A stretch of DNA of 64,000 nt from a virus, in IMG/VR virus record IMGVR_UViG_3300030329_003201, positions 1 through 64,000 of that record, one strand, 5' to 3'. Under the pieces are notes generated by a model. The model ran no database searches, was not told where the DNA came from, and was given only the letters and a program-made list of their open reading frames with translations. Below are positions 1 through 64,000 of this stretch, piece after piece. Position numbers and translations under genes: made by a program. Numbering within the stretch: position 1 is the first letter of the stretch; every line of letters starts with the position of its first letter.

Positions 1-2
1 TG

Positions 3-566
3 TCAATCGTCAATGCAGCCAAGAGGGGCAAGGACTACAGCCTGAAGCGAGCACTGATGGAGAGTAGCCGAATCGCAAAGATGGCCCGGTTCACAGGCAC
101 GGGTGAACTCACCGCCATGCGAGACAAGTACATCAAGAAAGCACTCAAGGCTGTGAAGGACTACGGTCTTGCACCTGTCGGCTACATCCATATGTGGCGG
201 GATAACAATCAGTGGGCCGGTGTGTTCATGGCATCGTGTGACGACCTGGACGAGGTTGACGAGGCGCTGGAGGCAGGGTTCAGGGCGACGGTAGTGCTGC
301 CCCCCACTCATACCGAGCGCGAGTTCACAACGCCAGGAGGAGCCAAGGGCATCGTCTGCCCTGCCATGGTGGCAAAGGACATGGGCAAGAGCCTGACGTG
401 CAACGACTGTCTGTTGTGTGACGGCTCCCGACCTGGACCAGTGATTGGATTCCCCAACCACGGACCCAAGCACCGCCACCTACGGCAACCAATCAAGAGC
501 AAGAAGAAATCAGAATGGAAGTCCGTTGAACTGAAGCGGGCTTCAATCGAAGACTTAGACATTTAA
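3..566 (+). CDS. 5'-truncated Cys-rich phage protein (DUF7227/Gp88-like, possibly metal or Fe-S binding)
   Basis: Frame is open from base 3. Motifs GYIHMWR, MASCD, CPA...TCNDCLLC...IGFPNHG resemble a family common in marine phages. Confidence 0.55.
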   Translation, partial: SIVNAAKRGKDYSLKRALMESSRIAKMARFTGTGELTAMRDKYIKKALKAVKDYGLAPVGYIHMWRDNNQWAGVFMASCDDLDEVDEALEAGFRATVVLPPTHTEREFTTPGGAKGIVCPAMVAKDMGKSLTCNDCLLCDGSRPGPVIGFPNHGPKHRHLRQPIKSKKKSEWKSVELKRASIEDLDI

Positions 567-593
567 CCAACCAACAACAAAGAGAGGCAACCA

Positions 594-893
594 ATGAAAG
601 GCGAATACAAAACACACAGCGAACCGGGCAACGAACAGTACATCATCACAGTTAGGTGGCCGGTGTACATCGAGATGCGAATCGAGGCACCGACAGAGGA
701 GAAGGCTATCGACTTGGTCGAGACACACCTCATGGCAGATGACTTCAATCACCGGGTACCGAGTTCCGTCGAGTTCCGTTGCGGTCCTCCAGGTGAGGCG
801 CTTCATGACATGCAGGCTTTAGTCTGGGATGAGCACATGGAGATCGTCGAGGTCGAGCAGGACAGTCCACCCACAACCCTGGAAGGTGAGTGA
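594..893 (+). CDS. hypothetical protein
   Basis: 99-aa ORF with GAGGCAACC leader; overlaps the next start. Confidence 0.7.
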   Translation: MKGEYKTHSEPGNEQYIITVRWPVYIEMRIEAPTEEKAIDLVETHLMADDFNHRVPSSVEFRCGPPGEALHDMQALVWDEHMEIVEVEQDSPPTTLEGE

Positions 894-1075
894 TGGAATG
901 CCACGTTTGCGGCGAGATTGACACAGCAGACAACTGGTGCAAGTGCATCATCTGTGATGAATGTGGGACCAAAACGCCCGAAGAGAAAATCGTCCACATC
1001 AGTCTTGCCACAATCTCTCGTGCGGCGAAAGAAGGAATGTGGTGCAGCGCTCAATGCGCGGAAGGAGGTGAGTGA
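890..1075 (+). CDS. small Cys-rich (zinc-finger-like) protein
   Basis: CxxC pairs (CHVC, CDEC) and CSAQC; coupled to both neighbours. Confidence 0.6.
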   Translation: MMECHVCGEIDTADNWCKCIICDECGTKTPEEKIVHISLATISRAAKEGMWCSAQCAEGGE

Positions 1076-1449
1076 TGGGAACTTACTACGGATGGAACAG
1101 CAGAAAGGATGTCGTCGAACACCTCGTCGATTCATACAGCGGCGAGCGATTCAGCATCATCGACCGCAAAGCCAAAAACTTTGGACGGCATCTATGGATG
1201 CTCATTCAACCAAAGCAAGGGCCATCGTTTGTCTGCCTGTTCAAGTTGTCATCATACGGCGGCGACTGGGGATACAAAGCCATCGATGAGTCGATGGGGC
1301 CTTGCTACTGGGATTGCCCCGTGTCGCTCATTCAGCAAGCTGACCCGCCGACGACTGAGTACGCAACACAATGGAGGAACGAGGTTCTTCAACAACAAAG
1401 TTCTCAGAAGAGAAGTACACAACAACAACAACACAAGAGAGGTAACTAA
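1072..1449 (+). CDS. DUF6927-like conserved mobile-element protein
   Basis: Signature WGYKAIDESMGPCYWDCP...EYATQWR. Confidence 0.65.
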   Translation: MMGTYYGWNSRKDVVEHLVDSYSGERFSIIDRKAKNFGRHLWMLIQPKQGPSFVCLFKLSSYGGDWGYKAIDESMGPCYWDCPVSLIQQADPPTTEYATQWRNEVLQQQSSQKRSTQQQQHKRGN

Positions 1450-1676
1450 TGAAAAAATATGAAGTGCAACTGCAAAAGCTGATCACGGTGGTAGTGCATG
1501 TCGAATCGGAGTGTGAGGAAGATGCCGAGGTGGTAGCAGAAACATCGGTTGATTTTGACGAGTACCCCGGCAACAACTCTATCGGATTCAAGTCTTGCGA
1601 CGGTAGCGTAGAGATTGAAGGAGTCTACTTTGAAGCCACTGTAAGTGAGCCACGAGTCACAAAATTAATCAACTAA
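1449..1676 (+). CDS. hypothetical acidic protein
   Basis: 75-aa ORF with TAATG coupling and GAGGTAAC leader. Confidence 0.65.
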   Translation: MKKYEVQLQKLITVVVHVESECEEDAEVVAETSVDFDEYPGNNSIGFKSCDGSVEIEGVYFEATVSEPRVTKLIN

Positions 1677-1686
1677 GGAGACATCA

Positions 1687-2013
1687 ATGAAAACAGTAAT
1701 CCATGTCAATCAACATGTGATCCGGGCAAACAAGAAGAAAGGAGAGAACAACCCGGTCATCACATGCAAAAACTACAAGTCAAACACCTACGCACATGAG
1801 GCAATCATCCTTGATGCGAACGGTGAAGAGGTGGCGCGAGTGGTCTACCGACCAAACAAACCACTGCCTTGTGGTGCTCATGTGTGGATTGAAACCCAGC
1901 ACGAGGTGAAGACCAACAACGACGAGGAGTACAACCAAACCTGTGAAGCAATGGACAGACTAACCAACCAAACCCAAGACATCTGGAATGAGGTGACATA
2001 TGAATATACCTAA
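1687..2013 (+). CDS. conserved phage hypothetical protein
   Basis: IHVNQHVIRAN...PVIT.K...VVYRPNKPLPCGAHVWIET, a motif familiar from aquatic phages; AAGGAG RBS. Confidence 0.75.
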   Translation: MKTVIHVNQHVIRANKKKGENNPVITCKNYKSNTYAHEAIILDANGEEVARVVYRPNKPLPCGAHVWIETQHEVKTNNDEEYNQTCEAMDRLTNQTQDIWNEVTYEYT

Positions 2014-2233
2014 TGACTACTACGCATTCGCTGCTCTATACAAGAGGCTGTTCTTTCAATGGATGGGATCCAATCGGAACGTCAGCCTTACAAAGAAAAG
2101 CGAGGTAGTGACAACCCTAAAAGAAATGACCAGGCTTCATCCCTATTGGGTGGAGATGGCCGACAATGAAATCGTAGACGACCTGCGATTGCACAACGAC
2201 ATGAACGCATTCAACATAAAGGACGTGACATAA
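2000..2233 (+). CDS. hypothetical protein
   Basis: 77-aa ORF with GAGGTG RBS. Confidence 0.6.
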   Translation: MNIPNDYYAFAALYKRLFFQWMGSNRNVSLTKKSEVVTTLKEMTRLHPYWVEMADNEIVDDLRLHNDMNAFNIKDVT

Positions 2234-2253
2234 ACAAAAGATTGTGATAAGGT
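2225..2253 (+). promoter_or_regulatory. putative sigma70-type promoter for ardC
   Basis: GTGACA-17 bp-TAAGGT with an extended TG. Confidence 0.4.
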
Positions 2254-2285
2254 ATCAGTACACAAACAAACTTGAGAGGCAACCA

Positions 2286-3293
2286 ATGAAAGATACTAAA
2301 ACAAAATGGGATCCGTACACTCACATCACCGACCTTGTAATCCAGGGACTGGAGAAAGGAGTAGGACCATGGTCAAGACCCTGGAAGGTCAAGCCCGGAA
2401 GCGGTGCTGAACTGAACGGAGTGCTACCCTTCAACCCCTACACTAAGTCAGGCGGTCGAGAATACAACGGCAACAACGCATGGTTGCTCGCTATCCGAGG
2501 CATGGCTTATGGATGGTCAGACCCAAGGTTCTGCACGTTCAAGCAAATGAAGAAGGGCTGGAAGGTAAAGAAAGACCAGAGCGGCGCTAACGGTGGGCCT
2601 GGCCCATCGCATGTGTACTTCTTTGTCGTGAAGAACTATCCCAGGACGAACGTGGAAACGGGCGAACCGATGCTTGATTCCAATGGCCAGCCCATGATGT
2701 GGACATCCTTCAAGCCAAAGGTGTACCGAGTGTGGAACTTTGAACAACTCGAAGGTCCAGAGCCGTGGGTGAACGAGGACGAAGAGGTTGAGGAAACCAC
2801 CGAGCAAGAGCACACCGAACTCAAGCACAAGAAAGCTTGGGGGGTCATCGAGCAGTGGCGCAAGGTTGTCCCCACTAAGTTTGGTGGGGGCCGAGCATTC
2901 TATGTTCCGTCTGCTGACCGCATCCAACTGCCAGAGTACGAGGCATTCGACTCAGAAGAGGACGCGCTGTGTACCGAGTTCCATGAGGACATCCACTCTA
3001 CGGGGCACGAGTCACGAGAGAACCGGGACTTCTCAGGACGATTCGGCAACGCTGCATACGCCTTTGAGGAGTTGGTAGCAGAGCTTGGGGCAGCCAACCT
3101 AATGGCTGCGACCGGAGTTGTAGGCTCAGGCGTTGTTCGAGAAGACCACGTTCAGTACATGGCGCATTGGATCAAGGTGCTCAAGAAGGACAACCGAGCA
3201 CTGTTCACGGCAAGCAAGCTTGCCCGTGAGGCGACCGAGCGGATCCTTGCCAACGCAGAAAAGAAAGCTGTCGCAGACAAATCAGCGGCATAA
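2286..3293 (+). CDS. ardC: ArdC-family anti-restriction protein (ssDNA-binding N-domain plus zincin metallopeptidase)
   Basis: ITD..I..LEKG..PW.RPW, Y.G.N, RF.TFKQ, AFYVPSADRI.LP, HEDIHSTGH (HExxH), YAFEELVAELGA, Y..HW..VLK.D; ATG at 2286 follows GAGGCAACC. Confidence 0.9.
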   Translation: MKDTKTKWDPYTHITDLVIQGLEKGVGPWSRPWKVKPGSGAELNGVLPFNPYTKSGGREYNGNNAWLLAIRGMAYGWSDPRFCTFKQMKKGWKVKKDQSGANGGPGPSHVYFFVVKNYPRTNVETGEPMLDSNGQPMMWTSFKPKVYRVWNFEQLEGPEPWVNEDEEVEETTEQEHTELKHKKAWGVIEQWRKVVPTKFGGGRAFYVPSADRIQLPEYEAFDSEEDALCTEFHEDIHSTGHESRENRDFSGRFGNAAYAFEELVAELGAANLMAATGVVGSGVVREDHVQYMAHWIKVLKKDNRALFTASKLAREATERILANAEKKAVADKSAA

Positions 3294-3301
3294 ACATCAA
3301 C

Positions 3302-3327
3302 GACCTGGGTATGTCAGTAAACTGCCC
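3302..3327 (+). other. compact predicted H-type pseudoknot in intergenic region
   Basis: GAC/GTC stem; loop GGGTA pairs with TGCCC; linker AGTAAAC. Confidence 0.4.
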
Positions 3328-3345
3328 GAACCATTGGAGGCAACC

Positions 3346-3666
3346 ATGCAGAGCATTTTAGAACCTTGGCGAGATGCCAGGATATATTTCTACCTTTATA
3401 TCTGTGACCCTGAACAGTTAGATGTAGAGGCTCCTGAACCGCTACTACCCGAGCACTTACCACAGCTACATGGGTCAGGCGCAAACGGCGTAAGCCTTTA
3501 TGTGACGGACATTTATTACAAACTTGAGTCTCTGTGTGCAGAGCAAGCAAAGCTATCTGCATATGGTCTGGCCATGCTTGATGGCTGGTGTACAGATGGA
3601 ACGATGTCGTACTTGGAAACTGTTTACTACAGGTGTGACGATGAAGCAGAGGTAATTGAAGAATGA
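3346..3666 (+). CDS. hypothetical protein
   Basis: ATG at 3346 after GGAGGCAACC. Confidence 0.6.
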   Translation: MQSILEPWRDARIYFYLYICDPEQLDVEAPEPLLPEHLPQLHGSGANGVSLYVTDIYYKLESLCAEQAKLSAYGLAMLDGWCTDGTMSYLETVYYRCDDEAEVIEE

Positions 3667-4178
3667 GAACTATGACTAAGACACACATTGCTGCAATGGT
3701 TGGCAGCTATCTTGCGATGCGAAAGAAACCACAGAACGTCTTTCTTCACCATGAAATACCAGAAGAGAACCTGTTGATGTCGAACCTTTCCAGATGGAAT
3801 GACGAAGAGGATTGGATCCTTGATAAAGGATGGGACTACATCACTGGCGCTATCAACTACTACAGGTACGGCTTTCCGTTGTCTCCTGGCGAAATGTTCA
3901 AGGCCACAAAGGTTTACGAAGAAGAGGTTCGAAGATCGTTTGAAAACGAAGAGGACTTCTGCGACTACTACCAGCCAAGCGGTGCCGCTACCGTCATACG
4001 ATTGATGAGGGACGCAGCACGCAGCAAGGCAAGAGAACTATACCCATTTCCATATAAGCCAGAGGCGTTGCCTGGGTACAGCGCAACTCCCTGGATTATC
4101 AAAGAGCTTCCCGATGACTTGGCAATCACGTCACCAGTCGGGTTGTTCTCAACCACCGCTGACAGGCCGGATAACTAA
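3663..4178 (+). CDS. hypothetical protein
   Basis: 171-aa ORF with ATGA overlap. Confidence 0.7.
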   Translation: MRTMTKTHIAAMVGSYLAMRKKPQNVFLHHEIPEENLLMSNLSRWNDEEDWILDKGWDYITGAINYYRYGFPLSPGEMFKATKVYEEEVRRSFENEEDFCDYYQPSGAATVIRLMRDAARSKARELYPFPYKPEALPGYSATPWIIKELPDDLAITSPVGLFSTTADRPDN

Positions 4179-4206
4179 AAAAGGAGGAGGCTCCTGCGCG
4201 TCTGTC

Positions 4207-4235
4207 ATCCCGCTGGCACACCGGGATCCTTTTTA
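4207..4235 (+). terminator. terminator-like hairpin with an alternative loop pairing
   Basis: ATCCCG/CGGGAT stem followed by CCTTTTT; the loop is complementary to 4242-4249. Confidence 0.5.
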
Positions 4236-4278
4236 TACACAGTGTGCCACACTTTATACACAAACAACTGAGGCAACA

Positions 4279-4653
4279 ATGAGAGAGTTTACTAATCGAC
4301 AAATGGCCGCTGCTTTCAGAAGCATCGGTTTCAAGAAATCAAACCTACAATTCGCACGCAATGGCTTTAGCTATAAGCATCCAGACGGTGATGCGATCTT
4401 TACCTTTGGCAAGGCTGAGGGCACGAACGTCCTGTCAAGCGCACCTGGAGAGTCCAGGCTTTGGTCCTTCCCTCTTGGGATTACGGAGGAGAAGTTCTTT
4501 GAGTTCCAAGAAGCAGGCATTGTGTTTCCTTGGGACACGTTGAACCAACGGGTAGGCCAACACATCACCAATCGGGAAGTGCTGCTGTGTGTGGCACGAG
4601 CCTATGGATCCATGGTTGAGCGACGGGCAAAGCTCGAAGGAGGTGAGGAATGA
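4279..4653 (+). CDS. hypothetical protein
   Basis: ATG at 4279 after GAGGCAAC. Confidence 0.7.
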   Translation: MREFTNRQMAAAFRSIGFKKSNLQFARNGFSYKHPDGDAIFTFGKAEGTNVLSSAPGESRLWSFPLGITEEKFFEFQEAGIVFPWDTLNQRVGQHITNREVLLCVARAYGSMVERRAKLEGGEE

Positions 4654-4970
4654 GAGTCTATTGCGTTGAGACAAACATCTGTGAGCCTTTCATCCAGTAC
4701 TTCCGGTCACACGTTGCGGCCAGAAAGAGCGCGGTCCAAATCGTTCGGGACTTTGTTCAAGAGGAGCGCAAGTACAACAAGAGCTTTCGGCTGTCAGATA
4801 TTGGGTATGACATCTCTATTCAGATCAAGGCATGCACTGTTGCTAAGACAGACAAGCAAACCATCGTCACGCTGCTCAACAGAGATGCACTGACGATGGA
4901 AGAACAAGTCGTTGAGGAATGGGATCCACAACAAAAGTGGACAAAGCACAACAAAGAAGGAGGTGAGTAA
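4650..4970 (+). CDS. hypothetical protein
   Basis: GGAGGTGA RBS; coupled. Confidence 0.7.
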   Translation: MRVYCVETNICEPFIQYFRSHVAARKSAVQIVRDFVQEERKYNKSFRLSDIGYDISIQIKACTVAKTDKQTIVTLLNRDALTMEEQVVEEWDPQQKWTKHNKEGGE

Positions 4971-6559
4971 TGAGCAACATAGACTTCATCCTTGATGCCT
5001 TCAATGACGAGGGCTTCAAGGGTGCGTCCACCTTTGAAGAGTGGAGAAGAAGACAAGACAACCAGCAGGCTCGCAGGAGTGAGGTTGACCTACAACAAAG
5101 CATTACAAGGTTTGGTGACATGCGTGTTGCCATGCGTTGGAATGAGGCAAGAGAGGACGCCAGACAATCAGACGCCATGGACATTCTCTTGGGCATGATG
5201 GGAATGGACAAAAGAAACTTTGGTATACAGCCAAACATGGAGGTGAAGGCAGGAGATCCCAAAGACTTAAGAGTGGGCAGCCTCAGTGACTACAAGCTGT
5301 TCGATCAAGAGCCAAGCGTCTGGTTCAAAGAACTACTAAGCAGGACCAACATCATTGCCTTTCCTGCTTGGTGGGCCGAAGAAGCGGAGAAGCAACGGCA
5401 CATCTATTTGAGTGTAGAGTCAACTAAGAACATGCGTGTTCCTTTTCCAAGGTGTTCGACAGGGTTTATTCTTGAGGCTTGGAACAAGTGGTATCCGCAA
5501 CAGAATGCGGATGAGTTGAAGCAATGGCAGGAAGATCACCGGGAACTCTCACGGCAAATATGCGAGGCAACACCATTCCCAGAGATGATTCCATACTCAT
5601 CTACCTTCATTGCTTTAGAGCAAGTCGAAGGAGAAGGGGCGGTTCTGTTGTACCAAAGAGTAGATAACCAGCAAAGCACGGTGCGTGAGTACAACTGCCC
5701 TACACATGCTTTCCCTTTCAAGGCAAGCACACACGCTGTACCGCTTGACGCGATTTACTGCGTTGGTTTCCTTCTGGTTCAGATGAAGAACCCAAAGGGA
5801 AGCATAGGGACAATCGTTCTGGGTCTTCATCACGGGTATGTGTTCTCTAATGAACACTGTCCACCAAACAAAGACTTCGTCAAGGTTCCTTTTACATCAC
5901 TCCTGTACATAGAAACCAATAAGGAAATGACGATAGCCCGTCCGGGCAAACCTCCTCAGCTAAAAGCTGTAGCTGAGTGGACCCCTAAAGGGTCTACTAT
6001 CTGCATGACAGTGACGAAAGTCATTCAAGCAATCAATGATCATCGCACGGTTCAGACGGTGTTTAGCAAATCGCAGAAGCGTAAGAAGAAGAAGCTCAAG
6101 AAGTCGAGAGGCATCACTGTTAGACAGTCCCGGTACACCAGAGTTCAGATGAGTAGCGGCACAGTTACTCCTCAAAATAGAGAGGAAGGCAGCGGCATAT
6201 TGCCTCGTTGGAAACTGGGACACAGGATTTCGTGCCGCTCACATGAGCGGTGCTACATCAAGAACGGACCACTGCCCCTTACAGATGATGTTCGCAAGGA
6301 CCTGATTGAGCGAGGCTACACCATCTACACCGACAACCTGGACATCGGGCCAAGGGATGCAAGGAGAATGAGGGACCGGCGTGCTCGTTGGCCAGACGGT
6401 GTGCGCTTCACGGCCATCAAGACAACCATCATCAAAGAGCATGAGCGAGGACCAAAGGACAAGGAGGTAGTGCCTATGATTCTGGTTCCGAAGTCAGAGG
6501 TAGTGAAAGACACGATGGAATTTGAGTTCAACAACAAACTAAAAGGAGATGAGGAATGA
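4970..6559 (+). CDS. 529-aa hypothetical protein with a basic C-terminal third
   Basis: Long ORF, GGAGGTGAG RBS, Lys-rich patch and HRISCRSHER motif. Confidence 0.8.
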   Translation: MSNIDFILDAFNDEGFKGASTFEEWRRRQDNQQARRSEVDLQQSITRFGDMRVAMRWNEAREDARQSDAMDILLGMMGMDKRNFGIQPNMEVKAGDPKDLRVGSLSDYKLFDQEPSVWFKELLSRTNIIAFPAWWAEEAEKQRHIYLSVESTKNMRVPFPRCSTGFILEAWNKWYPQQNADELKQWQEDHRELSRQICEATPFPEMIPYSSTFIALEQVEGEGAVLLYQRVDNQQSTVREYNCPTHAFPFKASTHAVPLDAIYCVGFLLVQMKNPKGSIGTIVLGLHHGYVFSNEHCPPNKDFVKVPFTSLLYIETNKEMTIARPGKPPQLKAVAEWTPKGSTICMTVTKVIQAINDHRTVQTVFSKSQKRKKKKLKKSRGITVRQSRYTRVQMSSGTVTPQNREEGSGILPRWKLGHRISCRSHERCYIKNGPLPLTDDVRKDLIERGYTIYTDNLDIGPRDARRMRDRRARWPDGVRFTAIKTTIIKEHERGPKDKEVVPMILVPKSEVVKDTMEFEFNNKLKGDEE

Positions 6560-6693
6560 TTGAACAAATAGCACTGGGAGTCGCATTGTTTGTATGCGGC
6601 TTCATTATAGGAAGGAGAGTAGAGCGAGACATTACTGAATACTCTCTGCGAAGGGCAGGCATTGAGCTTGTTGAGGAGGAGGATTTGGAATGA
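6556..6693 (+). CDS. small single-TM membrane protein (not in ORF track)
   Basis: MIEQIALGVALFVCGFIIGRRVERD..., ATGA-coupled at both ends. Confidence 0.6.
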   Translation: MIEQIALGVALFVCGFIIGRRVERDITEYSLRRAGIELVEEEDLE

Positions 6694-6908
6694 CTGCGAT
6701 CAGAATCACAAACGAGGAACTACCAGTTCTTATGGAGGCGCTGCACTTCCTTGGTGCTGAGCTTCACCAGAGAATCAATACATATGACCACGACAGTCAA
6801 CTCAGGTGCTCAGAGAAGATGAGGCTTCTTGACCACTTGATAGACGCTTTGAACCATACCCCCAAGGAGGCAACCAATGGGAACGAGATGCATTACCAAA
6901 TTCTTTGA
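6690..6908 (+). CDS. hypothetical protein
   Basis: 72-aa ORF with GGAGG RBS. Confidence 0.6.
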   Translation: MTAIRITNEELPVLMEALHFLGAELHQRINTYDHDSQLRCSEKMRLLDHLIDALNHTPKEATNGNEMHYQIL

Positions 6909-7338
6909 GAGAGGTGTGCCTGTATGCGCTGTATACAGACACTGGGACGGAAACCCTGAGATAGCAATGGCTGACTTGATTCGCTTCTTAGTAGAGCTTG
7001 AAATCAAGGTGACGGATGGCCCGATGTCAAGGACAGCACTTGACGAACCACGGCTTCTTGCAGCCAGATATGTAGTGTACCTGGCGGAGTTGTTCGCTGA
7101 AGAATGGGACGAGCTTCCTATAAACTTCACTGGTGTTGAGTTTGTGGAGCCAGAATCCTACTGCTTCTACGAATACCATGTGCATTGCGACAGGACAGGT
7201 CCTCTTTCGAGAAACCTTCCAGACATCAGAGCTTATGAACAAGGCTCTCCGATGTTTGAGAACATCGGTAAGTATAGAGTGCAAGCATTCCACGAACTAG
7301 ATCTGACAGATTGCGAAACAAGATTGACCGCAAAGTAG
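6877..7338 (+). CDS. conserved phage hypothetical protein
   Basis: MGTR...VYRHWDGNPE...YEY motif; GAGGCAACC leader. Confidence 0.75.
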   Translation: MGTRCITKFFERGVPVCAVYRHWDGNPEIAMADLIRFLVELEIKVTDGPMSRTALDEPRLLAARYVVYLAELFAEEWDELPINFTGVEFVEPESYCFYEYHVHCDRTGPLSRNLPDIRAYEQGSPMFENIGKYRVQAFHELDLTDCETRLTAK

Positions 7339-7353
7339 TAAAGATGATAGCTA
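7324..7353 (+). promoter_or_regulatory. putative promoter
   Basis: TTGACC followed 18 bp later by TAGCTA with an extended TG. Confidence 0.35.
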
Positions 7354-7385
7354 TATTGGCTACTAACCCAGAAAGGAGGGGTCAA

Positions 7386-7577
7386 ATGGCTCGTAAACCT
7401 GCACATACAATCAAAGTAAACCGTGGCCTTAAGGCGCTGGCTAAAGACACTGACTGTCTTTACAAAGCATTCTTGGCCAGCAACGACGGCGCTACTCCTA
7501 AAGAGCGAGAAGATGTTCGTCACGCACTGAAGTTCTTGTCTGGACTTCACGCATGGTGGTCTGACAAACGGTCCTGA
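7386..7577 (+). CDS. 63-aa basic hypothetical protein
   Basis: Strong AAGGAGG RBS before the ATG at 7386. Confidence 0.7.
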   Translation: MARKPAHTIKVNRGLKALAKDTDCLYKAFLASNDGATPKEREDVRHALKFLSGLHAWWSDKRS

Positions 7578-7730
7578 TGTTGGTTGGGAGTCGCACAGGG
7601 AGGCATGGCGACGAGACAAGAGATGCCTCATCTCAAAGTAAGTAGACCTGGCTCTTAAATTAGAGTGAATGTTTAAGAGTGAAACGGCTGAGCAGGAAGG
7701 CATGTCAGCGGTCGGATAGATGCCTTATTT
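7571..7730. ncRNA. candidate tandem pseudoknotted structured RNA (two covarying units)
   Basis: Two units of CCTG..CAGG-R-AGGCATG-N13-AGATGCCT. Pseudoknot pairs GTCGC/GCGAC (unit 1) and GCTGA/TCAGC (unit 2) occupy identical positions. Confidence 0.6.
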
Positions 7731-7732
7731 AC

Positions 7733-7762
7733 TTGACAAGCAGTACAATAAAATGATACACA
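7733..7762 (+). promoter_or_regulatory. putative sigma70 promoter
   Basis: Perfect TTGACA, then TGA-TACACA, in an AT-rich region upstream of 7802. Confidence 0.5.
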
Positions 7763-7801
7763 ATAATATCCACTAAGGATAAAACAAAGAGGCAACTAAA
7801 A

Positions 7802-8338
7802 ATGGAAAGAGAAATTCAAAACGGTCTTGAGGGACTGTCACACGAAACCTTGGTCGCGATCTCAAAGCTTGTGGATAAGGCCAAGCTTACCGCAGCACGG
7901 GAGTCGATTGATCCTGGCATTCACATCATTGACTTGCTCCTGGTGGGGCAGCTTGAGTTGGAGGTCAAGAAGGACTACATCCGCAAGGGTACGAGTCGCA
8001 TTCCTTACACTCGTGTCATTGCCATGCTTCTTCAGCGTGCGGGAGTGACGGGTGAGGCTTCCCTCAAGGTTCTTGAGGAGGTCTTGAAGGAAGCCCACGA
8101 GATGGGCAAGGACTCCGCCACCGAGCTTGAGAAGGCCGTTCCTGTAGCGAAGGGGCTCAAGGCGTTCTCCGAACTCGTCAACAAGAGTCTCCCACCAATC
8201 GACTGCAAAGGCGCAACTAAAGTGTCGAGCGTTGGGTTGGTTGCTCAAGAGCGCAGGCTTACACGCTCTGAGGCAGAGCTACTGTTCCCCGGCAACGGCC
8301 CACAAGAAGGGCAAGACGAGGTGGCAGATGAAGCTTGA
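7802..8338 (+). CDS. hypothetical protein
   Basis: 178-aa ORF with GAGGCAAC leader. Confidence 0.8.
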   Translation: MEREIQNGLEGLSHETLVAISKLVDKAKLTAARESIDPGIHIIDLLLVGQLELEVKKDYIRKGTSRIPYTRVIAMLLQRAGVTGEASLKVLEEVLKEAHEMGKDSATELEKAVPVAKGLKAFSELVNKSLPPIDCKGATKVSSVGLVAQERRLTRSEAELLFPGNGPQEGQDEVADEA

Positions 8339-8561
8339 GGATCAAATCCACATGGACCTAAGCGTTCAAGAAGCCCTGATGATTCTTTCAGGGCTTCAAC
8401 GCGAGGTTCTTTTCTATAAACACAAGAGCGATCTTCCATATTCGGAAGAGAGAATTGAGGAAATCAAAGTCCTCAACAGAAAGGTCAAGGTCTTCCTCTT
8501 TGGAGAGGAGGCTGTGGCTCACGCGGAAGAACAACTAGGAGGTAGTAATGACGGTCAATAA
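8328..8561 (+). CDS. hypothetical protein
   Basis: ATG at 8328 after GAGGTGG. Confidence 0.65.
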   Translation: MKLEDQIHMDLSVQEALMILSGLQREVLFYKHKSDLPYSEERIEEIKVLNRKVKVFLFGEEAVAHAEEQLGGSNDGQ

Positions 8562-8796
8562 GATTGAGCCACGGAAGTTTATCGAGGCGTGGCAGACATC
8601 CGACAACACAAAGCAGGTAGCTGACAAGCTTGGGATTGAGTGGTGCCAGAATGCCGCGTCCAAACTTGGCTCGCGAGCTTGCTTCTATCGATCTAAGGGA
8701 GTAGCCCTCAAGAGCTTTGGAAAGGGCCGGAGGCCAAGCATCAAACTGGATTGGGATGACCTATCAGAAGTAGCGGAGATGTACAATGAGCAATGA
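8548..8796 (+). CDS. small HTH-like DNA-binding protein (paralog 1)
   Basis: FIEAWQTSDN..QVA.KLG...R.KGV.LK.F...LDW; aligns with the next ORF. Confidence 0.65.
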   Translation: MTVNKIEPRKFIEAWQTSDNTKQVADKLGIEWCQNAASKLGSRACFYRSKGVALKSFGKGRRPSIKLDWDDLSEVAEMYNEQ

Positions 8797-9067
8797 TCTA
8801 AGAGAGTGGCTTCAAAAAAAGCCTGGTGCAGCCAGCCGGTTCGTTCATATCTGGCAAGGCTCAGACAACGTTAGGCAAGTAATCAACGCGCTTGGGTTTA
8901 CTGACACCAAAGCAGTGCGCCAAGACATGTACCATGTTGCACGACGCATGCGGTCCAAGGGAGTAGACCTCAAGAAGTTTCCTGCGTTTGCAAGCGGGAG
9001 AAAGAAAGCGTTAGATTGGGAGTCACTTGCAAAATACGCAGAGTCTTTCAATGACAACTCCAAATAG
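8786..9067 (+). CDS. small HTH-like DNA-binding protein (paralog 2)
   Basis: FVHIWQGSDN..QV...LG...RSKGVDLKKF...LDW. Confidence 0.65.
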   Translation: MSNDLREWLQKKPGAASRFVHIWQGSDNVRQVINALGFTDTKAVRQDMYHVARRMRSKGVDLKKFPAFASGRKKALDWESLAKYAESFNDNSK

Positions 9068-9293
9068 AAAGTTTCCAAAGCGCACAGAGTTTGATGAGTA
9101 TGCTTTAGAGAAGAGCAATGTTGCTTCACGCCATGCGTTCTACCGTGCTTTCGGTGAAGGCAAATCGGTGAAAGAAAGCTGGGACATTGCTGAGAAAGAG
9201 AGAAACAAAGTCTACGAGGCGACAACCGGGGAGCCACTTCCTGGTGGTATCAGGTCATACGGAGACGTGAGTAGTCTCGAAGACGAGCCATGA
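9051..9293 (+). CDS. hypothetical protein
   Basis: ATG at 9051; converges on the next gene. Confidence 0.5.
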   Translation: MTTPNRKFPKRTEFDEYALEKSNVASRHAFYRAFGEGKSVKESWDIAEKERNKVYEATTGEPLPGGIRSYGDVSSLEDEP

Positions 9294-9774
9294 CTTCTTT
9301 CTTATCCGACTCTGTCTTTGGAACTCCTATCTCTACAGCGCGTGCAAGCCTGCGATGATCTTTCTTCTTGTGCTCCAAGTAGACCCTGATCGCAGTCCTT
9401 GCCTCGTTGTCAGAGAGCAGAATGCGGAAGGCCGTTCCGGCTCGTTGCTTTAGTTGTGATGCAACTAGAACAACAGCCGGGTCGTTCTCCTGCATTGCCT
9501 GCTTACACATTTCAATATCAAGCAAGTCCACGTCGAGAGCGGCATCAAAGTCAGCCTGTTTAGGCTCAGGAAAGAACTCAGTTCTTATTGTGTTCTGCTT
9601 CCTGTCAGTTCTTCTGCCGCCATACACGACGCGGACATCACGCCAAGCTGTTGTCCTGGTCACACCGAACCGATCTTGCAACGCACGACGAACCTCTTTG
9701 TCGGTGAATCCTGAATTGATCATTCGGCTCGCAACGTCCACGCGCTCTTCAGCATCACGGCAAACCTTAGCCAT
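9250..9774 (-). CDS. HTH-containing protein
   Basis: EVRRALQDRFGVTRTTAWRDVR HTH-like segment; likely start 9774. Confidence 0.65.
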   Translation of the reverse strand: MAKVCRDAEERVDVASRMINSGFTDKEVRRALQDRFGVTRTTAWRDVRVVYGGRRTDRKQNTIRTEFFPEPKQADFDAALDVDLLDIEMCKQAMQENDPAVVLVASQLKQRAGTAFRILLSDNEARTAIRVYLEHKKKDHRRLARAVEIGVPKTESDKKEVMARLRDYSRLRMT

Positions 9775-9785
9775 AGGACCTTCAC

Positions 9786-10190
9786 ATGTCTGATTATCCT
9801 TCGATGCCATTTGGAAACCCATCCGCGCCAACCTGGCGCAAAGCATTAGATGTTGCGGAAGGCAAAGCCGTTCCGATAACACCCACTCACTATATCGTTG
9901 TTCAGCTTTGGTTAGCTTGGAGAATGGTTCAGTACGAAACCGGAGACGACACCGACATCGTTACGTTTGCTGCTGACTGTAATGCAACAGCGCGTGAAGC
10001 GACATCAGCCCTGGCAGGAACAATCAACAGCCAAAAGTTCACGATGAACGGTGTGATCCGCTGGGCAAGCGCAATCTCAAATGCGTGGAAAGATCGTGGC
10101 GTAAGTTACGAACTCTGGATTGTTGTTCGGCCAGATGGAACCGGCACTGTAATCCCAAGACAACTGAACCAGGAGAACGAAAATGCATGA
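9786..10190 (+). CDS. hypothetical protein, possibly HTH/XRE-like
   Basis: 134-aa ORF divergent from 9774. Confidence 0.55.
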   Translation: MSDYPSMPFGNPSAPTWRKALDVAEGKAVPITPTHYIVVQLWLAWRMVQYETGDDTDIVTFAADCNATAREATSALAGTINSQKFTMNGVIRWASAISNAWKDRGVSYELWIVVRPDGTGTVIPRQLNQENENA

Positions 10191-10401
10191 GCAAATGATC
10201 GGTGTTCCACAGAGCGCCTTGTACTTTCCCTTATCGGTACTCGTCTTTATACTGATCTCTCGAATCGTAGGACACATACTTCTGTGGAAGTGCCCAAAAG
10301 CTTTTGAGCATCGTCAGGCAATGGGGGTTGGCTTTGGGATAACGTTCCACACAGCCTTCTTTTCCACCATGATTGTCTTGTATTGTATGAACTTAGATTA
10401 G
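10183..10401 (+). CDS. two-TM membrane protein
   Basis: Two hydrophobic stretches; AGGAG RBS. Confidence 0.6.
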   Translation: MHEQMIGVPQSALYFPLSVLVFILISRIVGHILLWKCPKAFEHRQAMGVGFGITFHTAFFSTMIVLYCMNLD

Positions 10402-10571
10402 TTTGCAGTTCTGCTTTCTCTTGAAATGTTCACCCATTGGCATCGACTGCACCACGTTGCGCCTTTGAACGTTCCAGCAATCACCCGGATGTACGGAGGA
10501 AACGGCGCTCCCCTACTCATACATACAGGGCACACAGCGTCCAACACTTCCCCAAGCCTGCCGTCAAGCAT
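10398..10571 (-). CDS. small zinc-ribbon protein
   Basis: CPVC...CSRC in a 57-aa ORF. Confidence 0.45.
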   Translation of the reverse strand: MLDGRLGEVLDAVCPVCMSRGAPFPPYIRVIAGTFKGATWCSRCQWVNISRESRTAN

Positions 10572-10638
10572 CACCCGTGTTCCCGCGCTAAAGCATTGTC
10601 TAAGCGGTTCAGTTGTGTTTATCTCTGGAAAGAGTGAG

Positions 10639-11031
10639 ATGACCATGGGTAATGAGAACAACAAGCAGAATGGAACGGGTAAGTATGATTTCTTTATATC
10701 AGACCGGCTCGTTGAGAGGGGTATAGAAAATCGTAAAACACGACCAAAGTATTGGTCGGCATGGCAGGAAGATCCTAAGCTGGCCGGGATCGTTGCTTCT
10801 TTTGAAAGCGCATTGGGCGAGCGCCTATCTGTCATTGGCGTCTCAGACACAGGCGTACCGCTACTAAACATTACCTCATCAAGGAAATCCATTCGCGCGA
10901 AAGCAAAGAAAGTAGGCCTTGTTTGGGGCAGGTGGCCTCGTGAATGCGGTTCATTTGTGACGTGCTGGCTTCCAGGTAGGCCCACCGAACCGTTACCGTC
11001 AAACCCATACCTTGCTTCTCAAATGGATTGA
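10639..11031 (+). CDS. hypothetical protein
   Basis: Likely start at 10639 or 10645. Confidence 0.5.
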   Translation: MTMGNENNKQNGTGKYDFFISDRLVERGIENRKTRPKYWSAWQEDPKLAGIVASFESALGERLSVIGVSDTGVPLLNITSSRKSIRAKAKKVGLVWGRWPRECGSFVTCWLPGRPTEPLPSNPYLASQMD

Positions 11032-11055
11032 CAGCAGCAGGATTTAGATTACACT
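11028..11055 (+). promoter_or_regulatory. putative sigma70 promoter for the tRNA
   Basis: TTGACA-16 bp-TACACT. Confidence 0.5.
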
Positions 11056-11101
11056 TAAGGTGTCGATAATTTGGTTGCCTCTAGATTACCGACTTTGTGT
11101 A

Positions 11102-11143
11102 CATGCACCCAGAGAGGACCCACCTCTCTGGGTGTCATGCTTT
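11102..11143. terminator. strong hairpin directly 5' of the tRNA
   Basis: Perfect 12-bp stem CACCCAGAGAGG/CCTCTCTGGGTG with a 5-nt loop, extendable by CATG/CATG. Confidence 0.55.
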
Positions 11144-11216
11144 TGGGGTGTAGTTCAATTGGCAGAACGCCTGACTGTTAATCAGGAAGTTGCAGGTTCG
11201 AGTCCTGCTGCCCCAG
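11144..11216 (+). tRNA. tRNA-Asn (anticodon GTT)
   Basis: Cloverleaf: acceptor TGGGGTG/TGCCCCA, D-arm GTTC/GAAC, anticodon arm CCTGA-CTGTTAA-TCAGG, T-arm GCAGG-TTCGAGT-CCTGC. CCA is not encoded. Confidence 0.95.
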
Positions 11217-11221
11217 CCTTA

Positions 11222-11605
11222 TCAAGCCTTCTTCTTGGCAGGAGCTTTCTTCTTAGGCGCTGCCTTCTTCTTGGCAGGAGCCTTCTTCTTAGGCGCTGCC
11301 TTCTTCTTAGGCGCTGCCTTCTTCACGACAACATCATCTGGTGTGCCAAGCTTTCCATCATCACCAGGCATAATCTCTACATCGATAAAACCAACAGATG
11401 CCTTTGCGCTGCCCGATGTTCCGCTAAGTTCCAGTGCATAGATATGCGCCAGCAAATCACGAATAGGTTTGCAATGGCGACACGCGCCACGGTTGTTGTG
11501 TAGACATCGAGATCCAGGGTAATACTCACCGGACTCAGGACAGGCAGTCTGCTTTTCGTATTGTGCAAGCTGCGATTTAGAAAGAAGAGACGGTTGTAGT
11601 GCCAT
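11222..11605 (-). CDS. Cys-containing protein with histone-H1-like Lys/Ala/Pro tail
   Basis: C-terminal repeats of KKAAPK/KKAPAK; N-terminal C..C..CxxC; AGGAG RBS. Confidence 0.8.
   Translation of the reverse strand: MALQPSLLSKSQLAQYEKQTACPESGEYYPGSRCLHNNRGACRHCKPIRDLLAHIYALELSGTSGSAKASVGFIDVEIMPGDDGKLGTPDDVVVKKAAPKKKAAPKKKAPAKKKAAPKKKAPAKKKA
11227..11324. repeat. 18-bp coding tandem repeat (about 5 units)
   Basis: Units CTTCTTCTTGGCAGGAGC and CTTCTTCTTAGGCGCTGC. Confidence 0.9.
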
Positions 11606-11634
11606 TGTTTACTCCTAAATGGGAGTAAAGTCTA

Positions 11635-13029
11635 TCACCAATCTTGTCCACTTTCGTATATATCATCAATGTCTGCACGCTTTCTCATGGCTGATTGCTT
11701 TATGTATGAGTCAACCATATCAAGACGATCAGAAAACTTCTGGTGGTTGGCGTTCCAGTCGAGAAGAACCGTGCCGGTTGGACCATTCCGTTGCTTTGCA
11801 ATGATGGCCTCGGCATGATTTGGGTTTGCCTTTGGGTCATAGTAATGGTGCCGGTACAAAAAGATAGCCACATCAGCGTCTTGTTCCAACGACCCCGAGC
11901 CTCTAAGGTCGGAAAGCTTAGGCCGCTTGTTGGTCCTTGCTTCACAACCTCGATTCAACTGAGCCAAACACAGGACAGGAATAGAAAGGTTCCGCGATAA
12001 GATCTTCATCGAAGTGGAGATCTGTGCAACCGACTGCTCAACGCTCTCTGCATTTGGTTGCTTGATTAGCTGAAGGTAATCCACGATGATCAGGCCCAGG
12101 TCTGGCCGCATTGCCTTTAGCCGTCTCGCTTTCGCAGAGATCTTGGCTACGCTAATGCCGGACTCATCATGAACAAAAAATGGTGCGTTGTGTATAAACT
12201 CAAGCGCATCGCTATCCAAACGATCCCAATCCTTCAAGTTCAGCGAACCGCTTCGGATCTTACTTGAATCAACACCGGACAATGACGACGCTACACGATC
12301 AATCAAGGCCCCCCTGTCCATTTCAAGAGAGAAGAAACCAACAGGAATGTTGGAGCGCAATGCTTCTACAGCAATGTTCAGCGCCATTGCCGTCTTTCCC
12401 ATTGAAGGGCGGGCCGCCAGAAGAATCAGTCCCGGCTCAATACTGCAAAGCTTTCTGTCGAGATCAGGTATGCCGGTCTTAAGTTTTACAGTAGTGGGAT
12501 TCTTGTGCTGTTCAACACGGGACTCCCATCTGTTCTGCGCGTCAAGAGCCATGCTCGACCCATTGTGCCAGTCAGTCTGAGACTGATCGCCTGCAATATT
12601 CAACAGGTTCTTTTGGGCTGACTCGATAAGCTCATCAAGCTCAAGAGATGGATCAGATGAGTTGCTGATTAGCTTTTGAGAAGCCAGCACCATTTTGCGA
12701 CGAATAGATGTTTCCTTTATTCTTTCCGCGTACTCGGGAACAATCATTGGAATGCAAGCGTAATCACCCATTTCCGAAATATTGGTTAAGCTTCCGTACT
12801 TTGCTGAGTCCAAATCAATGATGTGCTGAGACACCACTAAACTATCAAAATACTTAGACTGTCTTCGAAAGGTTTTTAGTAGATCAAACAATCTGCCATT
12901 GGCCGTGACAGAGAAATCATGCTTCGATAAAATCCCATCAACCTCATCAATCAACTCATGGTTCATGAGTATTGCGCCTAAGAGCGCTTTTTCTATCTGG
13001 ACTGTTGCGGGAAGTTTTTTAATTTCCAA
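11635..13029 (-). CDS. dnaB: replicative DNA helicase DnaB
   Basis: EKALLGAIL, AARPSMGKTA (Walker A), FFSLEM, IIVDYLQL, LAQLNR, SDLRGSGSLEQDAD, KQRNGPTG. Confidence 0.97.
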   Translation of the reverse strand: MEIKKLPATVQIEKALLGAILMNHELIDEVDGILSKHDFSVTANGRLFDLLKTFRRQSKYFDSLVVSQHIIDLDSAKYGSLTNISEMGDYACIPMIVPEYAERIKETSIRRKMVLASQKLISNSSDPSLELDELIESAQKNLLNIAGDQSQTDWHNGSSMALDAQNRWESRVEQHKNPTTVKLKTGIPDLDRKLCSIEPGLILLAARPSMGKTAMALNIAVEALRSNIPVGFFSLEMDRGALIDRVASSLSGVDSSKIRSGSLNLKDWDRLDSDALEFIHNAPFFVHDESGISVAKISAKARRLKAMRPDLGLIIVDYLQLIKQPNAESVEQSVAQISTSMKILSRNLSIPVLCLAQLNRGCEARTNKRPKLSDLRGSGSLEQDADVAIFLYRHHYYDPKANPNHAEAIIAKQRNGPTGTVLLDWNANHQKFSDRLDMVDSYIKQSAMRKRADIDDIYESGQDW

Positions 13030-13948
13030 TGGTTGCCTCGTTTATCAATTGAATTGGTTGCCTAAAGTTCTTGTGTTCTTTTCGAAATGCGGCGCAAAAC
13101 GCCGCCTTCATCTTTGAAAGAATGTACTCCCCGGTCGCGTCACCGAGAGCGCACCACCCACCAATCGCATCCAGCCCGGCAAGCATCGCCTCGTTGGTGC
13201 GATCATCACGACTGAACCTTGGTGGTTCTGCGCCAAGCTCTCCGACCGCCTGGAGCAATGAAGCCCACCCGCGCTCACTCATCTGGTCACGCTCGTTCTC
13301 ATTTTGAGTCTCTGAAATCCACGCCGACCCATCCCACCTTTCGTTGGCGATAGTGACGTTTCGGTCCACCTTCTCGCGATTGAGAAGATTGGAGACATCC
13401 ATGTACCCACCCTTTCTCCAGCCATCGACCAGGAAGTCCCCGTCCGGGTACTCGAATGCCATTCGAATGACAAGCATTAGATCCTGTGGAGTGTGCCCAC
13501 CTTTTAGGGCCGCACTCAATACGCGCTTACGCCCAGCAGTCATCTTGTTGGTGCGACCGGATCGCTTTCGTTGAAGCGTGTGCCACAGGTCAAACACTGC
13601 CTTAATGTTCATTTCGTGGGACGAAACCGGGACAGAACTGGGACGCTCAGTCTTAGTGATTTCAACTACTTGTGCGTCACGAGTCTCGCTTTTCTGGGAC
13701 AAAACTGGGACGGAAGTGGGACGCGACTTGTCGTGCTGTTCGATAAACTGACGAGTCTTCCGTTCTGCCCAGCCCCAACGATTAGCTAAGCGGCGACGGC
13801 CAGGACGAGTCTTTTGGGAATCCCAACAGGAAAGATCAATTGATACGGCTTCTTCAACCCACGGCTTTGAAAGAGTCTTGGCAAGCACCTGCCATGCACC
13901 AAACTCACAAACAAACCCTGACTTTTCAACTGCCGATTCGCCCACCAT
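13019..13948 (-). CDS. phage replication initiator (lambda O/replisome-organizer-like)
   Basis: Lies upstream of dnaB; N-terminal wHTH-like RRLANRWGW; internal iteron-like repeats. Confidence 0.7.
   Translation of the reverse strand: MVGESAVEKSGFVCEFGAWQVLAKTLSKPWVEEAVSIDLSCWDSQKTRPGRRRLANRWGWAERKTRQFIEQHDKSRPTSVPVLSQKSETRDAQVVEITKTERPSSVPVSSHEMNIKAVFDLWHTLQRKRSGRTNKMTAGRKRVLSAALKGGHTPQDLMLVIRMAFEYPDGDFLVDGWRKGGYMDVSNLLNREKVDRNVTIANERWDGSAWISETQNENERDQMSERGWASLLQAVGELGAEPPRFSRDDRTNEAMLAGLDAIGGWCALGDATGEYILSKMKAAFCAAFRKEHKNFRQPIQLINEATIGN
13616..13724. repeat. iteron array, probable replication origin
   Basis: GGGAC cores at 13618, 13629, 13640 and 13696, 13707, 13718 (11-bp period) flanking an AT-richer spacer. 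Confidence 0.7.
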
Positions 13949-13978
13949 TTCTGCCTGATCCCAAAGTGAAGTCCCTTC

Positions 13979-14006
13979 AGAATAGCGGAGCGTGAAGACC
14001 TGTCAA
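13979..14006 (-). promoter_or_regulatory. putative sigma70 promoter of the replication genes
   Basis: On the - strand, TTGACA-16 bp-TATTCT. Confidence 0.55.
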
Positions 14007-14036
14007 GGGAGATGACAAACGGTGACAATCCGATCT

Positions 14037-14537
14037 TTATCGCATTTCAATCAATGCATATAATGCCAGGCATGCGGCATCTGCTAAACCATCATGTGCC
14101 TTTCTTCTTCGCCCAGGCCGTAGGTCTAAACCCGGAACACGCTGCTCACAAACAAGAATAGAGCGGCCCTTTCCTTGGCCTGGCGCATCACGAAGTACGC
14201 GACTCATCCATGTCTTTGGGTGGACGCTAATCACAGGCACTTCGTAGCTGGCTAAAATGCCACGCCATAAACCCCAGCCAAGACCGATGGACAACATGCT
14301 GGTTCCACCTTGCCCAGGGCGAGCGCCTTGTTTTTCCACCGCTGCATACACGCGATCCTTATCAACCAGGCTTTGAATCGCCTCGGCCATTCGGTATTCG
14401 GCGTACTCACGCTTGCTTCCTTTACCGATGGGAACCGTAAACTCGGGTTTAGTCATCCAAGAACCAACTACTTTGCCCGCATCATCGATGGCCACAATAG
14501 CTCCATCCTTGCCAGGGTCCACTCCAAGAAAAATCAT
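14037..14537 (-). CDS. RuvC-like Holliday junction resolvase
   Basis: FLGVDPGKDGA, AAVEKQ, V.PKTW, HDGLADAACLA. Confidence 0.85.
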   Translation of the reverse strand: MIFLGVDPGKDGAIVAIDDAGKVVGSWMTKPEFTVPIGKGSKREYAEYRMAEAIQSLVDKDRVYAAVEKQGARPGQGGTSMLSIGLGWGLWRGILASYEVPVISVHPKTWMSRVLRDAPGQGKGRSILVCEQRVPGLDLRPGRRRKAHDGLADAACLALYALIEMR

Positions 14538-14773
14538 TCAACCTCCTCAATGTCTGGAACAAGATCATCAAACAGAAGAGAACCAGGAGAAACGCCAAGG
14601 ACATCGGATAGATACACAATCCGGTTGTGTCTCGGAAGTACCGAGCCGGAAGTGTACTTCTTGAGTAACGAATAGCTGATCCCGTGCTCACGAGAGAACT
14701 CTCTCATCCCCTTGCCGGACACAGCTATGAGCCAGTGTAGGTTCTGCCCGAAAATCTTTGACCTGTCTTGCAT
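14534..14773 (-). CDS. XRE-family HTH transcriptional regulator
   Basis: FGQNL...MREFSREHGISYSLLKKYTSG...P....LSDVLGVSPGSLL. Confidence 0.85.
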   Translation of the reverse strand: MQDRSKIFGQNLHWLIAVSGKGMREFSREHGISYSLLKKYTSGSVLPRHNRIVYLSDVLGVSPGSLLFDDLVPDIEEVE

Positions 14774-14895
14774 GCGTGTTACTTACCATATGGTGGGCGC
14801 AAAAGCTAATCCCACCATTGACAGGGCTCATAAAATGAACCATGTTTGTGGTGCGGACAATTTTAGCCCCTTCAATCTAATACAATGGTGACATC

Positions 14896-15471
14896 ATGAA
14901 TATCATTCCAGAAGAACAACAGAGCCTCAGAACCAAAGACAAGGCGAATACAAAGAAGATTATCGACGTGTCTTTGCTCGAATCTATCGGCAGCAGAATG
15001 GTCACCAAGACTCTTCTAGAGGTTGACCCGAGTTTTCGAACGAAGGACATGATCTCAAGCTGGCGTATTCCAAACATTCTGAACGCAGTAGATGAATCGA
15101 CTTGGTTCAACATGGTGTCTGCATGCCTTGACGGTCAGAAGAAAACTCTTGTGAATCAACAACCAAACGGTGATTGGCAGCCATGCGGATTTGAGTTCGA
15201 CAAACGGGAAGACAGCGGCGTCCCCACGCTTGTCCTTGGTGTTCGATGGGCGGACCAGAATGGAGCCGAAGATCTTGCTTACCAGAACGGTGCTCCGGTT
15301 GTGAACGTCAGCGTAAAGACCGAGGCACCTCAAGAGAGCGCACAGCTTGCAGAACTACTTACGCTTCTCGCGCAAGGACAGATGTCTGTAAACGAAACGC
15401 TTGCTAGCCTCAAGGCGCAAGAGGACACCACTGAAACAACTAAGGGCCGTAAGCCAAAGGCTAAGTCGTAA
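14896..15471 (+). CDS. hypothetical protein
   Basis: 191-aa ORF divergent from the XRE gene. Confidence 0.75.
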   Translation: MNIIPEEQQSLRTKDKANTKKIIDVSLLESIGSRMVTKTLLEVDPSFRTKDMISSWRIPNILNAVDESTWFNMVSACLDGQKKTLVNQQPNGDWQPCGFEFDKREDSGVPTLVLGVRWADQNGAEDLAYQNGAPVVNVSVKTEAPQESAQLAELLTLLAQGQMSVNETLASLKAQEDTTETTKGRKPKAKS

Positions 15472-15646
15472 TATGTTCGTCGTCGGGATGAGCAGGGATG
15501 ATAGTGCCAGCCTTCGAGAGACGGCCCGCCTCAGCAAGCTTTCGCCCTCTGTCGAGGGCTTGCCTGCGGTCTTCCCCGTTATCAATCTGGCGCTTCACAT
15601 ATTTTGCCGCACGGGCGATACCAGTATTTCCAAGTTTCTTTGTCAT
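15461..15646 (-). CDS. small basic hypothetical protein
   Basis: 61 aa starting MTKKLGN; fills the intergenic gap. Confidence 0.4.
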   Translation of the reverse strand: MTKKLGNTGIARAAKYVKRQIDNGEDRRQALDRGRKLAEAGRLSKAGTIIPAHPDDEHITT

Positions 15647-15684
15647 GAAAACATCATAGCCCATTAGCAGATTCGGAGGCAACC

Positions 15685-16620
15685 TTGTCGCACAGCATAG
15701 ACTGGCATGAAGCCAGACGTAAAGGTCTTGGAGGGTCGGACATTGCGGCCATCCTTGGCCTATCCAAATGGCGAACACCCATGGATGTATGGGTAGAAAA
15801 GATGGGACTGGTAGAACCGAGCGAAGAGAACTACGCAATGATGCGTGGAAGGATTCTCGAAGACGCCATCGCACAGTGGTACGGCGAGTTTACTGGGTAC
15901 GATCTTCATCCTGGTGAAGAGATGCCCATAGAAGGAAAACACCCTTGGATGTTGGCATCACCTGATCGATACGTCGATGACGACGTATCCCGTTTTATTT
16001 TGGAAGTCAAGAGCGCTCGTTCCGCAGATGACTGGGGCGCAATGGGAACTGCCAAAGTTCCGGTATACTACGCCACCCAGGGCGCTTGGTACATGGCATG
16101 TAAGAACATGGATCGTTGTGATTATGCTGCCCTGTTTATGATCAACGATGAGTTCAGGATGTACACAGTCCATAGGGATAAAGCTGTGGAGAACCGACTT
16201 GTTGAGGTTGCTGGTGACTGGTGGCAGAAGCACATAGTTAAAGGCGAGCAGCCTGATATGGATGGCTCGAATGCTGCATCTCAGTATCTACAGGACAAGT
16301 TTCCTGAAAACGCAATTGAGATGAGAAGCGCGACCATCGACGAGGAAGACCTGATGCTTGAGTTGGACAGTGTCCAAAACAAAATCAAGGAACTGGAGTC
16401 AACCAAGTCGAGGCTCCAAAACGAAATCAAAGCTTGTATTGGAGAGTCTTCAGGACTCTATACAGGTAGTGGTAAAGCCACCTGGAAGCTCCAAAAAGGA
16501 CGAGCATCTATCGATACCAAGAGACTAAAAGAAGAGTTCCCAGACATTGCAAAGGAACTAACCAAACACTCCAAGCCTAAGCGTATGTTTCGCTTAGATA
16601 TTAAACACAGAAAGAGGTAA
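15685..16620 (+). CDS. YqaJ/lambda-exonuclease-family recombination nuclease
   Basis: WHEARRKGLGGSDIAAILG.SKW.TP, G..LE, ASPDR, LEVKS, YY.TQ..WYM. Confidence 0.93.
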   Translation: MSHSIDWHEARRKGLGGSDIAAILGLSKWRTPMDVWVEKMGLVEPSEENYAMMRGRILEDAIAQWYGEFTGYDLHPGEEMPIEGKHPWMLASPDRYVDDDVSRFILEVKSARSADDWGAMGTAKVPVYYATQGAWYMACKNMDRCDYAALFMINDEFRMYTVHRDKAVENRLVEVAGDWWQKHIVKGEQPDMDGSNAASQYLQDKFPENAIEMRSATIDEEDLMLELDSVQNKIKELESTKSRLQNEIKACIGESSGLYTGSGKATWKLQKGRASIDTKRLKEEFPDIAKELTKHSKPKRMFRLDIKHRKR

Positions 16621-16622
16621 CC

Positions 16623-17456
16623 ATGCCGAGAACTAATGAGATCGAGAAGAAAGAAGCGACACCAATGGTCAAGTTCAAAGACCTTGTCGATAAAATGAAG
16701 CCAGAGTTGATGGAGGTACTTCCAAAGCACCTGACTTCTGAGCGAATGGCAAAGGTGTTGATGATTGAAGCACACAACACACCAGCATTGCTGGAGTGCT
16801 CGTTCAAATCCATTGCCCAATCAGTCATGCTTTCAGCACAGATCGGGCTTGAGCCAGGCGGAATGCTTGGGCACATGTACTTCATTCCATTCAATGACCG
16901 TAAGTCTGGCAGCAAGACCTGCACTCCAATCATTGGGTACAAAGGGATGCTTGAGCTTGCCCGGCGTAGTGGCCAGGTCAAATGGCTTGATGCTCGCGTT
17001 GTTTACAAAGGAGAACCCTTTGGTGTGACTGCGGGTCTTCAGCCGGACATTACTCACGAGGTTCGTGGTGAGGTTGACCGAAATGATAAGAATGTTGTAG
17101 CTGCCTACGCTGTTGTAGTTCTTAAAGACGGCGGCCAATACTTTGAAGTGCTGTGGAAGAACGACATTGATCGTATCAAGAAGCGCTCACGCGGTGGCCG
17201 TAGTGGACCGTGGATTGACGACTACGCCAGGATGGCACGCAAGAGCGCCATTCGTGCATTGTTCAATGGTGGAGCGGTCCCAATGTCTGTTGAAATGGCG
17301 ACAGCTATTGAAATCGACGGAGACAACCCGCACTACAACACTGACGTTATCGAGGCCACTGTTTCGAACAGCGGCTCACCAACAACGGCTAGCGCATCAG
17401 ATGGAATGGACGGCCTTCGAGCAGTCCTTGTCAATGACGACGTAGCAGAAAGCTAA
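16623..17456 (+). CDS. recT: RecT-family single-strand annealing recombinase
   Basis: LPKHLT.ERM, GLEPG..LG..Y.IPF, IIGYKG.LELARRSG, PW..DY..MARKS.IR. Confidence 0.95.
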   Translation: MPRTNEIEKKEATPMVKFKDLVDKMKPELMEVLPKHLTSERMAKVLMIEAHNTPALLECSFKSIAQSVMLSAQIGLEPGGMLGHMYFIPFNDRKSGSKTCTPIIGYKGMLELARRSGQVKWLDARVVYKGEPFGVTAGLQPDITHEVRGEVDRNDKNVVAAYAVVVLKDGGQYFEVLWKNDIDRIKKRSRGGRSGPWIDDYARMARKSAIRALFNGGAVPMSVEMATAIEIDGDNPHYNTDVIEATVSNSGSPTTASASDGMDGLRAVLVNDDVAES

Positions 17457-17689
17457 GCGGACTCACCTTCGCCACCTGGAGCGGCTTCATCTTCGGATGG
17501 GGCCGCTTCTTCTTTTGGTGCTGGTGCTTCTTCTGCTGGTGCTTCTTCTGCGGGAACCTCTTCTTCCGCTGCTTCTTCACCGGAGTCCATAAGGTGGCAT
17601 GTGCCCAAGCTAGTGGAAATCACCACCACACCGCCAATCAAAGCGACCTTGAGATTCAGTTTCTTCCACAGTTCCTTCAGCTTTTCCAT
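17453..17689 (-). CDS. small membrane protein or lipoprotein with acidic Ala/Pro tail (possible spanin or lysis accessory)
   Basis: Basic N-terminus, hydrophobic stretch, SLGTC, low-complexity tail; follows the endolysin. Confidence 0.55.
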   Translation of the reverse strand: MEKLKELWKKLNLKVALIGGVVVISTSLGTCHLMDSGEEAAEEEVPAEEAPAEEAPAPKEEAAPSEDEAAPGGEGESA

Positions 17690-17697
17690 TCTATCTC

Positions 17698-18504
17698 CTA
17701 AGAAAGATCGTCCTCGGTGATCAATGTATAAGTAAACACCTCAGCCTTGGACGCTTTCCAGATCTTAACTGCTTCTTCCCAGTCCGCTAATCGTGCAAAA
17801 ACCTGGCACCCTGCGGACCACTTATCTACTCGCGTAGAGTTAGCTCCTGCGTGATGCAAATTACAGCCGTACCACCCCTCGGTTCCGAGGTCATCTTCGT
17901 GTCCAAAATCAAGTATATTATCGCGGTTTCCATCACGCCATACGCGGATGGTCGAGGCTCTTTGGCATAGCGTTTCGTATTTTCCCCGATGCATGTCCCA
18001 TTTGTAAGCACGATATTGGCCGGGAACCATGATCGCTGTCCCAGCCGCACGCCCGTAAACCTCAGGGTGTTCTAAGCAGTAAGTCCCTGGGTCTGTAGTG
18101 ATACGATACTTCTTGTGCTGCCACAGTCCGTTGTTTACCCAAACCAAGTGCATCTCATCGTCAAAGCTATTGGAGATGGGGTTGTTTGAGCGGACACCAA
18201 TGATGTTGATCTGTCCATCAGTGTACACGTCATAGTCTTTGGCCTTCAGAACGCCAATGATAGATGGCGGCTCATCCGAAACCTCGGGCTGCTTTGGCTC
18301 CTCCTGGTCCCTGAGAGCCTTCAAGGTGTTCGGCCCAACGATTCCATCAACACCGAGTCCAGCAGCAGCCTGGAAGCGCTTTACGGCCTTCTCTGTGCCG
18401 CGCCCAAAGATCCCATCAACTCCAATCTGTCCGTAGCCTTTGTCATTCAAAAGCTTCTGGACTTCTTTTACGTCACTGCCTCTACTTCCGTTTCGAAGGA
18501 GCAT
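17698..18504 (-). CDS. endolysin: peptidoglycan-binding domain plus L,D-transpeptidase-like (His/Cys) domain
   Basis: LRNGSRGSDVKEVQ..L...DGIFG..TEKAVKRFQ...GL.VDGIVGPNT; catalytic-like NLHHAG...WSAGCQVF; likely start 18504. Confidence 0.8.
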   Translation of the reverse strand: MLLRNGSRGSDVKEVQKLLNDKGYGQIGVDGIFGRGTEKAVKRFQAAAGLGVDGIVGPNTLKALRDQEEPKQPEVSDEPPSIIGVLKAKDYDVYTDGQINIIGVRSNNPISNSFDDEMHLVWVNNGLWQHKKYRITTDPGTYCLEHPEVYGRAAGTAIMVPGQYRAYKWDMHRGKYETLCQRASTIRVWRDGNRDNILDFGHEDDLGTEGWYGCNLHHAGANSTRVDKWSAGCQVFARLADWEEAVKIWKASKAEVFTYTLITEDDLS

Positions 18505-18669
18505 GTGGTGCCTCCAGTAAAGGCAGAGATGAAAATGATCTCTTCGGGGTGGGGTCCTGAACCGGAGGCTTTCTTGTCTTAACACTGGTTCGGACAACAG
18601 TCACAGAGGACTTCTTTACTTTTTTTACTTCCATCGAACGATGACGAAAAGAATGAGTCTTAGAAGTTT

Positions 18670-19068
18670 TCATGTGGAAATAAGAATCTTATAGGAAGCG
18701 GAAGCGCCTGGTGCGGTGCTAGCTGCTACAGATCCTGACGCAGCGCCAGCGGTTGTAACGCAAACAGCTTTTAGTCCGGCCCCGTATGATGTTCCTGTTG
18801 GGCTTGAGTATGTACGAGCAACATTAGCTGGACACATGAACACCCACTCCGGTTGAGTTGGGCTGTCCGTACCAATCGTAACGCTTCCAGTCGTATCAAA
18901 CAGCTTTACATACACAGCAACATCGTTCGCAGTGTTGTCGATCTCTACCTTGTAGAGCGTGCCGCTTGAGCCGTCTAGTGTTTCTACGTTGTGGTCAGGA
19001 TCAAGGTTTACACAATGAAACGAACCTACGTTTGCAACGACACCTGTTTTTACTAAAGCAGAAGCCAT
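18670..19068 (-). CDS. putative virion accessory protein
   Basis: Beta-rich; VYVKLFD...VTIGT; paralog of the next ORF. Confidence 0.7.
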   Translation of the reverse strand: MASALVKTGVVANVGSFHCVNLDPDHNVETLDGSSGTLYKVEIDNTANDVAVYVKLFDTTGSVTIGTDSPTQPEWVFMCPANVARTYSSPTGTSYGAGLKAVCVTTAGAASGSVAASTAPGASASYKILIST

Positions 19069-19070
19069 AC

Positions 19071-19448
19071 TTACCTCACTACCATGTCAATCTTTACACC
19101 AGCGCCACTGTCAGGAGCGGCTGTGCCTGTCGTTCCTGAACTGTCTTCTGCTGCATAAGTCATATTTGTCAAAGAAAGCCCATCAACAATGGTCCAATAG
19201 GTGTGGCCATTATTGGTGCTTGTTCCGTCTGCTTTTAGAATGATGTCAGGATCTGTGGTTCCAACTGTTGCAGTTGTGGCATTGTAGATCTTGACGTAAG
19301 CAGGGTTTGAATGATTATGAAAAAAATGCATAGAGTAAATCGTGACAGAGCCGCCAAACACATCAGTTTCAGCGGCTTCCGTAGCGCCAGTATCTATGAA
19401 TAGATAATCGGTTTCCGTGATGGAATATTTACCTGTAGTAATTCCCAT
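19071..19448 (-). CDS. putative virion accessory protein
   Basis: AYVKIYN...TVGTTDPD. Confidence 0.7.
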   Translation of the reverse strand: MGITTGKYSITETDYLFIDTGATEAAETDVFGGSVTIYSMHFFHNHSNPAYVKIYNATTATVGTTDPDIILKADGTSTNNGHTYWTIVDGLSLTNMTYAAEDSSGTTGTAAPDSGAGVKIDMVVR

Positions 19449-20087
19449 TTATCCGTTCCTCCCAGAAGGAGCCGGTGGATTCGCAGGCTGATTTACGGGA
19501 GGGGCAGCCTGTGGCTTTTCTGCGATTGCTTGTTGAACAATATCAAGACAGCGCTTCAAGCCCTCTGGCATCCCGTCATCACGAGCAAGCACCTTCACAT
19601 TGTATTTAGCTGAGTTGTCCGAAGATCGAGTGTTCTCGCTGTGCGATGCAACCGACCCATGAATCTTCACATCAACGCTTACGGGACCCCATCCGGCTTT
19701 GATTTCAGTATCAATCGTAGCCTCGTAGTCGCGGCTCGCTTTTTCTGAGGTACTTGACTTCACTTCCATCGTGAACTCAACCTCAACCTCTTTTACAGCC
19801 AACGACGGGGTGTTCAGGATGGCCAAAAGCGGAACGTCGAGTTTATTCTCAACCTCAGTGTATCCGCCCTGTCCGTCATTAACCGGCTTGGTGTACACAA
19901 AGTCCACCGTTCTGGTTTTCATGATTCCGTTTGCGTCTGCTTCAAGTCCAACATTCTGGATAAAGTCGGCAGTTGCTTTGGCAAGCTGCACTTGGGAATC
20001 ACAAGCCGCCTTTAGTGGGCCACCGATCAGTTGATCCATTGGCAATCCGCCAAACTGATCTGACATTTTAACTAGGCCATCGGCCAT
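19449..20087 (-). CDS. DUF2589-like protein (long type)
   Basis: LPM.QLIGGPL.AA..SQ..LA.AT.DFI..VG, VPLLAI...PSLAV.EV.VEF.MEVK, RSSDNSAKY.V.V.A....PEGL.R.LD. Confidence 0.8.
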   Translation of the reverse strand: MADGLVKMSDQFGGLPMDQLIGGPLKAACDSQVQLAKATADFIQNVGLEADANGIMKTRTVDFVYTKPVNDGQGGYTEVENKLDVPLLAILNTPSLAVKEVEVEFTMEVKSSTSEKASRDYEATIDTEIKAGWGPVSVDVKIHGSVASHSENTRSSDNSAKYNVKVLARDDGMPEGLKRCLDIVQQAIAEKPQAAPPVNQPANPPAPSGRNG

Positions 20088-20096
20088 GACGAACTC

Positions 20097-20585
20097 CTAT
20101 GGAAGCAATTTAATAAGTTGATTGTCAATCCGAGCATAACCTTCGGGTGGCTCTTGCCCCTTGAAAGTTATTGAGATCTTAGCAGTATTACGTTTTTTCG
20201 CAAACCATCCATTTCCACCAACAGTTGGATTTATTTTTAGCTTGCGGTGAGTGCATCCCACATCGGCCCCATCTTCCATTCCCTGGAGTTCTACATCCAT
20301 TTCAACAGTCAGGGCTTCGATAGCGAGCGACTGCCCGGTAACGAGTGTTTGCATGGGAACTTGGATGTCTTTCTCAGTCTGTTTGCCATCCTCCCACATA
20401 GGCAGACGAACCGTTACCATCCGAGGCTTGTAAACAGGAGTGCCATCAAGTGCCTTGTCTCCAGTATCAATCCAGTATTCCTGTTGTCGGATGTGATTCA
20501 GTTCATGCTGTTCAGCAATGTCTGTAGACTTTACTACTGCTTCTTGAATTGCCCCGACAAACTCATCCAGCGAGAAGTGCGCCAT
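20097..20585 (-). CDS. DUF2589-like protein (short type)
   Basis: L.EFV.AIQEAV, VP..TLV...SLAI..L.VEM.V.L, I.ITFK...PPEG.ARI. Confidence 0.7.
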   Translation of the reverse strand: MAHFSLDEFVGAIQEAVVKSTDIAEQHELNHIRQQEYWIDTGDKALDGTPVYKPRMVTVRLPMWEDGKQTEKDIQVPMQTLVTGQSLAIEALTVEMDVELQGMEDGADVGCTHRKLKINPTVGGNGWFAKKRNTAKISITFKGQEPPEGYARIDNQLIKLLP

Positions 20586-20744
20586 CTATTTTCCTCGTGC
20601 CTTGAACCCTGCCATATAAGCCTCGTACATGTACAGAACAAGGCCAGGGCTAATAAAGGGACTTATCTTATCGTCCTTCATCTCCGCGTATTGCATCTTC
20701 AAAAGCCAGCTTACAAAAGGCTTGTGGTACTGCCATTTTATCAA
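20586..20744 (-). CDS. small hypothetical protein (not in ORF track)
   Basis: TTG start overlapping the upstream stop; MIKWQYHKPFVSWLLKMQY...MYEAYMAGFKARGK exactly fills the gap. Confidence 0.5.
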   Translation of the reverse strand: MIKWQYHKPFVSWLLKMQYAEMKDDKISPFISPGLVLYMYEAYMAGFKARGK

Positions 20745-21118
20745 GCGGAAATCCTGTTCACATATCCAACAAGATTGACTTTACTAGCAGTCCCTGCGCT
20801 TGCCGTTACTCTGCGTAAAACACTACCTGTTCCACGAACAGGTAGCCCTGCTACCAATAAAGACAATCCAGATTTTGCTGGGACTGTGACTATGATTTTG
20901 TGTGAATCTGAAAAACCGTCAGCCACAATATAGCCAAAAGCAATTACCACTTCGATATCAGACGTGTGTACGTTCGTTGCCCACAACCAAACTTCATCTT
21001 TAACAGTTGCGGATGTGCCTGTGTCATGAACCTGAGTTGCGCTTGTGCCCAATACAATAGGGTTTCCGTCACCCTCGCTTCCACCTGGCGATAGATTTAA
21101 CTTTGTATAGGTTGCCAA
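20741..21118 (-). CDS. conserved virion accessory protein
   Basis: DEVWLWATN...GL.L.V.GLP...VNL.GYVNRI; paralog of 23031-23384. Confidence 0.75.
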   Translation of the reverse strand: MATYTKLNLSPGGSEGDGNPIVLGTSATQVHDTGTSATVKDEVWLWATNVHTSDIEVVIAFGYIVADGFSDSHKIIVTVPAKSGLSLLVAGLPVRGTGSVLRRVTASAGTASKVNLVGYVNRISA

Positions 21119-21127
21119 ATCAACCTC

Positions 21128-21391
21128 CTATTGCTGTTGGCATTGAGACAATAACCCAGAAATCATACCAATACTGGACACCATTGACTCGTGAGCTTTC
21201 TTTAGCTCTTCTATTTCTTTCTCTGCCTGATGAAGAGCAAAGTTTGGGTCGGGGCATTCCTTCTCTTCGCTATGAGAACTATGAGTAAGCTCAAGACCCC
21301 CAACACCTATTGCAGAGCCGCCAGCAAGATAGACGAGTATCCAGCCCCACGGAGGCATGTTGGAAAAGGGATTGGTCGAGCCTTCACTCAC
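21128..21391 (-). CDS. TM plus coiled-coil protein (lysis-related candidate)
   Basis: N-terminal hydrophobic helix followed by a heptad region. Confidence 0.55.
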   Translation of the reverse strand: MSEGSTNPFSNMPPWGWILVYLAGGSAIGVGGLELTHSSHSEEKECPDPNFALHQAEKEIEELKKAHESMVSSIGMISGLLSQCQQQ

Positions 21392-21545
21392 GTTCCTTCT
21401 TTAGCACCCGCTCAAAAAGCTCTTCATACTTTCGGGTCATCATCGTGAGGGCTTTGCCCTGTCGTCGATTTGTGTTGATGAGGTACGCAATGAAGCCGCA
21501 AGTCATGCCTAAATCCAGGTAGCTCGCTACTACACTTGCCTCCAC
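21384..21545 (-). CDS. small holin-like protein (not in ORF track)
   Basis: MEASVVASYLDLGMTCGFIAYLINTNRRQ...: single TM then a charged tail, a BhlA-like architecture. Confidence 0.5.
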   Translation of the reverse strand: MEASVVASYLDLGMTCGFIAYLINTNRRQGKALTMMTRKYEELFERVLKKERE

Positions 21546-21546
21546 A

Positions 21547-21738
21547 TCAACCTTCCATAAGGATCGCGATGCATTGCATGATCACCACTGTCGCAAGGAT
21601 CAGCCCTTGTGCCTTGTGGATCTCTTTCTTGATGCCTTGAATGTCTTCTCGAATAGCTGACACCTCAGCCTCCGTAGTGTCAACGCGCTGACCAAGGACT
21701 GCTACATCAGTTTCGAGTTTTCGTACACGTTGCTCCAT
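21547..21738 (-). CDS. XhlA-like coiled-coil protein with C-terminal TM
   Basis: MEQRVRKLETDVAVL... heptads and a hydrophobic C-terminus. Confidence 0.6.
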   Translation of the reverse strand: MEQRVRKLETDVAVLGQRVDTTEAEVSAIREDIQGIKKEIHKAQGLILATVVIMQCIAILMEG

Positions 21739-21741
21739 TCA

Positions 21742-22029
21742 CTAGCCCCCAATGCTACCGCGTAAATACCACAGTTTTTCGTTAGCGGTAGCGCCTGTGA
21801 AGCTTGAGACTTCATCTTGCATGCAGGCAAGAAAGATTTCATCAGGAGTTACATCGGTAATTTGAAGCGCCCTATTGGCAGTACATTCGACTAAAGCATA
21901 GTTAGAATAAGAAGAACTTTTAGACGTAGAGCCCATGTCCACGCCCCACAATTCCCCAGCCTCTACGGCTTCGACTATATCGTCGGCTGCGCTGGTGCTG
22001 CTCGTCTCAAACAAACATATTGAAGCCAT
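21742..22029 (-). CDS. hypothetical protein
   Basis: 95-aa ORF in the late operon with GGAG RBS. Confidence 0.65.
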   Translation of the reverse strand: MASICLFETSSTSAADDIVEAVEAGELWGVDMGSTSKSSSYSNYALVECTANRALQITDVTPDEIFLACMQDEVSSFTGATANEKLWYLRGSIGG

Positions 22030-22032
22030 GAA

Positions 22033-23031
22033 CTACTCCAGTGCGGCGCGTGCGGCAAGAGGCTGAAGCAAATACCTAAGCTTCTTGATGCGGATAACAC
22101 CGCCCTTCTTTCCATTAACATCGAAACCAAACCAGCATGCCAAATACAGGTGCTTACCTCCAAACCTACATGCGTTGTTTGTGGTCGAGGTGGACGCGAC
22201 CATTGGCCCAAATGGTGTAGTTGTAGAATAAGAACCAGATAACATCTGCTCATTGTAAGAACCGATGGGGTGCGCGGTCATATTTGTTGAGAGTCCGGCT
22301 TGGAACACAATAGCATCATGGGAGGTTGCGTCTCCACCCGGCTGGTTTCGCCAGATACGCCCACCCTGCGGACCTTTCCCATGACGGGTAAAAAGTCCTG
22401 ACTTGTACAAGTCTAACTTCTGAGTAGCGTTGCTAAAGTTGTTAGGATCGTTAGCGCGATTCTTTGTCACATACGCACCAGCGTAGTTGCCAGAGCCGGG
22501 TAGAGGAGGATCTGTGCCCTGATCAGAATCATAGGCGATGATACCGCAAGCAGCGTGGACCTGATGTCCGTAAGCTTGATCAGATGTTCCATTGATCGGC
22601 CCGTTTGTGTGGTCGAACTGCATCTCCATTTTAAAAAGGGTGCTCTCACTTTGGTAGCTATTCGCCGCTTGACCCGCAGGAGTCGCCTGGTTTGCCCAGG
22701 GAGCAAACTTTACCTTCTTAATAAACCACAAGCCACCCTGTGTGGTGGTGATGTTCCTACAGTTGTACCCGCTGCCAATATCAGGGAAGGTGACGTGTAG
22801 TTGATCACCCGACATCGCCGCCGTTACGTTAATATCACCGATGCCAGATCCCTCGATTTTCTTCCAATCAGAGTCATCTATCATCTTGGTGAGATCAAAG
22901 TCCACCCAATCCTTCCAAGCGTTCCCGCCGCCAGAAGAAGGGGTTTTGGGGCCACGTCTTGGAATAAAGGTGGGGATCCGACTAACCCTTGGGGCGTATA
23001 ACCCAACATCAAATCGGCTACGCCTACTCAT
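22033..23031 (-). CDS. putative receptor-binding or lectin-like virion protein
   Basis: 332 aa, Gly/Asn-rich beta composition; coupled to 23031-23384. Confidence 0.55.
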   Translation of the reverse strand: MSRRSRFDVGLYAPRVSRIPTFIPRRGPKTPSSGGGNAWKDWVDFDLTKMIDDSDWKKIEGSGIGDINVTAAMSGDQLHVTFPDIGSGYNCRNITTTQGGLWFIKKVKFAPWANQATPAGQAANSYQSESTLFKMEMQFDHTNGPINGTSDQAYGHQVHAACGIIAYDSDQGTDPPLPGSGNYAGAYVTKNRANDPNNFSNATQKLDLYKSGLFTRHGKGPQGGRIWRNQPGGDATSHDAIVFQAGLSTNMTAHPIGSYNEQMLSGSYSTTTPFGPMVASTSTTNNACRFGGKHLYLACWFGFDVNGKKGGVIRIKKLRYLLQPLAARAALE

Positions 23032-23384
23032 CAGATGTCCATCCTGTTTACGAATCCAAAGATGTTGATCACGTTCGCTTGGGCCGCAAACGCCTTGACA
23101 TAAAGGCCGTTCCGAAGTGGGATGCCCGGTGCAATCTGCACAAGACCGGCGTCCTCAGTGATATCAATGACAATCAAATCGTCAGCGGCTGTATCGCCCC
23201 ACTCAATGGTTAGCTCAACTGCACCAGAATGCTGGTTGGCGCACCACAACCAGATTTCATCAATGTCGGTTGCATCGTTTACTGCCTGGTGGATGGTAAC
23301 AGCAGCACCACTAGTGGTGCCCGTAACCTTGATTCCTCTGCCATGGGTGCTTCCGCTAAGAAGCTGCTTACTAATTGTAGCCAT
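23031..23384 (-). CDS. conserved virion accessory protein
   Basis: K.LLSGST.GRGI...DEIWLWCAN...GL..I.PG..L...INIFGFVNR. Confidence 0.75.
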   Translation of the reverse strand: MATISKQLLSGSTHGRGIKVTGTTSGAAVTIHQAVNDATDIDEIWLWCANQHSGAVELTIEWGDTAADDLIVIDITEDAGLVQIAPGIPLRNGLYVKAFAAQANVINIFGFVNRMDI

Positions 23385-23393
23385 TGCGTGATC

Positions 23394-24557
23394 CTATGTA
23401 AAAACTTGCATGTGGAGAACGTGATTGAGGTCGGACCCTAAATCCGTCCAATCCAATGTCGCCTCGTTGCTCGAAACTGTTGACTGAAGAACTTTCCCGG
23501 TGGCCCCAACTGTAGCGGGAAGAATGATTTTGAAGTTCGAACCAATGTTTGCTGCTGCTAGAATCTGAACAAAGTTGGTGCCGTTATCAGAGTCTTCATT
23601 CAAAAGAAGGCTTGCCGCCGATGCTGTTGACCCGTAAACCCGAAGGCCGCCCGTGCCTTTTGGTTTCATTGAAATCGTAATGTTGGCCGAGTCACCAAGA
23701 GCGCTAATCGACGGAGCGCTTCCGTCTGCGGCGTTTTCAATCTCAACGTAGTTGACGGCACTCCCAACTTCACAGAACTTCAAAAGTTTAGCGTTATTGC
23801 TGTCAACAATAGCCTTACCATCAGCCATTTCAATGTCGCCAGGAACGACAATGTCACCATCTTCCTCAATGGTAAACACGGTAGCCAAGCTGTTGGCGCT
23901 ACTGCCGGAAGCACCGGGTGCGGAACTTTTGAAGACAATAGATCCACCAGCGGCGTTTCCTGTGCTCTGCCCACCACTAATCGTCAGGCTCCTACCGGCA
24001 GTGTTGGTGCCAGAAACAGCAGCAATAGACATGGTAGCGTTTTGGCCGTTTGAATACTGAAGATCACCGCCGTTTACAGTGAGGTCACCATCAACCTGAG
24101 TGTTCCCAGATCCGTCAAACGAGATGCCCGCAGACCCACCGTTGTCTACGATGTTGTTGCCGGAGACTCTAAGGTCGCCAGCAAACACAACATTCTGAGC
24201 CTCATTGACTGTAATGGCGGCAACAAGACTGGACCCTGTATGCGTAGACAGGATCATCTTGCCTTTGGTGTCGTCAGAAGAGCCGCTATGGCTTACCTCA
24301 ATCTGTCCAAGCGCAACATCGGCGTGGTCTTCAAAGATCAGCTTCGATTCACAGCCACCATCTGTGTTCTCGGATGTTGAGTTCTTCAGAGTGACATACG
24401 GAGCATTGTCTTCAACCTGTAGCTTTGTCCCAGGAGAGGCCGTACCAATACCAACACGATCATTGGTTTCATCAACTACAACGGTTGGGCTATCGACCTC
24501 AAGGTCGGTAAGGATCTGTGATCCCCCACTGCTGTTGAACGCACTATTGAATCCCAT
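23394..24557 (-). CDS. tail fibre-like protein
   Basis: NDRVGIGTASP, GDL.V.G repeats, Gly/Ser/Thr rich. Confidence 0.75.
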   Translation of the reverse strand: MGFNSAFNSSGGSQILTDLEVDSPTVVVDETNDRVGIGTASPGTKLQVEDNAPYVTLKNSTSENTDGGCESKLIFEDHADVALGQIEVSHSGSSDDTKGKMILSTHTGSSLVAAITVNEAQNVVFAGDLRVSGNNIVDNGGSAGISFDGSGNTQVDGDLTVNGGDLQYSNGQNATMSIAAVSGTNTAGRSLTISGGQSTGNAAGGSIVFKSSAPGASGSSANSLATVFTIEEDGDIVVPGDIEMADGKAIVDSNNAKLLKFCEVGSAVNYVEIENAADGSAPSISALGDSANITISMKPKGTGGLRVYGSTASAASLLLNEDSDNGTNFVQILAAANIGSNFKIILPATVGATGKVLQSTVSSNEATLDWTDLGSDLNHVLHMQVFT

Positions 24558-24565
24558 GCTACCCC

Positions 24566-24997
24566 CTAGTTGCCCGCTTTCGAATCAGCCCAATGCAGCC
24601 TCGCTGTGGCCACCTCTGGGCTTCCTGTTGCATTATCAACGATAACCCAAAGGTAGCACTTCCCGGCAGTTGTCTGCGCGGTAGGCGCAGTCACTACAGC
24701 ATCCAGCGCAATCGAGACATGCTTGAGGTTACTTGTGCTTCCAGACTGAAGCTTCTGACCTGTAGCCTCACCAGTCATCGGATGATCCCTGCCGCTGTCC
24801 CAAGTCAAAAAACAAGAGACAGTCGAGGCACCAGTTGCATTTGTAAGCGAAATATCAACATGTGACAGGTAACAAGCTTGCGGCATTGCCTTCGACTTAG
24901 CGTCAACGGTGGCGTCTTCGTGAAGAAGAACGCCGTTTCCGTAGGTAGTCACGATTTCAGTTGTAGCGTTGTCGTTGCAAATGAAGCCCTGCATCAC
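24566..24997 (-). CDS. putative virion protein
   Basis: 143 aa, beta-rich; AGGAGG RBS. Confidence 0.65.
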   Translation of the reverse strand: MMQGFICNDNATTEIVTTYGNGVLLHEDATVDAKSKAMPQACYLSHVDISLTNATGASTVSCFLTWDSGRDHPMTGEATGQKLQSGSTSNLKHVSIALDAVVTAPTAQTTAGKCYLWVIVDNATGSPEVATARLHWADSKAGN

Positions 24998-25022
24998 GGC
25001 CTCCTATTTAGAGGGTGATGAA

Positions 25023-25808
25023 CTACGCTGTACGCTTTGAAATCACGCGAACATAGTCAATGTCTAACGAATGGGCACGCTCAGTTCCGCCAGCGTTTGT
25101 GCGAGCAAAAAGGATAAATGGCTCAAGATAATCCGTTGCTGCCATCTGGTCGGCATCAAACGTATTTCCATTGTTTGCAAGAACACCATCAACATAGAAA
25201 AGAATGTTGCTCAAATCCGTCATGTCAATCTTGAGTGTGTGCCAACTACCAGCAGTAAAGTCAATACCGCTGTCAACATCGTCATTGTCAGTAGTGGCGT
25301 CATCACTTTCAAGGAAAATGCTGTTGGTGGCCTGTGCGCCTCCGCCCAAGCGGAACCCGACATTGTCGGCAAATCCATCCACAGCGCCTGCGCTCGTACT
25401 AACAGCAGATCCAGCCGTGACCAAACCAACCCAAACCTCGTAAACGCTATCTGTGGAAAAAACAGAGTCAGTACTGAGGTTCACTCGTACACGAGCTTCA
25501 AAGATGGGCTCTTGGGTTGGCGAGATGGCGTTTGTTCCACCGAGGCTTAAAAGCATCGCTTCGGCAGCGTTGTCGGTGCTATGAAGCAGCCGAAGAACGC
25601 CGTCTGGTGCGTCAATAAAGTCACCAGTTGCAGATGTGCTTCCCGCTTCGGTAATCACCCAAGGAAGAACAGCGGTTTCTCCAACATCTTGGATAAAGTC
25701 GGAAAACAACTCAACGTAGGTGCCAGCACTGCGCGAAACCCACTGGTAATCGCTAACAGCATCATGTTGAAGGCGTCGTCCGCCCGTAAGTTGTGGGAGT
25801 AGGGACAT
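25023..25808 (-). CDS. concanavalin/laminin-G-like putative virion protein
   Basis: FEARV, WHTLKID, FYVDGV, IDYVRV pattern. Confidence 0.65.
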   Translation of the reverse strand: MSLLPQLTGGRRLQHDAVSDYQWVSRSAGTYVELFSDFIQDVGETAVLPWVITEAGSTSATGDFIDAPDGVLRLLHSTDNAAEAMLLSLGGTNAISPTQEPIFEARVRVNLSTDSVFSTDSVYEVWVGLVTAGSAVSTSAGAVDGFADNVGFRLGGGAQATNSIFLESDDATTDNDDVDSGIDFTAGSWHTLKIDMTDLSNILFYVDGVLANNGNTFDADQMAATDYLEPFILFARTNAGGTERAHSLDIDYVRVISKRTA

Positions 25809-25881
25809 TTGTTTTCTCCTTACGAGAATGTTTTGGTGGAAATCTGATGAATGCTAACACGATAAACGCAATACGGGAACG

Positions 25882-28800
25882 CTATCGTTCGCGAGGAGGT
25901 TTAATTTCCTTCGCCCTTTGTTTCTCTTCCCATAATAATCGCTCTGTCAACTCTACTTCTTTGGCTTCTGGCGTCTTGACCAGTCTAGGTCTAAAGAATA
26001 CGCCTAGCCGCTCTCCTTCCAAGCCGATCTCAGGGCGCGGACCAACACCTCGTGTCCAATACGAAGAGTCCTCTATTTTGTCGTAAAGGTTCTTGTCTGG
26101 TGTTGTTGGCCCAAACAAGTCTTCTTCTATGTACCCATGGTGCTCTCTGTACTCACGCATCTTGTTGGCGAGATAAAGAACAGTTTCGACATATCCTACG
26201 TCAGCCCTGTCGAACTGAACCCATGAATCCGCACTTCGACCGGATGGAATAATGCCAAAGCGTCTCTCTTTGATGGCGCTTGGTATTTGCGGAATGGAGC
26301 GAATAATCAAGCTTGGCACCGTTTGGTCCAAAGCTTGTCCAATTTTTGGGATTTTACTAACCCAGGTTTCTCCAGGTATATCGATTACTGGAACTGGCAT
26401 TTGTAGCGCATTTTTCCACAACCAGTAGTTTCTTGGATTCTGAGCAACCCAAACCTCAGTTTGCGACGGATATTCTTTCTTCAACTCATTAGTGATTGGA
26501 ACAGGGGTGGCGTCAAGAAAGTCTAGGACGAACAATCCGCCAGTCATATATATATCCAATTCAACAATGCTGGTTGGAATCACGTCTCCAGCGAGCCCTC
26601 GTGTCCTGAAGATTTCCTCGTCAAACATGTATACCAAGGGCTGCTGAAGAAGCGGATTCAGACGAGCCAGGAAACGAAGACCGTTCTCTCTTTCTTCTTT
26701 TGACGCATTGCGATTAAATCCGCCGCTAATAAACGCACCAATCTCTCTGTGTAGATTGATTGCATCCATAAGAGGAACCGGCGCTGCCAAAAATCTTACG
26801 CCTTGGTAAATGCTTTTATTTGCGTGTGCATTCCTAAACAGGACGCTCAGCCTCTGAGAGGTGTAGTCGTCCTCCATGAGGATGCTGCTTCCTTCAGTGT
26901 TCTGCTGGTTCAACCCTCGCATCATCCGAATCTGGGCCATAAGCCTATGTGGATTTGTTACTAAGGTGTCGTAGAAGAGGTTGAGGTTGTTCCTTGTGTA
27001 GGAGTAGAACAGGAATCCTCTTCGCAAAACCTGCTTTTCCCAATCGGTCAACTTCGAATAGTCATACATGGCGTCGGTAGCTGTTTTTGCTGCCTCTGCC
27101 ATTGACCTCCCGTTGTAAAGCTCATCAACAAAGACGCCCGACCTAAAGTAGTTATCAATCGAAGTAGCTGTTTCGACGAGTAACCGCTGTGCTTGGCCTG
27201 GAGCTTCAGCCACAATCTTGTGCCACGCAGCTTCGTTTTTCTCCAAGTCACGAAGCATGTGTGATGCGTTTCCGCTTTTTACAAAAGAGGTGTTTAGCTT
27301 ATAAAGCTTCATTGCATCAAGAAGCATTTCAGTAGTGAAAATGCGACCGTCTTTGCAAACCAAAGCTCTTGCGGAAGAAACGCTGTTAATGTTTGGCCCA
27401 TCACCCCAAAGTCTGGCCGATAAAATTCCCGACAGGCGAGGATGGGCAAGCGCCCCTATAAGACCGCCTTCAATACGCACACCATCTGCGCCAACTTTCA
27501 AACCAAGACCAGATTTTTGGTAGATCTGAAACAGCGAACCAACCGTAATGCCCTGGTAATAATGAACGTTTGGCTGACCAATACCAACCGTTACACCCTG
27601 ACGAAGCATTGAATAGGTGAACCCATAGAGCCTAAGCGTGTAATCAAGCGTGTCCGCAATCAGAATCTTTGCGGCAACGCCTGGCTTTAGTCTTAATTCG
27701 GGGTCTAAGGCTTCATCGCCAAATAGGAATTCTCTTCCAAGCTCTGTCGCAACGTCTTCACCGCGCTTTCCTCGTTTTTCAAAAGCCTCAGCCACCCTAC
27801 CTTTTGCGCCTTTACCAAAAGCCCCCTGTCCGCTTACTCTGTCTATAGCAGCATTTAGTTCATCAAGAACCATTGGAGGAACAAGAGTGCGTGATCCATC
27901 TGGCGCAACCCAATCGACCCAGTCTTCTGTGGCAGATCCGAACTTGAATCCCCAAGCATTTAAGATTTCATGCGCCGCTGTGTAGGCAGCCATGTCATGG
28001 ATGGTATGCGTCTGCTGTGCGCCTTCGGGTGCTTTTAAATCTAGATACGGTATCCGACGTGTATCATCGTCCCAATCCTGACGTGGATAGATTGGATCTC
28101 CATCAGCCGCAGCGCCTGGTTCTGCTGGCCTAACAACCTCATCAATGTCTCCGCGCCGCCCTTCTCTAAATCCAGACGGAGCTTGAATAATGTTTCCTTC
28201 TGCGTCACGAACAATCGCGGCACCGCCTGGACGAAGCTCCATATTTATGTAGTGCTTTACGCGCTCCATAAATCGCGTTGCGTCTTTACCGTTTGCATAT
28301 TGTGAAACAAGATCGTCTGTTCTTGCCGTAATCCCGATTTCTACCAACTTATCAACGAACTTGGCTTGGATTTCTCTGGCCCTCATGCGAACAATCAGTT
28401 GAATCGCGGCATGTCGTGCATCATATGCAGGAAGCACATCTGGTCGCGTTCCAGTCTCAAGACCGTGCTTCTGAGCCCACTCAAAGAGATCCGGCCAATC
28501 ATTACCGTAAAAACTGGAATACAATCGAGACTTCGTCGCGTCATCCATGACAGAGAGCGCTGCTTTTGCTTGAGCGGCGCTACCCGAAATACACTCAACA
28601 ATATCGGTCACTCGTTGATCTAATAGATTGTACCTGTCGTGAAGTCCACGCTCAATAATATCGATACTGTCTCGCAGACCATTGACCTGATGCTTTGAAA
28701 GTTCGACAACATCTTGCTGAATGGCGTCGTCGATTAGATCACGCAAGGCAATAATCGCGGCTCGCTCGCCATCTGTCATTCTTCCGCTTGCAGCAAACAG

Positions 28801-31800
28801 TCCGGTTATTGCATCAAGCTTTGACTCTAACTTTTGAAGCGTAATCGGGTCTGATCCCACTTTTGAGAAGCTGTCCTTAAGCCTCCATACTTGATCTGCA
28901 TTCCGCACATCAAGAGGCGGTGTGAGCATTCTGGTAAGAGACTGGACTACTTCTAAAATACTTCCCTTGCTTCCTTCCTTTTGGAGCCTAAGCTGAACCC
29001 TCATTAACCAGTGAGGAATGTCGTCAATCTCCTGGTCCATTAGCTTTTTAGCTTCTACAAGCTCTGGAGTGACGTAGCCGGTTCGGCTCCAGTATCGTTT
29101 AGAACTGTCACCTTCCAGAACTCCAGCAACCTCAAAGGGTTCAAACACCTTGAACCTTTTCCGAAACCCGGAAATCATTGCCCCTAAAAACGGGACTTCC
29201 TCACCAGCGTCAACGATTGTTGCCCAAGTGCGTTTTACAAGGTTTGGAGAAACGCTTTCTGTAAGCCTGCTCCGTGTTGACCCTACGCCTGCTTCCATGT
29301 CTGTTATAGACTCATGAAGCTTATTGTATTCTACTACAGATATTACAGAAAAATCTGCGTCTGCTTCAAACATCCACTTGGGTACAGTATCCCTCGCTAA
29401 CGGGTGAGCACCAAGCTCTTGAACAAGAACCCTTACCCTGCTTTGTTGTTGACGGTTCAGATCGAAAACAGGTATTTCTACTGGTCTTCCAGTAGCATCA
29501 TCAAACACAGTCTCTGTCCGAATCTTTCCGGTTTCTGGATCACGAAGCCAACTTCCAACTTCATCGCTCATGCGTTGTTGAAGCTTCATTACTCTCTTTG
29601 AATCTGCTAATCTCTGCGGATTACCGAACACTGAGAGCATTTTGTTTGCAACTCGTTCTCGAATCCTTTCAGCACGAATCACAGGAACAATTGTTCTTGT
29701 GGTAAGCCTGACGACTTTTTCTGCACCCCATTTCTTTCGTGCCGCTTCTGCATAAACATGACGAACAGCAAGGCCGACAACGTCCACTGCATTTACTTCT
29801 GTCGTGTCATCGCTAATATTTAGAATCCGTTGAAGCTGGCTTCTTCTTGCCTCAATGCGAGCAGCCTCTCTTCGTTTACCCGCCTGAGCAACTTCTCCGC
29901 CAAGTCCTCGTTTGGTTGTAAGCCTAACTGTGTAGAAATTCTTTAGTTCTCTATCATTCAGAACATCTGCCTTAGCTCTTTCGGAAATATCAATTCCGAC
30001 ATCAAGCTGTTCATCAAAGAACGCAACGGCTTCTGGGCTCAGTTCATCAACCCTATCTGCGCGGATCATCCTCCACATTCTGTGAAGTGCGTAAATGATT
30101 TTTCTGAAGAAGTTGTGTGTTGGCCCATCTTGGGCGTGCTTTGTACTGAAATAGTAGGCAAACGAAGACCCAAGCTCATCCCAGCCTTTGGTGGTCAAGC
30201 GACGTGTACCGTCTGGAAGAACCTCGCTATCAAAGTTTCGGTACATAAACTCTGCAACATCATCAAACTCATCCACCATGAGGCTAGCAAGCATCTTGCC
30301 GCTTTCAGCAAACAGGTGCCTTACATCACCAGTCTCGAAGAACGATTTAGTATGAAGGGCAGCGGCATCAAAGTCGTCAGGTGAGAAATCACGCAGCGGC
30401 TTGAATGGGCTTGAAGGAGGCCCATACATCACACGACCTCGTGACTTAAACGCCCTACCAGCACTTCCTGGCTTTGAAACATCATCCGAATCAACGATGG
30501 TTTTCGGATACACGCCTCTAGATGCAGGACCAATAGACGCAGATGCGGTGCGTCCGTTTCCTGCCAATTCATCACGGGCTTGCGCTTGTTTCAACCAAGG
30601 GTTCGCATCAAGCACTGAGTCCAAAGCAGCGTCAAATGCAAGCGTTCTCATGTTTGGCAAGAATGACGCGCCAGGATGGCTGAACGCATCGGAAGCAAAC
30701 TGACCCTCCAACGTGTCAGCCATTCGCTCAGTTTGCGCCATTGCTGGCTTATGAAGCTCAGTCGAAACATCGCCAACGAGTCTACGATAGTTCGAATCCA
30801 GTCTGGCAATGTTGGACATCCGCCCACTTTCGATGCTCCTAATAAGGAGATTCAGCATCGAGTCGTTACGCCCAAACGTTTTAATCCAACCCTCAATGGT
30901 TTTGTGGGCTTCTAATGTTTTATTTAGTGATTCTAGCCTTTTAGGATTATTATTGTACCTAGACTTGACCTTGTTGATTTGCTTCTGAACAAGGCTTGAA
31001 TCAATGCGGCGAGCATTACCCATCGCGTTTCTTACTTCACTTGGGAACAAGTCCACCAGTTCAGGCATCGCTGCAAAAGCATTTGCGCGTTCAACCAAGT
31101 AGGGCCTTGTCTCAGGATCCGACATCCAAGAATCAAATTCAACATCAGCCCTTTGCTGAAAAATACTTGTCCGCCGTCTTTCGACTGCTTTTTTAAAGAC
31201 ATGATCGAAACCAGCGCGATCTATTTCTCCTGCCTCGAATCTAGATCGGAGATCGGAGAACTGCTTTGTCTGCATTACATCGAAGACAATCCGGTTGTAA
31301 TCAGCCTTTGCGTTGACATGTTTCCACTCGAAAAACCACTGAAGAGCGTCTTCGTGGCCTGGTTTTCCAACACCGTAGAAGTCATCGATTTTCTTTCCAG
31401 TAATGACCGGGGCGTCCGGCGCAAGCCCTCTTGTTAGGGCAACAAACCTATCTGAAAAATCCAACCAAGTTTCATTGGGGTGGCGTTCAAACCAAGAGTA
31501 CTTCTTGTTCCCTTTTACAACATCATTAAAATCACTCGTCATTAGAGTGAGCGTCTTCATGACTGAGTTGTCTGCTGTCATGCCAATAGAGTCAGAAGAC
31601 TCCGCCAGATGTTGAGCAAGCGCTATAGGGGAAGGAGTGACAGCAATCGCATCTACGCGAATCCTTTCCGTCCTAACGTTTTCAAGATCAGACAACAGCC
31701 TTTGTCGAAGCTCCGGTGATTCCACGACTTCCAGCATGTCTACAAGCTCTGACTCGCGAAGAAGCAACCACTTTCTGTTATCAAGAATCCTACCCGCTCC

Positions 31801-34800
31801 GACTTGAGACATTTCGATTGTATCGATGTCGATGATTGGCGCACTTGGCTTTTGCCAATCACGAGCCTTGATCGTATCGAGCAACTCGGGTGCCACGTTG
31901 AGACTAACCAAAGCACCACGATAAGGGTTCTTGAACCTTTCTGTGGCCTGAGCGTAGAATCTCATAATGTACAAAATTTCATTTCTTGTAAGATTAGAGC
32001 CTTTGTTTGAAAGAGCGGTCATATACCTGTCGCCCATTTCATACAATTCTCTAATCGACCGTGGCTGCGTTACAGCCGTAAACACCTGATTTTCAAACAC
32101 TCTTGATGTTGGATCAAGCAGGCTGTGCATTGAACGAGAAGCCAATGCTGTAAGGTACAAATCAAGACGCTGCTGGTATTCCAACCGCTTAGAAGGAATA
32201 AGATTTCCTTCACCATCAAAATACTCAGCAGGATTCGGCCTCAAAGAGTCAACATCAGCGCTCTTCTGCTTCTTGTCGTACAATCCGCCAATGATTGAAT
32301 CGTACTCATCAATGTACTTGTTGATGATCTCTTGAGGGTTTGTAATGTCTGACCAAGAAATATTCCTTGTTTGACCATCAACGGTAATCTCTACGTCTGG
32401 AAGAGATGGCTCTGGAAGCCTTGCATAGTTCAACTCTACAGGACGCATTGATAGATACGTCAGATCGTGAAAAGAGAATGCACCATCTAAGCCGCCAGGA
32501 ATAAGAGCAGGCTTTAGGTCTTTCGTCATCGGAACAACGTCAATCGTTAGACTCACTGGCTGATCAACACCATCAACCTTCGCTTTTACTTTGATTGATC
32601 TTGAAACATCGACAAGCTCAGATGCTGTTCCAAGCGACTCCCGAATCCTATTGACCTGATGAGCCGAAAGCTGAGACAGTGAAACTTGTGCGGAAAGACC
32701 TTTGTTGATGTAGTCGTCAACAGTTTGGTGTGGCGTTCCGCCAGCGACCTCTTCAGCCTGATCCATTTGGTCTAAAAGCTGTTCTGCAAACCGCTTAGGG
32801 CCAACAAGCCTGCGAGCATCTAACGCCTGCCTATCAGGCTGTGAAAGCGGCTCAGGACGAGTAGGCGCTGGCGGGCCGTACATCATGCGGCGATCAGTTG
32901 GAGCCCATGTTCCCTTGTTGTTTACGCTCTTTGCTTGAGCAGGCTCAAACACCATGTAGTGAGTATCGTCTTTAGGGAGCCTCTGTCCTGGCGTCCACTG
33001 CCTTGTTTGCGGGTCATACCTTTCTGCAAAGAACAAATGAGCGTTTGCAATGATGCCATCATAGCCCATCTGTTCGACTACCTGCCGAGCAAACTCATTC
33101 TGGTAACGATTCCCCTCTGGACCCCAACTATTGAAGCGCTTGTTTACCATTCTATCCCAAAATTCCCACGCCTCGATTTGGGTCACGCCGTTTTTAGTTT
33201 TCCTGCCATCTAAGATGAACTTTTTTGTTCGTTCAAGCTCGTCTACAACAACGCCTTCTTTCTCAAGGCGAGCAGCAACTACATCAATGGCATCCATAAG
33301 AGATTCGCCAGTACCATCATCAGCCCACCTAAATGAATGTGCAGCATCTTTCATCTTGCCGTACTGATCTAAAATCAGTGGGTTTTTTAAGCTTAAGTAC
33401 ACAGGGTATGCCTGCATCGCACCATCGGTTTCAAACTCAACCTTTGCAATGAAATCGACAATAAGATCTCGGTATACCTTCCTGACACCTGATGCGTCTC
33501 CATCATCAATAGCTTTGGCGAGCCGAGATTGTTGAGCATCGGTCAGCTTAGAAACATCGCCGGAATTGATAAAGTCTTTTGCTGCATTGATAATGTCAGC
33601 ATCGGTGAAGCCATCAAACTCAACCCTCAGGTTTGACTTGTGCTCATTGAATGCCTTGAACCACTCTGTTCCTTTCTCCATAAATCTTGGGTCTAAGGAA
33701 GAAAACGCATAGTGTTGTGTGAGGTCGTAAATCGAGTCTGTAAAATAAATAGAAGAGCCAAAATACCCTTCTACATTTCCAGGCTGAAACTCCTCAAAGC
33801 TAAAGGGGCTACCGTGGAACACCCGAAGAGGCTTTCCTTGATCGTCTACTACCTTGGAATCCTTGAACCAGGACTTGAACTCCGCAGATGAAGTCGGTGG
33901 TGCTACTGTGCGATCTGGAAGAGGAGCAGGAGGACCATACATCTCCCTCCCTCTCGACCGAACGGGCTCTGTAGATGAGCCTGACATTTTGGCTATGTCA
34001 GCGTCATCAACCATAAACGTTTGCGGATACCTTCCGGCTTCTACGATTGTACGAACCCTGTACCTGTAGCCTTCATCAAACTTTGAAGAACCAGGCAGGA
34101 ACACATTGGCGACATAACCATCAACAACAGACTCTACTTTTTCGCCATCAACGATTGAGGTCACGACATAATTGACCCGATCACCAATATTAAAGTCGGG
34201 CTCGTCAAGCTCCGCACGCTTTGCGTCGTAGCCTCGTATTAGGCTTTCATACTCCTCAATGTATGCTGATTTCCAGTCATCACCCCTTGCGTTGGCATCA
34301 GCACTAAACCTATACCCACCGCCCTCTGGACGGTCATACCCAGTAACGGCGTCCCAGGTTTCTTCAAACGGAGTGAACACAGCGTGCTTTGATTTTTCGC
34401 TGCCGAGAACATAGTCCGATCTAGCAGCCAATCTGGCGTGTCGGTCGATTACGTCAGCATCAGCATCGGGGCGGTATTTAGTCTTCTCAAGCTTTGGAAG
34501 AGCGTCAACCTGGCGCTGGCGGACCCCTTCAAAACTGGGCTCAGTCTCTCTCGCGCCAAACGGAGCGTCATCAACTCTGACAGGCGCTTCTAAGTCTTCT
34601 GCAAACTTACCGGGCAACTCATCATCAAGGCGACGAAGCTCTTCAATAACATCGTCAATCGGTCGCGCGAGATTATCTAAATGATCTGGGCCAACGTCCA
34701 ATGCGTTCCAGCTTTGAAGTCTTCTTCTATTTATTTCAGAAGCATCAGAAAGCTCCGAAGCCTTTCCTTCAAAAAGACGCTCAATATGATGTCGGAACAT

Positions 34801-37800
34801 CGGATGAAAGTCTTCAAATGCGCGAGGATTCTTTCGGTTCATCGCCCGGAAAAGCTTTTTCAAACGAAGAATAAGTCGATTGAAAATCTTTCTTACTGAA
34901 GGGGCAAAATCACTTCTGCTAATGACTTCAGGCATCTTGTTGTAAACAACATACTCAGCAAACTTCTCAGCGTACCACTCGTAAAAACCTACGTTTTTAC
35001 CTTGGTTTTCAAGATTCCATCTTGTGTACGATGTTTCTTCGACCAGCCCAGTACGCTTGAGTTCATCAAAATACACACGCCTAAGATTCGCCACCTCAGT
35101 GTCCGAAAGAAACGAAGTCATAATCGCGTGCCCCATTTCATGGGCAAACGTATACGTCATAAGATCAGTAGTTTGGAGAGCTTCAGCGTGGGCGTCTATT
35201 CGGTTTGCGACCCACCCTTCCGCAGCTTCTACTGGCGCAAGGCCTTCCGCAGCGTCATCAATGAAATCTACAACAAATCCTTTGATGCTGGCGTCAATAT
35301 TTGTGCCGCCGCGCAATGCGTCTCGGTTTTTAATTAGGGCTTCAACAAACTTCTTTTCCCTCAGGTTTACGCCATCCTCAAGCATGCTGTGCGCCATTTT
35401 CCGAACAAGCTGAGGGAAGGTCACGCCTTCTAATACCGAGATGTCACCGTCATTAAGTCTATTGATAAGCTCTTCAAATGTAAGCGCTCGAAGCTTCTCA
35501 TTCTCAAGAAGTCGCATTGGATCCAATGATCCTGCGATTCTTCCTTCCTGGTCGAAAAGCATCATCAGTGAATACACGCGATCACCAGGAAACTTTTTGT
35601 CGATGCCCTCTAAGGTTACAACCTTGGAACCACCGAACGAACCCTCCGGCCCTTCGATTCCCCTGTGTGATGTATCAATCCAGTCATCAAGCTTGATGTC
35701 TCTCAGAACACGAGAAGGAAGCGAGTGAACCATTGCGTACAAGAAGACATACACATCTTCTGGCAGACCTGCTTCCCGAAGATCATCAAGCTTGCTCAGG
35801 AGCGCTTGCTTGCCGAATCCAGGGGTTACTTCAGGAGAAGTTGACTTTGTAGTCCGTTTTATTTCGGCTTGTGCTTTGGCAATATTATCGCGCAAAGTCT
35901 TGATTTTCTTAGTAAAACCAGACTCAGCCTTCATTGTTGAAGTGTATTTAGTGAGCGCGGCACGAATCTTACTGACTGCCGCATCGTCATTATCTGCAAT
36001 CGCCTTGATAAGACGCCTTAGAAGCACAGTGGAGACTATTTGATGCGCTACCTTCGGGTCTGCGATTTTAGAGGCAATCATCACAAGCTGGTCTGCTGTT
36101 AGATCCTCAAGAAGCTTGCCCTCTAAATCGATTGAAGCAACCGACCGAATCCCAGCCAGCCTCCAGCCTTCATCGTCGGAAAGCTTCAGTTGGTCTACAA
36201 GCTCATCAGCAACATCAATGTCAATGAAACGAGGGCCACTTATGGGGTCAAACTTCAACCCAAACGCCTTGAGTAGAGAATCTTCTATCTCAATACCCTT
36301 GAGGTCATCACCATACCGAATACCAAACTGCTTTGCTTCAAAGCCAGCAAGCACTTCGAGAGCATCTTCTACGCTTCCGGTCTTGCTAAGTGCTGCAAAA
36401 TACAGTCTTTCAACCAGCTTCATCTGCACTTTGATAGCGTCAAGCCCTTCATCAGCACCCTTGAGTGTGCCTTTTTCGGCCATGTCTTCCAATCGAGTCT
36501 GGATTCTTTTGTACACTTCAGACTCCTGAAGCTTATCCAACCCTTCGAAATACTTAGATGCATGCAGCCCAAGACGGGAAACAAATGTGCGTCCGCGCTT
36601 TTCAGCCGTTGCGTGAATGATTCTGCGAACGGTTTCAACGGGAAGCCCCACAACCTCAAGCGAATCATAAATCTCTTTCCAATGCGATTTAGGAAGACCA
36701 TGAAAAGGATTTCTGCCCTTTGCAATATTGTCTTCGTAGACTCTTAGAGCCATTTCTCCCCAGGTCGCTGCCACTCCTGGGAATGGGGCATTGATGTCTT
36801 TCGGTCTTCCAAACCGTAAGCTTCCTTCATCGCCTTCAATCCCACGCGCCCTTCGAACATCTCCCCTGGCTTGTCGGGGTGAATAGTTAGACGACTGTCT
36901 GAACTCCCGCTCCAAGCTTCTTCTGGTCGTTCTCCACAGACGGTTGACTTCACTCTGGCTCAAATCATCAACAGTCATTACTGGGGTCGGGCCGCCAATC
37001 TTTGCTGTTTGAGCGTCCATCTTTTCAGCAAGAAGCGCATTTGCGTTTGCGTCGAAGATCTCCTGCGCCCTGGCTTGCCTTTGCGCTGGTGTCACCTGGG
37101 GAGCCACGTCGTTCCAAGCCCACTTAGGGGACCAGGCATACCTCGCGTGAGTACCAAAACTAGCGCCCGGCATCCGCCTAGCGGAGGCGGCATACCTAAA
37201 CGGAGACGCGCCTACACGGAACCCACCTTTTATCATTCCCGTTTCCCAAGGAATAAAAATGTCACCAGCAAAGCCTATGCCGCGCAGTGATTGGACAAAC
37301 TTACCGTCAGGATCAGCGCCTAATCCAACACCCCATTGAGCCAAGGCTCCTTGCAAGCCCCAGTCTTCCGCCTCTGGGTGCAACTTGTACAGATACTCAT
37401 CCGTAAACGCGGCAGGCCGACCTGGCCTGTCATACGCTCCTAAAGTGATTACTTCACCAAGAGGATCCAGCCCGTACCTTTGAATTGCTGTGGCTCCAAA
37501 CTCTGCCACTGCACCAAATATTCTCATACGGTATATAAGCTCAGATTCTTGATGCCAGAAAACAGGGTTCCCTTCTTGATCAACATCAAATCTTTTGTCC
37601 ACAAAAAGATCAGTCCCTATCCCTGCTGCCGTAGACCTACCGTGACCAAAGAGTCTTGTGTGTGCTCCTCGCCAGGCATTGACCGACATGGTGATTTTTT
37701 CATTCGTCCTGTCAACCCTTTCGAGAAGCGGCGCTGGAAGATACCCAAGCGGGGCCTTGTTCAGCACGTCAAATAATCCCCTAAGTCTTGGGATTTCATG

Positions 37801-39996
37801 GTCTTCAACACCTTCTCTTCTGTGACGCGATTTCTGCCTTTCAATAAAGTCGATAATGTTCTGCCCAACATTGGGGGTCAAAACAAAATCGGGATCCTCC
37901 ATTGCTGCGATTTGAGCAAGACTTCCTACAACACTTGCCCACTCGGGCGTCCATTGATCTTGGCCCCGAAGAGCAGCGATGAGATCACTAGAAGTGTACT
38001 CATCCATATGCATCCATCTAAAATGGAGATCTTTTCTGCTGAAGTTAAGCCATGCCTTTCGCAGGTACTCCTGCTTTTGTTCTTCGCTCAAAAAACCCGC
38101 AGAGCTAACATTAGTGCTAACAATACCCCACAAAGTCTTGATCGAATTGGTTCCCCTTGCGTCTTCGATCCCTTGATCAGGGAGAGTATCCAAAAGAACC
38201 CAATCAGCAAGTTCATAAACGGGAGTCGCTAAGGTGGTTGCTAACCTTTGCCCTGCACGAATCGCATCAAAGCCAGCCTCACCGTAGCCAAAAATCCAGT
38301 CGGATGCCTTTACACCACGAGGATTTTCAGCCCAAACAGACCTGTCCAATATCGCTTCTGCTGGTGCAAGGAGGGGATCCCACTTAGACAACCCTCTCAT
38401 AATGTCACTGTCAGAATAATGGGCTAACGATGCACCCCATGTGGCGTCACCCCCCATGTAGTCCAAATACACTTCGCGAAGACTTTGATCGGGAAGCATA
38501 TCAAGATGCAGGTTCTGCATTGCTGTGACAAGGTCATCATCTGAAAACTGAAGCTTGTCTTTAAACTGAATCATTCGAGACAAGGTCTGGTATGCGCCAT
38601 GCGATTGGTTGTTTGTAGGCATCCGTATACCAGTAAAGTCGGTATACGATGGACCAACGTCTATCCAATCAGCCCATCGATCGGATTGACGCCTCTTTCC
38701 CCAAATAAGGGGCTTACCCAGATGGCGACCATCGCCAAATTCGCCGCTTGTTGTCCCATCAATGTAGTCTGTAAGCCAGTCGAACTTGCCATCATGGTAA
38801 GCCCGTCTTGCTTCTTCATAGGCCGTAATATACGCCAGAACTTGGTGTCCTCGGTTTTTCCAGCCATGAAATTGGTAAACGTTCGGATTCTCATCGTCGG
38901 AGGTCATATCTCTTAGCAACAACGACAATGTGTGAACGGTCCTAAGCTCGTCTTCACTCATGTGACCCTGCATCTTAGGTATTCTTGTTACCCCGTACTT
39001 CTGAAATTCCTTCGAACCTTCTTCAACATCTCGAAGCCACCACTCTTCACCAAGATCTTCCTCATTTGCATGAGGGCTGCCTTTGTACAGGAAAAGATTA
39101 ATTCCTGGTGGCATCCAAGACTGACGAGTTTGAGCAAACGTATTCCAGTTCCACTTACTAATATTTTTCGGCGCACCCTTTGTGCCAAACACCGATGTTA
39201 CAAGGCCTGTTACGCCGCCATAAATATCACCTAAGAGTGGAATTTCTTTAACTTTTCTGTCTATAGCGTCTGGTGCTTGCCACAGTTCGTTTTTAATAAA
39301 AGCGCCTGTGCCTCGTCGAACATTCGACCAAAGCTCTTTGCGAGTTTCAATAAGATCCGCTTCTTGAAAAGCCTCGCCCTTTTGCATGTGGTGTAGAAAT
39401 GCGTTCCACCGGCCCATCTCTTCAATGCTGGCCGCAATGTCTTCGCGAATCTGTTGCTGCCTGTCCCCCTCTGCACGCATCTCATGGCTATCAGGACTCC
39501 CAGGCATCTCAATCCGAATCGCACCACGATTCAGAACACGAATCTTTAGGAAATTTCGGTTGTCATGAAGCTGCCCCTCTGCCTCAAAAGCCTCTTTTAC
39601 TTTTTGTTCGATCTCGCCAGCACCAAGTGTGCTTTGACTGTCTATGAAATCAATGACCTCCTCTCTAATCTCTTCGTCGCTCTTCCCTTCAGCCCTAAGC
39701 ATTTCTTCGTAGTTAAGAAGGTTCGTAAACTGTAGGTCAGATAACTCTAACGTGCCATTACTTATCTCTAGCTCAAACACACTAACGTTCTCGCGACGTT
39801 CCTCTTCTTCTTCTTCCTCAAGTTCCTCTTCTGCTTCATCAATTGCACCAGTCAATTCGAGCGTAAGATCGTCAACTTCTGAGGATACGCCAGCGTTGGC
39901 TTTAAGGGGCTCTATGCTGCCTGTTTCATCGGCCTCTTGAATAGCTCTACGAAGGGCGTCTTCTAACTCTCTTTCTTCGTCAGTTGGCTCAGCCAT
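25882..39996 (-). CDS. giant (4704 aa) polyvalent internal virion/ejection protein with zincin peptidase and ADP-ribosyltransferase-like domains
   Basis: Last of the internal-protein block. HEMGH...EWYAEKF zincin; FKSWF.DSKVVD..G.PL..FHGS...YFTD...YPVYL.LKNPL...GYDGII...F.P.Q.KS (ART-PolyVal-like); helical C-terminal region with DYSKLT.WE...FLFYSY. Confidence 0.85.
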   Translation of the reverse strand: MAEPTDEERELEDALRRAIQEADETGSIEPLKANAGVSSEVDDLTLELTGAIDEAEEELEEEEEEERRENVSVFELEISNGTLELSDLQFTNLLNYEEMLRAEGKSDEEIREEVIDFIDSQSTLGAGEIEQKVKEAFEAEGQLHDNRNFLKIRVLNRGAIRIEMPGSPDSHEMRAEGDRQQQIREDIAASIEEMGRWNAFLHHMQKGEAFQEADLIETRKELWSNVRRGTGAFIKNELWQAPDAIDRKVKEIPLLGDIYGGVTGLVTSVFGTKGAPKNISKWNWNTFAQTRQSWMPPGINLFLYKGSPHANEEDLGEEWWLRDVEEGSKEFQKYGVTRIPKMQGHMSEDELRTVHTLSLLLRDMTSDDENPNVYQFHGWKNRGHQVLAYITAYEEARRAYHDGKFDWLTDYIDGTTSGEFGDGRHLGKPLIWGKRRQSDRWADWIDVGPSYTDFTGIRMPTNNQSHGAYQTLSRMIQFKDKLQFSDDDLVTAMQNLHLDMLPDQSLREVYLDYMGGDATWGASLAHYSDSDIMRGLSKWDPLLAPAEAILDRSVWAENPRGVKASDWIFGYGEAGFDAIRAGQRLATTLATPVYELADWVLLDTLPDQGIEDARGTNSIKTLWGIVSTNVSSAGFLSEEQKQEYLRKAWLNFSRKDLHFRWMHMDEYTSSDLIAALRGQDQWTPEWASVVGSLAQIAAMEDPDFVLTPNVGQNIIDFIERQKSRHRREGVEDHEIPRLRGLFDVLNKAPLGYLPAPLLERVDRTNEKITMSVNAWRGAHTRLFGHGRSTAAGIGTDLFVDKRFDVDQEGNPVFWHQESELIYRMRIFGAVAEFGATAIQRYGLDPLGEVITLGAYDRPGRPAAFTDEYLYKLHPEAEDWGLQGALAQWGVGLGADPDGKFVQSLRGIGFAGDIFIPWETGMIKGGFRVGASPFRYAASARRMPGASFGTHARYAWSPKWAWNDVAPQVTPAQRQARAQEIFDANANALLAEKMDAQTAKIGGPTPVMTVDDLSQSEVNRLWRTTRRSLEREFRQSSNYSPRQARGDVRRARGIEGDEGSLRFGRPKDINAPFPGVAATWGEMALRVYEDNIAKGRNPFHGLPKSHWKEIYDSLEVVGLPVETVRRIIHATAEKRGRTFVSRLGLHASKYFEGLDKLQESEVYKRIQTRLEDMAEKGTLKGADEGLDAIKVQMKLVERLYFAALSKTGSVEDALEVLAGFEAKQFGIRYGDDLKGIEIEDSLLKAFGLKFDPISGPRFIDIDVADELVDQLKLSDDEGWRLAGIRSVASIDLEGKLLEDLTADQLVMIASKIADPKVAHQIVSTVLLRRLIKAIADNDDAAVSKIRAALTKYTSTMKAESGFTKKIKTLRDNIAKAQAEIKRTTKSTSPEVTPGFGKQALLSKLDDLREAGLPEDVYVFLYAMVHSLPSRVLRDIKLDDWIDTSHRGIEGPEGSFGGSKVVTLEGIDKKFPGDRVYSLMMLFDQEGRIAGSLDPMRLLENEKLRALTFEELINRLNDGDISVLEGVTFPQLVRKMAHSMLEDGVNLREKKFVEALIKNRDALRGGTNIDASIKGFVVDFIDDAAEGLAPVEAAEGWVANRIDAHAEALQTTDLMTYTFAHEMGHAIMTSFLSDTEVANLRRVYFDELKRTGLVEETSYTRWNLENQGKNVGFYEWYAEKFAEYVVYNKMPEVISRSDFAPSVRKIFNRLILRLKKLFRAMNRKNPRAFEDFHPMFRHHIERLFEGKASELSDASEINRRRLQSWNALDVGPDHLDNLARPIDDVIEELRRLDDELPGKFAEDLEAPVRVDDAPFGARETEPSFEGVRQRQVDALPKLEKTKYRPDADADVIDRHARLAARSDYVLGSEKSKHAVFTPFEETWDAVTGYDRPEGGGYRFSADANARGDDWKSAYIEEYESLIRGYDAKRAELDEPDFNIGDRVNYVVTSIVDGEKVESVVDGYVANVFLPGSSKFDEGYRYRVRTIVEAGRYPQTFMVDDADIAKMSGSSTEPVRSRGREMYGPPAPLPDRTVAPPTSSAEFKSWFKDSKVVDDQGKPLRVFHGSPFSFEEFQPGNVEGYFGSSIYFTDSIYDLTQHYAFSSLDPRFMEKGTEWFKAFNEHKSNLRVEFDGFTDADIINAAKDFINSGDVSKLTDAQQSRLAKAIDDGDASGVRKVYRDLIVDFIAKVEFETDGAMQAYPVYLSLKNPLILDQYGKMKDAAHSFRWADDGTGESLMDAIDVVAARLEKEGVVVDELERTKKFILDGRKTKNGVTQIEAWEFWDRMVNKRFNSWGPEGNRYQNEFARQVVEQMGYDGIIANAHLFFAERYDPQTRQWTPGQRLPKDDTHYMVFEPAQAKSVNNKGTWAPTDRRMMYGPPAPTRPEPLSQPDRQALDARRLVGPKRFAEQLLDQMDQAEEVAGGTPHQTVDDYINKGLSAQVSLSQLSAHQVNRIRESLGTASELVDVSRSIKVKAKVDGVDQPVSLTIDVVPMTKDLKPALIPGGLDGAFSFHDLTYLSMRPVELNYARLPEPSLPDVEITVDGQTRNISWSDITNPQEIINKYIDEYDSIIGGLYDKKQKSADVDSLRPNPAEYFDGEGNLIPSKRLEYQQRLDLYLTALASRSMHSLLDPTSRVFENQVFTAVTQPRSIRELYEMGDRYMTALSNKGSNLTRNEILYIMRFYAQATERFKNPYRGALVSLNVAPELLDTIKARDWQKPSAPIIDIDTIEMSQVGAGRILDNRKWLLLRESELVDMLEVVESPELRQRLLSDLENVRTERIRVDAIAVTPSPIALAQHLAESSDSIGMTADNSVMKTLTLMTSDFNDVVKGNKKYSWFERHPNETWLDFSDRFVALTRGLAPDAPVITGKKIDDFYGVGKPGHEDALQWFFEWKHVNAKADYNRIVFDVMQTKQFSDLRSRFEAGEIDRAGFDHVFKKAVERRRTSIFQQRADVEFDSWMSDPETRPYLVERANAFAAMPELVDLFPSEVRNAMGNARRIDSSLVQKQINKVKSRYNNNPKRLESLNKTLEAHKTIEGWIKTFGRNDSMLNLLIRSIESGRMSNIARLDSNYRRLVGDVSTELHKPAMAQTERMADTLEGQFASDAFSHPGASFLPNMRTLAFDAALDSVLDANPWLKQAQARDELAGNGRTASASIGPASRGVYPKTIVDSDDVSKPGSAGRAFKSRGRVMYGPPSSPFKPLRDFSPDDFDAAALHTKSFFETGDVRHLFAESGKMLASLMVDEFDDVAEFMYRNFDSEVLPDGTRRLTTKGWDELGSSFAYYFSTKHAQDGPTHNFFRKIIYALHRMWRMIRADRVDELSPEAVAFFDEQLDVGIDISERAKADVLNDRELKNFYTVRLTTKRGLGGEVAQAGKRREAARIEARRSQLQRILNISDDTTEVNAVDVVGLAVRHVYAEAARKKWGAEKVVRLTTRTIVPVIRAERIRERVANKMLSVFGNPQRLADSKRVMKLQQRMSDEVGSWLRDPETGKIRTETVFDDATGRPVEIPVFDLNRQQQSRVRVLVQELGAHPLARDTVPKWMFEADADFSVISVVEYNKLHESITDMEAGVGSTRSRLTESVSPNLVKRTWATIVDAGEEVPFLGAMISGFRKRFKVFEPFEVAGVLEGDSSKRYWSRTGYVTPELVEAKKLMDQEIDDIPHWLMRVQLRLQKEGSKGSILEVVQSLTRMLTPPLDVRNADQVWRLKDSFSKVGSDPITLQKLESKLDAITGLFAASGRMTDGERAAIIALRDLIDDAIQQDVVELSKHQVNGLRDSIDIIERGLHDRYNLLDQRVTDIVECISGSAAQAKAALSVMDDATKSRLYSSFYGNDWPDLFEWAQKHGLETGTRPDVLPAYDARHAAIQLIVRMRAREIQAKFVDKLVEIGITARTDDLVSQYANGKDATRFMERVKHYINMELRPGGAAIVRDAEGNIIQAPSGFREGRRGDIDEVVRPAEPGAAADGDPIYPRQDWDDDTRRIPYLDLKAPEGAQQTHTIHDMAAYTAAHEILNAWGFKFGSATEDWVDWVAPDGSRTLVPPMVLDELNAAIDRVSGQGAFGKGAKGRVAEAFEKRGKRGEDVATELGREFLFGDEALDPELRLKPGVAAKILIADTLDYTLRLYGFTYSMLRQGVTVGIGQPNVHYYQGITVGSLFQIYQKSGLGLKVGADGVRIEGGLIGALAHPRLSGILSARLWGDGPNINSVSSARALVCKDGRIFTTEMLLDAMKLYKLNTSFVKSGNASHMLRDLEKNEAAWHKIVAEAPGQAQRLLVETATSIDNYFRSGVFVDELYNGRSMAEAAKTATDAMYDYSKLTDWEKQVLRRGFLFYSYTRNNLNLFYDTLVTNPHRLMAQIRMMRGLNQQNTEGSSILMEDDYTSQRLSVLFRNAHANKSIYQGVRFLAAPVPLMDAINLHREIGAFISGGFNRNASKEERENGLRFLARLNPLLQQPLVYMFDEEIFRTRGLAGDVIPTSIVELDIYMTGGLFVLDFLDATPVPITNELKKEYPSQTEVWVAQNPRNYWLWKNALQMPVPVIDIPGETWVSKIPKIGQALDQTVPSLIIRSIPQIPSAIKERRFGIIPSGRSADSWVQFDRADVGYVETVLYLANKMREYREHHGYIEEDLFGPTTPDKNLYDKIEDSSYWTRGVGPRPEIGLEGERLGVFFRPRLVKTPEAKEVELTERLLWEEKQRAKEIKPPRER

Positions 39997-40005
39997 CGTA
40001 ATCCC

Positions 40006-42594
40006 CTAAAGCATTCCATTCTCTAACAGGTTTTCATCAGAAGGCGGTCTTGACTCAATCAATGGTTTACGCCTGAATGCCTTTGGGTTTACCCCTGGTT
40101 CTGGTTCTGGTTCAAAGGTAAACCAAAATGAGTTATCGTCGGTATCAGCACCCTCGCTAAGCTGATTCCACGTCCGATTTAACTGGGTGTGCATCAGTCG
40201 ATGGATGTCCAGGTTCCCCCGAAGAGTTGCTTCCTCTTCTTCTGATAAACCACCAGCATCTAGTTGCTCTTCTATTCGTCGGGTTGCTTGGGCCTCTTCC
40301 TCCACCATTCGATAAACGCTTGCAGCCCGTGTGGGCTTGTACCCTGGTGGAAGATCTTTTGCATCCGTGGCAAGATGTCGCGCCCTCGCATCATCTCGTT
40401 GAGGCGGAGGCGCGGTCAAAGCTGCTTCAGCTTCGTCTTGCGTCCCTTCAAACACATCGGAAACCTCGCCATCACCAGGAAGTGGTCGGCTTCCAACTTG
40501 TTCATACGATTCGGCAATGCCTCCAATGACTCCGGCTGCTTCTTTTGCCTCATTAAGTTCGCGAATAAGAGAGTCCTCGTTAAGAGTTGCTTCTCTTAGT
40601 TCGCGCTGCAACGACTGCTGAACTCCGGGCTGGCCCGCTGACTCCTCAAGCTCTTTTTTCAAAGATGAAATGTTTCTGCTTTCAGCCTGGTGCTTTAGTT
40701 CCGTAAGAAAAACAAGGTTGTCCGCAAAGCTCTTGCGAGCAGCAAACGACATGACTCGCCAAGCCATCAACGGATCTCTAAGCAGGCCTATATTTTCTAA
40801 CTCTTCACGAAAGGCAGTTAGCCGCGCAATGGCTCCTTCTCTTACGTCGTTGTACTGAGTCGCATCGCCTTGCAGTATTTCAAATCGAGAAAGCAAATTA
40901 TCAAGACCGGCAACCGTATCTTGAATGCCTGCGCCAGCGCCAGTACCAGGAAGACCAAGCTTAGACTTGATGAAGCTTGGAATCTCGACCTGTTCGGCAG
41001 CTTGCTCAACTTGTCGGCGCTCACGATTGATTATCTCTTCCTCTACCAACGGTTCGGCCTGAGATGCGCTAACGTTGCGTAAGTCATCCATGAACTGATT
41101 CATGTCGCCAGTTTGATCAAGCGTTGCAAGCGAGCGCTCGATAGAGTTTGCGATACGAGCCCCAACTGGATTGCCGCTTTCTTTTAGCTCACTAATCTTT
41201 TTCGAAAGCTCATTCCACGGAAGCCCTTCCCCGCTGTTCACATCCTGTTCAAACTTTGCGAGGAAGTCCCTAATGCCACGAGCACTCTCGGTGTCACCGT
41301 AGGTCAAATCAGCAAGCACTGTTGGTTGGGCAGCTTCTTCCGCGATAGCCGTCTCCTCTAAAACTCCCTCTGCACGTTCGGGAGAAATTGGGCCAGTAAT
41401 GCCGGGAGGTGGCGGCCACTGATTGTTGATGGCCCATTGAAGAGCATCCTGAGGGCTCTCATGATCACCAAGAACGTCAAACATTTCATTTATTTGTCGC
41501 TGACCTGACGGCGTTTCCATTGCCCCAGCAATCGTATTGGAAAGCGCTTCCACCCATGGTGGTGCTATTGTGAATGGATTGTCGGTAATCCAATTTTGGG
41601 CAAATGCCCCATTGCCCAAATCAAGAAGCCCGCCTGTCGATCCAAGGCGTTCTCTCTTATCCTCGACTTTTTGGATCTCACGATCAAGATCGTTGATTCT
41701 TTCCTGTAGCGTATCGTACTGTCTTTTCAGTGGATCCCTAGAACCTTTAGCAAAGATTCTAACGAAAGCCTGCCGATCTTGTGGAGAGCCCTGTAGCAGG
41801 TTTTGTGGCGCACCTTTTCTATACTCGTCTCGTCGTCGTCTTACTTCATCTTTGTATCTCTGATCACCAGAGCCCCTGCTGCTGTCCAAATAGTTCTCAT
41901 ACCTAAGGTCATCTAACGACTTATTTCTAAGCTCTGCACTGTGGTGTCTTAGCAGTTCGTCGTACCACATGTCTGCAAACTCACGACCGCCTCGGCTGTC
42001 AGACAACTTCTTGTACATCAAATCTATTGCAGCAGCGCCTTCTGGGGTTGTCAGATTGGCGACACCTGTTGCGATTGAACTCTTAAAAGTCCTGGCAAGA
42101 CTCCTTGCCTCTGATTGGCCAAAATTTCTCTGTTGCCCCAGTCGATTAATCGCTGCCCGCATCCTCAATTCAATTCTGTCACTGCCAAAAATCTTCTGGT
42201 GATCCTCAAGAGCCTTTCGATATTCGTCGTTCTCATCCTTTTCCATCGCAATGTTGGCTTCTGTATTCATCTCCGCCATCCGCTCTTGATGGCGCACGGC
42301 GGCATCGCTTGCACTCTCAGAAGACCGTCTGAGGGATCGCGTTCTGGAGTCTTCGCTTCGCTGTGCAGTAACAACAAGAAGACTCTGCTCTCGGATGAGT
42401 TCATTTTTCTGCTTCGTAAGATCTCGATACAGACGCTGGAGTTCTCGCTGATCATAGTTCTGCTGCTTGAGCGCTTGCTCAATTTGCAGCCACTTCATCT
42501 TGTCTCGATAACCAACAAAGGTTTTAAAAAACCTACCGAATGCAGTCTCTTTTGGAGCGGGAATGAGATCGAATAAACCTTGATACTTAGGCAT
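40006..42594 (-). CDS. coiled-coil internal virion (ejection) protein
   Basis: 862 aa, helical and charged; position in the ejection block. Confidence 0.65.
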   Translation of the reverse strand: MPKYQGLFDLIPAPKETAFGRFFKTFVGYRDKMKWLQIEQALKQQNYDQRELQRLYRDLTKQKNELIREQSLLVVTAQRSEDSRTRSLRRSSESASDAAVRHQERMAEMNTEANIAMEKDENDEYRKALEDHQKIFGSDRIELRMRAAINRLGQQRNFGQSEARSLARTFKSSIATGVANLTTPEGAAAIDLMYKKLSDSRGGREFADMWYDELLRHHSAELRNKSLDDLRYENYLDSSRGSGDQRYKDEVRRRRDEYRKGAPQNLLQGSPQDRQAFVRIFAKGSRDPLKRQYDTLQERINDLDREIQKVEDKRERLGSTGGLLDLGNGAFAQNWITDNPFTIAPPWVEALSNTIAGAMETPSGQRQINEMFDVLGDHESPQDALQWAINNQWPPPPGITGPISPERAEGVLEETAIAEEAAQPTVLADLTYGDTESARGIRDFLAKFEQDVNSGEGLPWNELSKKISELKESGNPVGARIANSIERSLATLDQTGDMNQFMDDLRNVSASQAEPLVEEEIINRERRQVEQAAEQVEIPSFIKSKLGLPGTGAGAGIQDTVAGLDNLLSRFEILQGDATQYNDVREGAIARLTAFREELENIGLLRDPLMAWRVMSFAARKSFADNLVFLTELKHQAESRNISSLKKELEESAGQPGVQQSLQRELREATLNEDSLIRELNEAKEAAGVIGGIAESYEQVGSRPLPGDGEVSDVFEGTQDEAEAALTAPPPQRDDARARHLATDAKDLPPGYKPTRAASVYRMVEEEAQATRRIEEQLDAGGLSEEEEATLRGNLDIHRLMHTQLNRTWNQLSEGADTDDNSFWFTFEPEPEPGVNPKAFRRKPLIESRPPSDENLLENGML

Positions 42595-44132
42595 TAGCGT
42601 GCTCCCTCGATGTAATCTTCTACCTGATCATCTCCCCAGATTTTACCATCAGGGCTTTTAATGTAGCTCCTAACTTCACCGCCAATGATCTGCTCCGAAA
42701 CAAACCAACCAGGCGTGGTCTGACTTGGAGTCCAAGGCCCCATTTGCTCCAGCGACGATAAACTTTGACGGTCTGCTGGAGTTATCTTTTGCAACTCTTC
42801 AACTTCAATGGGCATGGTAGGGTCTATTGTAGTCCACCCTTCAGGGCGCTGTCCCCCGTCACCCCAATGAGGTTCATTTGGGAAATCAGGATTTCCTCCC
42901 CACATTTCTTGCGGCACTTCAACCATGCGACCTCTGGGGGTTTCGTTTTGGTTTGCCGGAGCAGCCGTCCCCTGCGCTGGGGCCGACTCCGTTGCAGGGG
43001 TAGCTGCCCCGGCTGGGTTCGTAGCTAAAGCCCTGTTCAACAAATCGAACACGGCCTGCTTGTCTCCGCGCTCTGAGGCGGCTTGAATCGCAGCCCAAGT
43101 CTTTCTTCGCACCTCAGGATCTTGGATCTTGTTCAACTGTGGAGCCACCTGCTCAAGAGCTTCACCTGCGGCTTTTCTGCCCTGCTGGACGGCAAGATCT
43201 CCAATGAACGTATCGACGAAACCGACGCCCTCTTTGAGGGCATCATTGAGGGTGGCCGCAGCTTCCCTTCCAAGCGTTGTGTCGTCCTTGATTCCTTTTT
43301 CGCGTTCACTCGCAACAAATTGAGCAGCTTTTACGGAGCTATCCATAAGAGACTTGGCCCCTGCACGCATAATCTGGCCAATATCGTTTGCAGACATACC
43401 GCCTGCATTGCCTATGGCCGTTACCATGTTTCTCATTGCAGTAGCATGGTCACGGAACAACGCTGGATATACCAGTCCCTCAGCGGCTTCCATCCGATCA
43501 CGCCCTAGCGCATTCGCATCTCTCTTTTCTTTATATGCTTGCCATTCAGCAAAGGACTCTCGAAAAGCTGGGCTGGCCATTAAGCCCACCCCCCAAGCAG
43601 CGCCCTGAATCGCGGTTCCACCAGCGGCGGTGCGAAAAAACTTAGCGGTTTGTTGCCACCTTGCTTCAGCGTCTCTTTCTTCTGGGGTCTGTCCCTGCTC
43701 CTCGGGAGCGGTCATTGGATCACCAACAGCAGCAACACCTTCGTCTTCCCGTACTCCCGTCTCAGCATCTTCGATAGGCACTCGACCACGGAGAAGTCTA
43801 CGCTGTTGTTGGGCTTCTTTTAGCTTCCCTTGGGCTTGGACCGAAGGGTCTGAAGCTTCAACACCAGGGCGTCGTTCTTGCTCTCTTGCCCGCGCTGCAA
43901 CACTAGGATCAACAGCTTCGGGTCGATCTTGAACTAGGCTAGTTTCAGGTTTTTTAAGTGTTACCGAACCACTCTCGATCTCATCTTCAAGAATGTCAAG
44001 AGCCTCAGGAGGCTCCCCTTCACCTGACTCAGCCCACGCCAGCGCAGCCCTGTGCTCTTCTGGTGTCAGGGTGCCTCGTCCTGTATGTTGTTGTTCACGA
44101 ATAAACTCAATGGGTGTAACTGCGTTAGACAT
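42594..44132 (-). CDS. internal virion (ejection) protein
   Basis: 512 aa, Ala/Gly-rich helical core. Confidence 0.6.
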   Translation of the reverse strand: MSNAVTPIEFIREQQHTGRGTLTPEEHRAALAWAESGEGEPPEALDILEDEIESGSVTLKKPETSLVQDRPEAVDPSVAARAREQERRPGVEASDPSVQAQGKLKEAQQQRRLLRGRVPIEDAETGVREDEGVAAVGDPMTAPEEQGQTPEERDAEARWQQTAKFFRTAAGGTAIQGAAWGVGLMASPAFRESFAEWQAYKEKRDANALGRDRMEAAEGLVYPALFRDHATAMRNMVTAIGNAGGMSANDIGQIMRAGAKSLMDSSVKAAQFVASEREKGIKDDTTLGREAAATLNDALKEGVGFVDTFIGDLAVQQGRKAAGEALEQVAPQLNKIQDPEVRRKTWAAIQAASERGDKQAVFDLLNRALATNPAGAATPATESAPAQGTAAPANQNETPRGRMVEVPQEMWGGNPDFPNEPHWGDGGQRPEGWTTIDPTMPIEVEELQKITPADRQSLSSLEQMGPWTPSQTTPGWFVSEQIIGGEVRSYIKSPDGKIWGDDQVEDYIEGAR

Positions 44133-44141
44133 TTCTTTCCC

Positions 44142-44501
44142 TTAGTAGCCTTGCGTGTTTTGTCGCCAAGAAAAATAATCTGAGGAGGAAGCTCCTCCAC
44201 CTTGAACCGGCATACTTGCTTCTAATACTTTTGAATCAGACGGCGCTGCCCCTCGCGCGACTTTCGCCGCATCCTCTCGCGCGTCCATGGCTTCTTTCTC
44301 CGCCTCTTCTTCCTCAACGGCGGCCTTCCCCGCGATAAGGCCTTTGGTGCCACCAACAACTAAACCCAAAGTCGCGCCAATTGCAGTGCCAAGACCCGGC
44401 GCTATTGCCGTACCCATTGCCGCCCATTTTGCGCTTGCTTCTAAGGCTTCGAGCCCAGCATCTGCCGCAATGTCTTTTTTCTGGTCTGAGGTGTAAGCCA
44501 T
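44142..44501 (-). CDS. small ejection/pilot protein with glycine-zipper segment
   Basis: GTAIAPGLGTAIGATLGLVVGG. Confidence 0.65.
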   Translation of the reverse strand: MAYTSDQKKDIAADAGLEALEASAKWAAMGTAIAPGLGTAIGATLGLVVGGTKGLIAGKAAVEEEEAEKEAMDAREDAAKVARGAAPSDSKVLEASMPVQGGGASSSDYFSWRQNTQGY

Positions 44502-44552
44502 AGGCCCTCCGTCTCACGGTCTATTCTATAAGACGAAAGCCATAAAGTCTCA

Positions 44553-45212
44553 TCAAGATCTATTAGAGAAGATATTCCAGTTGCTTCCGTTAGATACAAT
44601 GATGACCGCGTCGTATTGTGAACCATACGATTTTGTTGTGCTTCCGTTTATTGTTTGAGATGCTGCGCCATCAAGAATCATATTGTTTGCAGCAAGAGTT
44701 TTATTGAAACCAAGCATTAAGCCCTTGCATGTCGTGGCGCTTGGAAGGGTAATCGTTACGTCGCCGCTGTTAGTTACAACGTTGTAGAACGTTGACTGGG
44801 TGGAAGTGATCGTCACATCAGCGTTGATGGTTGTCATTCCAAACTCTACGGTTCTAACCTTGAGAGAATGTAGAAGCGCACGAACGCCAGGTTGAATCGC
44901 GCCCGAAGCAAGGGCAGCGGCGCGTTCGATCTTTATTGCTAGCGCACCTTCAAGATCATCGATCTGCTGTTGGAATCTAAACGCCACTCCGTTTGCTGCG
45001 TGCTCCGCAAGATCTTTTGCGGTTTGAATCTTTTGGCGAAGAGCTTCTGTAATAGAGCTTTCAGAAACAGACTGGCTTGTAGCCGTAGCAGAAGTAACTG
45101 CAATCGTTAGGTTTTTTATCTTTGACGCATCGATGGCTTCGTCTGGAATTTCCGACCAATTAACCTGGGTTCTTTCTTTTACGGACCTGCCACCACGAAA
45201 TGCCATGATCAA
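44553..45212 (-). CDS. tail fibre/spike-like protein
   Basis: C-terminal TITLPSA...TING.......Y.A..IVSNGSNW.I motif. Confidence 0.65.
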   Translation of the reverse strand: MIMAFRGGRSVKERTQVNWSEIPDEAIDASKIKNLTIAVTSATATSQSVSESSITEALRQKIQTAKDLAEHAANGVAFRFQQQIDDLEGALAIKIERAAALASGAIQPGVRALLHSLKVRTVEFGMTTINADVTITSTQSTFYNVVTNSGDVTITLPSATTCKGLMLGFNKTLAANNMILDGAASQTINGSTTKSYGSQYDAVIIVSNGSNWNIFSNRS

Positions 45213-45952
45213 CTCGACGGATGAATATCTACAATAAAGCTGCGATTAGAAACCTGAATATTACGCACTTGGCCTGGACTGTTGCTGTCGGTCTTGGAAA
45301 TATCGATACGCATTCCAAATGTATAGATCCCAGGAGCAACGTCTTTTACTCGATAAGCAATGCTGTATTGTTTTCCAGAACCAACCATCCAATCAAAGAT
45401 GCCGCCACGTCCATTCGTGTGAACGGCGTCATTGTCCATCAATGACGTATACACCCTTCTAAAGGTGCCCTCGTAGTCCGTCATTGTGGTTCCAGTAAGA
45501 CTTGAAAGATTGAAAGATGCACAGTGAAAGTTATCAAACTCGGAATCATCACCATTACCATGAGTGGTTTCTTTGTTCTTGTTTTCAAACTCTCTTGCGA
45601 ACCAGCTTGCAATAATAAAAACGTCGCTCGTAGATTCAATCTTTACAGTTGCAGTCAGTCCGGGCACCCATGTTTTTTCCTTTGCTGCCTGTTTATTGAA
45701 ATAAGCAGCCCTGGCTGTGTCCGATGGGTGCATCCTCCAATGGGTTTGTGCTGACGTAAAATCAGATCGTGGGTCTGGGCTTAGGAAAAAGTCAGGCCCA
45801 TAGATCTGAGTTCGCTCTACCCAGCTACCTGATGCCAGGTCAGCAGAAACAACGCCTCCATTGATAGCGGTTCTTGCATTATCTAGGGGAGTCTTTAGTC
45901 CCGCAGCAGTAATCACCGTGTTGTTTACAAAGTGTGACTTAGTGTACGCCAT
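45209..45952 (-). CDS. putative tail protein
   Basis: 247 aa in the tail operon. Confidence 0.6.
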   Translation of the reverse strand: MAYTKSHFVNNTVITAAGLKTPLDNARTAINGGVVSADLASGSWVERTQIYGPDFFLSPDPRSDFTSAQTHWRMHPSDTARAAYFNKQAAKEKTWVPGLTATVKIESTSDVFIIASWFAREFENKNKETTHGNGDDSEFDNFHCASFNLSSLTGTTMTDYEGTFRRVYTSLMDNDAVHTNGRGGIFDWMVGSGKQYSIAYRVKDVAPGIYTFGMRIDISKTDSNSPGQVRNIQVSNRSFIVDIHPSS

Positions 45953-45954
45953 GA

Positions 45955-46593
45955 CTAACCTTTGTACTTTTGAATGTGTCCCGTCAAGAAACCAATAGTT
46001 GCAGTTCCTGCCGGTGATGAAGGGTCGAAAAAACGATACTCCAAACTATATGTACGATTTGACGTGTCACTTAGATTTTCGTTTTTCACGAGATGGGTAA
46101 TCTGAAACGGAAAGGTGCAGGGAAACTTGAGAGTAGGGCTTGGGTGCCGTCCCACCTGAAAGTGCCGCTGCGTGTGTGGAAGCGTAACAGGCGTTCCATC
46201 TTTCATTTCAGCCATGCGAACACCCAGCCATTGCGGAAAAACACTAACCCCAGAAGTTGTGCCTCCCTCTAATCGAACTTCTCCAGAAAACCTCACAATA
46301 GCGGCATAGCAGTCAGCCATAGCAACAGACACTGAAAAGCTCGTAGTTGGATGCGAAGCCCAGTTACTACCAGTTGACGGAACGCTCACACGGCCCCATG
46401 TTGAGTAAGTTGCTGCGTGGCCCGATTCCTCACAAATCGGAAAAGCAACATTGCGCTTATCGATTCCCTCAACTCGAATGTTCTGTTGGTTTATCTGAGA
46501 CAGTCCAGTCTCGATGTCATCTTGAAGTTGATTATTTCTGGTAATGCCAGTGGTAGTGCCAGGGGAAACCGTTGTCAATCGAACTCTGCTCAT
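45955..46593 (-). CDS. putative tail protein
   Basis: 212 aa in the tail operon. Confidence 0.6.
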   Translation of the reverse strand: MSRVRLTTVSPGTTTGITRNNQLQDDIETGLSQINQQNIRVEGIDKRNVAFPICEESGHAATYSTWGRVSVPSTGSNWASHPTTSFSVSVAMADCYAAIVRFSGEVRLEGGTTSGVSVFPQWLGVRMAEMKDGTPVTLPHTQRHFQVGRHPSPTLKFPCTFPFQITHLVKNENLSDTSNRTYSLEYRFFDPSSPAGTATIGFLTGHIQKYKG

Positions 46594-47264
46594 CGCGCCC
46601 TCTTTGTGATGACCAACTCACCAGACATCCATCTGAAAAAACCAGCATCATAGTAGTCTGCCTGATCGGTCCACTTCGCAAGATCTGATTCGTCATGTGT
46701 TGATGTTTCGTAGAACCTTGCAACAAGTCGTACCTCATGGGAACCCATAGAAACAGGCAACGCGCCGCACAAGAACGTATTGTTTTTTATCAAGTATCTT
46801 GTGTGAGGCCCCGCGTATGCGACCTGAAATCCGTCCACTAAAAGCTGAAACTCAATACGCATGTGATCGTGAAAATCATTTTCGGTAGAAGCAATGCTTG
46901 CCGCAGGATCTAAATTTCCCGCAATTGAGCCTCCTTTCTTTAGTTTGATTTCCCAACTGATAGCAGCTTCAACAATCAAAAGCGTGTCTGTAGAAATAGT
47001 TAAATCAGTTTTAGTAAGTGGCGTATCAATCCAAGCCTGAGAATCAATATCAACTGTTGCTGGAGCACCAAGGTATTTGTATTCAAAGGTATTAAACACA
47101 GACGGTGGTGCCTGTGTGCCCACAGTAATGCACTCATCTGGAAGATTGTCGCGATCCAGACCACCATTGATCTCTTCAACATAGTGAGCCATGTTCAAGT
47201 TCCAGTCATCCGCCGAAACCACGTCCCCATCTTGAAAGTCTTTTACTGGGTATTTCCAAGCCAT
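46590..47264 (-). CDS. putative tail (fibre-attachment) protein
   Basis: F.DGDVVSA.DWN.N...INGGLD.DN N-terminus. Confidence 0.6.
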   Translation of the reverse strand: MAWKYPVKDFQDGDVVSADDWNLNMAHYVEEINGGLDRDNLPDECITVGTQAPPSVFNTFEYKYLGAPATVDIDSQAWIDTPLTKTDLTISTDTLLIVEAAISWEIKLKKGGSIAGNLDPAASIASTENDFHDHMRIEFQLLVDGFQVAYAGPHTRYLIKNNTFLCGALPVSMGSHEVRLVARFYETSTHDESDLAKWTDQADYYDAGFFRWMSGELVITKRAR

Positions 47265-49489
47265 TATCGCCTCGACTGAAGGAGTACTTCGTTAATTGGA
47301 AGACGTTCAACCATCGCACCAGCAGACAATCCAAGATCGAACCCTAAGACTTCAATCTGTCGTCCAGCGGCCTGCAAGGTAATCCTAAGTTCCCGACAAG
47401 CAGGTTGAGACGATGTAGATATGTCGAACCTAACAGGAACGGGAACGTATTCATTCCAGATTGCAGACGTTTCTCCCCACCGCTGAGTTCCATATACTCC
47501 CAACCTGTGCTCAACATTTTGTTGGTCTTGGCCTTTGGCAGCAACCTCAACATCCTCAATGTGACGGTTCACCCTGTACTTTAGTTCTATATCGTTATCG
47601 CCATAACCAATGGTATGAACCAGAACATACTTTGGATTTACCGCATTAAAAACACCACCAAAGTTAATATCGATTGATTCCCACATTGGAGAAATACTGT
47701 GTGATCCTTTTGTGCTCCAGCCATGTGAGTAGACATGAATGCCGGGATTCGAGGTGTTGTCGTTCGAACCAAAGAACAAATACTTACGATGGTCAGAAGT
47801 GACAACGGAGCAAGACATAGGGTAGTTCTCACGAAACGACCAGCCTCCCACATCTCTATGGAACACAAAGACGTGGTTGTTTTTCTCAGACCCATCAATC
47901 GGAACAGCAAGCCAGTATTCAGAATCTTCTGGATACCATGTGCCAACTGCCTGAATAGCTGCGGACATGTTGATTCTTTTGAACTCATCAGGGATGGCAT
48001 CTGAAAGTCTGGTTAGACCAGAAGTTTCCCCGCTTCCTGATAAAGCACCTTTCAACAAGTAAATGCCGCCATCACTTAAAAAGATGACGCCAACGTTAGG
48101 AATCTCCACAATGCTGTCGGGAGCACAGCACCCAGCATCTCTTGTGTAAACAGCAGAACCTAAAGAGCCATCCGCTCGCTTTGATATGTAGTGAATACCC
48201 CTGCGCTTCAACACCCAAAGGGCACCCCTTGATGGGTATAGGCCCATTACCGAACCACCGTCGTCATCACCAAAGGTGAATACGTTGTCTACTGGAAACA
48301 CTTCCGGTTGTAACGGCGCTGAGTAACGAACGTCCCCATCGCTGCACGCAATGAAGACCCGGTTTTCATGAGAAGCAATAAGGTGAGCACCTTGAGGAAA
48401 TTCACCAAAGTCAAGGGGGTCCACCTCTGGACCCAACAGACCATCTGGAATGCCGTCAACATAGGTTGTAGAGACATTGTCCTGAATCTCTTCAAGAAAG
48501 TAGAACCGCTCGCTTACAGCTAGGGATGCTGGATCACCGTTAGTGTTCAACACGTTTACGGTCCTGTAAATCCTTCTCGCAACCACTGTGTCACCGCCAG
48601 TTGGAATCGCAAGATTGATGAACTTTCTCCAAGTATTATGATCGCCCTCTGTCGGTTTGTCTGCTTTGACCTGTGCTTTCGAGCCTTGTGTGTTGTCTTG
48701 TCTTCCAATAATTGTGCTACAAGCTGGACTCAATGGCGATTCTTGCCCGCGTTCATTTACAAAACTTACCCTGTATCTGTAACCAAACAGGAGGCGTGGA
48801 TCGTCCTTCTCAAATTCACTATCTGTCCCGGTCCTTCCCAGGCCAAGTCCACGAGTAATCGTACATGCTTCACGAGTCTCGTTTCCAGACGGACTTCCAG
48901 GCGGCCCGTCAAACCCTGCACGCTCAACATAACGACCGTTGAACACCATGGGGGGATCCCTACCGTTCACAAGGTACATAAGGCCATTCCACGCAACGGA
49001 TTGAGTCCTAATGTGTGGGGTGGTCACCTCAACCCTAGACTCCATTGTGTCGCCTTTACCGTTGACGAATGTAGTCCACTTGTTGCCTGAATCTCCCCCA
49101 TCGAAATAGTGAAACTTCAAACCTTCCCCGTCATGATTTCCCTCAAAGACAAGGAACTGACGCGCTCCACCATGTTGAGAAAACCAATGAAGGCTTTCGA
49201 TTTCCCCGAAGTCTTGAAAATGTGCGCCCGTTCGAGTAGAGGTAGAAGTTGATGTGGAGGTTGTAGTCGTCTCAAGGTCACCAGACCCAGTTGTTTCGGT
49301 TGTCTCGGTCGTTGTGGTGATCGTTACTGTCCCATCGGGAACAATAGGTTGAAACCCTCCAGCGGCCTTCCAGCTATCCTTTACGGTGTAGTACATGTCG
49401 CTGATACGACGCGCAGTAACATCAGAGCCAGGCAGCCATCGTTGATCCATCGTCCTCAGTGGACGTATGCCAAATAGTTTCGCTTTCAC
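47264..49489 (-). CDS. tail nozzle / tubular protein B (P22 gp10-like beta-propeller)
   Basis: 741 aa, propeller-like repeats (NG.D.P, NRVF, V.YS, G..FLS.GG.Y, YWLAVP) and position. Confidence 0.75.
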   Translation of the reverse strand: MKAKLFGIRPLRTMDQRWLPGSDVTARRISDMYYTVKDSWKAAGGFQPIVPDGTVTITTTTETTETTGSGDLETTTTSTSTSTSTRTGAHFQDFGEIESLHWFSQHGGARQFLVFEGNHDGEGLKFHYFDGGDSGNKWTTFVNGKGDTMESRVEVTTPHIRTQSVAWNGLMYLVNGRDPPMVFNGRYVERAGFDGPPGSPSGNETREACTITRGLGLGRTGTDSEFEKDDPRLLFGYRYRVSFVNERGQESPLSPACSTIIGRQDNTQGSKAQVKADKPTEGDHNTWRKFINLAIPTGGDTVVARRIYRTVNVLNTNGDPASLAVSERFYFLEEIQDNVSTTYVDGIPDGLLGPEVDPLDFGEFPQGAHLIASHENRVFIACSDGDVRYSAPLQPEVFPVDNVFTFGDDDGGSVMGLYPSRGALWVLKRRGIHYISKRADGSLGSAVYTRDAGCCAPDSIVEIPNVGVIFLSDGGIYLLKGALSGSGETSGLTRLSDAIPDEFKRINMSAAIQAVGTWYPEDSEYWLAVPIDGSEKNNHVFVFHRDVGGWSFRENYPMSCSVVTSDHRKYLFFGSNDNTSNPGIHVYSHGWSTKGSHSISPMWESIDINFGGVFNAVNPKYVLVHTIGYGDNDIELKYRVNRHIEDVEVAAKGQDQQNVEHRLGVYGTQRWGETSAIWNEYVPVPVRFDISTSSQPACRELRITLQAAGRQIEVLGFDLGLSAGAMVERLPINEVLLQSRR

Positions 49490-50160
49490 TTGGTTTCTTC
49501 CTCCATTTCTCGGAGAAACTTATTCCAAAACCCTTTGCTTGTGGTGTTGGATCTTGCCCAAGATTGAAGCTGATCTCGCCCAGAAATAACAGACGGTAGG
49601 TAATACCTTGTATGTCCAGACAGCGGATCTTTAGTTCGAATGGCTTTCTTTACTCGCCCAATACCCGCATTGTAGGACTGAACAGCAACATCCATGTCTC
49701 CGCCCGCCCACTTTCTCATCATGTTTAGGTACTTTGCCCCAGCATGAATGGCCAACTCTGGATTCAAGCGATCATCTAGTTCATACCCAGGCATCACTTC
49801 ATTCCATGTTGGTGGAGTGAACTGCATCAGCCCAAGGTCATTGGTTGGGCCTCTTGCATCTGCTCTACCCCCTGATTCTTTACCAGCAATAGATGCCAGG
49901 ATGTATGGGTCTACATCATACTCATCGCCGTACTGCTCAAAAAGCGAGCCGTAATCCTTCCAGGCTCTCTTTGCTCCATCAAATACATTTTTCGCATATC
50001 TCTCTGTTTCTTCTGATTCCAGAGTATCAACGACAGACCAGACGGGCGAAGGCGGTGGCTCAACTTCAACCATTGCCGAAGGGTTCTTCGCGTCTTCAGC
50101 AGCAGCGATTTCTGCGTCCTGATAATGCCCTCGAATGATGTCGTATATGCTTGAACCCAC
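49486..50160 (-). CDS. lytic transglycosylase (SLT family)
   Basis: VDP.IL.SI..KESGG, GLMQF.P.T, GAKYL, SYNAG.G.V, TR.YL. Confidence 0.92.
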   Translation of the reverse strand: MGSSIYDIIRGHYQDAEIAAAEDAKNPSAMVEVEPPPSPVWSVVDTLESEETERYAKNVFDGAKRAWKDYGSLFEQYGDEYDVDPYILASIAGKESGGRADARGPTNDLGLMQFTPPTWNEVMPGYELDDRLNPELAIHAGAKYLNMMRKWAGGDMDVAVQSYNAGIGRVKKAIRTKDPLSGHTRYYLPSVISGRDQLQSWARSNTTSKGFWNKFLREMEEETK

Positions 50161-50163
50161 AAA

Positions 50164-50529
50164 TCACCCAATCTGTCCGTAAGTTACCAAGTCTGTTTGC
50201 CGTTTCTGTTCCATCCGTTGGAGTTCAGGAATGTTATCTAGTTCCTCTAAGTAGTTGAAAACACGACCATATTCTCTATCAATTCGTGGCCAATCTGCAC
50301 CAATAGTCTTTAGGTTTTCAATCTCCTGTTCATAAGGAGGAAGCACTTCGGCCTGAGCCTGACGACGAATAGCTCCGGTATCAGCGCCCTGTTTCTTGAT
50401 AGGCGCAGGTCCAGACCCGTGGACAGTGGGGATTCCTTTGTCGCGTGCCTCCCGAGACATCCGAGAAAAAGGATCCCTGTTAGTCACGGGTGATACATCG
50501 AACTCCTTCATAGGGTCTTTCGTCGCCAT
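50164..50529 (-). CDS. hypothetical protein
   Basis: 121-aa ORF. Confidence 0.65.
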   Translation of the reverse strand: MATKDPMKEFDVSPVTNRDPFSRMSREARDKGIPTVHGSGPAPIKKQGADTGAIRRQAQAEVLPPYEQEIENLKTIGADWPRIDREYGRVFNYLEELDNIPELQRMEQKRQTDLVTYGQIG

Positions 50530-50537
50530 AAATCATC

Positions 50538-51830
50538 TCACGTTTTAGAGGGAGCACCGTATAGGTATCCAAAACCTCGCGACATATCATTAAATGGTTG
50601 TCGTCGATAAATGCGGTCTGCCCTATCAAGGTACTTCTTTTTCATCTGAAGAATCCGCTCAGTCGCCATCCTCTCGTACAGTTCGCCCACCTGAGATTGT
50701 CCGTATTGTCGATACAGTTCAGCCACTGTCTTGTAGACTAGAATCATGTGGTACTGAGGAGGGAACTGGGGAACGTCTGTGTCCCCAATGAGCCTATGAG
50801 GCCTTACATGGTAACGAATCTCGCAGGTAAGATCTGAGTCTGGACGACGATAAACGCTCAACCACTCTCGTGGAAGCTGTTCAAACAAAGGCGCGTCGTT
50901 CTGTGCTGCCAACCCTGTGTCACGGAAAGTCTGGTCAGAGCTTGGCACAGCAAACGTAAGAGTCCCGCTGTTTGGGGCAACCTCACCAATCTTAAAGAAG
51001 CCCGTATTCTTCGTCGCGTTTCGTCGGTAAATGATTTTTCTGGATCTAATATCAAAGGTTCCAGGTGGGTTTTCCCACATCAAATCAACACCTTGACCGC
51101 CTGATGTTGTGGTAACAGACACTACGGCAGACGGCGGAGACTCCATTCCCTCTGATTCAAGGGTCATGCAATACTCGTAGTTGGTCGCAGTTTCAAGCGT
51201 GCCAACACTAGAAGTAATGTTTGCTGTAAGCTGAAGCTCTTGCAAAGAAAGCATGTCCGACTGGTCTTCAAGAACGATGATCGGATCGCCAGATGTTGTT
51301 CGGTCCAGAATGAACTGCTCTTCCCGTCGCGGATCGATGTAAGTCAACCGGGTATCTTTAGCGCCAGACGTGAACTCATCACGAACCGTGATGCCCAAAA
51401 AGTCCACCATGTCTTTTGGAAACCGGACCACGTCAAAAAGAATAGACCAGCTTGAAGATGTTGCGGTTGTCCCTTCATAAGGGCTCATCAAGATCAGCGC
51501 GTTTGGCGATGCGCCCGTATCAACATTTGTAATTCGATGTTCTACATCGTCAGGACCCTTGAAGGTCATCCCCTCCATATGGGTTCCAAACGTATAGGCA
51601 CTGCTCGTAACGATATGGCTTCCGCTCGTGACGGTAACGTCTACAGATCCTGTGATGTCTGCATACAGGGTTTGCTTGGTTCGTTTGTTTAGAAATCGCC
51701 AGGGAGATTCAGACGCAATCTCTTCGTAATGGCGGTTGATAATACGAACAATACTGTTGGTGTGTGTATTGATGTTGGGGTTGTGATCAATCAACCCGTT
51801 CACCTCAGCAATCAGATCTTTTAGAATCAT
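50538..51830 (-). CDS. head-tail adaptor / tail tubular protein A with inserted beta domains
   Basis: IN..Y.EI....PW.FL, L..DTDVP.FP..YH..LVY. Confidence 0.75.
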   Translation of the reverse strand: MILKDLIAEVNGLIDHNPNINTHTNSIVRIINRHYEEIASESPWRFLNKRTKQTLYADITGSVDVTVTSGSHIVTSSAYTFGTHMEGMTFKGPDDVEHRITNVDTGASPNALILMSPYEGTTATSSSWSILFDVVRFPKDMVDFLGITVRDEFTSGAKDTRLTYIDPRREEQFILDRTTSGDPIIVLEDQSDMLSLQELQLTANITSSVGTLETATNYEYCMTLESEGMESPPSAVVSVTTTSGGQGVDLMWENPPGTFDIRSRKIIYRRNATKNTGFFKIGEVAPNSGTLTFAVPSSDQTFRDTGLAAQNDAPLFEQLPREWLSVYRRPDSDLTCEIRYHVRPHRLIGDTDVPQFPPQYHMILVYKTVAELYRQYGQSQVGELYERMATERILQMKKKYLDRADRIYRRQPFNDMSRGFGYLYGAPSKT

Positions 51831-51842
51831 ACAGCCTCCAAT

Positions 51843-51879
51843 AAAAAAGCCCCTCGCAAGTATAGCTCACGAGGGGCTT
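51843..51879 (-). terminator. rho-independent terminator after the capsid cement gene
   Basis: AAGCCCCTCG/CGAGGGGCTT stem followed by a T-run on the - strand. Confidence 0.75.
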
Positions 51880-51902
51880 CAAAGTAATGACAACCTAACG
51901 GT

Positions 51903-52367
51903 CTAGAAGTAGCCCTGGTTGATAATCATCACATCGGCAGTGTTCGTTCCACCACCACCGGGCTCGTCCTCAAGTGCAACACCACAGATGGTGTAGTCGA
52001 GAGCAGCCGCAACCGACGTGGGGTCGATTGTCGTGGCCTCAGCAACACGACCAGAGGTAGAGGTTGCAAGCAGACGATCTCCCTGCGTCACGCTAGTGGC
52101 AACGTTTGCGTCCTCGTACTTTCCTGCAACTTGGACAACCACATCTTCGCCAGCAGCAACCGTTTGAGTAGCAATGCCGAAAATCAGGCCCTCGTTTTGA
52201 CCAGTAACATTTGAGTCAGCGCATGAACCGCCAAGACCATTGGTATCGTCGGTGGTTAGCATAACCCAAGAACCTGCCGTACAAGCAGCAGATGCATAAA
52301 GGGTAACGAACTTTTTAGGAAAGTGGCTGATACCTTGATCGCCAATTCCGCGTTTATAAACACTCAT
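51903..52367 (-). CDS. capsid cement/decoration protein (DUF2190-like)
   Basis: GIA...VAAGE.V.VQV.G...V..GD.L......G...GVALE; follows the capsid gene. Confidence 0.7.
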   Translation of the reverse strand: MSVYKRGIGDQGISHFPKKFVTLYASAACTAGSWVMLTTDDTNGLGGSCADSNVTGQNEGLIFGIATQTVAAGEDVVVQVAGKYEDANVATSVTQGDRLLATSTSGRVAEATTIDPTSVAAALDYTICGVALEDEPGGGGTNTADVMIINQGYF

Positions 52368-52396
52368 TTCTTAATCCTCTCATGAGTATGGTTTGT

Positions 52397-52422
52397 AAAA
52401 AGAAAGGGGGCGAATGCCCCCC
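52397..52422 (-). terminator. rho-independent terminator after the major capsid gene
   Basis: GGGGGC-ATTC-GCCCCC-TTTCTTTTT on the - strand. Confidence 0.75.
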
Positions 52423-52436
52423 CTCAGGAGTCAACT

Positions 52437-53495
52437 TTAGAACGTTTCACCGTCATAAGCAATACCGGAAGAACCGAGGTGCTTAGCGACAAGCTGTCCG
52501 TAGAGACGGACGGTTGCACTACGCACATCGTACTCACCCGAGATCTTCTCGAATGGGCTCACCTCGAAGTATCCTTCGGAATCGAAGATGAAGTGAATGT
52601 CATCAAGATTCAACAGGTAGAAGCTGATGGTGCAGGTGCTGTGAGTCGTGGTGTTGGTAGGCATGTAGTACTCAGTCTCCATGCGGATACCGTCCCACAT
52701 CTGGGTCATGCGACCACCGTCCAGCTTCTCCTCGTCAACGTAGCGCTCGAATGCACGAAGAGCACGCTTGAGGTTCTTGGTTCCCTCGCGAGAAGCCAGC
52801 CAGATGTGGGGGTCACCACCGGGCGAAACAGCAGCAGTCTCTACGCGGAGGTCTTGCAGGGCTGCAAGTCCATTTGCGTTGAAGCTACTAGCGATGTTTG
52901 CGCGTTGGTTCTGCCAACCGGGGACGCCAGAGTAGGTAGCCTTGCTGATACCACCAACGGTGTTGCCCTGAGCGCCAACGGCGTTCTCCTCAAGGAAACC
53001 AGTAAAGGTAGCAGCGGTAGCACCGTTCAGGGTGTTCCAATCGGCGTAGCCACCAGCATCAACACCTTCAACGATTCGACGCAGAAGGTTACGACGCATA
53101 GCGCCCATGACGGATTTGGTGCGTGCATCAAGGATGCTGATCACAGCAGCTTCACCACGGTTCTTGATCTCTTCATCTTTGGAGATCGCGATAGGCATGG
53201 TGACGTGAGCGGGCACATATGCTGCCGGAATGAGAACGTCCTGAACGGAAAGGTTCAGCTTCTCGTATCCGCTTTGCATACGGGTCGCGTTGCTGTGCTC
53301 CTCGAATCCAAGAGGCTCAAGGTAACGGGTTCCACCCTCAACGCGGGGGTTACCTTTACCGTGTACTTCCTCATGCACGTCGATAAGAGCGGTTGTTCGT
53401 GCCAAGTTGTCGCGAAACTCATCGGCAAGAAGATAGAGTGTGGACGAGAGTAGCTCGTCGCTAATATTCAGACTGTCAGTTTGAACCATTGACAT
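52437..53495 (-). CDS. major capsid protein (HK97 fold)
   Basis: 352 aa after the scaffold; STL, GG....PL, IS..E...N.GE..., GGIS.ATY..WQN, YLLN, YGQL; strong codon bias. Confidence 0.85.
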   Translation of the reverse strand: MSMVQTDSLNISDELLSSTLYLLADEFRDNLARTTALIDVHEEVHGKGNPRVEGGTRYLEPLGFEEHSNATRMQSGYEKLNLSVQDVLIPAAYVPAHVTMPIAISKDEEIKNRGEAAVISILDARTKSVMGAMRRNLLRRIVEGVDAGGYADWNTLNGATAATFTGFLEENAVGAQGNTVGGISKATYSGVPGWQNQRANIASSFNANGLAALQDLRVETAAVSPGGDPHIWLASREGTKNLKRALRAFERYVDEEKLDGGRMTQMWDGIRMETEYYMPTNTTTHSTCTISFYLLNLDDIHFIFDSEGYFEVSPFEKISGEYDVRSATVRLYGQLVAKHLGSSGIAYDGETF

Positions 53496-53513
53496 GGCTT
53501 ATTTCCTCGGGGA

Positions 53514-54554
53514 TTAACGTTTGAGTCCAGACTTGCGGTATCGCAAGGCTTCTTCGGGGTTTGCCTTGACCCAAGCATAAAGCTCGTGCGCCTTGGCTCC
53601 TTTCGGAGGACCCGACGTACCCTTCGCGTTGCCTTTGCCACGACCGATTTGACGGGCCGCTGCGGCTCTGGCTTGGCGATCCCTCTGACGAGTTCGTTCT
53701 TCAGCAATAGCTCCACGACGTGACTTCACCAACTCATATGCGTCTGGCGTGCTGATCGAGTAACCCATCTTCTGGCGGTCGCGGATGACATCTGCCATTT
53801 CCTTCTGGAAAGCCTTATCCTTCATTTCAGGATGGCTTGCGACGAAATCGCTCAAGGCAGCCTTCTTAGACTCCCGCTGGGTGATTTCATGCACCGGGTT
53901 GATCAGTGATTGCAGCTTTTCAGCAGCGGCACGCTCAATACGCGCCTCAAGTCCTTCCGGGGTGTTGATATCTGGAAGGTTGTCCTTAGACTGGCTAAGG
54001 ATAGACTTGAGTTGAGGATTGTCTAAAAGCTCAGAGAACGCCTTCTGACGATTCACGAACTCGCGTTCTTGAGCCTTCAGTTGGTTTTGGCGCTCTTGGT
54101 ACTTTGCCTCAAGCTCTCTCGCTGCAAGCGAATCTTTTTGACGCTTGTTGTGATAATCACGACGGAGATTGTGAATGACGCGCTTCGACAGTGGGTCGAG
54201 TTTGTCTAGATGCTCCGGCTTGATTCCCTTATAGAATCCGTCCAGATCGAGAATTTCATCTCGGGGTAGGTCGGATGTCAGCAGATCAAACTCCTTGGGC
54301 GGCGCTTCACTTGCCGCCTGGGCTCCATCTGTTGCGTCAACCTCTCCCCGAGTCCCAGAACCACTAGCTACATCTGATGTCACACCTCGATCAGCATCCA
54401 TACCGCTTTCACTTGCTGCGGAATGACCTGTTGCTTCAGCCGGGGAAGCTTGGGCGGTCGTATCCACAGAAGGTGAAGAGACGGCGGACCCTGAGTCGTT
54501 AGGTGCTCCAGCGTCAGCGCTAGATACCGGGTTGCTCAGTTCGGTGTCAGCCAT
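53514..54554 (-). CDS. capsid scaffolding protein
   Basis: Disordered acidic N-terminus, DY.NK.Q coiled coil, AYELVK; directly upstream of the capsid gene. Confidence 0.8.
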   Translation of the reverse strand: MADTELSNPVSSADAGAPNDSGSAVSSPSVDTTAQASPAEATGHSAASESGMDADRGVTSDVASGSGTRGEVDATDGAQAASEAPPKEFDLLTSDLPRDEILDLDGFYKGIKPEHLDKLDPLSKRVIHNLRRDYHNKRQKDSLAARELEAKYQERQNQLKAQEREFVNRQKAFSELLDNPQLKSILSQSKDNLPDINTPEGLEARIERAAAEKLQSLINPVHEITQRESKKAALSDFVASHPEMKDKAFQKEMADVIRDRQKMGYSISTPDAYELVKSRRGAIAEERTRQRDRQARAAAARQIGRGKGNAKGTSGPPKGAKAHELYAWVKANPEEALRYRKSGLKR

Positions 54555-54594
54555 TTTTTCTCCTAAACAGGCTAAAGGGTGCCTGTTGGATTTG

Positions 54595-54623
54595 ATTATG
54601 CAATGCGCTTATTCGCTTTGCAA
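54595..54623 (-). promoter_or_regulatory. putative promoter for scaffold-capsid genes
   Basis: TTGCAA-17 bp-CATAAT on the - strand. Confidence 0.55.
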
Positions 54624-54652
54624 GGTTCAGTAATATAACAACTTATATGAAG

Positions 54653-55297
54653 CTACATATTCTCCATCAAGAGATCTGCTTCTTCATCATCCATTGGAAG
54701 CTCTTCTTCCGCACCAGGAGGCATAGGAGCGCCTTCCGGTCCTGCCCCTTCCATACCAACAGGCTCTTGGAGCATATTGGCAAGTTCTTGGTTCTTTGCC
54801 ATCAGTTTTAATTTTGCAGTTGCAGAACGAACGGAAGAATCATCGACAAGAGTCGTGGCGTCAAAGTTTTGATCAGCAAACTTTCCTTCCACGTCGATCA
54901 TGCGGACAGCTTCAGACAGTGCTGCCGCTGGAGCAAAGATTTCAGGAGGAAGGGGCATGTCCCACTTGTCTCCTTTTCCAACCATCTCGGGATTAGGCGT
55001 CCATTCTGGCAACGGAAGATCCTCTCCGGCAAGAAAATCGATGGTTTTGTCAAGCTCTCCAGCAAATGACTTAATAATTTTGATTGAGTAAGGCTTAGTT
55101 GGTGGTGGCGCAAAGGCTCCAACTTGTTCCATTTGTGCTTGACCCACCTCTTGACCAGCCTGAGAAACCATTTCTGGCGTTACTTCCCCACCGGGAGGAG
55201 GCATTTCTCCTGCCCCAGGGGGCATCGGCATGTTTGGGTCAAAACCAGGATCGCCTGGGTATGGAAGATTTTCACCTGTTACGGGATCGACTGGCAT
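54653..55297 (-). CDS. Pro/Met-rich acidic head-region protein
   Basis: 214 aa; starts MPVDPVTGENLPYPG; AGGAG RBS. Confidence 0.75.
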   Translation of the reverse strand: MPVDPVTGENLPYPGDPGFDPNMPMPPGAGEMPPPGGEVTPEMVSQAGQEVGQAQMEQVGAFAPPPTKPYSIKIIKSFAGELDKTIDFLAGEDLPLPEWTPNPEMVGKGDKWDMPLPPEIFAPAAALSEAVRMIDVEGKFADQNFDATTLVDDSSVRSATAKLKLMAKNQELANMLQEPVGMEGAGPEGAPMPPGAEEELPMDDEEADLLMENM

Positions 55298-55315
55298 TTG
55301 GGATCTCCTTGTAAA

Positions 55316-55936
55316 TCAATCTAGGGGAAGCATATCAGGAACTTGGCCCGCGTCACGCGCTTTTCGCCAATCTTTGTATGCTGGGTCGTTTTCAAGTCTG
55401 TCTACATAATCTTTGTAGACTTCTGTTTCTTCATCAATCTCTTTGTCGGCTTTACTAAAGTGATAGTCCATATCCCAATCACCATCGACTGGTGTGAGTC
55501 CTTGCTGTTTGCAAACCTCACGTCGATGCCGCTCCGACTTTAGAACCATACCAAGGCCCCGGTCATAGTAGGGATACCGCGCCCAGTGCATGTCGAGCTT
55601 CATCTTGTAGATTCGCTTAGCAGTTCCACTGCACCGCTCAAGCTCACACTCAACTTCCTCAACGTTACCTTTAAACCATTCAAACGTAACGTGAGTACAC
55701 TTCTCGCACTTGAACTGCATCAAGCGCTCTTTCTTCATGAACTCATCTACCGGCTGTCCTTCACCGTAAAGGACGTGCATGTTCTTCTGCTTCGGCGGTG
55801 GCCGCCAATTAATCTCTCGATGAAGAGCAACTTCACCACACTTTTCGCATTCTGTTTCTTTTGGGCGGCTGTTTATGCCCGAAAAAATATCAGTCTCGTG
55901 ATTACACGAAGAACAGTCGTATGTATAGATTGGCAT
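55316..55936 (-). CDS. FmdB-type zinc-ribbon protein (two ribbons)
   Basis: MPIYTYDCSSC...CEKCG and FKCEKC...C....C; follows the portal gene. Confidence 0.8.
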   Translation of the reverse strand: MPIYTYDCSSCNHETDIFSGINSRPKETECEKCGEVALHREINWRPPPKQKNMHVLYGEGQPVDEFMKKERLMQFKCEKCTHVTFEWFKGNVEEVECELERCSGTAKRIYKMKLDMHWARYPYYDRGLGMVLKSERHRREVCKQQGLTPVDGDWDMDYHFSKADKEIDEETEVYKDYVDRLENDPAYKDWRKARDAGQVPDMLPLD

Positions 55937-55938
55937 CG

Positions 55939-58290
55939 TTACCCCACAGCGCCTGCTTGACCAAGAAGCTCTTGTAGGAACTGAACCTGTTGTTCAGGCG
56001 GATAGTTCAAAGCCTCTTGAACAAGTTGAATAATCTCTGGTGGTGCGCCCATCTCCATTAGTGCAGCCAGAATCGTCTCAAGCGCCTGCTGGGGCGGCAA
56101 CGATAGGATCTGTTGCGCCAGTTCGGGCGAAATAGGTAAAGCCGGGAGAGCGCCCCCTGGACCCGGTGGTGGTCCTGCGGCAGTGGGAGGGGCCATAGGA
56201 GCCATAGCCTGGGAGGCTGGCGGTGGGGCCGGAGGAGGCGGCCCTCCCGGTGGCGGTCCTCCCTGAACCGGCATCCCAGGGGGCATTGCTGCCTCTTCTG
56301 GCATCATGCCGGGGGGCGGCCCACCTGGAGGCATTGCTTGTTCTTGCGGCGAAGGAGGCTGTCCTTCACCTTCCGCTTTCGCGGCCTCAGCTTCTTCCGC
56401 CTCGGATTCAAGCGCCGCCTCAAGTGCATCTGGATGCATATCCCCTGGCAAATCAAACTTCTCTACAAGCGCTACCATTTGTGCGCGAGCAAGCTTTGCG
56501 CTGGGGCCACCCTTGGATACGATCTCCCAAAGCATTTGCAGTGGCTCCAGAAGAGTAATCATTGCCTGGCGTACCGCTGATTCTGAGAACGGGGTGCGCC
56601 GTGAATCAACTACTTCGACAGCGAAATCACCGTCGAGATCTTCAATCGTAATTTCGAGAATTTCCAGACCGTCTTTGATTCGTACAAGGTCAGGTTGAAT
56701 GGACGCTTTGACCTCGACTTCAGCGACTGCGCCAACAACCTCTCCGCCTTGCTCTTCAACTTCCTCTTCAACTTCCTCGATAACTTCTTCCGCATCCTCA
56801 ACGGCCTCGTCCGCAACCTTCTCCATCTCATCCATGGCTTGTTGAGGCGCAAGCTCCTCATCTTTTCCATTGAGGACTTGGTTTTGCTCTTCAATCCCAC
56901 CGCCTGCATCGGGTGCTTCCATGGCGGCAATCAGAGCGCGGTAAAACATACGGACAAGCTGTGCAATCCAGCCGTCCTTGATCATCGCATGGCGACCAAA
57001 CTCGCTTTCGGTGTAGTCACGAAGGTTCATTACCTCCGTTGCTGTTGCCTGAGTGACGGCACCATAGGCATTTGGGCTGGTTCCAGACGCACGTTGTAGG
57101 TCCGCATCAGCCAAAGCCTCGTAGTTATCGATGTTTTGGGAGATCGGATTGCTCCGAATGGGAACCATGATGTCATTTAGGCTCCGACCCTGAAGCCTTG
57201 TCTCCTCTACAGGGATCACAAGGCCGTCTACACCGGCTGTAATCTGTGACATTTGGTCTGCTGTGAGCACACCATCAAGGCAAACGTACTGTCGGGAGTC
57301 TCTACGGGCGGCATTTGCACGGAAACTTCTAAAAATATTGATCTCAGAGATCTGAGGATAGACGCGAGACGCCTGACTTACTCCCCTAAGTGGGTATTCT
57401 GGCTCTTCATTGAAGATAAGAGGCGCAATGTGGGGGATTGGATCGCCATCTCTGGACGAAAAAGGCATGGGACCAATCCAAACTGGGTCCTCATACTCCT
57501 TTCCTTGGTCCAAAAGGTACACTTCCATGCGCCCACGCATCTCTCCGTTCGGTCCTTGGAAGCTATCAACAAAGTTACAAAGCTCTAAGACCCGAACAAA
57601 GGCCGATTCATCCCCATGAGAGCCCTTTTTTTGGCCATTTTTCTTGTCTTTTCGGGGGTTTTTGTGCAGTAAAGAGTCGCTTCCATCAAGAAAATCTTCT
57701 CTCGGAGAGCCCTTTAGCTCCCGTAAACCGTACTGTTCTTCCACTTCTTCGACAGGACGATAGTAAATATGACCAATAAATCGGGCATCTTCCTCGTCAT
57801 ACACGTCGCAATCAAGCAAAAGCTCCCACCAAGGGATAACTCTGAACCAAACCCGGTCAATCGGGTCTACAGCGGTGTCGTCTACACCTAATTTTACACC
57901 TGCACCAGGGTAAATAAGGGCCTGTCGGATGGCTTTAAGCACCCTCAAGTGGGTTCGATTCTGCAAAAGCCACTTGTTCGCGACCAATTCAGCCTTTCTT
58001 GGGTCGCCACCAAGGGTCGGACCAGGCCCTACAACCACCCGAGACGCCTTTGGATACAAGGCCGAAACGTAACTTTCGATGATTCCGTAAAGACGATTGA
58101 CTTCAATCTGAATCTGAGCGGGAGATTCTTGTACAGAATGGTAGCTTTGAGTCTGATGTGCCTTCCAAAAGCGCGTCAGATAGGCGGCTTTATAGACTTG
58201 CCAGTCCCTGCGCTCGTCACGCATGCGTCCATCATGAGCATCTATCTGCTCACGAATAAACTTTGGGTCTAGGATGTCGTTTTCAGCCAT
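55939..58290 (-). CDS. portal protein
   Basis: VNRL......VS.LY.K, A...AL...GA.VKLG, TATEV, D.DGDF.V.V; Pro-rich tail; position between terminase and scaffold. Confidence 0.85.
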   Translation of the reverse strand: MAENDILDPKFIREQIDAHDGRMRDERRDWQVYKAAYLTRFWKAHQTQSYHSVQESPAQIQIEVNRLYGIIESYVSALYPKASRVVVGPGPTLGGDPRKAELVANKWLLQNRTHLRVLKAIRQALIYPGAGVKLGVDDTAVDPIDRVWFRVIPWWELLLDCDVYDEEDARFIGHIYYRPVEEVEEQYGLRELKGSPREDFLDGSDSLLHKNPRKDKKNGQKKGSHGDESAFVRVLELCNFVDSFQGPNGEMRGRMEVYLLDQGKEYEDPVWIGPMPFSSRDGDPIPHIAPLIFNEEPEYPLRGVSQASRVYPQISEINIFRSFRANAARRDSRQYVCLDGVLTADQMSQITAGVDGLVIPVEETRLQGRSLNDIMVPIRSNPISQNIDNYEALADADLQRASGTSPNAYGAVTQATATEVMNLRDYTESEFGRHAMIKDGWIAQLVRMFYRALIAAMEAPDAGGGIEEQNQVLNGKDEELAPQQAMDEMEKVADEAVEDAEEVIEEVEEEVEEQGGEVVGAVAEVEVKASIQPDLVRIKDGLEILEITIEDLDGDFAVEVVDSRRTPFSESAVRQAMITLLEPLQMLWEIVSKGGPSAKLARAQMVALVEKFDLPGDMHPDALEAALESEAEEAEAAKAEGEGQPPSPQEQAMPPGGPPPGMMPEEAAMPPGMPVQGGPPPGGPPPPAPPPASQAMAPMAPPTAAGPPPGPGGALPALPISPELAQQILSLPPQQALETILAALMEMGAPPEIIQLVQEALNYPPEQQVQFLQELLGQAGAVG

Positions 58291-58619
58291 TACGAAATAG
58301 GCCTCTCAGCGTAAGGATTATGTCCGGGCATATTAGCGGCTAACATGTCTAAGTCACTTCCCGCACCTTCAATACGAAGAGACTCTTGTTGTCGGCGCTG
58401 AACTTCGGCATCCATTCGCTTTTTACGTTTCTTCTCACGCATGGCCTGCACTACGCCGACTACTTCACCTACGACCTCTGCTCCTAACTGAGCTTTCTTT
58501 GTAAGCGCCGCTTGTTGCTTGGCCTCGTGGGCCGCTGTCAACTCGGGCAGCTTCCCGCTTTTTTCTACCATTGTTCCCGCTTGCATTGCAGCGGTTGACA
58601 TGCCAGGCACTACAGCCAT
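58290..58619 (-). CDS. hypothetical protein
   Basis: 109 aa; coupled to the portal gene. Confidence 0.65.
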   Translation of the reverse strand: MAVVPGMSTAAMQAGTMVEKSGKLPELTAAHEAKQQAALTKKAQLGAEVVGEVVGVVQAMREKKRKKRMDAEVQRRQQESLRIEGAGSDLDMLAANMPGHNPYAERPIS

Positions 58620-58627
58620 TTTTCCCC

Positions 58628-59047
58628 CTAAAGTCTTTCGAAGAGGAGATCTTCATCCGACATAGTATCAAGACCAGGCTTTTCTACAACAGGTTCTGGT
58701 TCTTGAACTTTCTCTTCTTTCTTTTCAGGTTCCACTCGAACGGGCTCAGGCGGCGCTTCTTCTTCTGTATACGGACGAAACAACGCGCTTTCTTGCCGAC
58801 CAAATTTAGTTCTTCCTTTTAAAGGATCGAAATCATCGTCATAATCTCGAAGGCGCATTGTTCTAAGTTGCGCCGGACTAAACCTTGGCCGACCCCGAAG
58901 CTCCTTAGGCAAGTTCATCTCCCTCTCAATAGCGGCTTCAGGAGTCACCGCTGCTTCGGAAATAGCCATAGAGATGGATTCAGCGGGACTAAATCCATCT
59001 TTACGAGCGTACTTATTAATCTTTGAGAGGATGAAGGATTCAGACAT
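58628..59047 (-). CDS. hypothetical low-complexity protein
   Basis: 139 aa; ends MSDEDLLFERL. Confidence 0.65.
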   Translation of the reverse strand: MSESFILSKINKYARKDGFSPAESISMAISEAAVTPEAAIEREMNLPKELRGRPRFSPAQLRTMRLRDYDDDFDPLKGRTKFGRQESALFRPYTEEEAPPEPVRVEPEKKEEKVQEPEPVVEKPGLDTMSDEDLLFERL

Positions 59048-59058
59048 TTATCGGTGCT

Positions 59059-59844
59059 TCACCGAATGGTTTGTGCGGGTTGAGGCGGAGGTAGCATGCC
59101 GGTTGCGGGGTCGATTCGGCTAAGCTGGCGCTGGATTTGCGCGTCAGACCACCCGTTTTCACGCAAATGGTTTTCCATCATGGTGCGGTACATGGTGCGC
59201 TCTTGTTCATTAAGCGCCTGACCTGCCTGCCACTTGTTGTGAAGGCTCTCAACCCTGCGATTATATTCTGCTATGGCTTCAGGGTGGTCTGACGCAGAGA
59301 ACGTTACGGGCTCTTCTATGCGAACCTCTCCTGGCTTCATCCCTAGTTGTTCTGCGTACTGACCTTCGGGATAGATCGACACCATATCTTCAGGTGTTGC
59401 CTCGCCTTTAATCTGCTCGTCTGCGGCAAAAATCATTGGACGATGTCTTACCGTGGCGCTGGTAGGACCAGGCATGCTTTGCTGAAGCACCTCTGTTGGC
59501 TCTTCTGCTCGCCTAAAATTGAACTCCAGAGGCTCCATGTACTCCCATTTTGTGGGAGGGATTGGCTGCATCTTGCGAATAACCCTTGTTGGGGCTGCAA
59601 CGTAGGGGTGTTCTGCGGGAGTTGAGTATCCGCCTACGGCTCCAGGGTAAGCTTCGACGTAATTTTGCTGTTCCCAAGGGAGGATGACATCCCCGGTCGC
59701 CCCTGCTTGTCGCATGGCTCGGCCTTCAGGAGATTCCGAATATTGGACCTGAGGGGGATTACGGCCAGCGGCATTGGCAAGTTCTTGCTGCTGTTGCATA
59801 CGCAGTTGGGTCGGTGTCAGGAACGGGTTTGGTTTATCAGCCAT
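59059..59844 (-). CDS. Pro/Gln-rich hypothetical protein
   Basis: 261 aa; GGAG RBS. Confidence 0.7.
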   Translation of the reverse strand: MADKPNPFLTPTQLRMQQQQELANAAGRNPPQVQYSESPEGRAMRQAGATGDVILPWEQQNYVEAYPGAVGGYSTPAEHPYVAAPTRVIRKMQPIPPTKWEYMEPLEFNFRRAEEPTEVLQQSMPGPTSATVRHRPMIFAADEQIKGEATPEDMVSIYPEGQYAEQLGMKPGEVRIEEPVTFSASDHPEAIAEYNRRVESLHNKWQAGQALNEQERTMYRTMMENHLRENGWSDAQIQRQLSRIDPATGMLPPPQPAQTIR

Positions 59845-59912
59845 GAGTTCTCCAAAAAAACGGTAGCAAGGTAAGGTGACAGTATCACATTCTTATGTGG
59901 TAATCCCTTACC

Positions 59913-60350
59913 TTATGGCAATCTGCTAAGAATTAAGTCTTCATCATCTTCCGGTAGCTCTTCAGCTAAAGCCGGTGCTGTCTCTGGGGGCTTCCTGGGT
60001 CGGGGCGGCAAAAAAGATTGAAATGGATCTCTCTTAGGCTCTTCCTCTTCTGGGGGAAGGGCGATCATCTCGTCTTCTTCTTCTTCAATCTTGGCTACTT
60101 CTTCCTCGCGATCACCGGGCCAGTTGATTTTAGTAAGAAGGTCCAACATGACTTGGTTCATGCGCTCGTCTTCTGGGCTAAGCTTTCGCTTCTCCATGGT
60201 GTCATACGGCTGGCGCAAAGCTGCAAGATACCCTTGCTCTTCCCTGTTCAGTCCACCAATCGGGATTCTTGCGGGCGGGACACCTACAACGTCCTCGTCT
60301 CCCTCCCTTCTTCCTCTTCGCACTCCCTCTGTGATCATAGGATCTGCCAT
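59913..60350 (-). CDS. acidic low-complexity protein
   Basis: Likely start MADPMIT at 60350; ends EDDEDLILSRLP. Confidence 0.65.
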   Translation of the reverse strand: MADPMITEGVRRGRREGDEDVVGVPPARIPIGGLNREEQGYLAALRQPYDTMEKRKLSPEDERMNQVMLDLLTKINWPGDREEEVAKIEEEEDEMIALPPEEEEPKRDPFQSFLPPRPRKPPETAPALAEELPEDDEDLILSRLP

Positions 60351-60351
60351 A

Positions 60352-61389
60352 TCATTCTCCCGGTGGCTTATTGATTCGGATGTGTAGGCCCTCAATGGTT
60401 GGCTTCTCTAACCTTTCACCCAGAAGCAGTTCGTCATCAGTAATGCCGTAGTTCTCTTGCTCGTTACCCCAGTATTCAAGGAACTGACCGGCATCAAGAA
60501 AGCCATGCTGCTGCAAGAAGCCTTCTTCTTCGAGTTCGGGTGGGATAGGAAGAAGTTCGTTTGGTGGGACAGTCTCTCCCTGAGGAGTTTCCTCTTCGAA
60601 GCTCGATTCGAGACGCCTGAGATTCCTCATCCGAGGAAAAAGCAACCCCACTCGTTCTGACTCAAGTTCTCTGTCGAAGCGTTCAGGATCATCAAGTCCG
60701 TCGTAAGGGGCCTCTACTGATGGATCATAAAACTGGACATTGCCCATGCTTCCCACAATAGACTCAATAGCAACAGGGTCTGGCTCGTACCCCTCTTCGT
60801 CCGAAAGAAGCATCTCTCTTGACATCCTGACGTACCAGTCGTCAGGCATTCCTTGGACTTGTTGCCTCAGCAAAGCGTTGTAGGCATCAAGCGTTTCACT
60901 CTGTCTTTGCGCTCTCCGTACCCGCTTATGAGCGCCAAGTATTGGCCAATCCTCGCCAATCCAAGGAGCCTCAAGAAGGTGCTGGGCTCCTTTAAATCCA
61001 GCATATCCAGCCAACCCTACGGCCTCAGCCGATCCGGGTGCCCTTAATCTTGAAACGTTTCTCCAAGGGCCAAACCCTGTTGGCCCTCTTGGGCCTCGTG
61101 GAGATTGCCCAATTTTGTACCCTCTCTTAAGATCTCGCATCATCTGCTTGAACTCTTGGGGGTTCATTTGAGCACCGCGAGCCATGTTCGTCATTCGTTG
61201 ATGCATTTGACGAGTCATGTGGGTTCTTCCAGGTGGTGGTTTCCTCATGCTTCGAGCGAGTTCTTGTGACAACCGATCAAGCCTTGCTCGGTTCTCTGGG
61301 CTGTTTACTGGCTTACCGGCACGCATCGATTCTCTTGCAATCTGACGTGCCTCTTTGTTAAATATTTCAGTAGCTTCGTTTAGAGTCAC
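60352..61389 (-). CDS. hypothetical protein with basic N-half and acidic C-half
   Basis: 345 aa; AGGAG RBS before the GTG start. Confidence 0.7.
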   Translation of the reverse strand: MTLNEATEIFNKEARQIARESMRAGKPVNSPENRARLDRLSQELARSMRKPPPGRTHMTRQMHQRMTNMARGAQMNPQEFKQMMRDLKRGYKIGQSPRGPRGPTGFGPWRNVSRLRAPGSAEAVGLAGYAGFKGAQHLLEAPWIGEDWPILGAHKRVRRAQRQSETLDAYNALLRQQVQGMPDDWYVRMSREMLLSDEEGYEPDPVAIESIVGSMGNVQFYDPSVEAPYDGLDDPERFDRELESERVGLLFPRMRNLRRLESSFEEETPQGETVPPNELLPIPPELEEEGFLQQHGFLDAGQFLEYWGNEQENYGITDDELLLGERLEKPTIEGLHIRINKPPGE

Positions 61390-61401
61390 TGGATCAGTCT
61401 C

Positions 61402-61794
61402 CTATTTTTTCCAATCTTGGGACCAATACGGGGTTCCAAAAAGAAATCCACCCGGAATACCAGGAAGTGAGGTTCTCTTTCTTGTATCCCAGGTTGAGGC
61501 ATGGCTTACGTTGACCGGATCAATCCCGGTTCCATGTTGTTGTCTACGGGACTGAACGTGCAGTTTCCCTTGGAAGTTTGGATTGTTAGGGTCGGTTTGC
61601 CAACCAACTAGTTGAGTTTGCGCGTAGTTCTCGCCCTGTTGACCCAACTGGCTGCGGTCTTGAGTATGGATTGCTTTAGTTCTCCATCCTCCACCGCTTT
61701 GGTCGTAGGCTTCTCCCATTCTGTGCCTTAAAAGTTCTTCGTCGGACATTTCATCGAGTATTTGCTCGTGAGTTTTTCTAATAGGGTCTGCCAT
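61402..61794 (-). CDS. hypothetical protein
   Basis: Likely start MADPIRK at 61794 after AAGGAG. Confidence 0.65.
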   Translation of the reverse strand: MADPIRKTHEQILDEMSDEELLRHRMGEAYDQSGGGWRTKAIHTQDRSQLGQQGENYAQTQLVGWQTDPNNPNFQGKLHVQSRRQQHGTGIDPVNVSHASTWDTRKRTSLPGIPGGFLFGTPYWSQDWKK

Positions 61795-61823
61795 CACGGC
61801 TCCTTCCGTTACGAAAGAAACTA

Positions 61824-63365
61824 TCACATACCGAATGGATGCGGGATAGCCTTTCTCTTCCTCTTGAAGGGGAATGCTCGGCCCATCAGGGGCTCGGGAA
61901 GGGTCTTCATGTTCCACGCAGCAAGGGCTAGAGCATCGCAGAGATCGTCATGATACCCATCTCGACCCTCTACTTTCCCGTCTTCCTCTCGTACATGCAT
62001 CATTTCTTGCACTGTCGGAAGGTCGGTGAGCGTCAAGGAGTCTCCATCAACTAAGTACCGCAAGTGAGAATACACCTGGGCCTTTCTTCCAAGCCCATTT
62101 CTTCCGCCAGTCATCTTAAAATGATCGCCATTTGCAGGGTTGTACCAAAGCGGAACGCCCATTTCACGCAATCTGTGGATCACTACAGGGCCACCACCGC
62201 CTGTGTTCCACTCACAAAGCACTCTCGCACCGTTGTAACGGAACGCCAACTCAGCAACACGGATGGCAAAGTCCTCAGGCGACCTCTTGTTCGTAGTAAA
62301 AACAGCCACCTGTTCGCCATCTCTACTCAAAACCTGGGCAACAGAGTAGTCATTGCCTGTTCCCCAACTGGGATCAACACCCACACCGTAGGCCATACCA
62401 GCCTCGGGCTGTTTGAAGATACGCAACTCCTTCGACATGTCAGGAGGACGAAGCGTTGCAATCACCTCGTTGAGGTACATCTGGTCAAACCATGACCCAG
62501 TGACCTCCATGAAGCCTTCTTCAACTGTCAGAGGGTACTCTCGGCGGAACCTTGCCTCACCAATACCGTCAGCACCGTTGATCTTCTGGTGTCTCCAATA
62601 CAGTTGATTGATGTCTAAGTCGAAAAGCTCCTTCAAATCCCACTCTTCTTGAGTCGGTTCCCACTTTGGAGGCGCTTGTAGGCGATATGCCCGATGATCA
62701 GACCAACGGAAAAACCGGAACACTGCACTCGGGTCGCGCTGGGCATCCAAAACTTTGCGGTGAAATAGATTGCCAGGACCATTCGGAGTGCTCGTCACGA
62801 AGATTTGCTTGTGTGGACCATCGTGCAAAGTAGATGTGACGGACGCCCAAACAGCTTCATCATTAGGCCAATAAGCAACCTCATCAGCATGAAGACGCTG
62901 GAAGGTAAACGAACGACCATGACCACGACCACCAGCGGTTAGGCACCGGAAAACCACTCCAGTATCGGAGAACTCCATCTCTTTACGGTTGGATCGAGCC
63001 AAGGGACGTTGCAAAACAGTAGGGAGGCTGTCGTGGAAGTACTTCAGCCTCTTGAAGATCGAGTCCGTTGCATCAACGTCGTTGGCTACAATCAGAGTTC
63101 GGACTGGATCCAGGCACCAATACCCATAGGTAAAGTTCCATGCACAACCTACAGTGGTGTCTCCAATCTGACGTGGCTTGCAATGCACAATGGATTTCGC
63201 ACCTACAAGGAAATCATGCAAAGCAATACGCTGCTCGTCGTAAGGCTTGTCAAAGAAACGCTCGATGCCTTTCTCATCAATGATCTTCAGACGACTAATG
63301 AACTCAACAGGATCCTTGCCTAAGTTCATCAACCGCTGAACTACGGCATCTGATACACCACTCAC
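61824..63365 (-). CDS. terL: terminase large subunit
   Basis: KPRQIGDTT Walker A, LHADEVAYW Walker B, STPNG coupling motif, GVDPS.G...DYS and HDDLCDALALA nuclease motifs. Confidence 0.95.
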   Translation of the reverse strand: MSGVSDAVVQRLMNLGKDPVEFISRLKIIDEKGIERFFDKPYDEQRIALHDFLVGAKSIVHCKPRQIGDTTVGCAWNFTYGYWCLDPVRTLIVANDVDATDSIFKRLKYFHDSLPTVLQRPLARSNRKEMEFSDTGVVFRCLTAGGRGHGRSFTFQRLHADEVAYWPNDEAVWASVTSTLHDGPHKQIFVTSTPNGPGNLFHRKVLDAQRDPSAVFRFFRWSDHRAYRLQAPPKWEPTQEEWDLKELFDLDINQLYWRHQKINGADGIGEARFRREYPLTVEEGFMEVTGSWFDQMYLNEVIATLRPPDMSKELRIFKQPEAGMAYGVGVDPSWGTGNDYSVAQVLSRDGEQVAVFTTNKRSPEDFAIRVAELAFRYNGARVLCEWNTGGGGPVVIHRLREMGVPLWYNPANGDHFKMTGGRNGLGRKAQVYSHLRYLVDGDSLTLTDLPTVQEMMHVREEDGKVEGRDGYHDDLCDALALAAWNMKTLPEPLMGRAFPFKRKRKAIPHPFGM

Positions 63366-63913
63366 TTACCACCACGCCAAGCAATCGCGCCTGTGTTTAC
63401 CTGAAGCCACTCAACAACAGCCGTCTTGCGGTCATCTTCATCCTTACCGCCAACCTTGCCTGTGATCTTAGAGTACAAATCCAGCGCCTTGGAATCACCA
63501 TCGCGCATCATCTCACGCAGCGTGTCCCAAAACACCACGTCTAAACCATCAATGTCTTCTTTGGTCATCTGACGAGGAAGAGGGAACCCATCGTAGAACC
63601 AGGAGATAAAGCCCGATTGGTTCGACCATTCGCGCCATTCCTTCATGCTTACCTGCGGACCAGAGAACACATCACTACTACGAGAACCACGGAGCCAATC
63701 TCGGACATAACCAAGGCCCTTTTCATCCATCTCAATGGCCATCTCTTGGAATGCAACCTGTCTTTCTGTTGGATCAAAATGAAGAGCCTCCTGTTCAAAC
63801 GGACTTAGCGCAGTGTGCTGAACAGCAGGCAACTGGCTCGCTTCTTCTGCTTCATTACGCATCAACGACATCAAAGGATCTGTTAGAGTCGTCGGCTCTT
63901 TTGGAGTGTCCAT
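63362..63913 (-). CDS. probable terminase small subunit
   Basis: Directly upstream of and overlapping terL; GD.KA..LY....G motif. Confidence 0.65.
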   Translation of the reverse strand: MDTPKEPTTLTDPLMSLMRNEAEEASQLPAVQHTALSPFEQEALHFDPTERQVAFQEMAIEMDEKGLGYVRDWLRGSRSSDVFSGPQVSMKEWREWSNQSGFISWFYDGFPLPRQMTKEDIDGLDVVFWDTLREMMRDGDSKALDLYSKITGKVGGKDEDDRKTAVVEWLQVNTGAIAWRGGK

Positions 63914-64000
63914 GATTCCAAACTACCGCAAATGTCTCGATTTGTCACTGGTCGGGCTCAAATCTTGCGCTCCAACCTGAAGCCGATAGGCTGGTTCGGT

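Follow-up and report, generated by a model that had tools for sequence, protein, structure and literature searches.

Between two plus-strand open reading frames (ORFs; 7386-7577 and 7802-8338) of the window, that is, the whole 64,000-nt stretch of DNA analysed here, a gap of 224 nt holds two similar and apparently foldable units, and the question is whether these are copies of a genuine structured RNA and, if so, what such an RNA could be doing at the border of two phage genes. The preliminary description of this locus saw in them a tandem pseudoknot element with complete covariation, matching no ribozyme or riboswitch consensus known to its author and with the active strand left unresolved, and it offered a new ribozyme or aptamer, an exonuclease-resistant RNA or a decoy resembling the antitoxins of type III toxin-antitoxin systems as possible functions. 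All of its strings and coordinates are present in the sequence, with the two cores 97 nt apart, and the features of the locus are as follows.

7386..7577, plus strand: upstream ORF of 63 aa, basic, from the ORF list
7571..7629, plus strand: unit 1, minimal form with P3, CAGG and P4 alone
7590-94 / 7608-12, plus strand: P3 of unit 1, GTCGC with GCGAC, pairing read in the sequence
7596-99, plus strand: CAGG of unit 1, invariant across the family
7600-06 / 7623-29, plus strand: P4 of unit 1, GAGGCAT with ATGCCTC
7571-73 / 7615-17 and 7573-76, plus strand: candidate extra pairings of unit 1 (GTC with GAC; CCTG), lost in the related phage L066
7645..7726, plus strand: unit 2, full module with P1, P2, P3, CAGG and P4
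7645-48 / 7710-13, plus strand: P1 of unit 2, GACC with GGTC, the strand at 7645 read by eye
7652-59 / 7672-79, plus strand: P2 of unit 2, CTCTTAAA with TTTAAGAG
7687-91 / 7705-09, plus strand: P3 of unit 2, GCTGA with TCAGC
7693-96, plus strand: CAGG of unit 2
7697-7703 / 7720-26, plus strand: P4 of unit 2, AAGGCAT with ATGCCTT
7733..7762, plus strand: inferred promoter-like site TTGACA-N18-TACACA, 7 nt past unit 2
7802..8338, plus strand: downstream ORF of 178 aa, from the ORF list

The core common to both units, CAGG-R-AGGCATG-N13-AGATGCCT, lies at 7596-7628 and 7693-7725; these two matches in the window compare with 0.01 expected, and none of 100 shuffles reached two. A covariance model made from other phages found exactly two sites in the 73-kb genome, namely unit 1 (33.7 bits, E 5.6e-7) and unit 2 (50.7 bits, the local alignment beginning at 7663), and the core is absent elsewhere in this 99%-complete virus record. 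The earlier claim of two copies only is thus upheld, for the window by the pattern and for the 73-kb record by the model. A third, weak model match at 11384-11404 was rejected, being the 3' half alone in a repetitive stretch with long ORFs on both strands.

The order of parts, read from 78 distinct units, runs from 5' to 3' through P1 (GACC), a P2 hairpin of variable length, a short joiner, the 5-nt 5' strand of P3, R and CAGG, and then through R-AGGCAU of P4, a G, the 3' strand of P3, GGUC of P1, (G)AAU-AG and AUGCCU-Y of P4. Covariation shows the module (about 65-82 nt) to be a three-way junction closed by P1, with P2 as the variable hairpin and P3 as the third helix, the loop of P3 pairing with the 7 bases just 3' of P1 to give P4. 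P3 and P4, which have no bases in common, make up an H-type pseudoknot of 5 + 7 bp.

Searching with a covariance model of 40 compact members gave 92 sites in 85 sources, and 88 distinct rows were scored. Of 1795 pairing cells in these 88 sequences 94.7% are paired, as against 77.7% in shuffled alignments, and the covariation score of 0.466 (0.165 shuffled) was reached by none of 500 shuffles, while controls with slid partners pair at 31-47%; the alignment behind these values was fitted to the model, with most members recruited by a pattern that fixes CAGG and P4. Both sides vary in 17 of the 21 pairs (P1 4/4, P2 5/5, P3 5/5, P4 3/7), and the 7 bp of P4 are paired in 99.4% of cells. The covariance model recovered further members that keep the pairings, and the covariation of the helices across many phages agrees with the preliminary proposal of a selected, pseudoknotted RNA fold. 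The term "complete covariation" was too strong for the two units taken together, between which P3 alone truly covaries. Since G-U cells far outnumber A-C cells (148 vs 17), the gene (plus) strand is read as the RNA, which settles the strand left open before. The minimum-energy fold of unit 2 consists of P1, P2 and P3, while P4, taken by itself, makes a weak hairpin whose loop measures 16 nt. Single-sequence folding energies were no better than those of shuffles (z -1.39, -0.06, -0.87 and +0.26), so the support for the fold is comparative, not thermodynamic.

Because the recruiting pattern fixes CAGG and P4 and the alignment is fitted to the model, relaxed scans were run. With CAGG removed from the pattern, all 73 stretches recovered still had CAGG, and with P4 left free the scan returned AGGCUU/AAGCCU, GGGCUU (G-U) and AUGUCU (G-U) forms, plus 10 chance matches; a variant pattern recovered AGGCAC/GUGCCU forms, 27 of its 39 matches having at least 4 of the 5 P3 pairs. 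The variants of P4 are compensatory (AGGCTT/AAGCCT and AGGCAC/GTGCCT, plus the G-U forms). Near-invariant letters are CAGG, the AGGCAY/RUGCCU of P4 and the YAG ahead of P4, and CAGG is invariant even in a minimal subtype that has neither P1 and P2 nor a CCUG partner. Of 79 members, 31 can pair CCUG in the P2 loop with CAGG in the P3 loop, or 50 if wobble is allowed (about 40-63%), against 9.1 expected, which points to a loop-loop pairing that is real in a subset only. A mini-ORF starting at the AUG inside AGGCAUG was considered and rejected, as its in-frame UAG is replaced by CAG in several members. As separate observations, the 5' strand of P4 is Shine-Dalgarno-like in all family members, and in the window the 3' strand of P4 in unit 1, AGATGCCTC (7621-7629), is complementary at 8 of 9 positions to the ribosome-binding region of the next gene, GAGGCAACT (7789-7797).

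The two units can be judged individually against this family fold. The extra stem reported for unit 2 is present and corresponds to P2 (7652-59/7672-79). The GTC/GAC pairing put forward for both units stands in unit 2, where it is part of P1 and covaries family-wide, and falls in unit 1, where it is lost in L066. Likewise the CCTG letters do occur in both units, but in unit 2 they (7647-50) overlap the GACC of P1, so that the two cannot form together, and in unit 1 they are missing in L066. The 5' part of unit 1, with its GTC/GAC and CCTG/CAGG pairings, overlaps the end of the 63-aa ORF, whose stop codon TGA (7575-77) falls within it; L066 has GAGCCTAA where the window phage has GGTCCTGA, with GTC and CCTG both gone and different codons. 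Given this removal in a relative, unit 1 is a minimal form, kept as such in three related phages.

Two more subtypes occur among IMG/VR loci L310-L339 (e.g. L320:12219-12255 and L324:8422-8459), with the core CAGG-R-AGGCAC...AG-GUGYCU. The first has the full architecture, with a P3 pairing CCGC/GCGG. The second, on contigs of 27-61 kb, is minimal: P1 and P2 are missing, the long loop contains a small hairpin that covaries, and downstream come AACCCAUUAACACACAC, a Shine-Dalgarno sequence and a conserved 67-aa gene, or else recA-like genes.

With regard to novelty, Rfam 15 at gathering level matched nothing in the window other than a tRNA at 11144-11216, and within 7450-7850 at E<=10 it gave four chance-level matches (12-15 bits against gathering scores of 37-49.5), in line with the earlier statement that no known ribozyme or riboswitch consensus is matched. 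A tRNA-like reading of the units was rejected, ARAGORN finding only the tRNA-Asn at 11144. No published description of the module was found in the literature searched. The main text of PMC10690425, in its available part, does not describe the module; it reports an IMG/VR catalogue of 8,495 unnamed candidate structured RNAs ("DNAVirus_X") with a mean length of 67 bases. The module comes from the same data source and falls in the same size range as these candidates, to judge from that part of the paper, and the catalogue may already contain it.

A search for the exact core gave 91 contigs of IMG/VR and at least 117 from marine metagenomes, many of the latter being Tara scaffolds. In 185,579 prokaryote genomes (one per species) a relaxed pattern gave 105 stretches, which is about the chance level by a hand estimate. 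The covariance model, run on 100 of the 105 (L131-L230, with L231-L235 left out), gave a top score of 28.4 bits, and of the roughly 104-105 matches only L232 shows the full architecture, as judged by eye. L232 is a 57-kb contig of a Proteobacteria MAG and is probably a phage binned into it. Searches with blastn, using one family member and the window region, gave no GenBank phage matches, and the closest relative of the polymerase among 50,697 phages has 24% identity. The matches in IMG/VR and marine metagenomes, the single real match in prokaryote genomes and the lack of a GenBank phage together place the family, as far as database sequences go, in uncultured ocean phages.

In every case inspected the module is located between co-directional ORFs and has the same orientation as the flanking genes, which are of early or replication type, an SSB-like gene and a DNA polymerase being the commonest pair. 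In the commonest order the module is preceded by a protein of about 180-200 aa, whose tail is either acidic or of the form PPPxxAQGIVS, and followed by a family A DNA polymerase with a fused UDG domain; among the other neighbours are helicases, RecA-like proteins, PhoH, a cold-shock protein (csp), tRNA and small ORFs. The upstream proteins of about 180-200 aa (L012:4324-4869 and relatives) are without a Pfam match. The structure model of this protein has an OB-like fold (pLDDT 77.5), its best solved match is the ssDNA-binding PrgE of plasmid pCF10 (Foldseek E 3.2e-4, TM 0.39/0.51), and there are also leads to DUF669; judging from the model, these OB-like proteins are probably the SSB of these phages.

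By crude ORF calls (>=60 codons), 39 of 83 instances have the start of P1 at -10 to +10 nt from the upstream stop, and in 45 of 82 a start codon follows within 25 nt of the module. A tRNA gene begins 7 nt after the module in L045, L048, L049 and L060. In a sample anchored on the polymerase, the module lies upstream of polA in 33 of 71 loci, and among 25 distinct polA junctions free of it, 11 show direct stop/start adjacency, 6 a plain hairpin with a U tract, and the remaining 8, a G+C-rich group, coding sequence up to the start. The SSB-like/polymerase junction was also seen in three states across L253-L265, L270-L278 and L274, namely adjacency (TAAttaGTG), a hairpin with U-tract terminator, and the pseudoknot module.

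Usually there is one copy per contig and no promoter directly upstream, tandem copies being found in 10 of the 117 metagenome loci listed. Rows of up to three copies in which every copy has a U tract behind it occur in L015, L267/L333, L373 and L389/L454, the row of three being at L267:2156-2439 (= L333). In some metagenome loci tiny ORFs are flanked by copies, after which comes a conserved GTCTGTCACA.. box resembling a promoter, in a cassette-like arrangement.

For the neighbours in the window, PHROGs, Pfam and PADLOC gave nothing usable, and none of the four flanking ORFs has a family in Pfam or PADLOC; the upstream 63-aa ORF belongs to no Pfam, PHROGs or PADLOC family, and the downstream 178-aa ORF has a sub-threshold RHH_3 match at its N-terminus (E 0.002, 18.5 bits against a cut-off of 21.6). 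L066 and L088 both retain the two boxes of the promoter-like site beyond unit 2. In the window the pattern TTGAC-N16-20-TACAC has two matches (7733 and 11028) against 0.43 expected, a count that 7 of 100 shuffles reach, and a generic sigma-70 scan found no promoter at 7733-7762. The second of these sites, TTGACA-N16-TACAC at 11028, is upstream of a hairpin leader and the tRNA-Asn gene (11144-11216), beyond which 11222-11330 holds tandemly repeated GGCGCTGCCTTCTTCTT.. units where ORFs 11222-11605 (minus) and 11060-11503 (plus) overlap. Farther on, a single 4704-aa ORF occupies 25882-39996 (minus) in a minus-strand block.

We tentatively favour, at slightly less than even confidence, the reading of the module as an element of xrRNA-like architecture that acts in cis on message boundaries or stability. 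This is suggested by its position and topology, by the ordinary terminators that take its place in relatives, and by its U tracts and tandem copies. A U tract follows P4 in 38 of 88 members (control windows: 10 of 522), and a larger set gives 67 of 163 (41%). The module is like Rho-independent terminators in having a U tract in about 41% of cases and in taking the same SSB-like/polymerase junction in related phages; it departs from them in its conserved sequence, in being a pseudoknot rather than a short-looped hairpin, and in having no U tract in most members.

In xrRNAs the long-range pseudoknot forms between the loop of P3 and the strand that lies 3' of P1, so that P4 of the module would be equivalent in position to xrRNA PK2. 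Class 1a xrRNAs, as portrayed in the available portion of PMC8571300, have a P1-P2-P3 junction, two pseudoknots with a long-range one of 2-7 bp, conserved sequence and tandem occurrence. The module has a P1-P2-P3 junction too, and its P4 (7 bp, with compensatory variants) is a long-range pseudoknot within that range. As far as the accessible parts of PMC8571300 and PMC13556198 describe them, the flavivirus class 1a xrRNAs share with the module a length of about 70 nt, the three-way junction, interwoven pseudoknots, conserved sequence and tandem copies. There is, in contrast, no sequence or model similarity between the two; PK1 of the xrRNAs involves the 5' end, and no such pairing is seen in the module, which instead has, in a subset of members, the P2-loop CCUG to P3-loop CAGG pairing; and with a bacterial host the part of the 5'-3' enzyme would fall to RNase J. 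Among the functions proposed in the preliminary description, the exonuclease-resistant one would appear to fit this architecture best, given the three-way junction with a pseudoknot from the P3 loop to the 3' tail, the size of about 70 nt and the sometimes tandem arrangement.

PeSL cassettes of T4-like phages, as presented in the available part of PMC4122927, consist of a stem-loop directly followed by an early promoter, at the borders of small variable genes. The window locus is similar in its promoter-like site 7 nt after unit 2, as are the metagenome loci whose copies flank small ORFs; however PeSLs are simple hairpins present many times per genome, whereas the module has two copies in 73 kb and a conserved pseudoknotted fold.

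Under the boundary reading, the units would be a phage-specific RNA module, transcribed within the plus-strand early message, whose knotted fold would stop exonucleases or processing at the border of two cistrons and, where a U tract follows P4, would end or attenuate transcription as well, thereby giving the flanking genes different RNA lifetimes and levels. Protection could run 5'-3' in the manner of xrRNAs or 3'-5' in the manner of terminator hairpins. In the window, the tandem pair would close a small cassette with the 63-aa gene, just ahead of a promoter-like site for the next gene. Several results argue against this reading: a U tract is missing from 96 of 163 members, 43 of which lack a near start codon as well, a generic terminator scan of the window gave nothing at the units, P4 alone is a weak hairpin and the folding energy does not rise above that of shuffles. 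A purely mechanical role would also leave the near-invariance of CAGG and AGGCAY/RUGCCU unexplained, and such invariance of letters usually indicates a bound ligand, a bound protein or catalysis.

The module could instead be a leader regulator of the downstream gene, either an aptamer (riboswitch) or an operator for a phage protein, that gates ribosome access or read-through, which we regard as rather unlikely. The invariant letters of P4, CAGG and YAG are typical of binding pockets, the neighbours are genes of replication and recombination (family A polymerase with UDG, helicases, RecA-like and OB-fold SSB-like proteins), and 89 of 163 instances have a start codon no more than 35 nt downstream, which in 23 of the 163 is an AUG within 15 nt, reached through a U-rich spacer and with no Shine-Dalgarno sequence in the examples read. 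The minimal subtype, moreover, is followed by a fixed CA-rich spacer and a Shine-Dalgarno sequence and keeps its 67-aa gene downstream whatever gene lies upstream, which is easier to reconcile with a 5' leader regulator than with a 3' end element.

The operator of T4 gene 32 has a geometry of 5+7 bp. This leader operator, mentioned in section 2.6 of PMC10690425, is matched by the module in its H-type pseudoknot, its place in a phage replication-gene message, the unstructured leader that comes after it and the adjoining gene for an ssDNA-binding protein. The module is nevertheless 3' of the SSB-like genes and not 5' of them as the operator is, it has the extra P1 and P2 and an unrelated sequence, and some of its phages and sites, the window among them, have no SSB neighbour. 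Against a riboswitch or operator, the downstream genes are of mixed function (tRNA, promoter, small ORFs, polymerase, helicase, recA, phoH, csp), and no switching alternative pairing is evident, P3 and P4 sharing no bases. The window phage itself has no start codon for 76 nt after the module and no family A polymerase, nor did it give a DUF669 match in a weak search whose controls likewise gave no signal.

It is improbable that the module is a new class of self-cleaving ribozyme cutting polycistronic early transcripts between cistrons, although its size (about 65-70 nt), its double pseudoknot, its roughly 20 near-invariant letters and its strictly intercistronic, sense-strand position would suit one, and small ribozymes found in phage metagenomes share such size, fold and position. 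Since no known ribozyme family is matched, the class would have to be new. There is, however, no candidate cleavage site and no conserved unpaired catalytic core, the core is kept in the minimal subtype without P1 and P2, and nothing in the sequence is specific to catalysis. A ribozyme or an aptamer is possible, with nothing in the sequence that speaks specifically for either; it is the invariant core, together with the minimal subtype that travels with its downstream gene, that keeps a ligand- or protein-responsive leader and a ribozyme in play.

A trans-acting small RNA or decoy, including a repeat of the type III antitoxin kind proposed earlier, is highly improbable. Like ToxI, the module comes as tandem structured units (in those 10 metagenome loci) in a phage-related context, the U tract after P4 could be the 3' end of a small RNA, and the 3' strand of P4 is complementary to the Shine-Dalgarno-like GAGGCA. 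Yet that anti-Shine-Dalgarno-like strand is buried in P4, and a single copy per contig with no promoter directly upstream is the rule. The units are not near-identical repeats of 34-36 nt as in ToxI (no direct-repeat family longer than 13 nt exists in 7300-7900), Pfam and PADLOC show no adjacent toxin-type gene, and the family neighbours are replication genes, so that the antitoxin-like decoy is not supported. Least probable of all is a single-stranded DNA signal of the replication module, such as a priming site or origin, for while the module adjoins SSB-like, polymerase and helicase genes and its strand asymmetry would fit folded ssDNA too, the many G-T wobbles (148 cells) and the pseudoknot topology are typical of RNA, the orientation always follows the flanking genes, and the window phage carries the module away from any recognisable replication gene.

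Structured RNAs that are so conserved and covarying are rare, and most known ones are ribozymes, riboswitches or nuclease-blocking folds; to our knowledge, a topology of this type has so far come from the xrRNAs of eukaryotic viruses. We consider it possible, with more doubt than confidence, that the module is the first class of xrRNA-like RNA in bacterial viruses or, failing that, a new class of ribozyme or riboswitch. It appears confined to uncultured marine phages without a close isolate, where it sits in their replication gene clusters, and at about 70 nt it offers a concrete object for work on nuclease resistance, termination, ligand binding and cleavage, with a possible further use in synthetic operons as a compact part for insulation or stabilisation. 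If it is such a new class, many uncultured ocean phages would shape the fate of their early and replication messages with this module, and CAGG-R-AGGCAY would be its functional centre.
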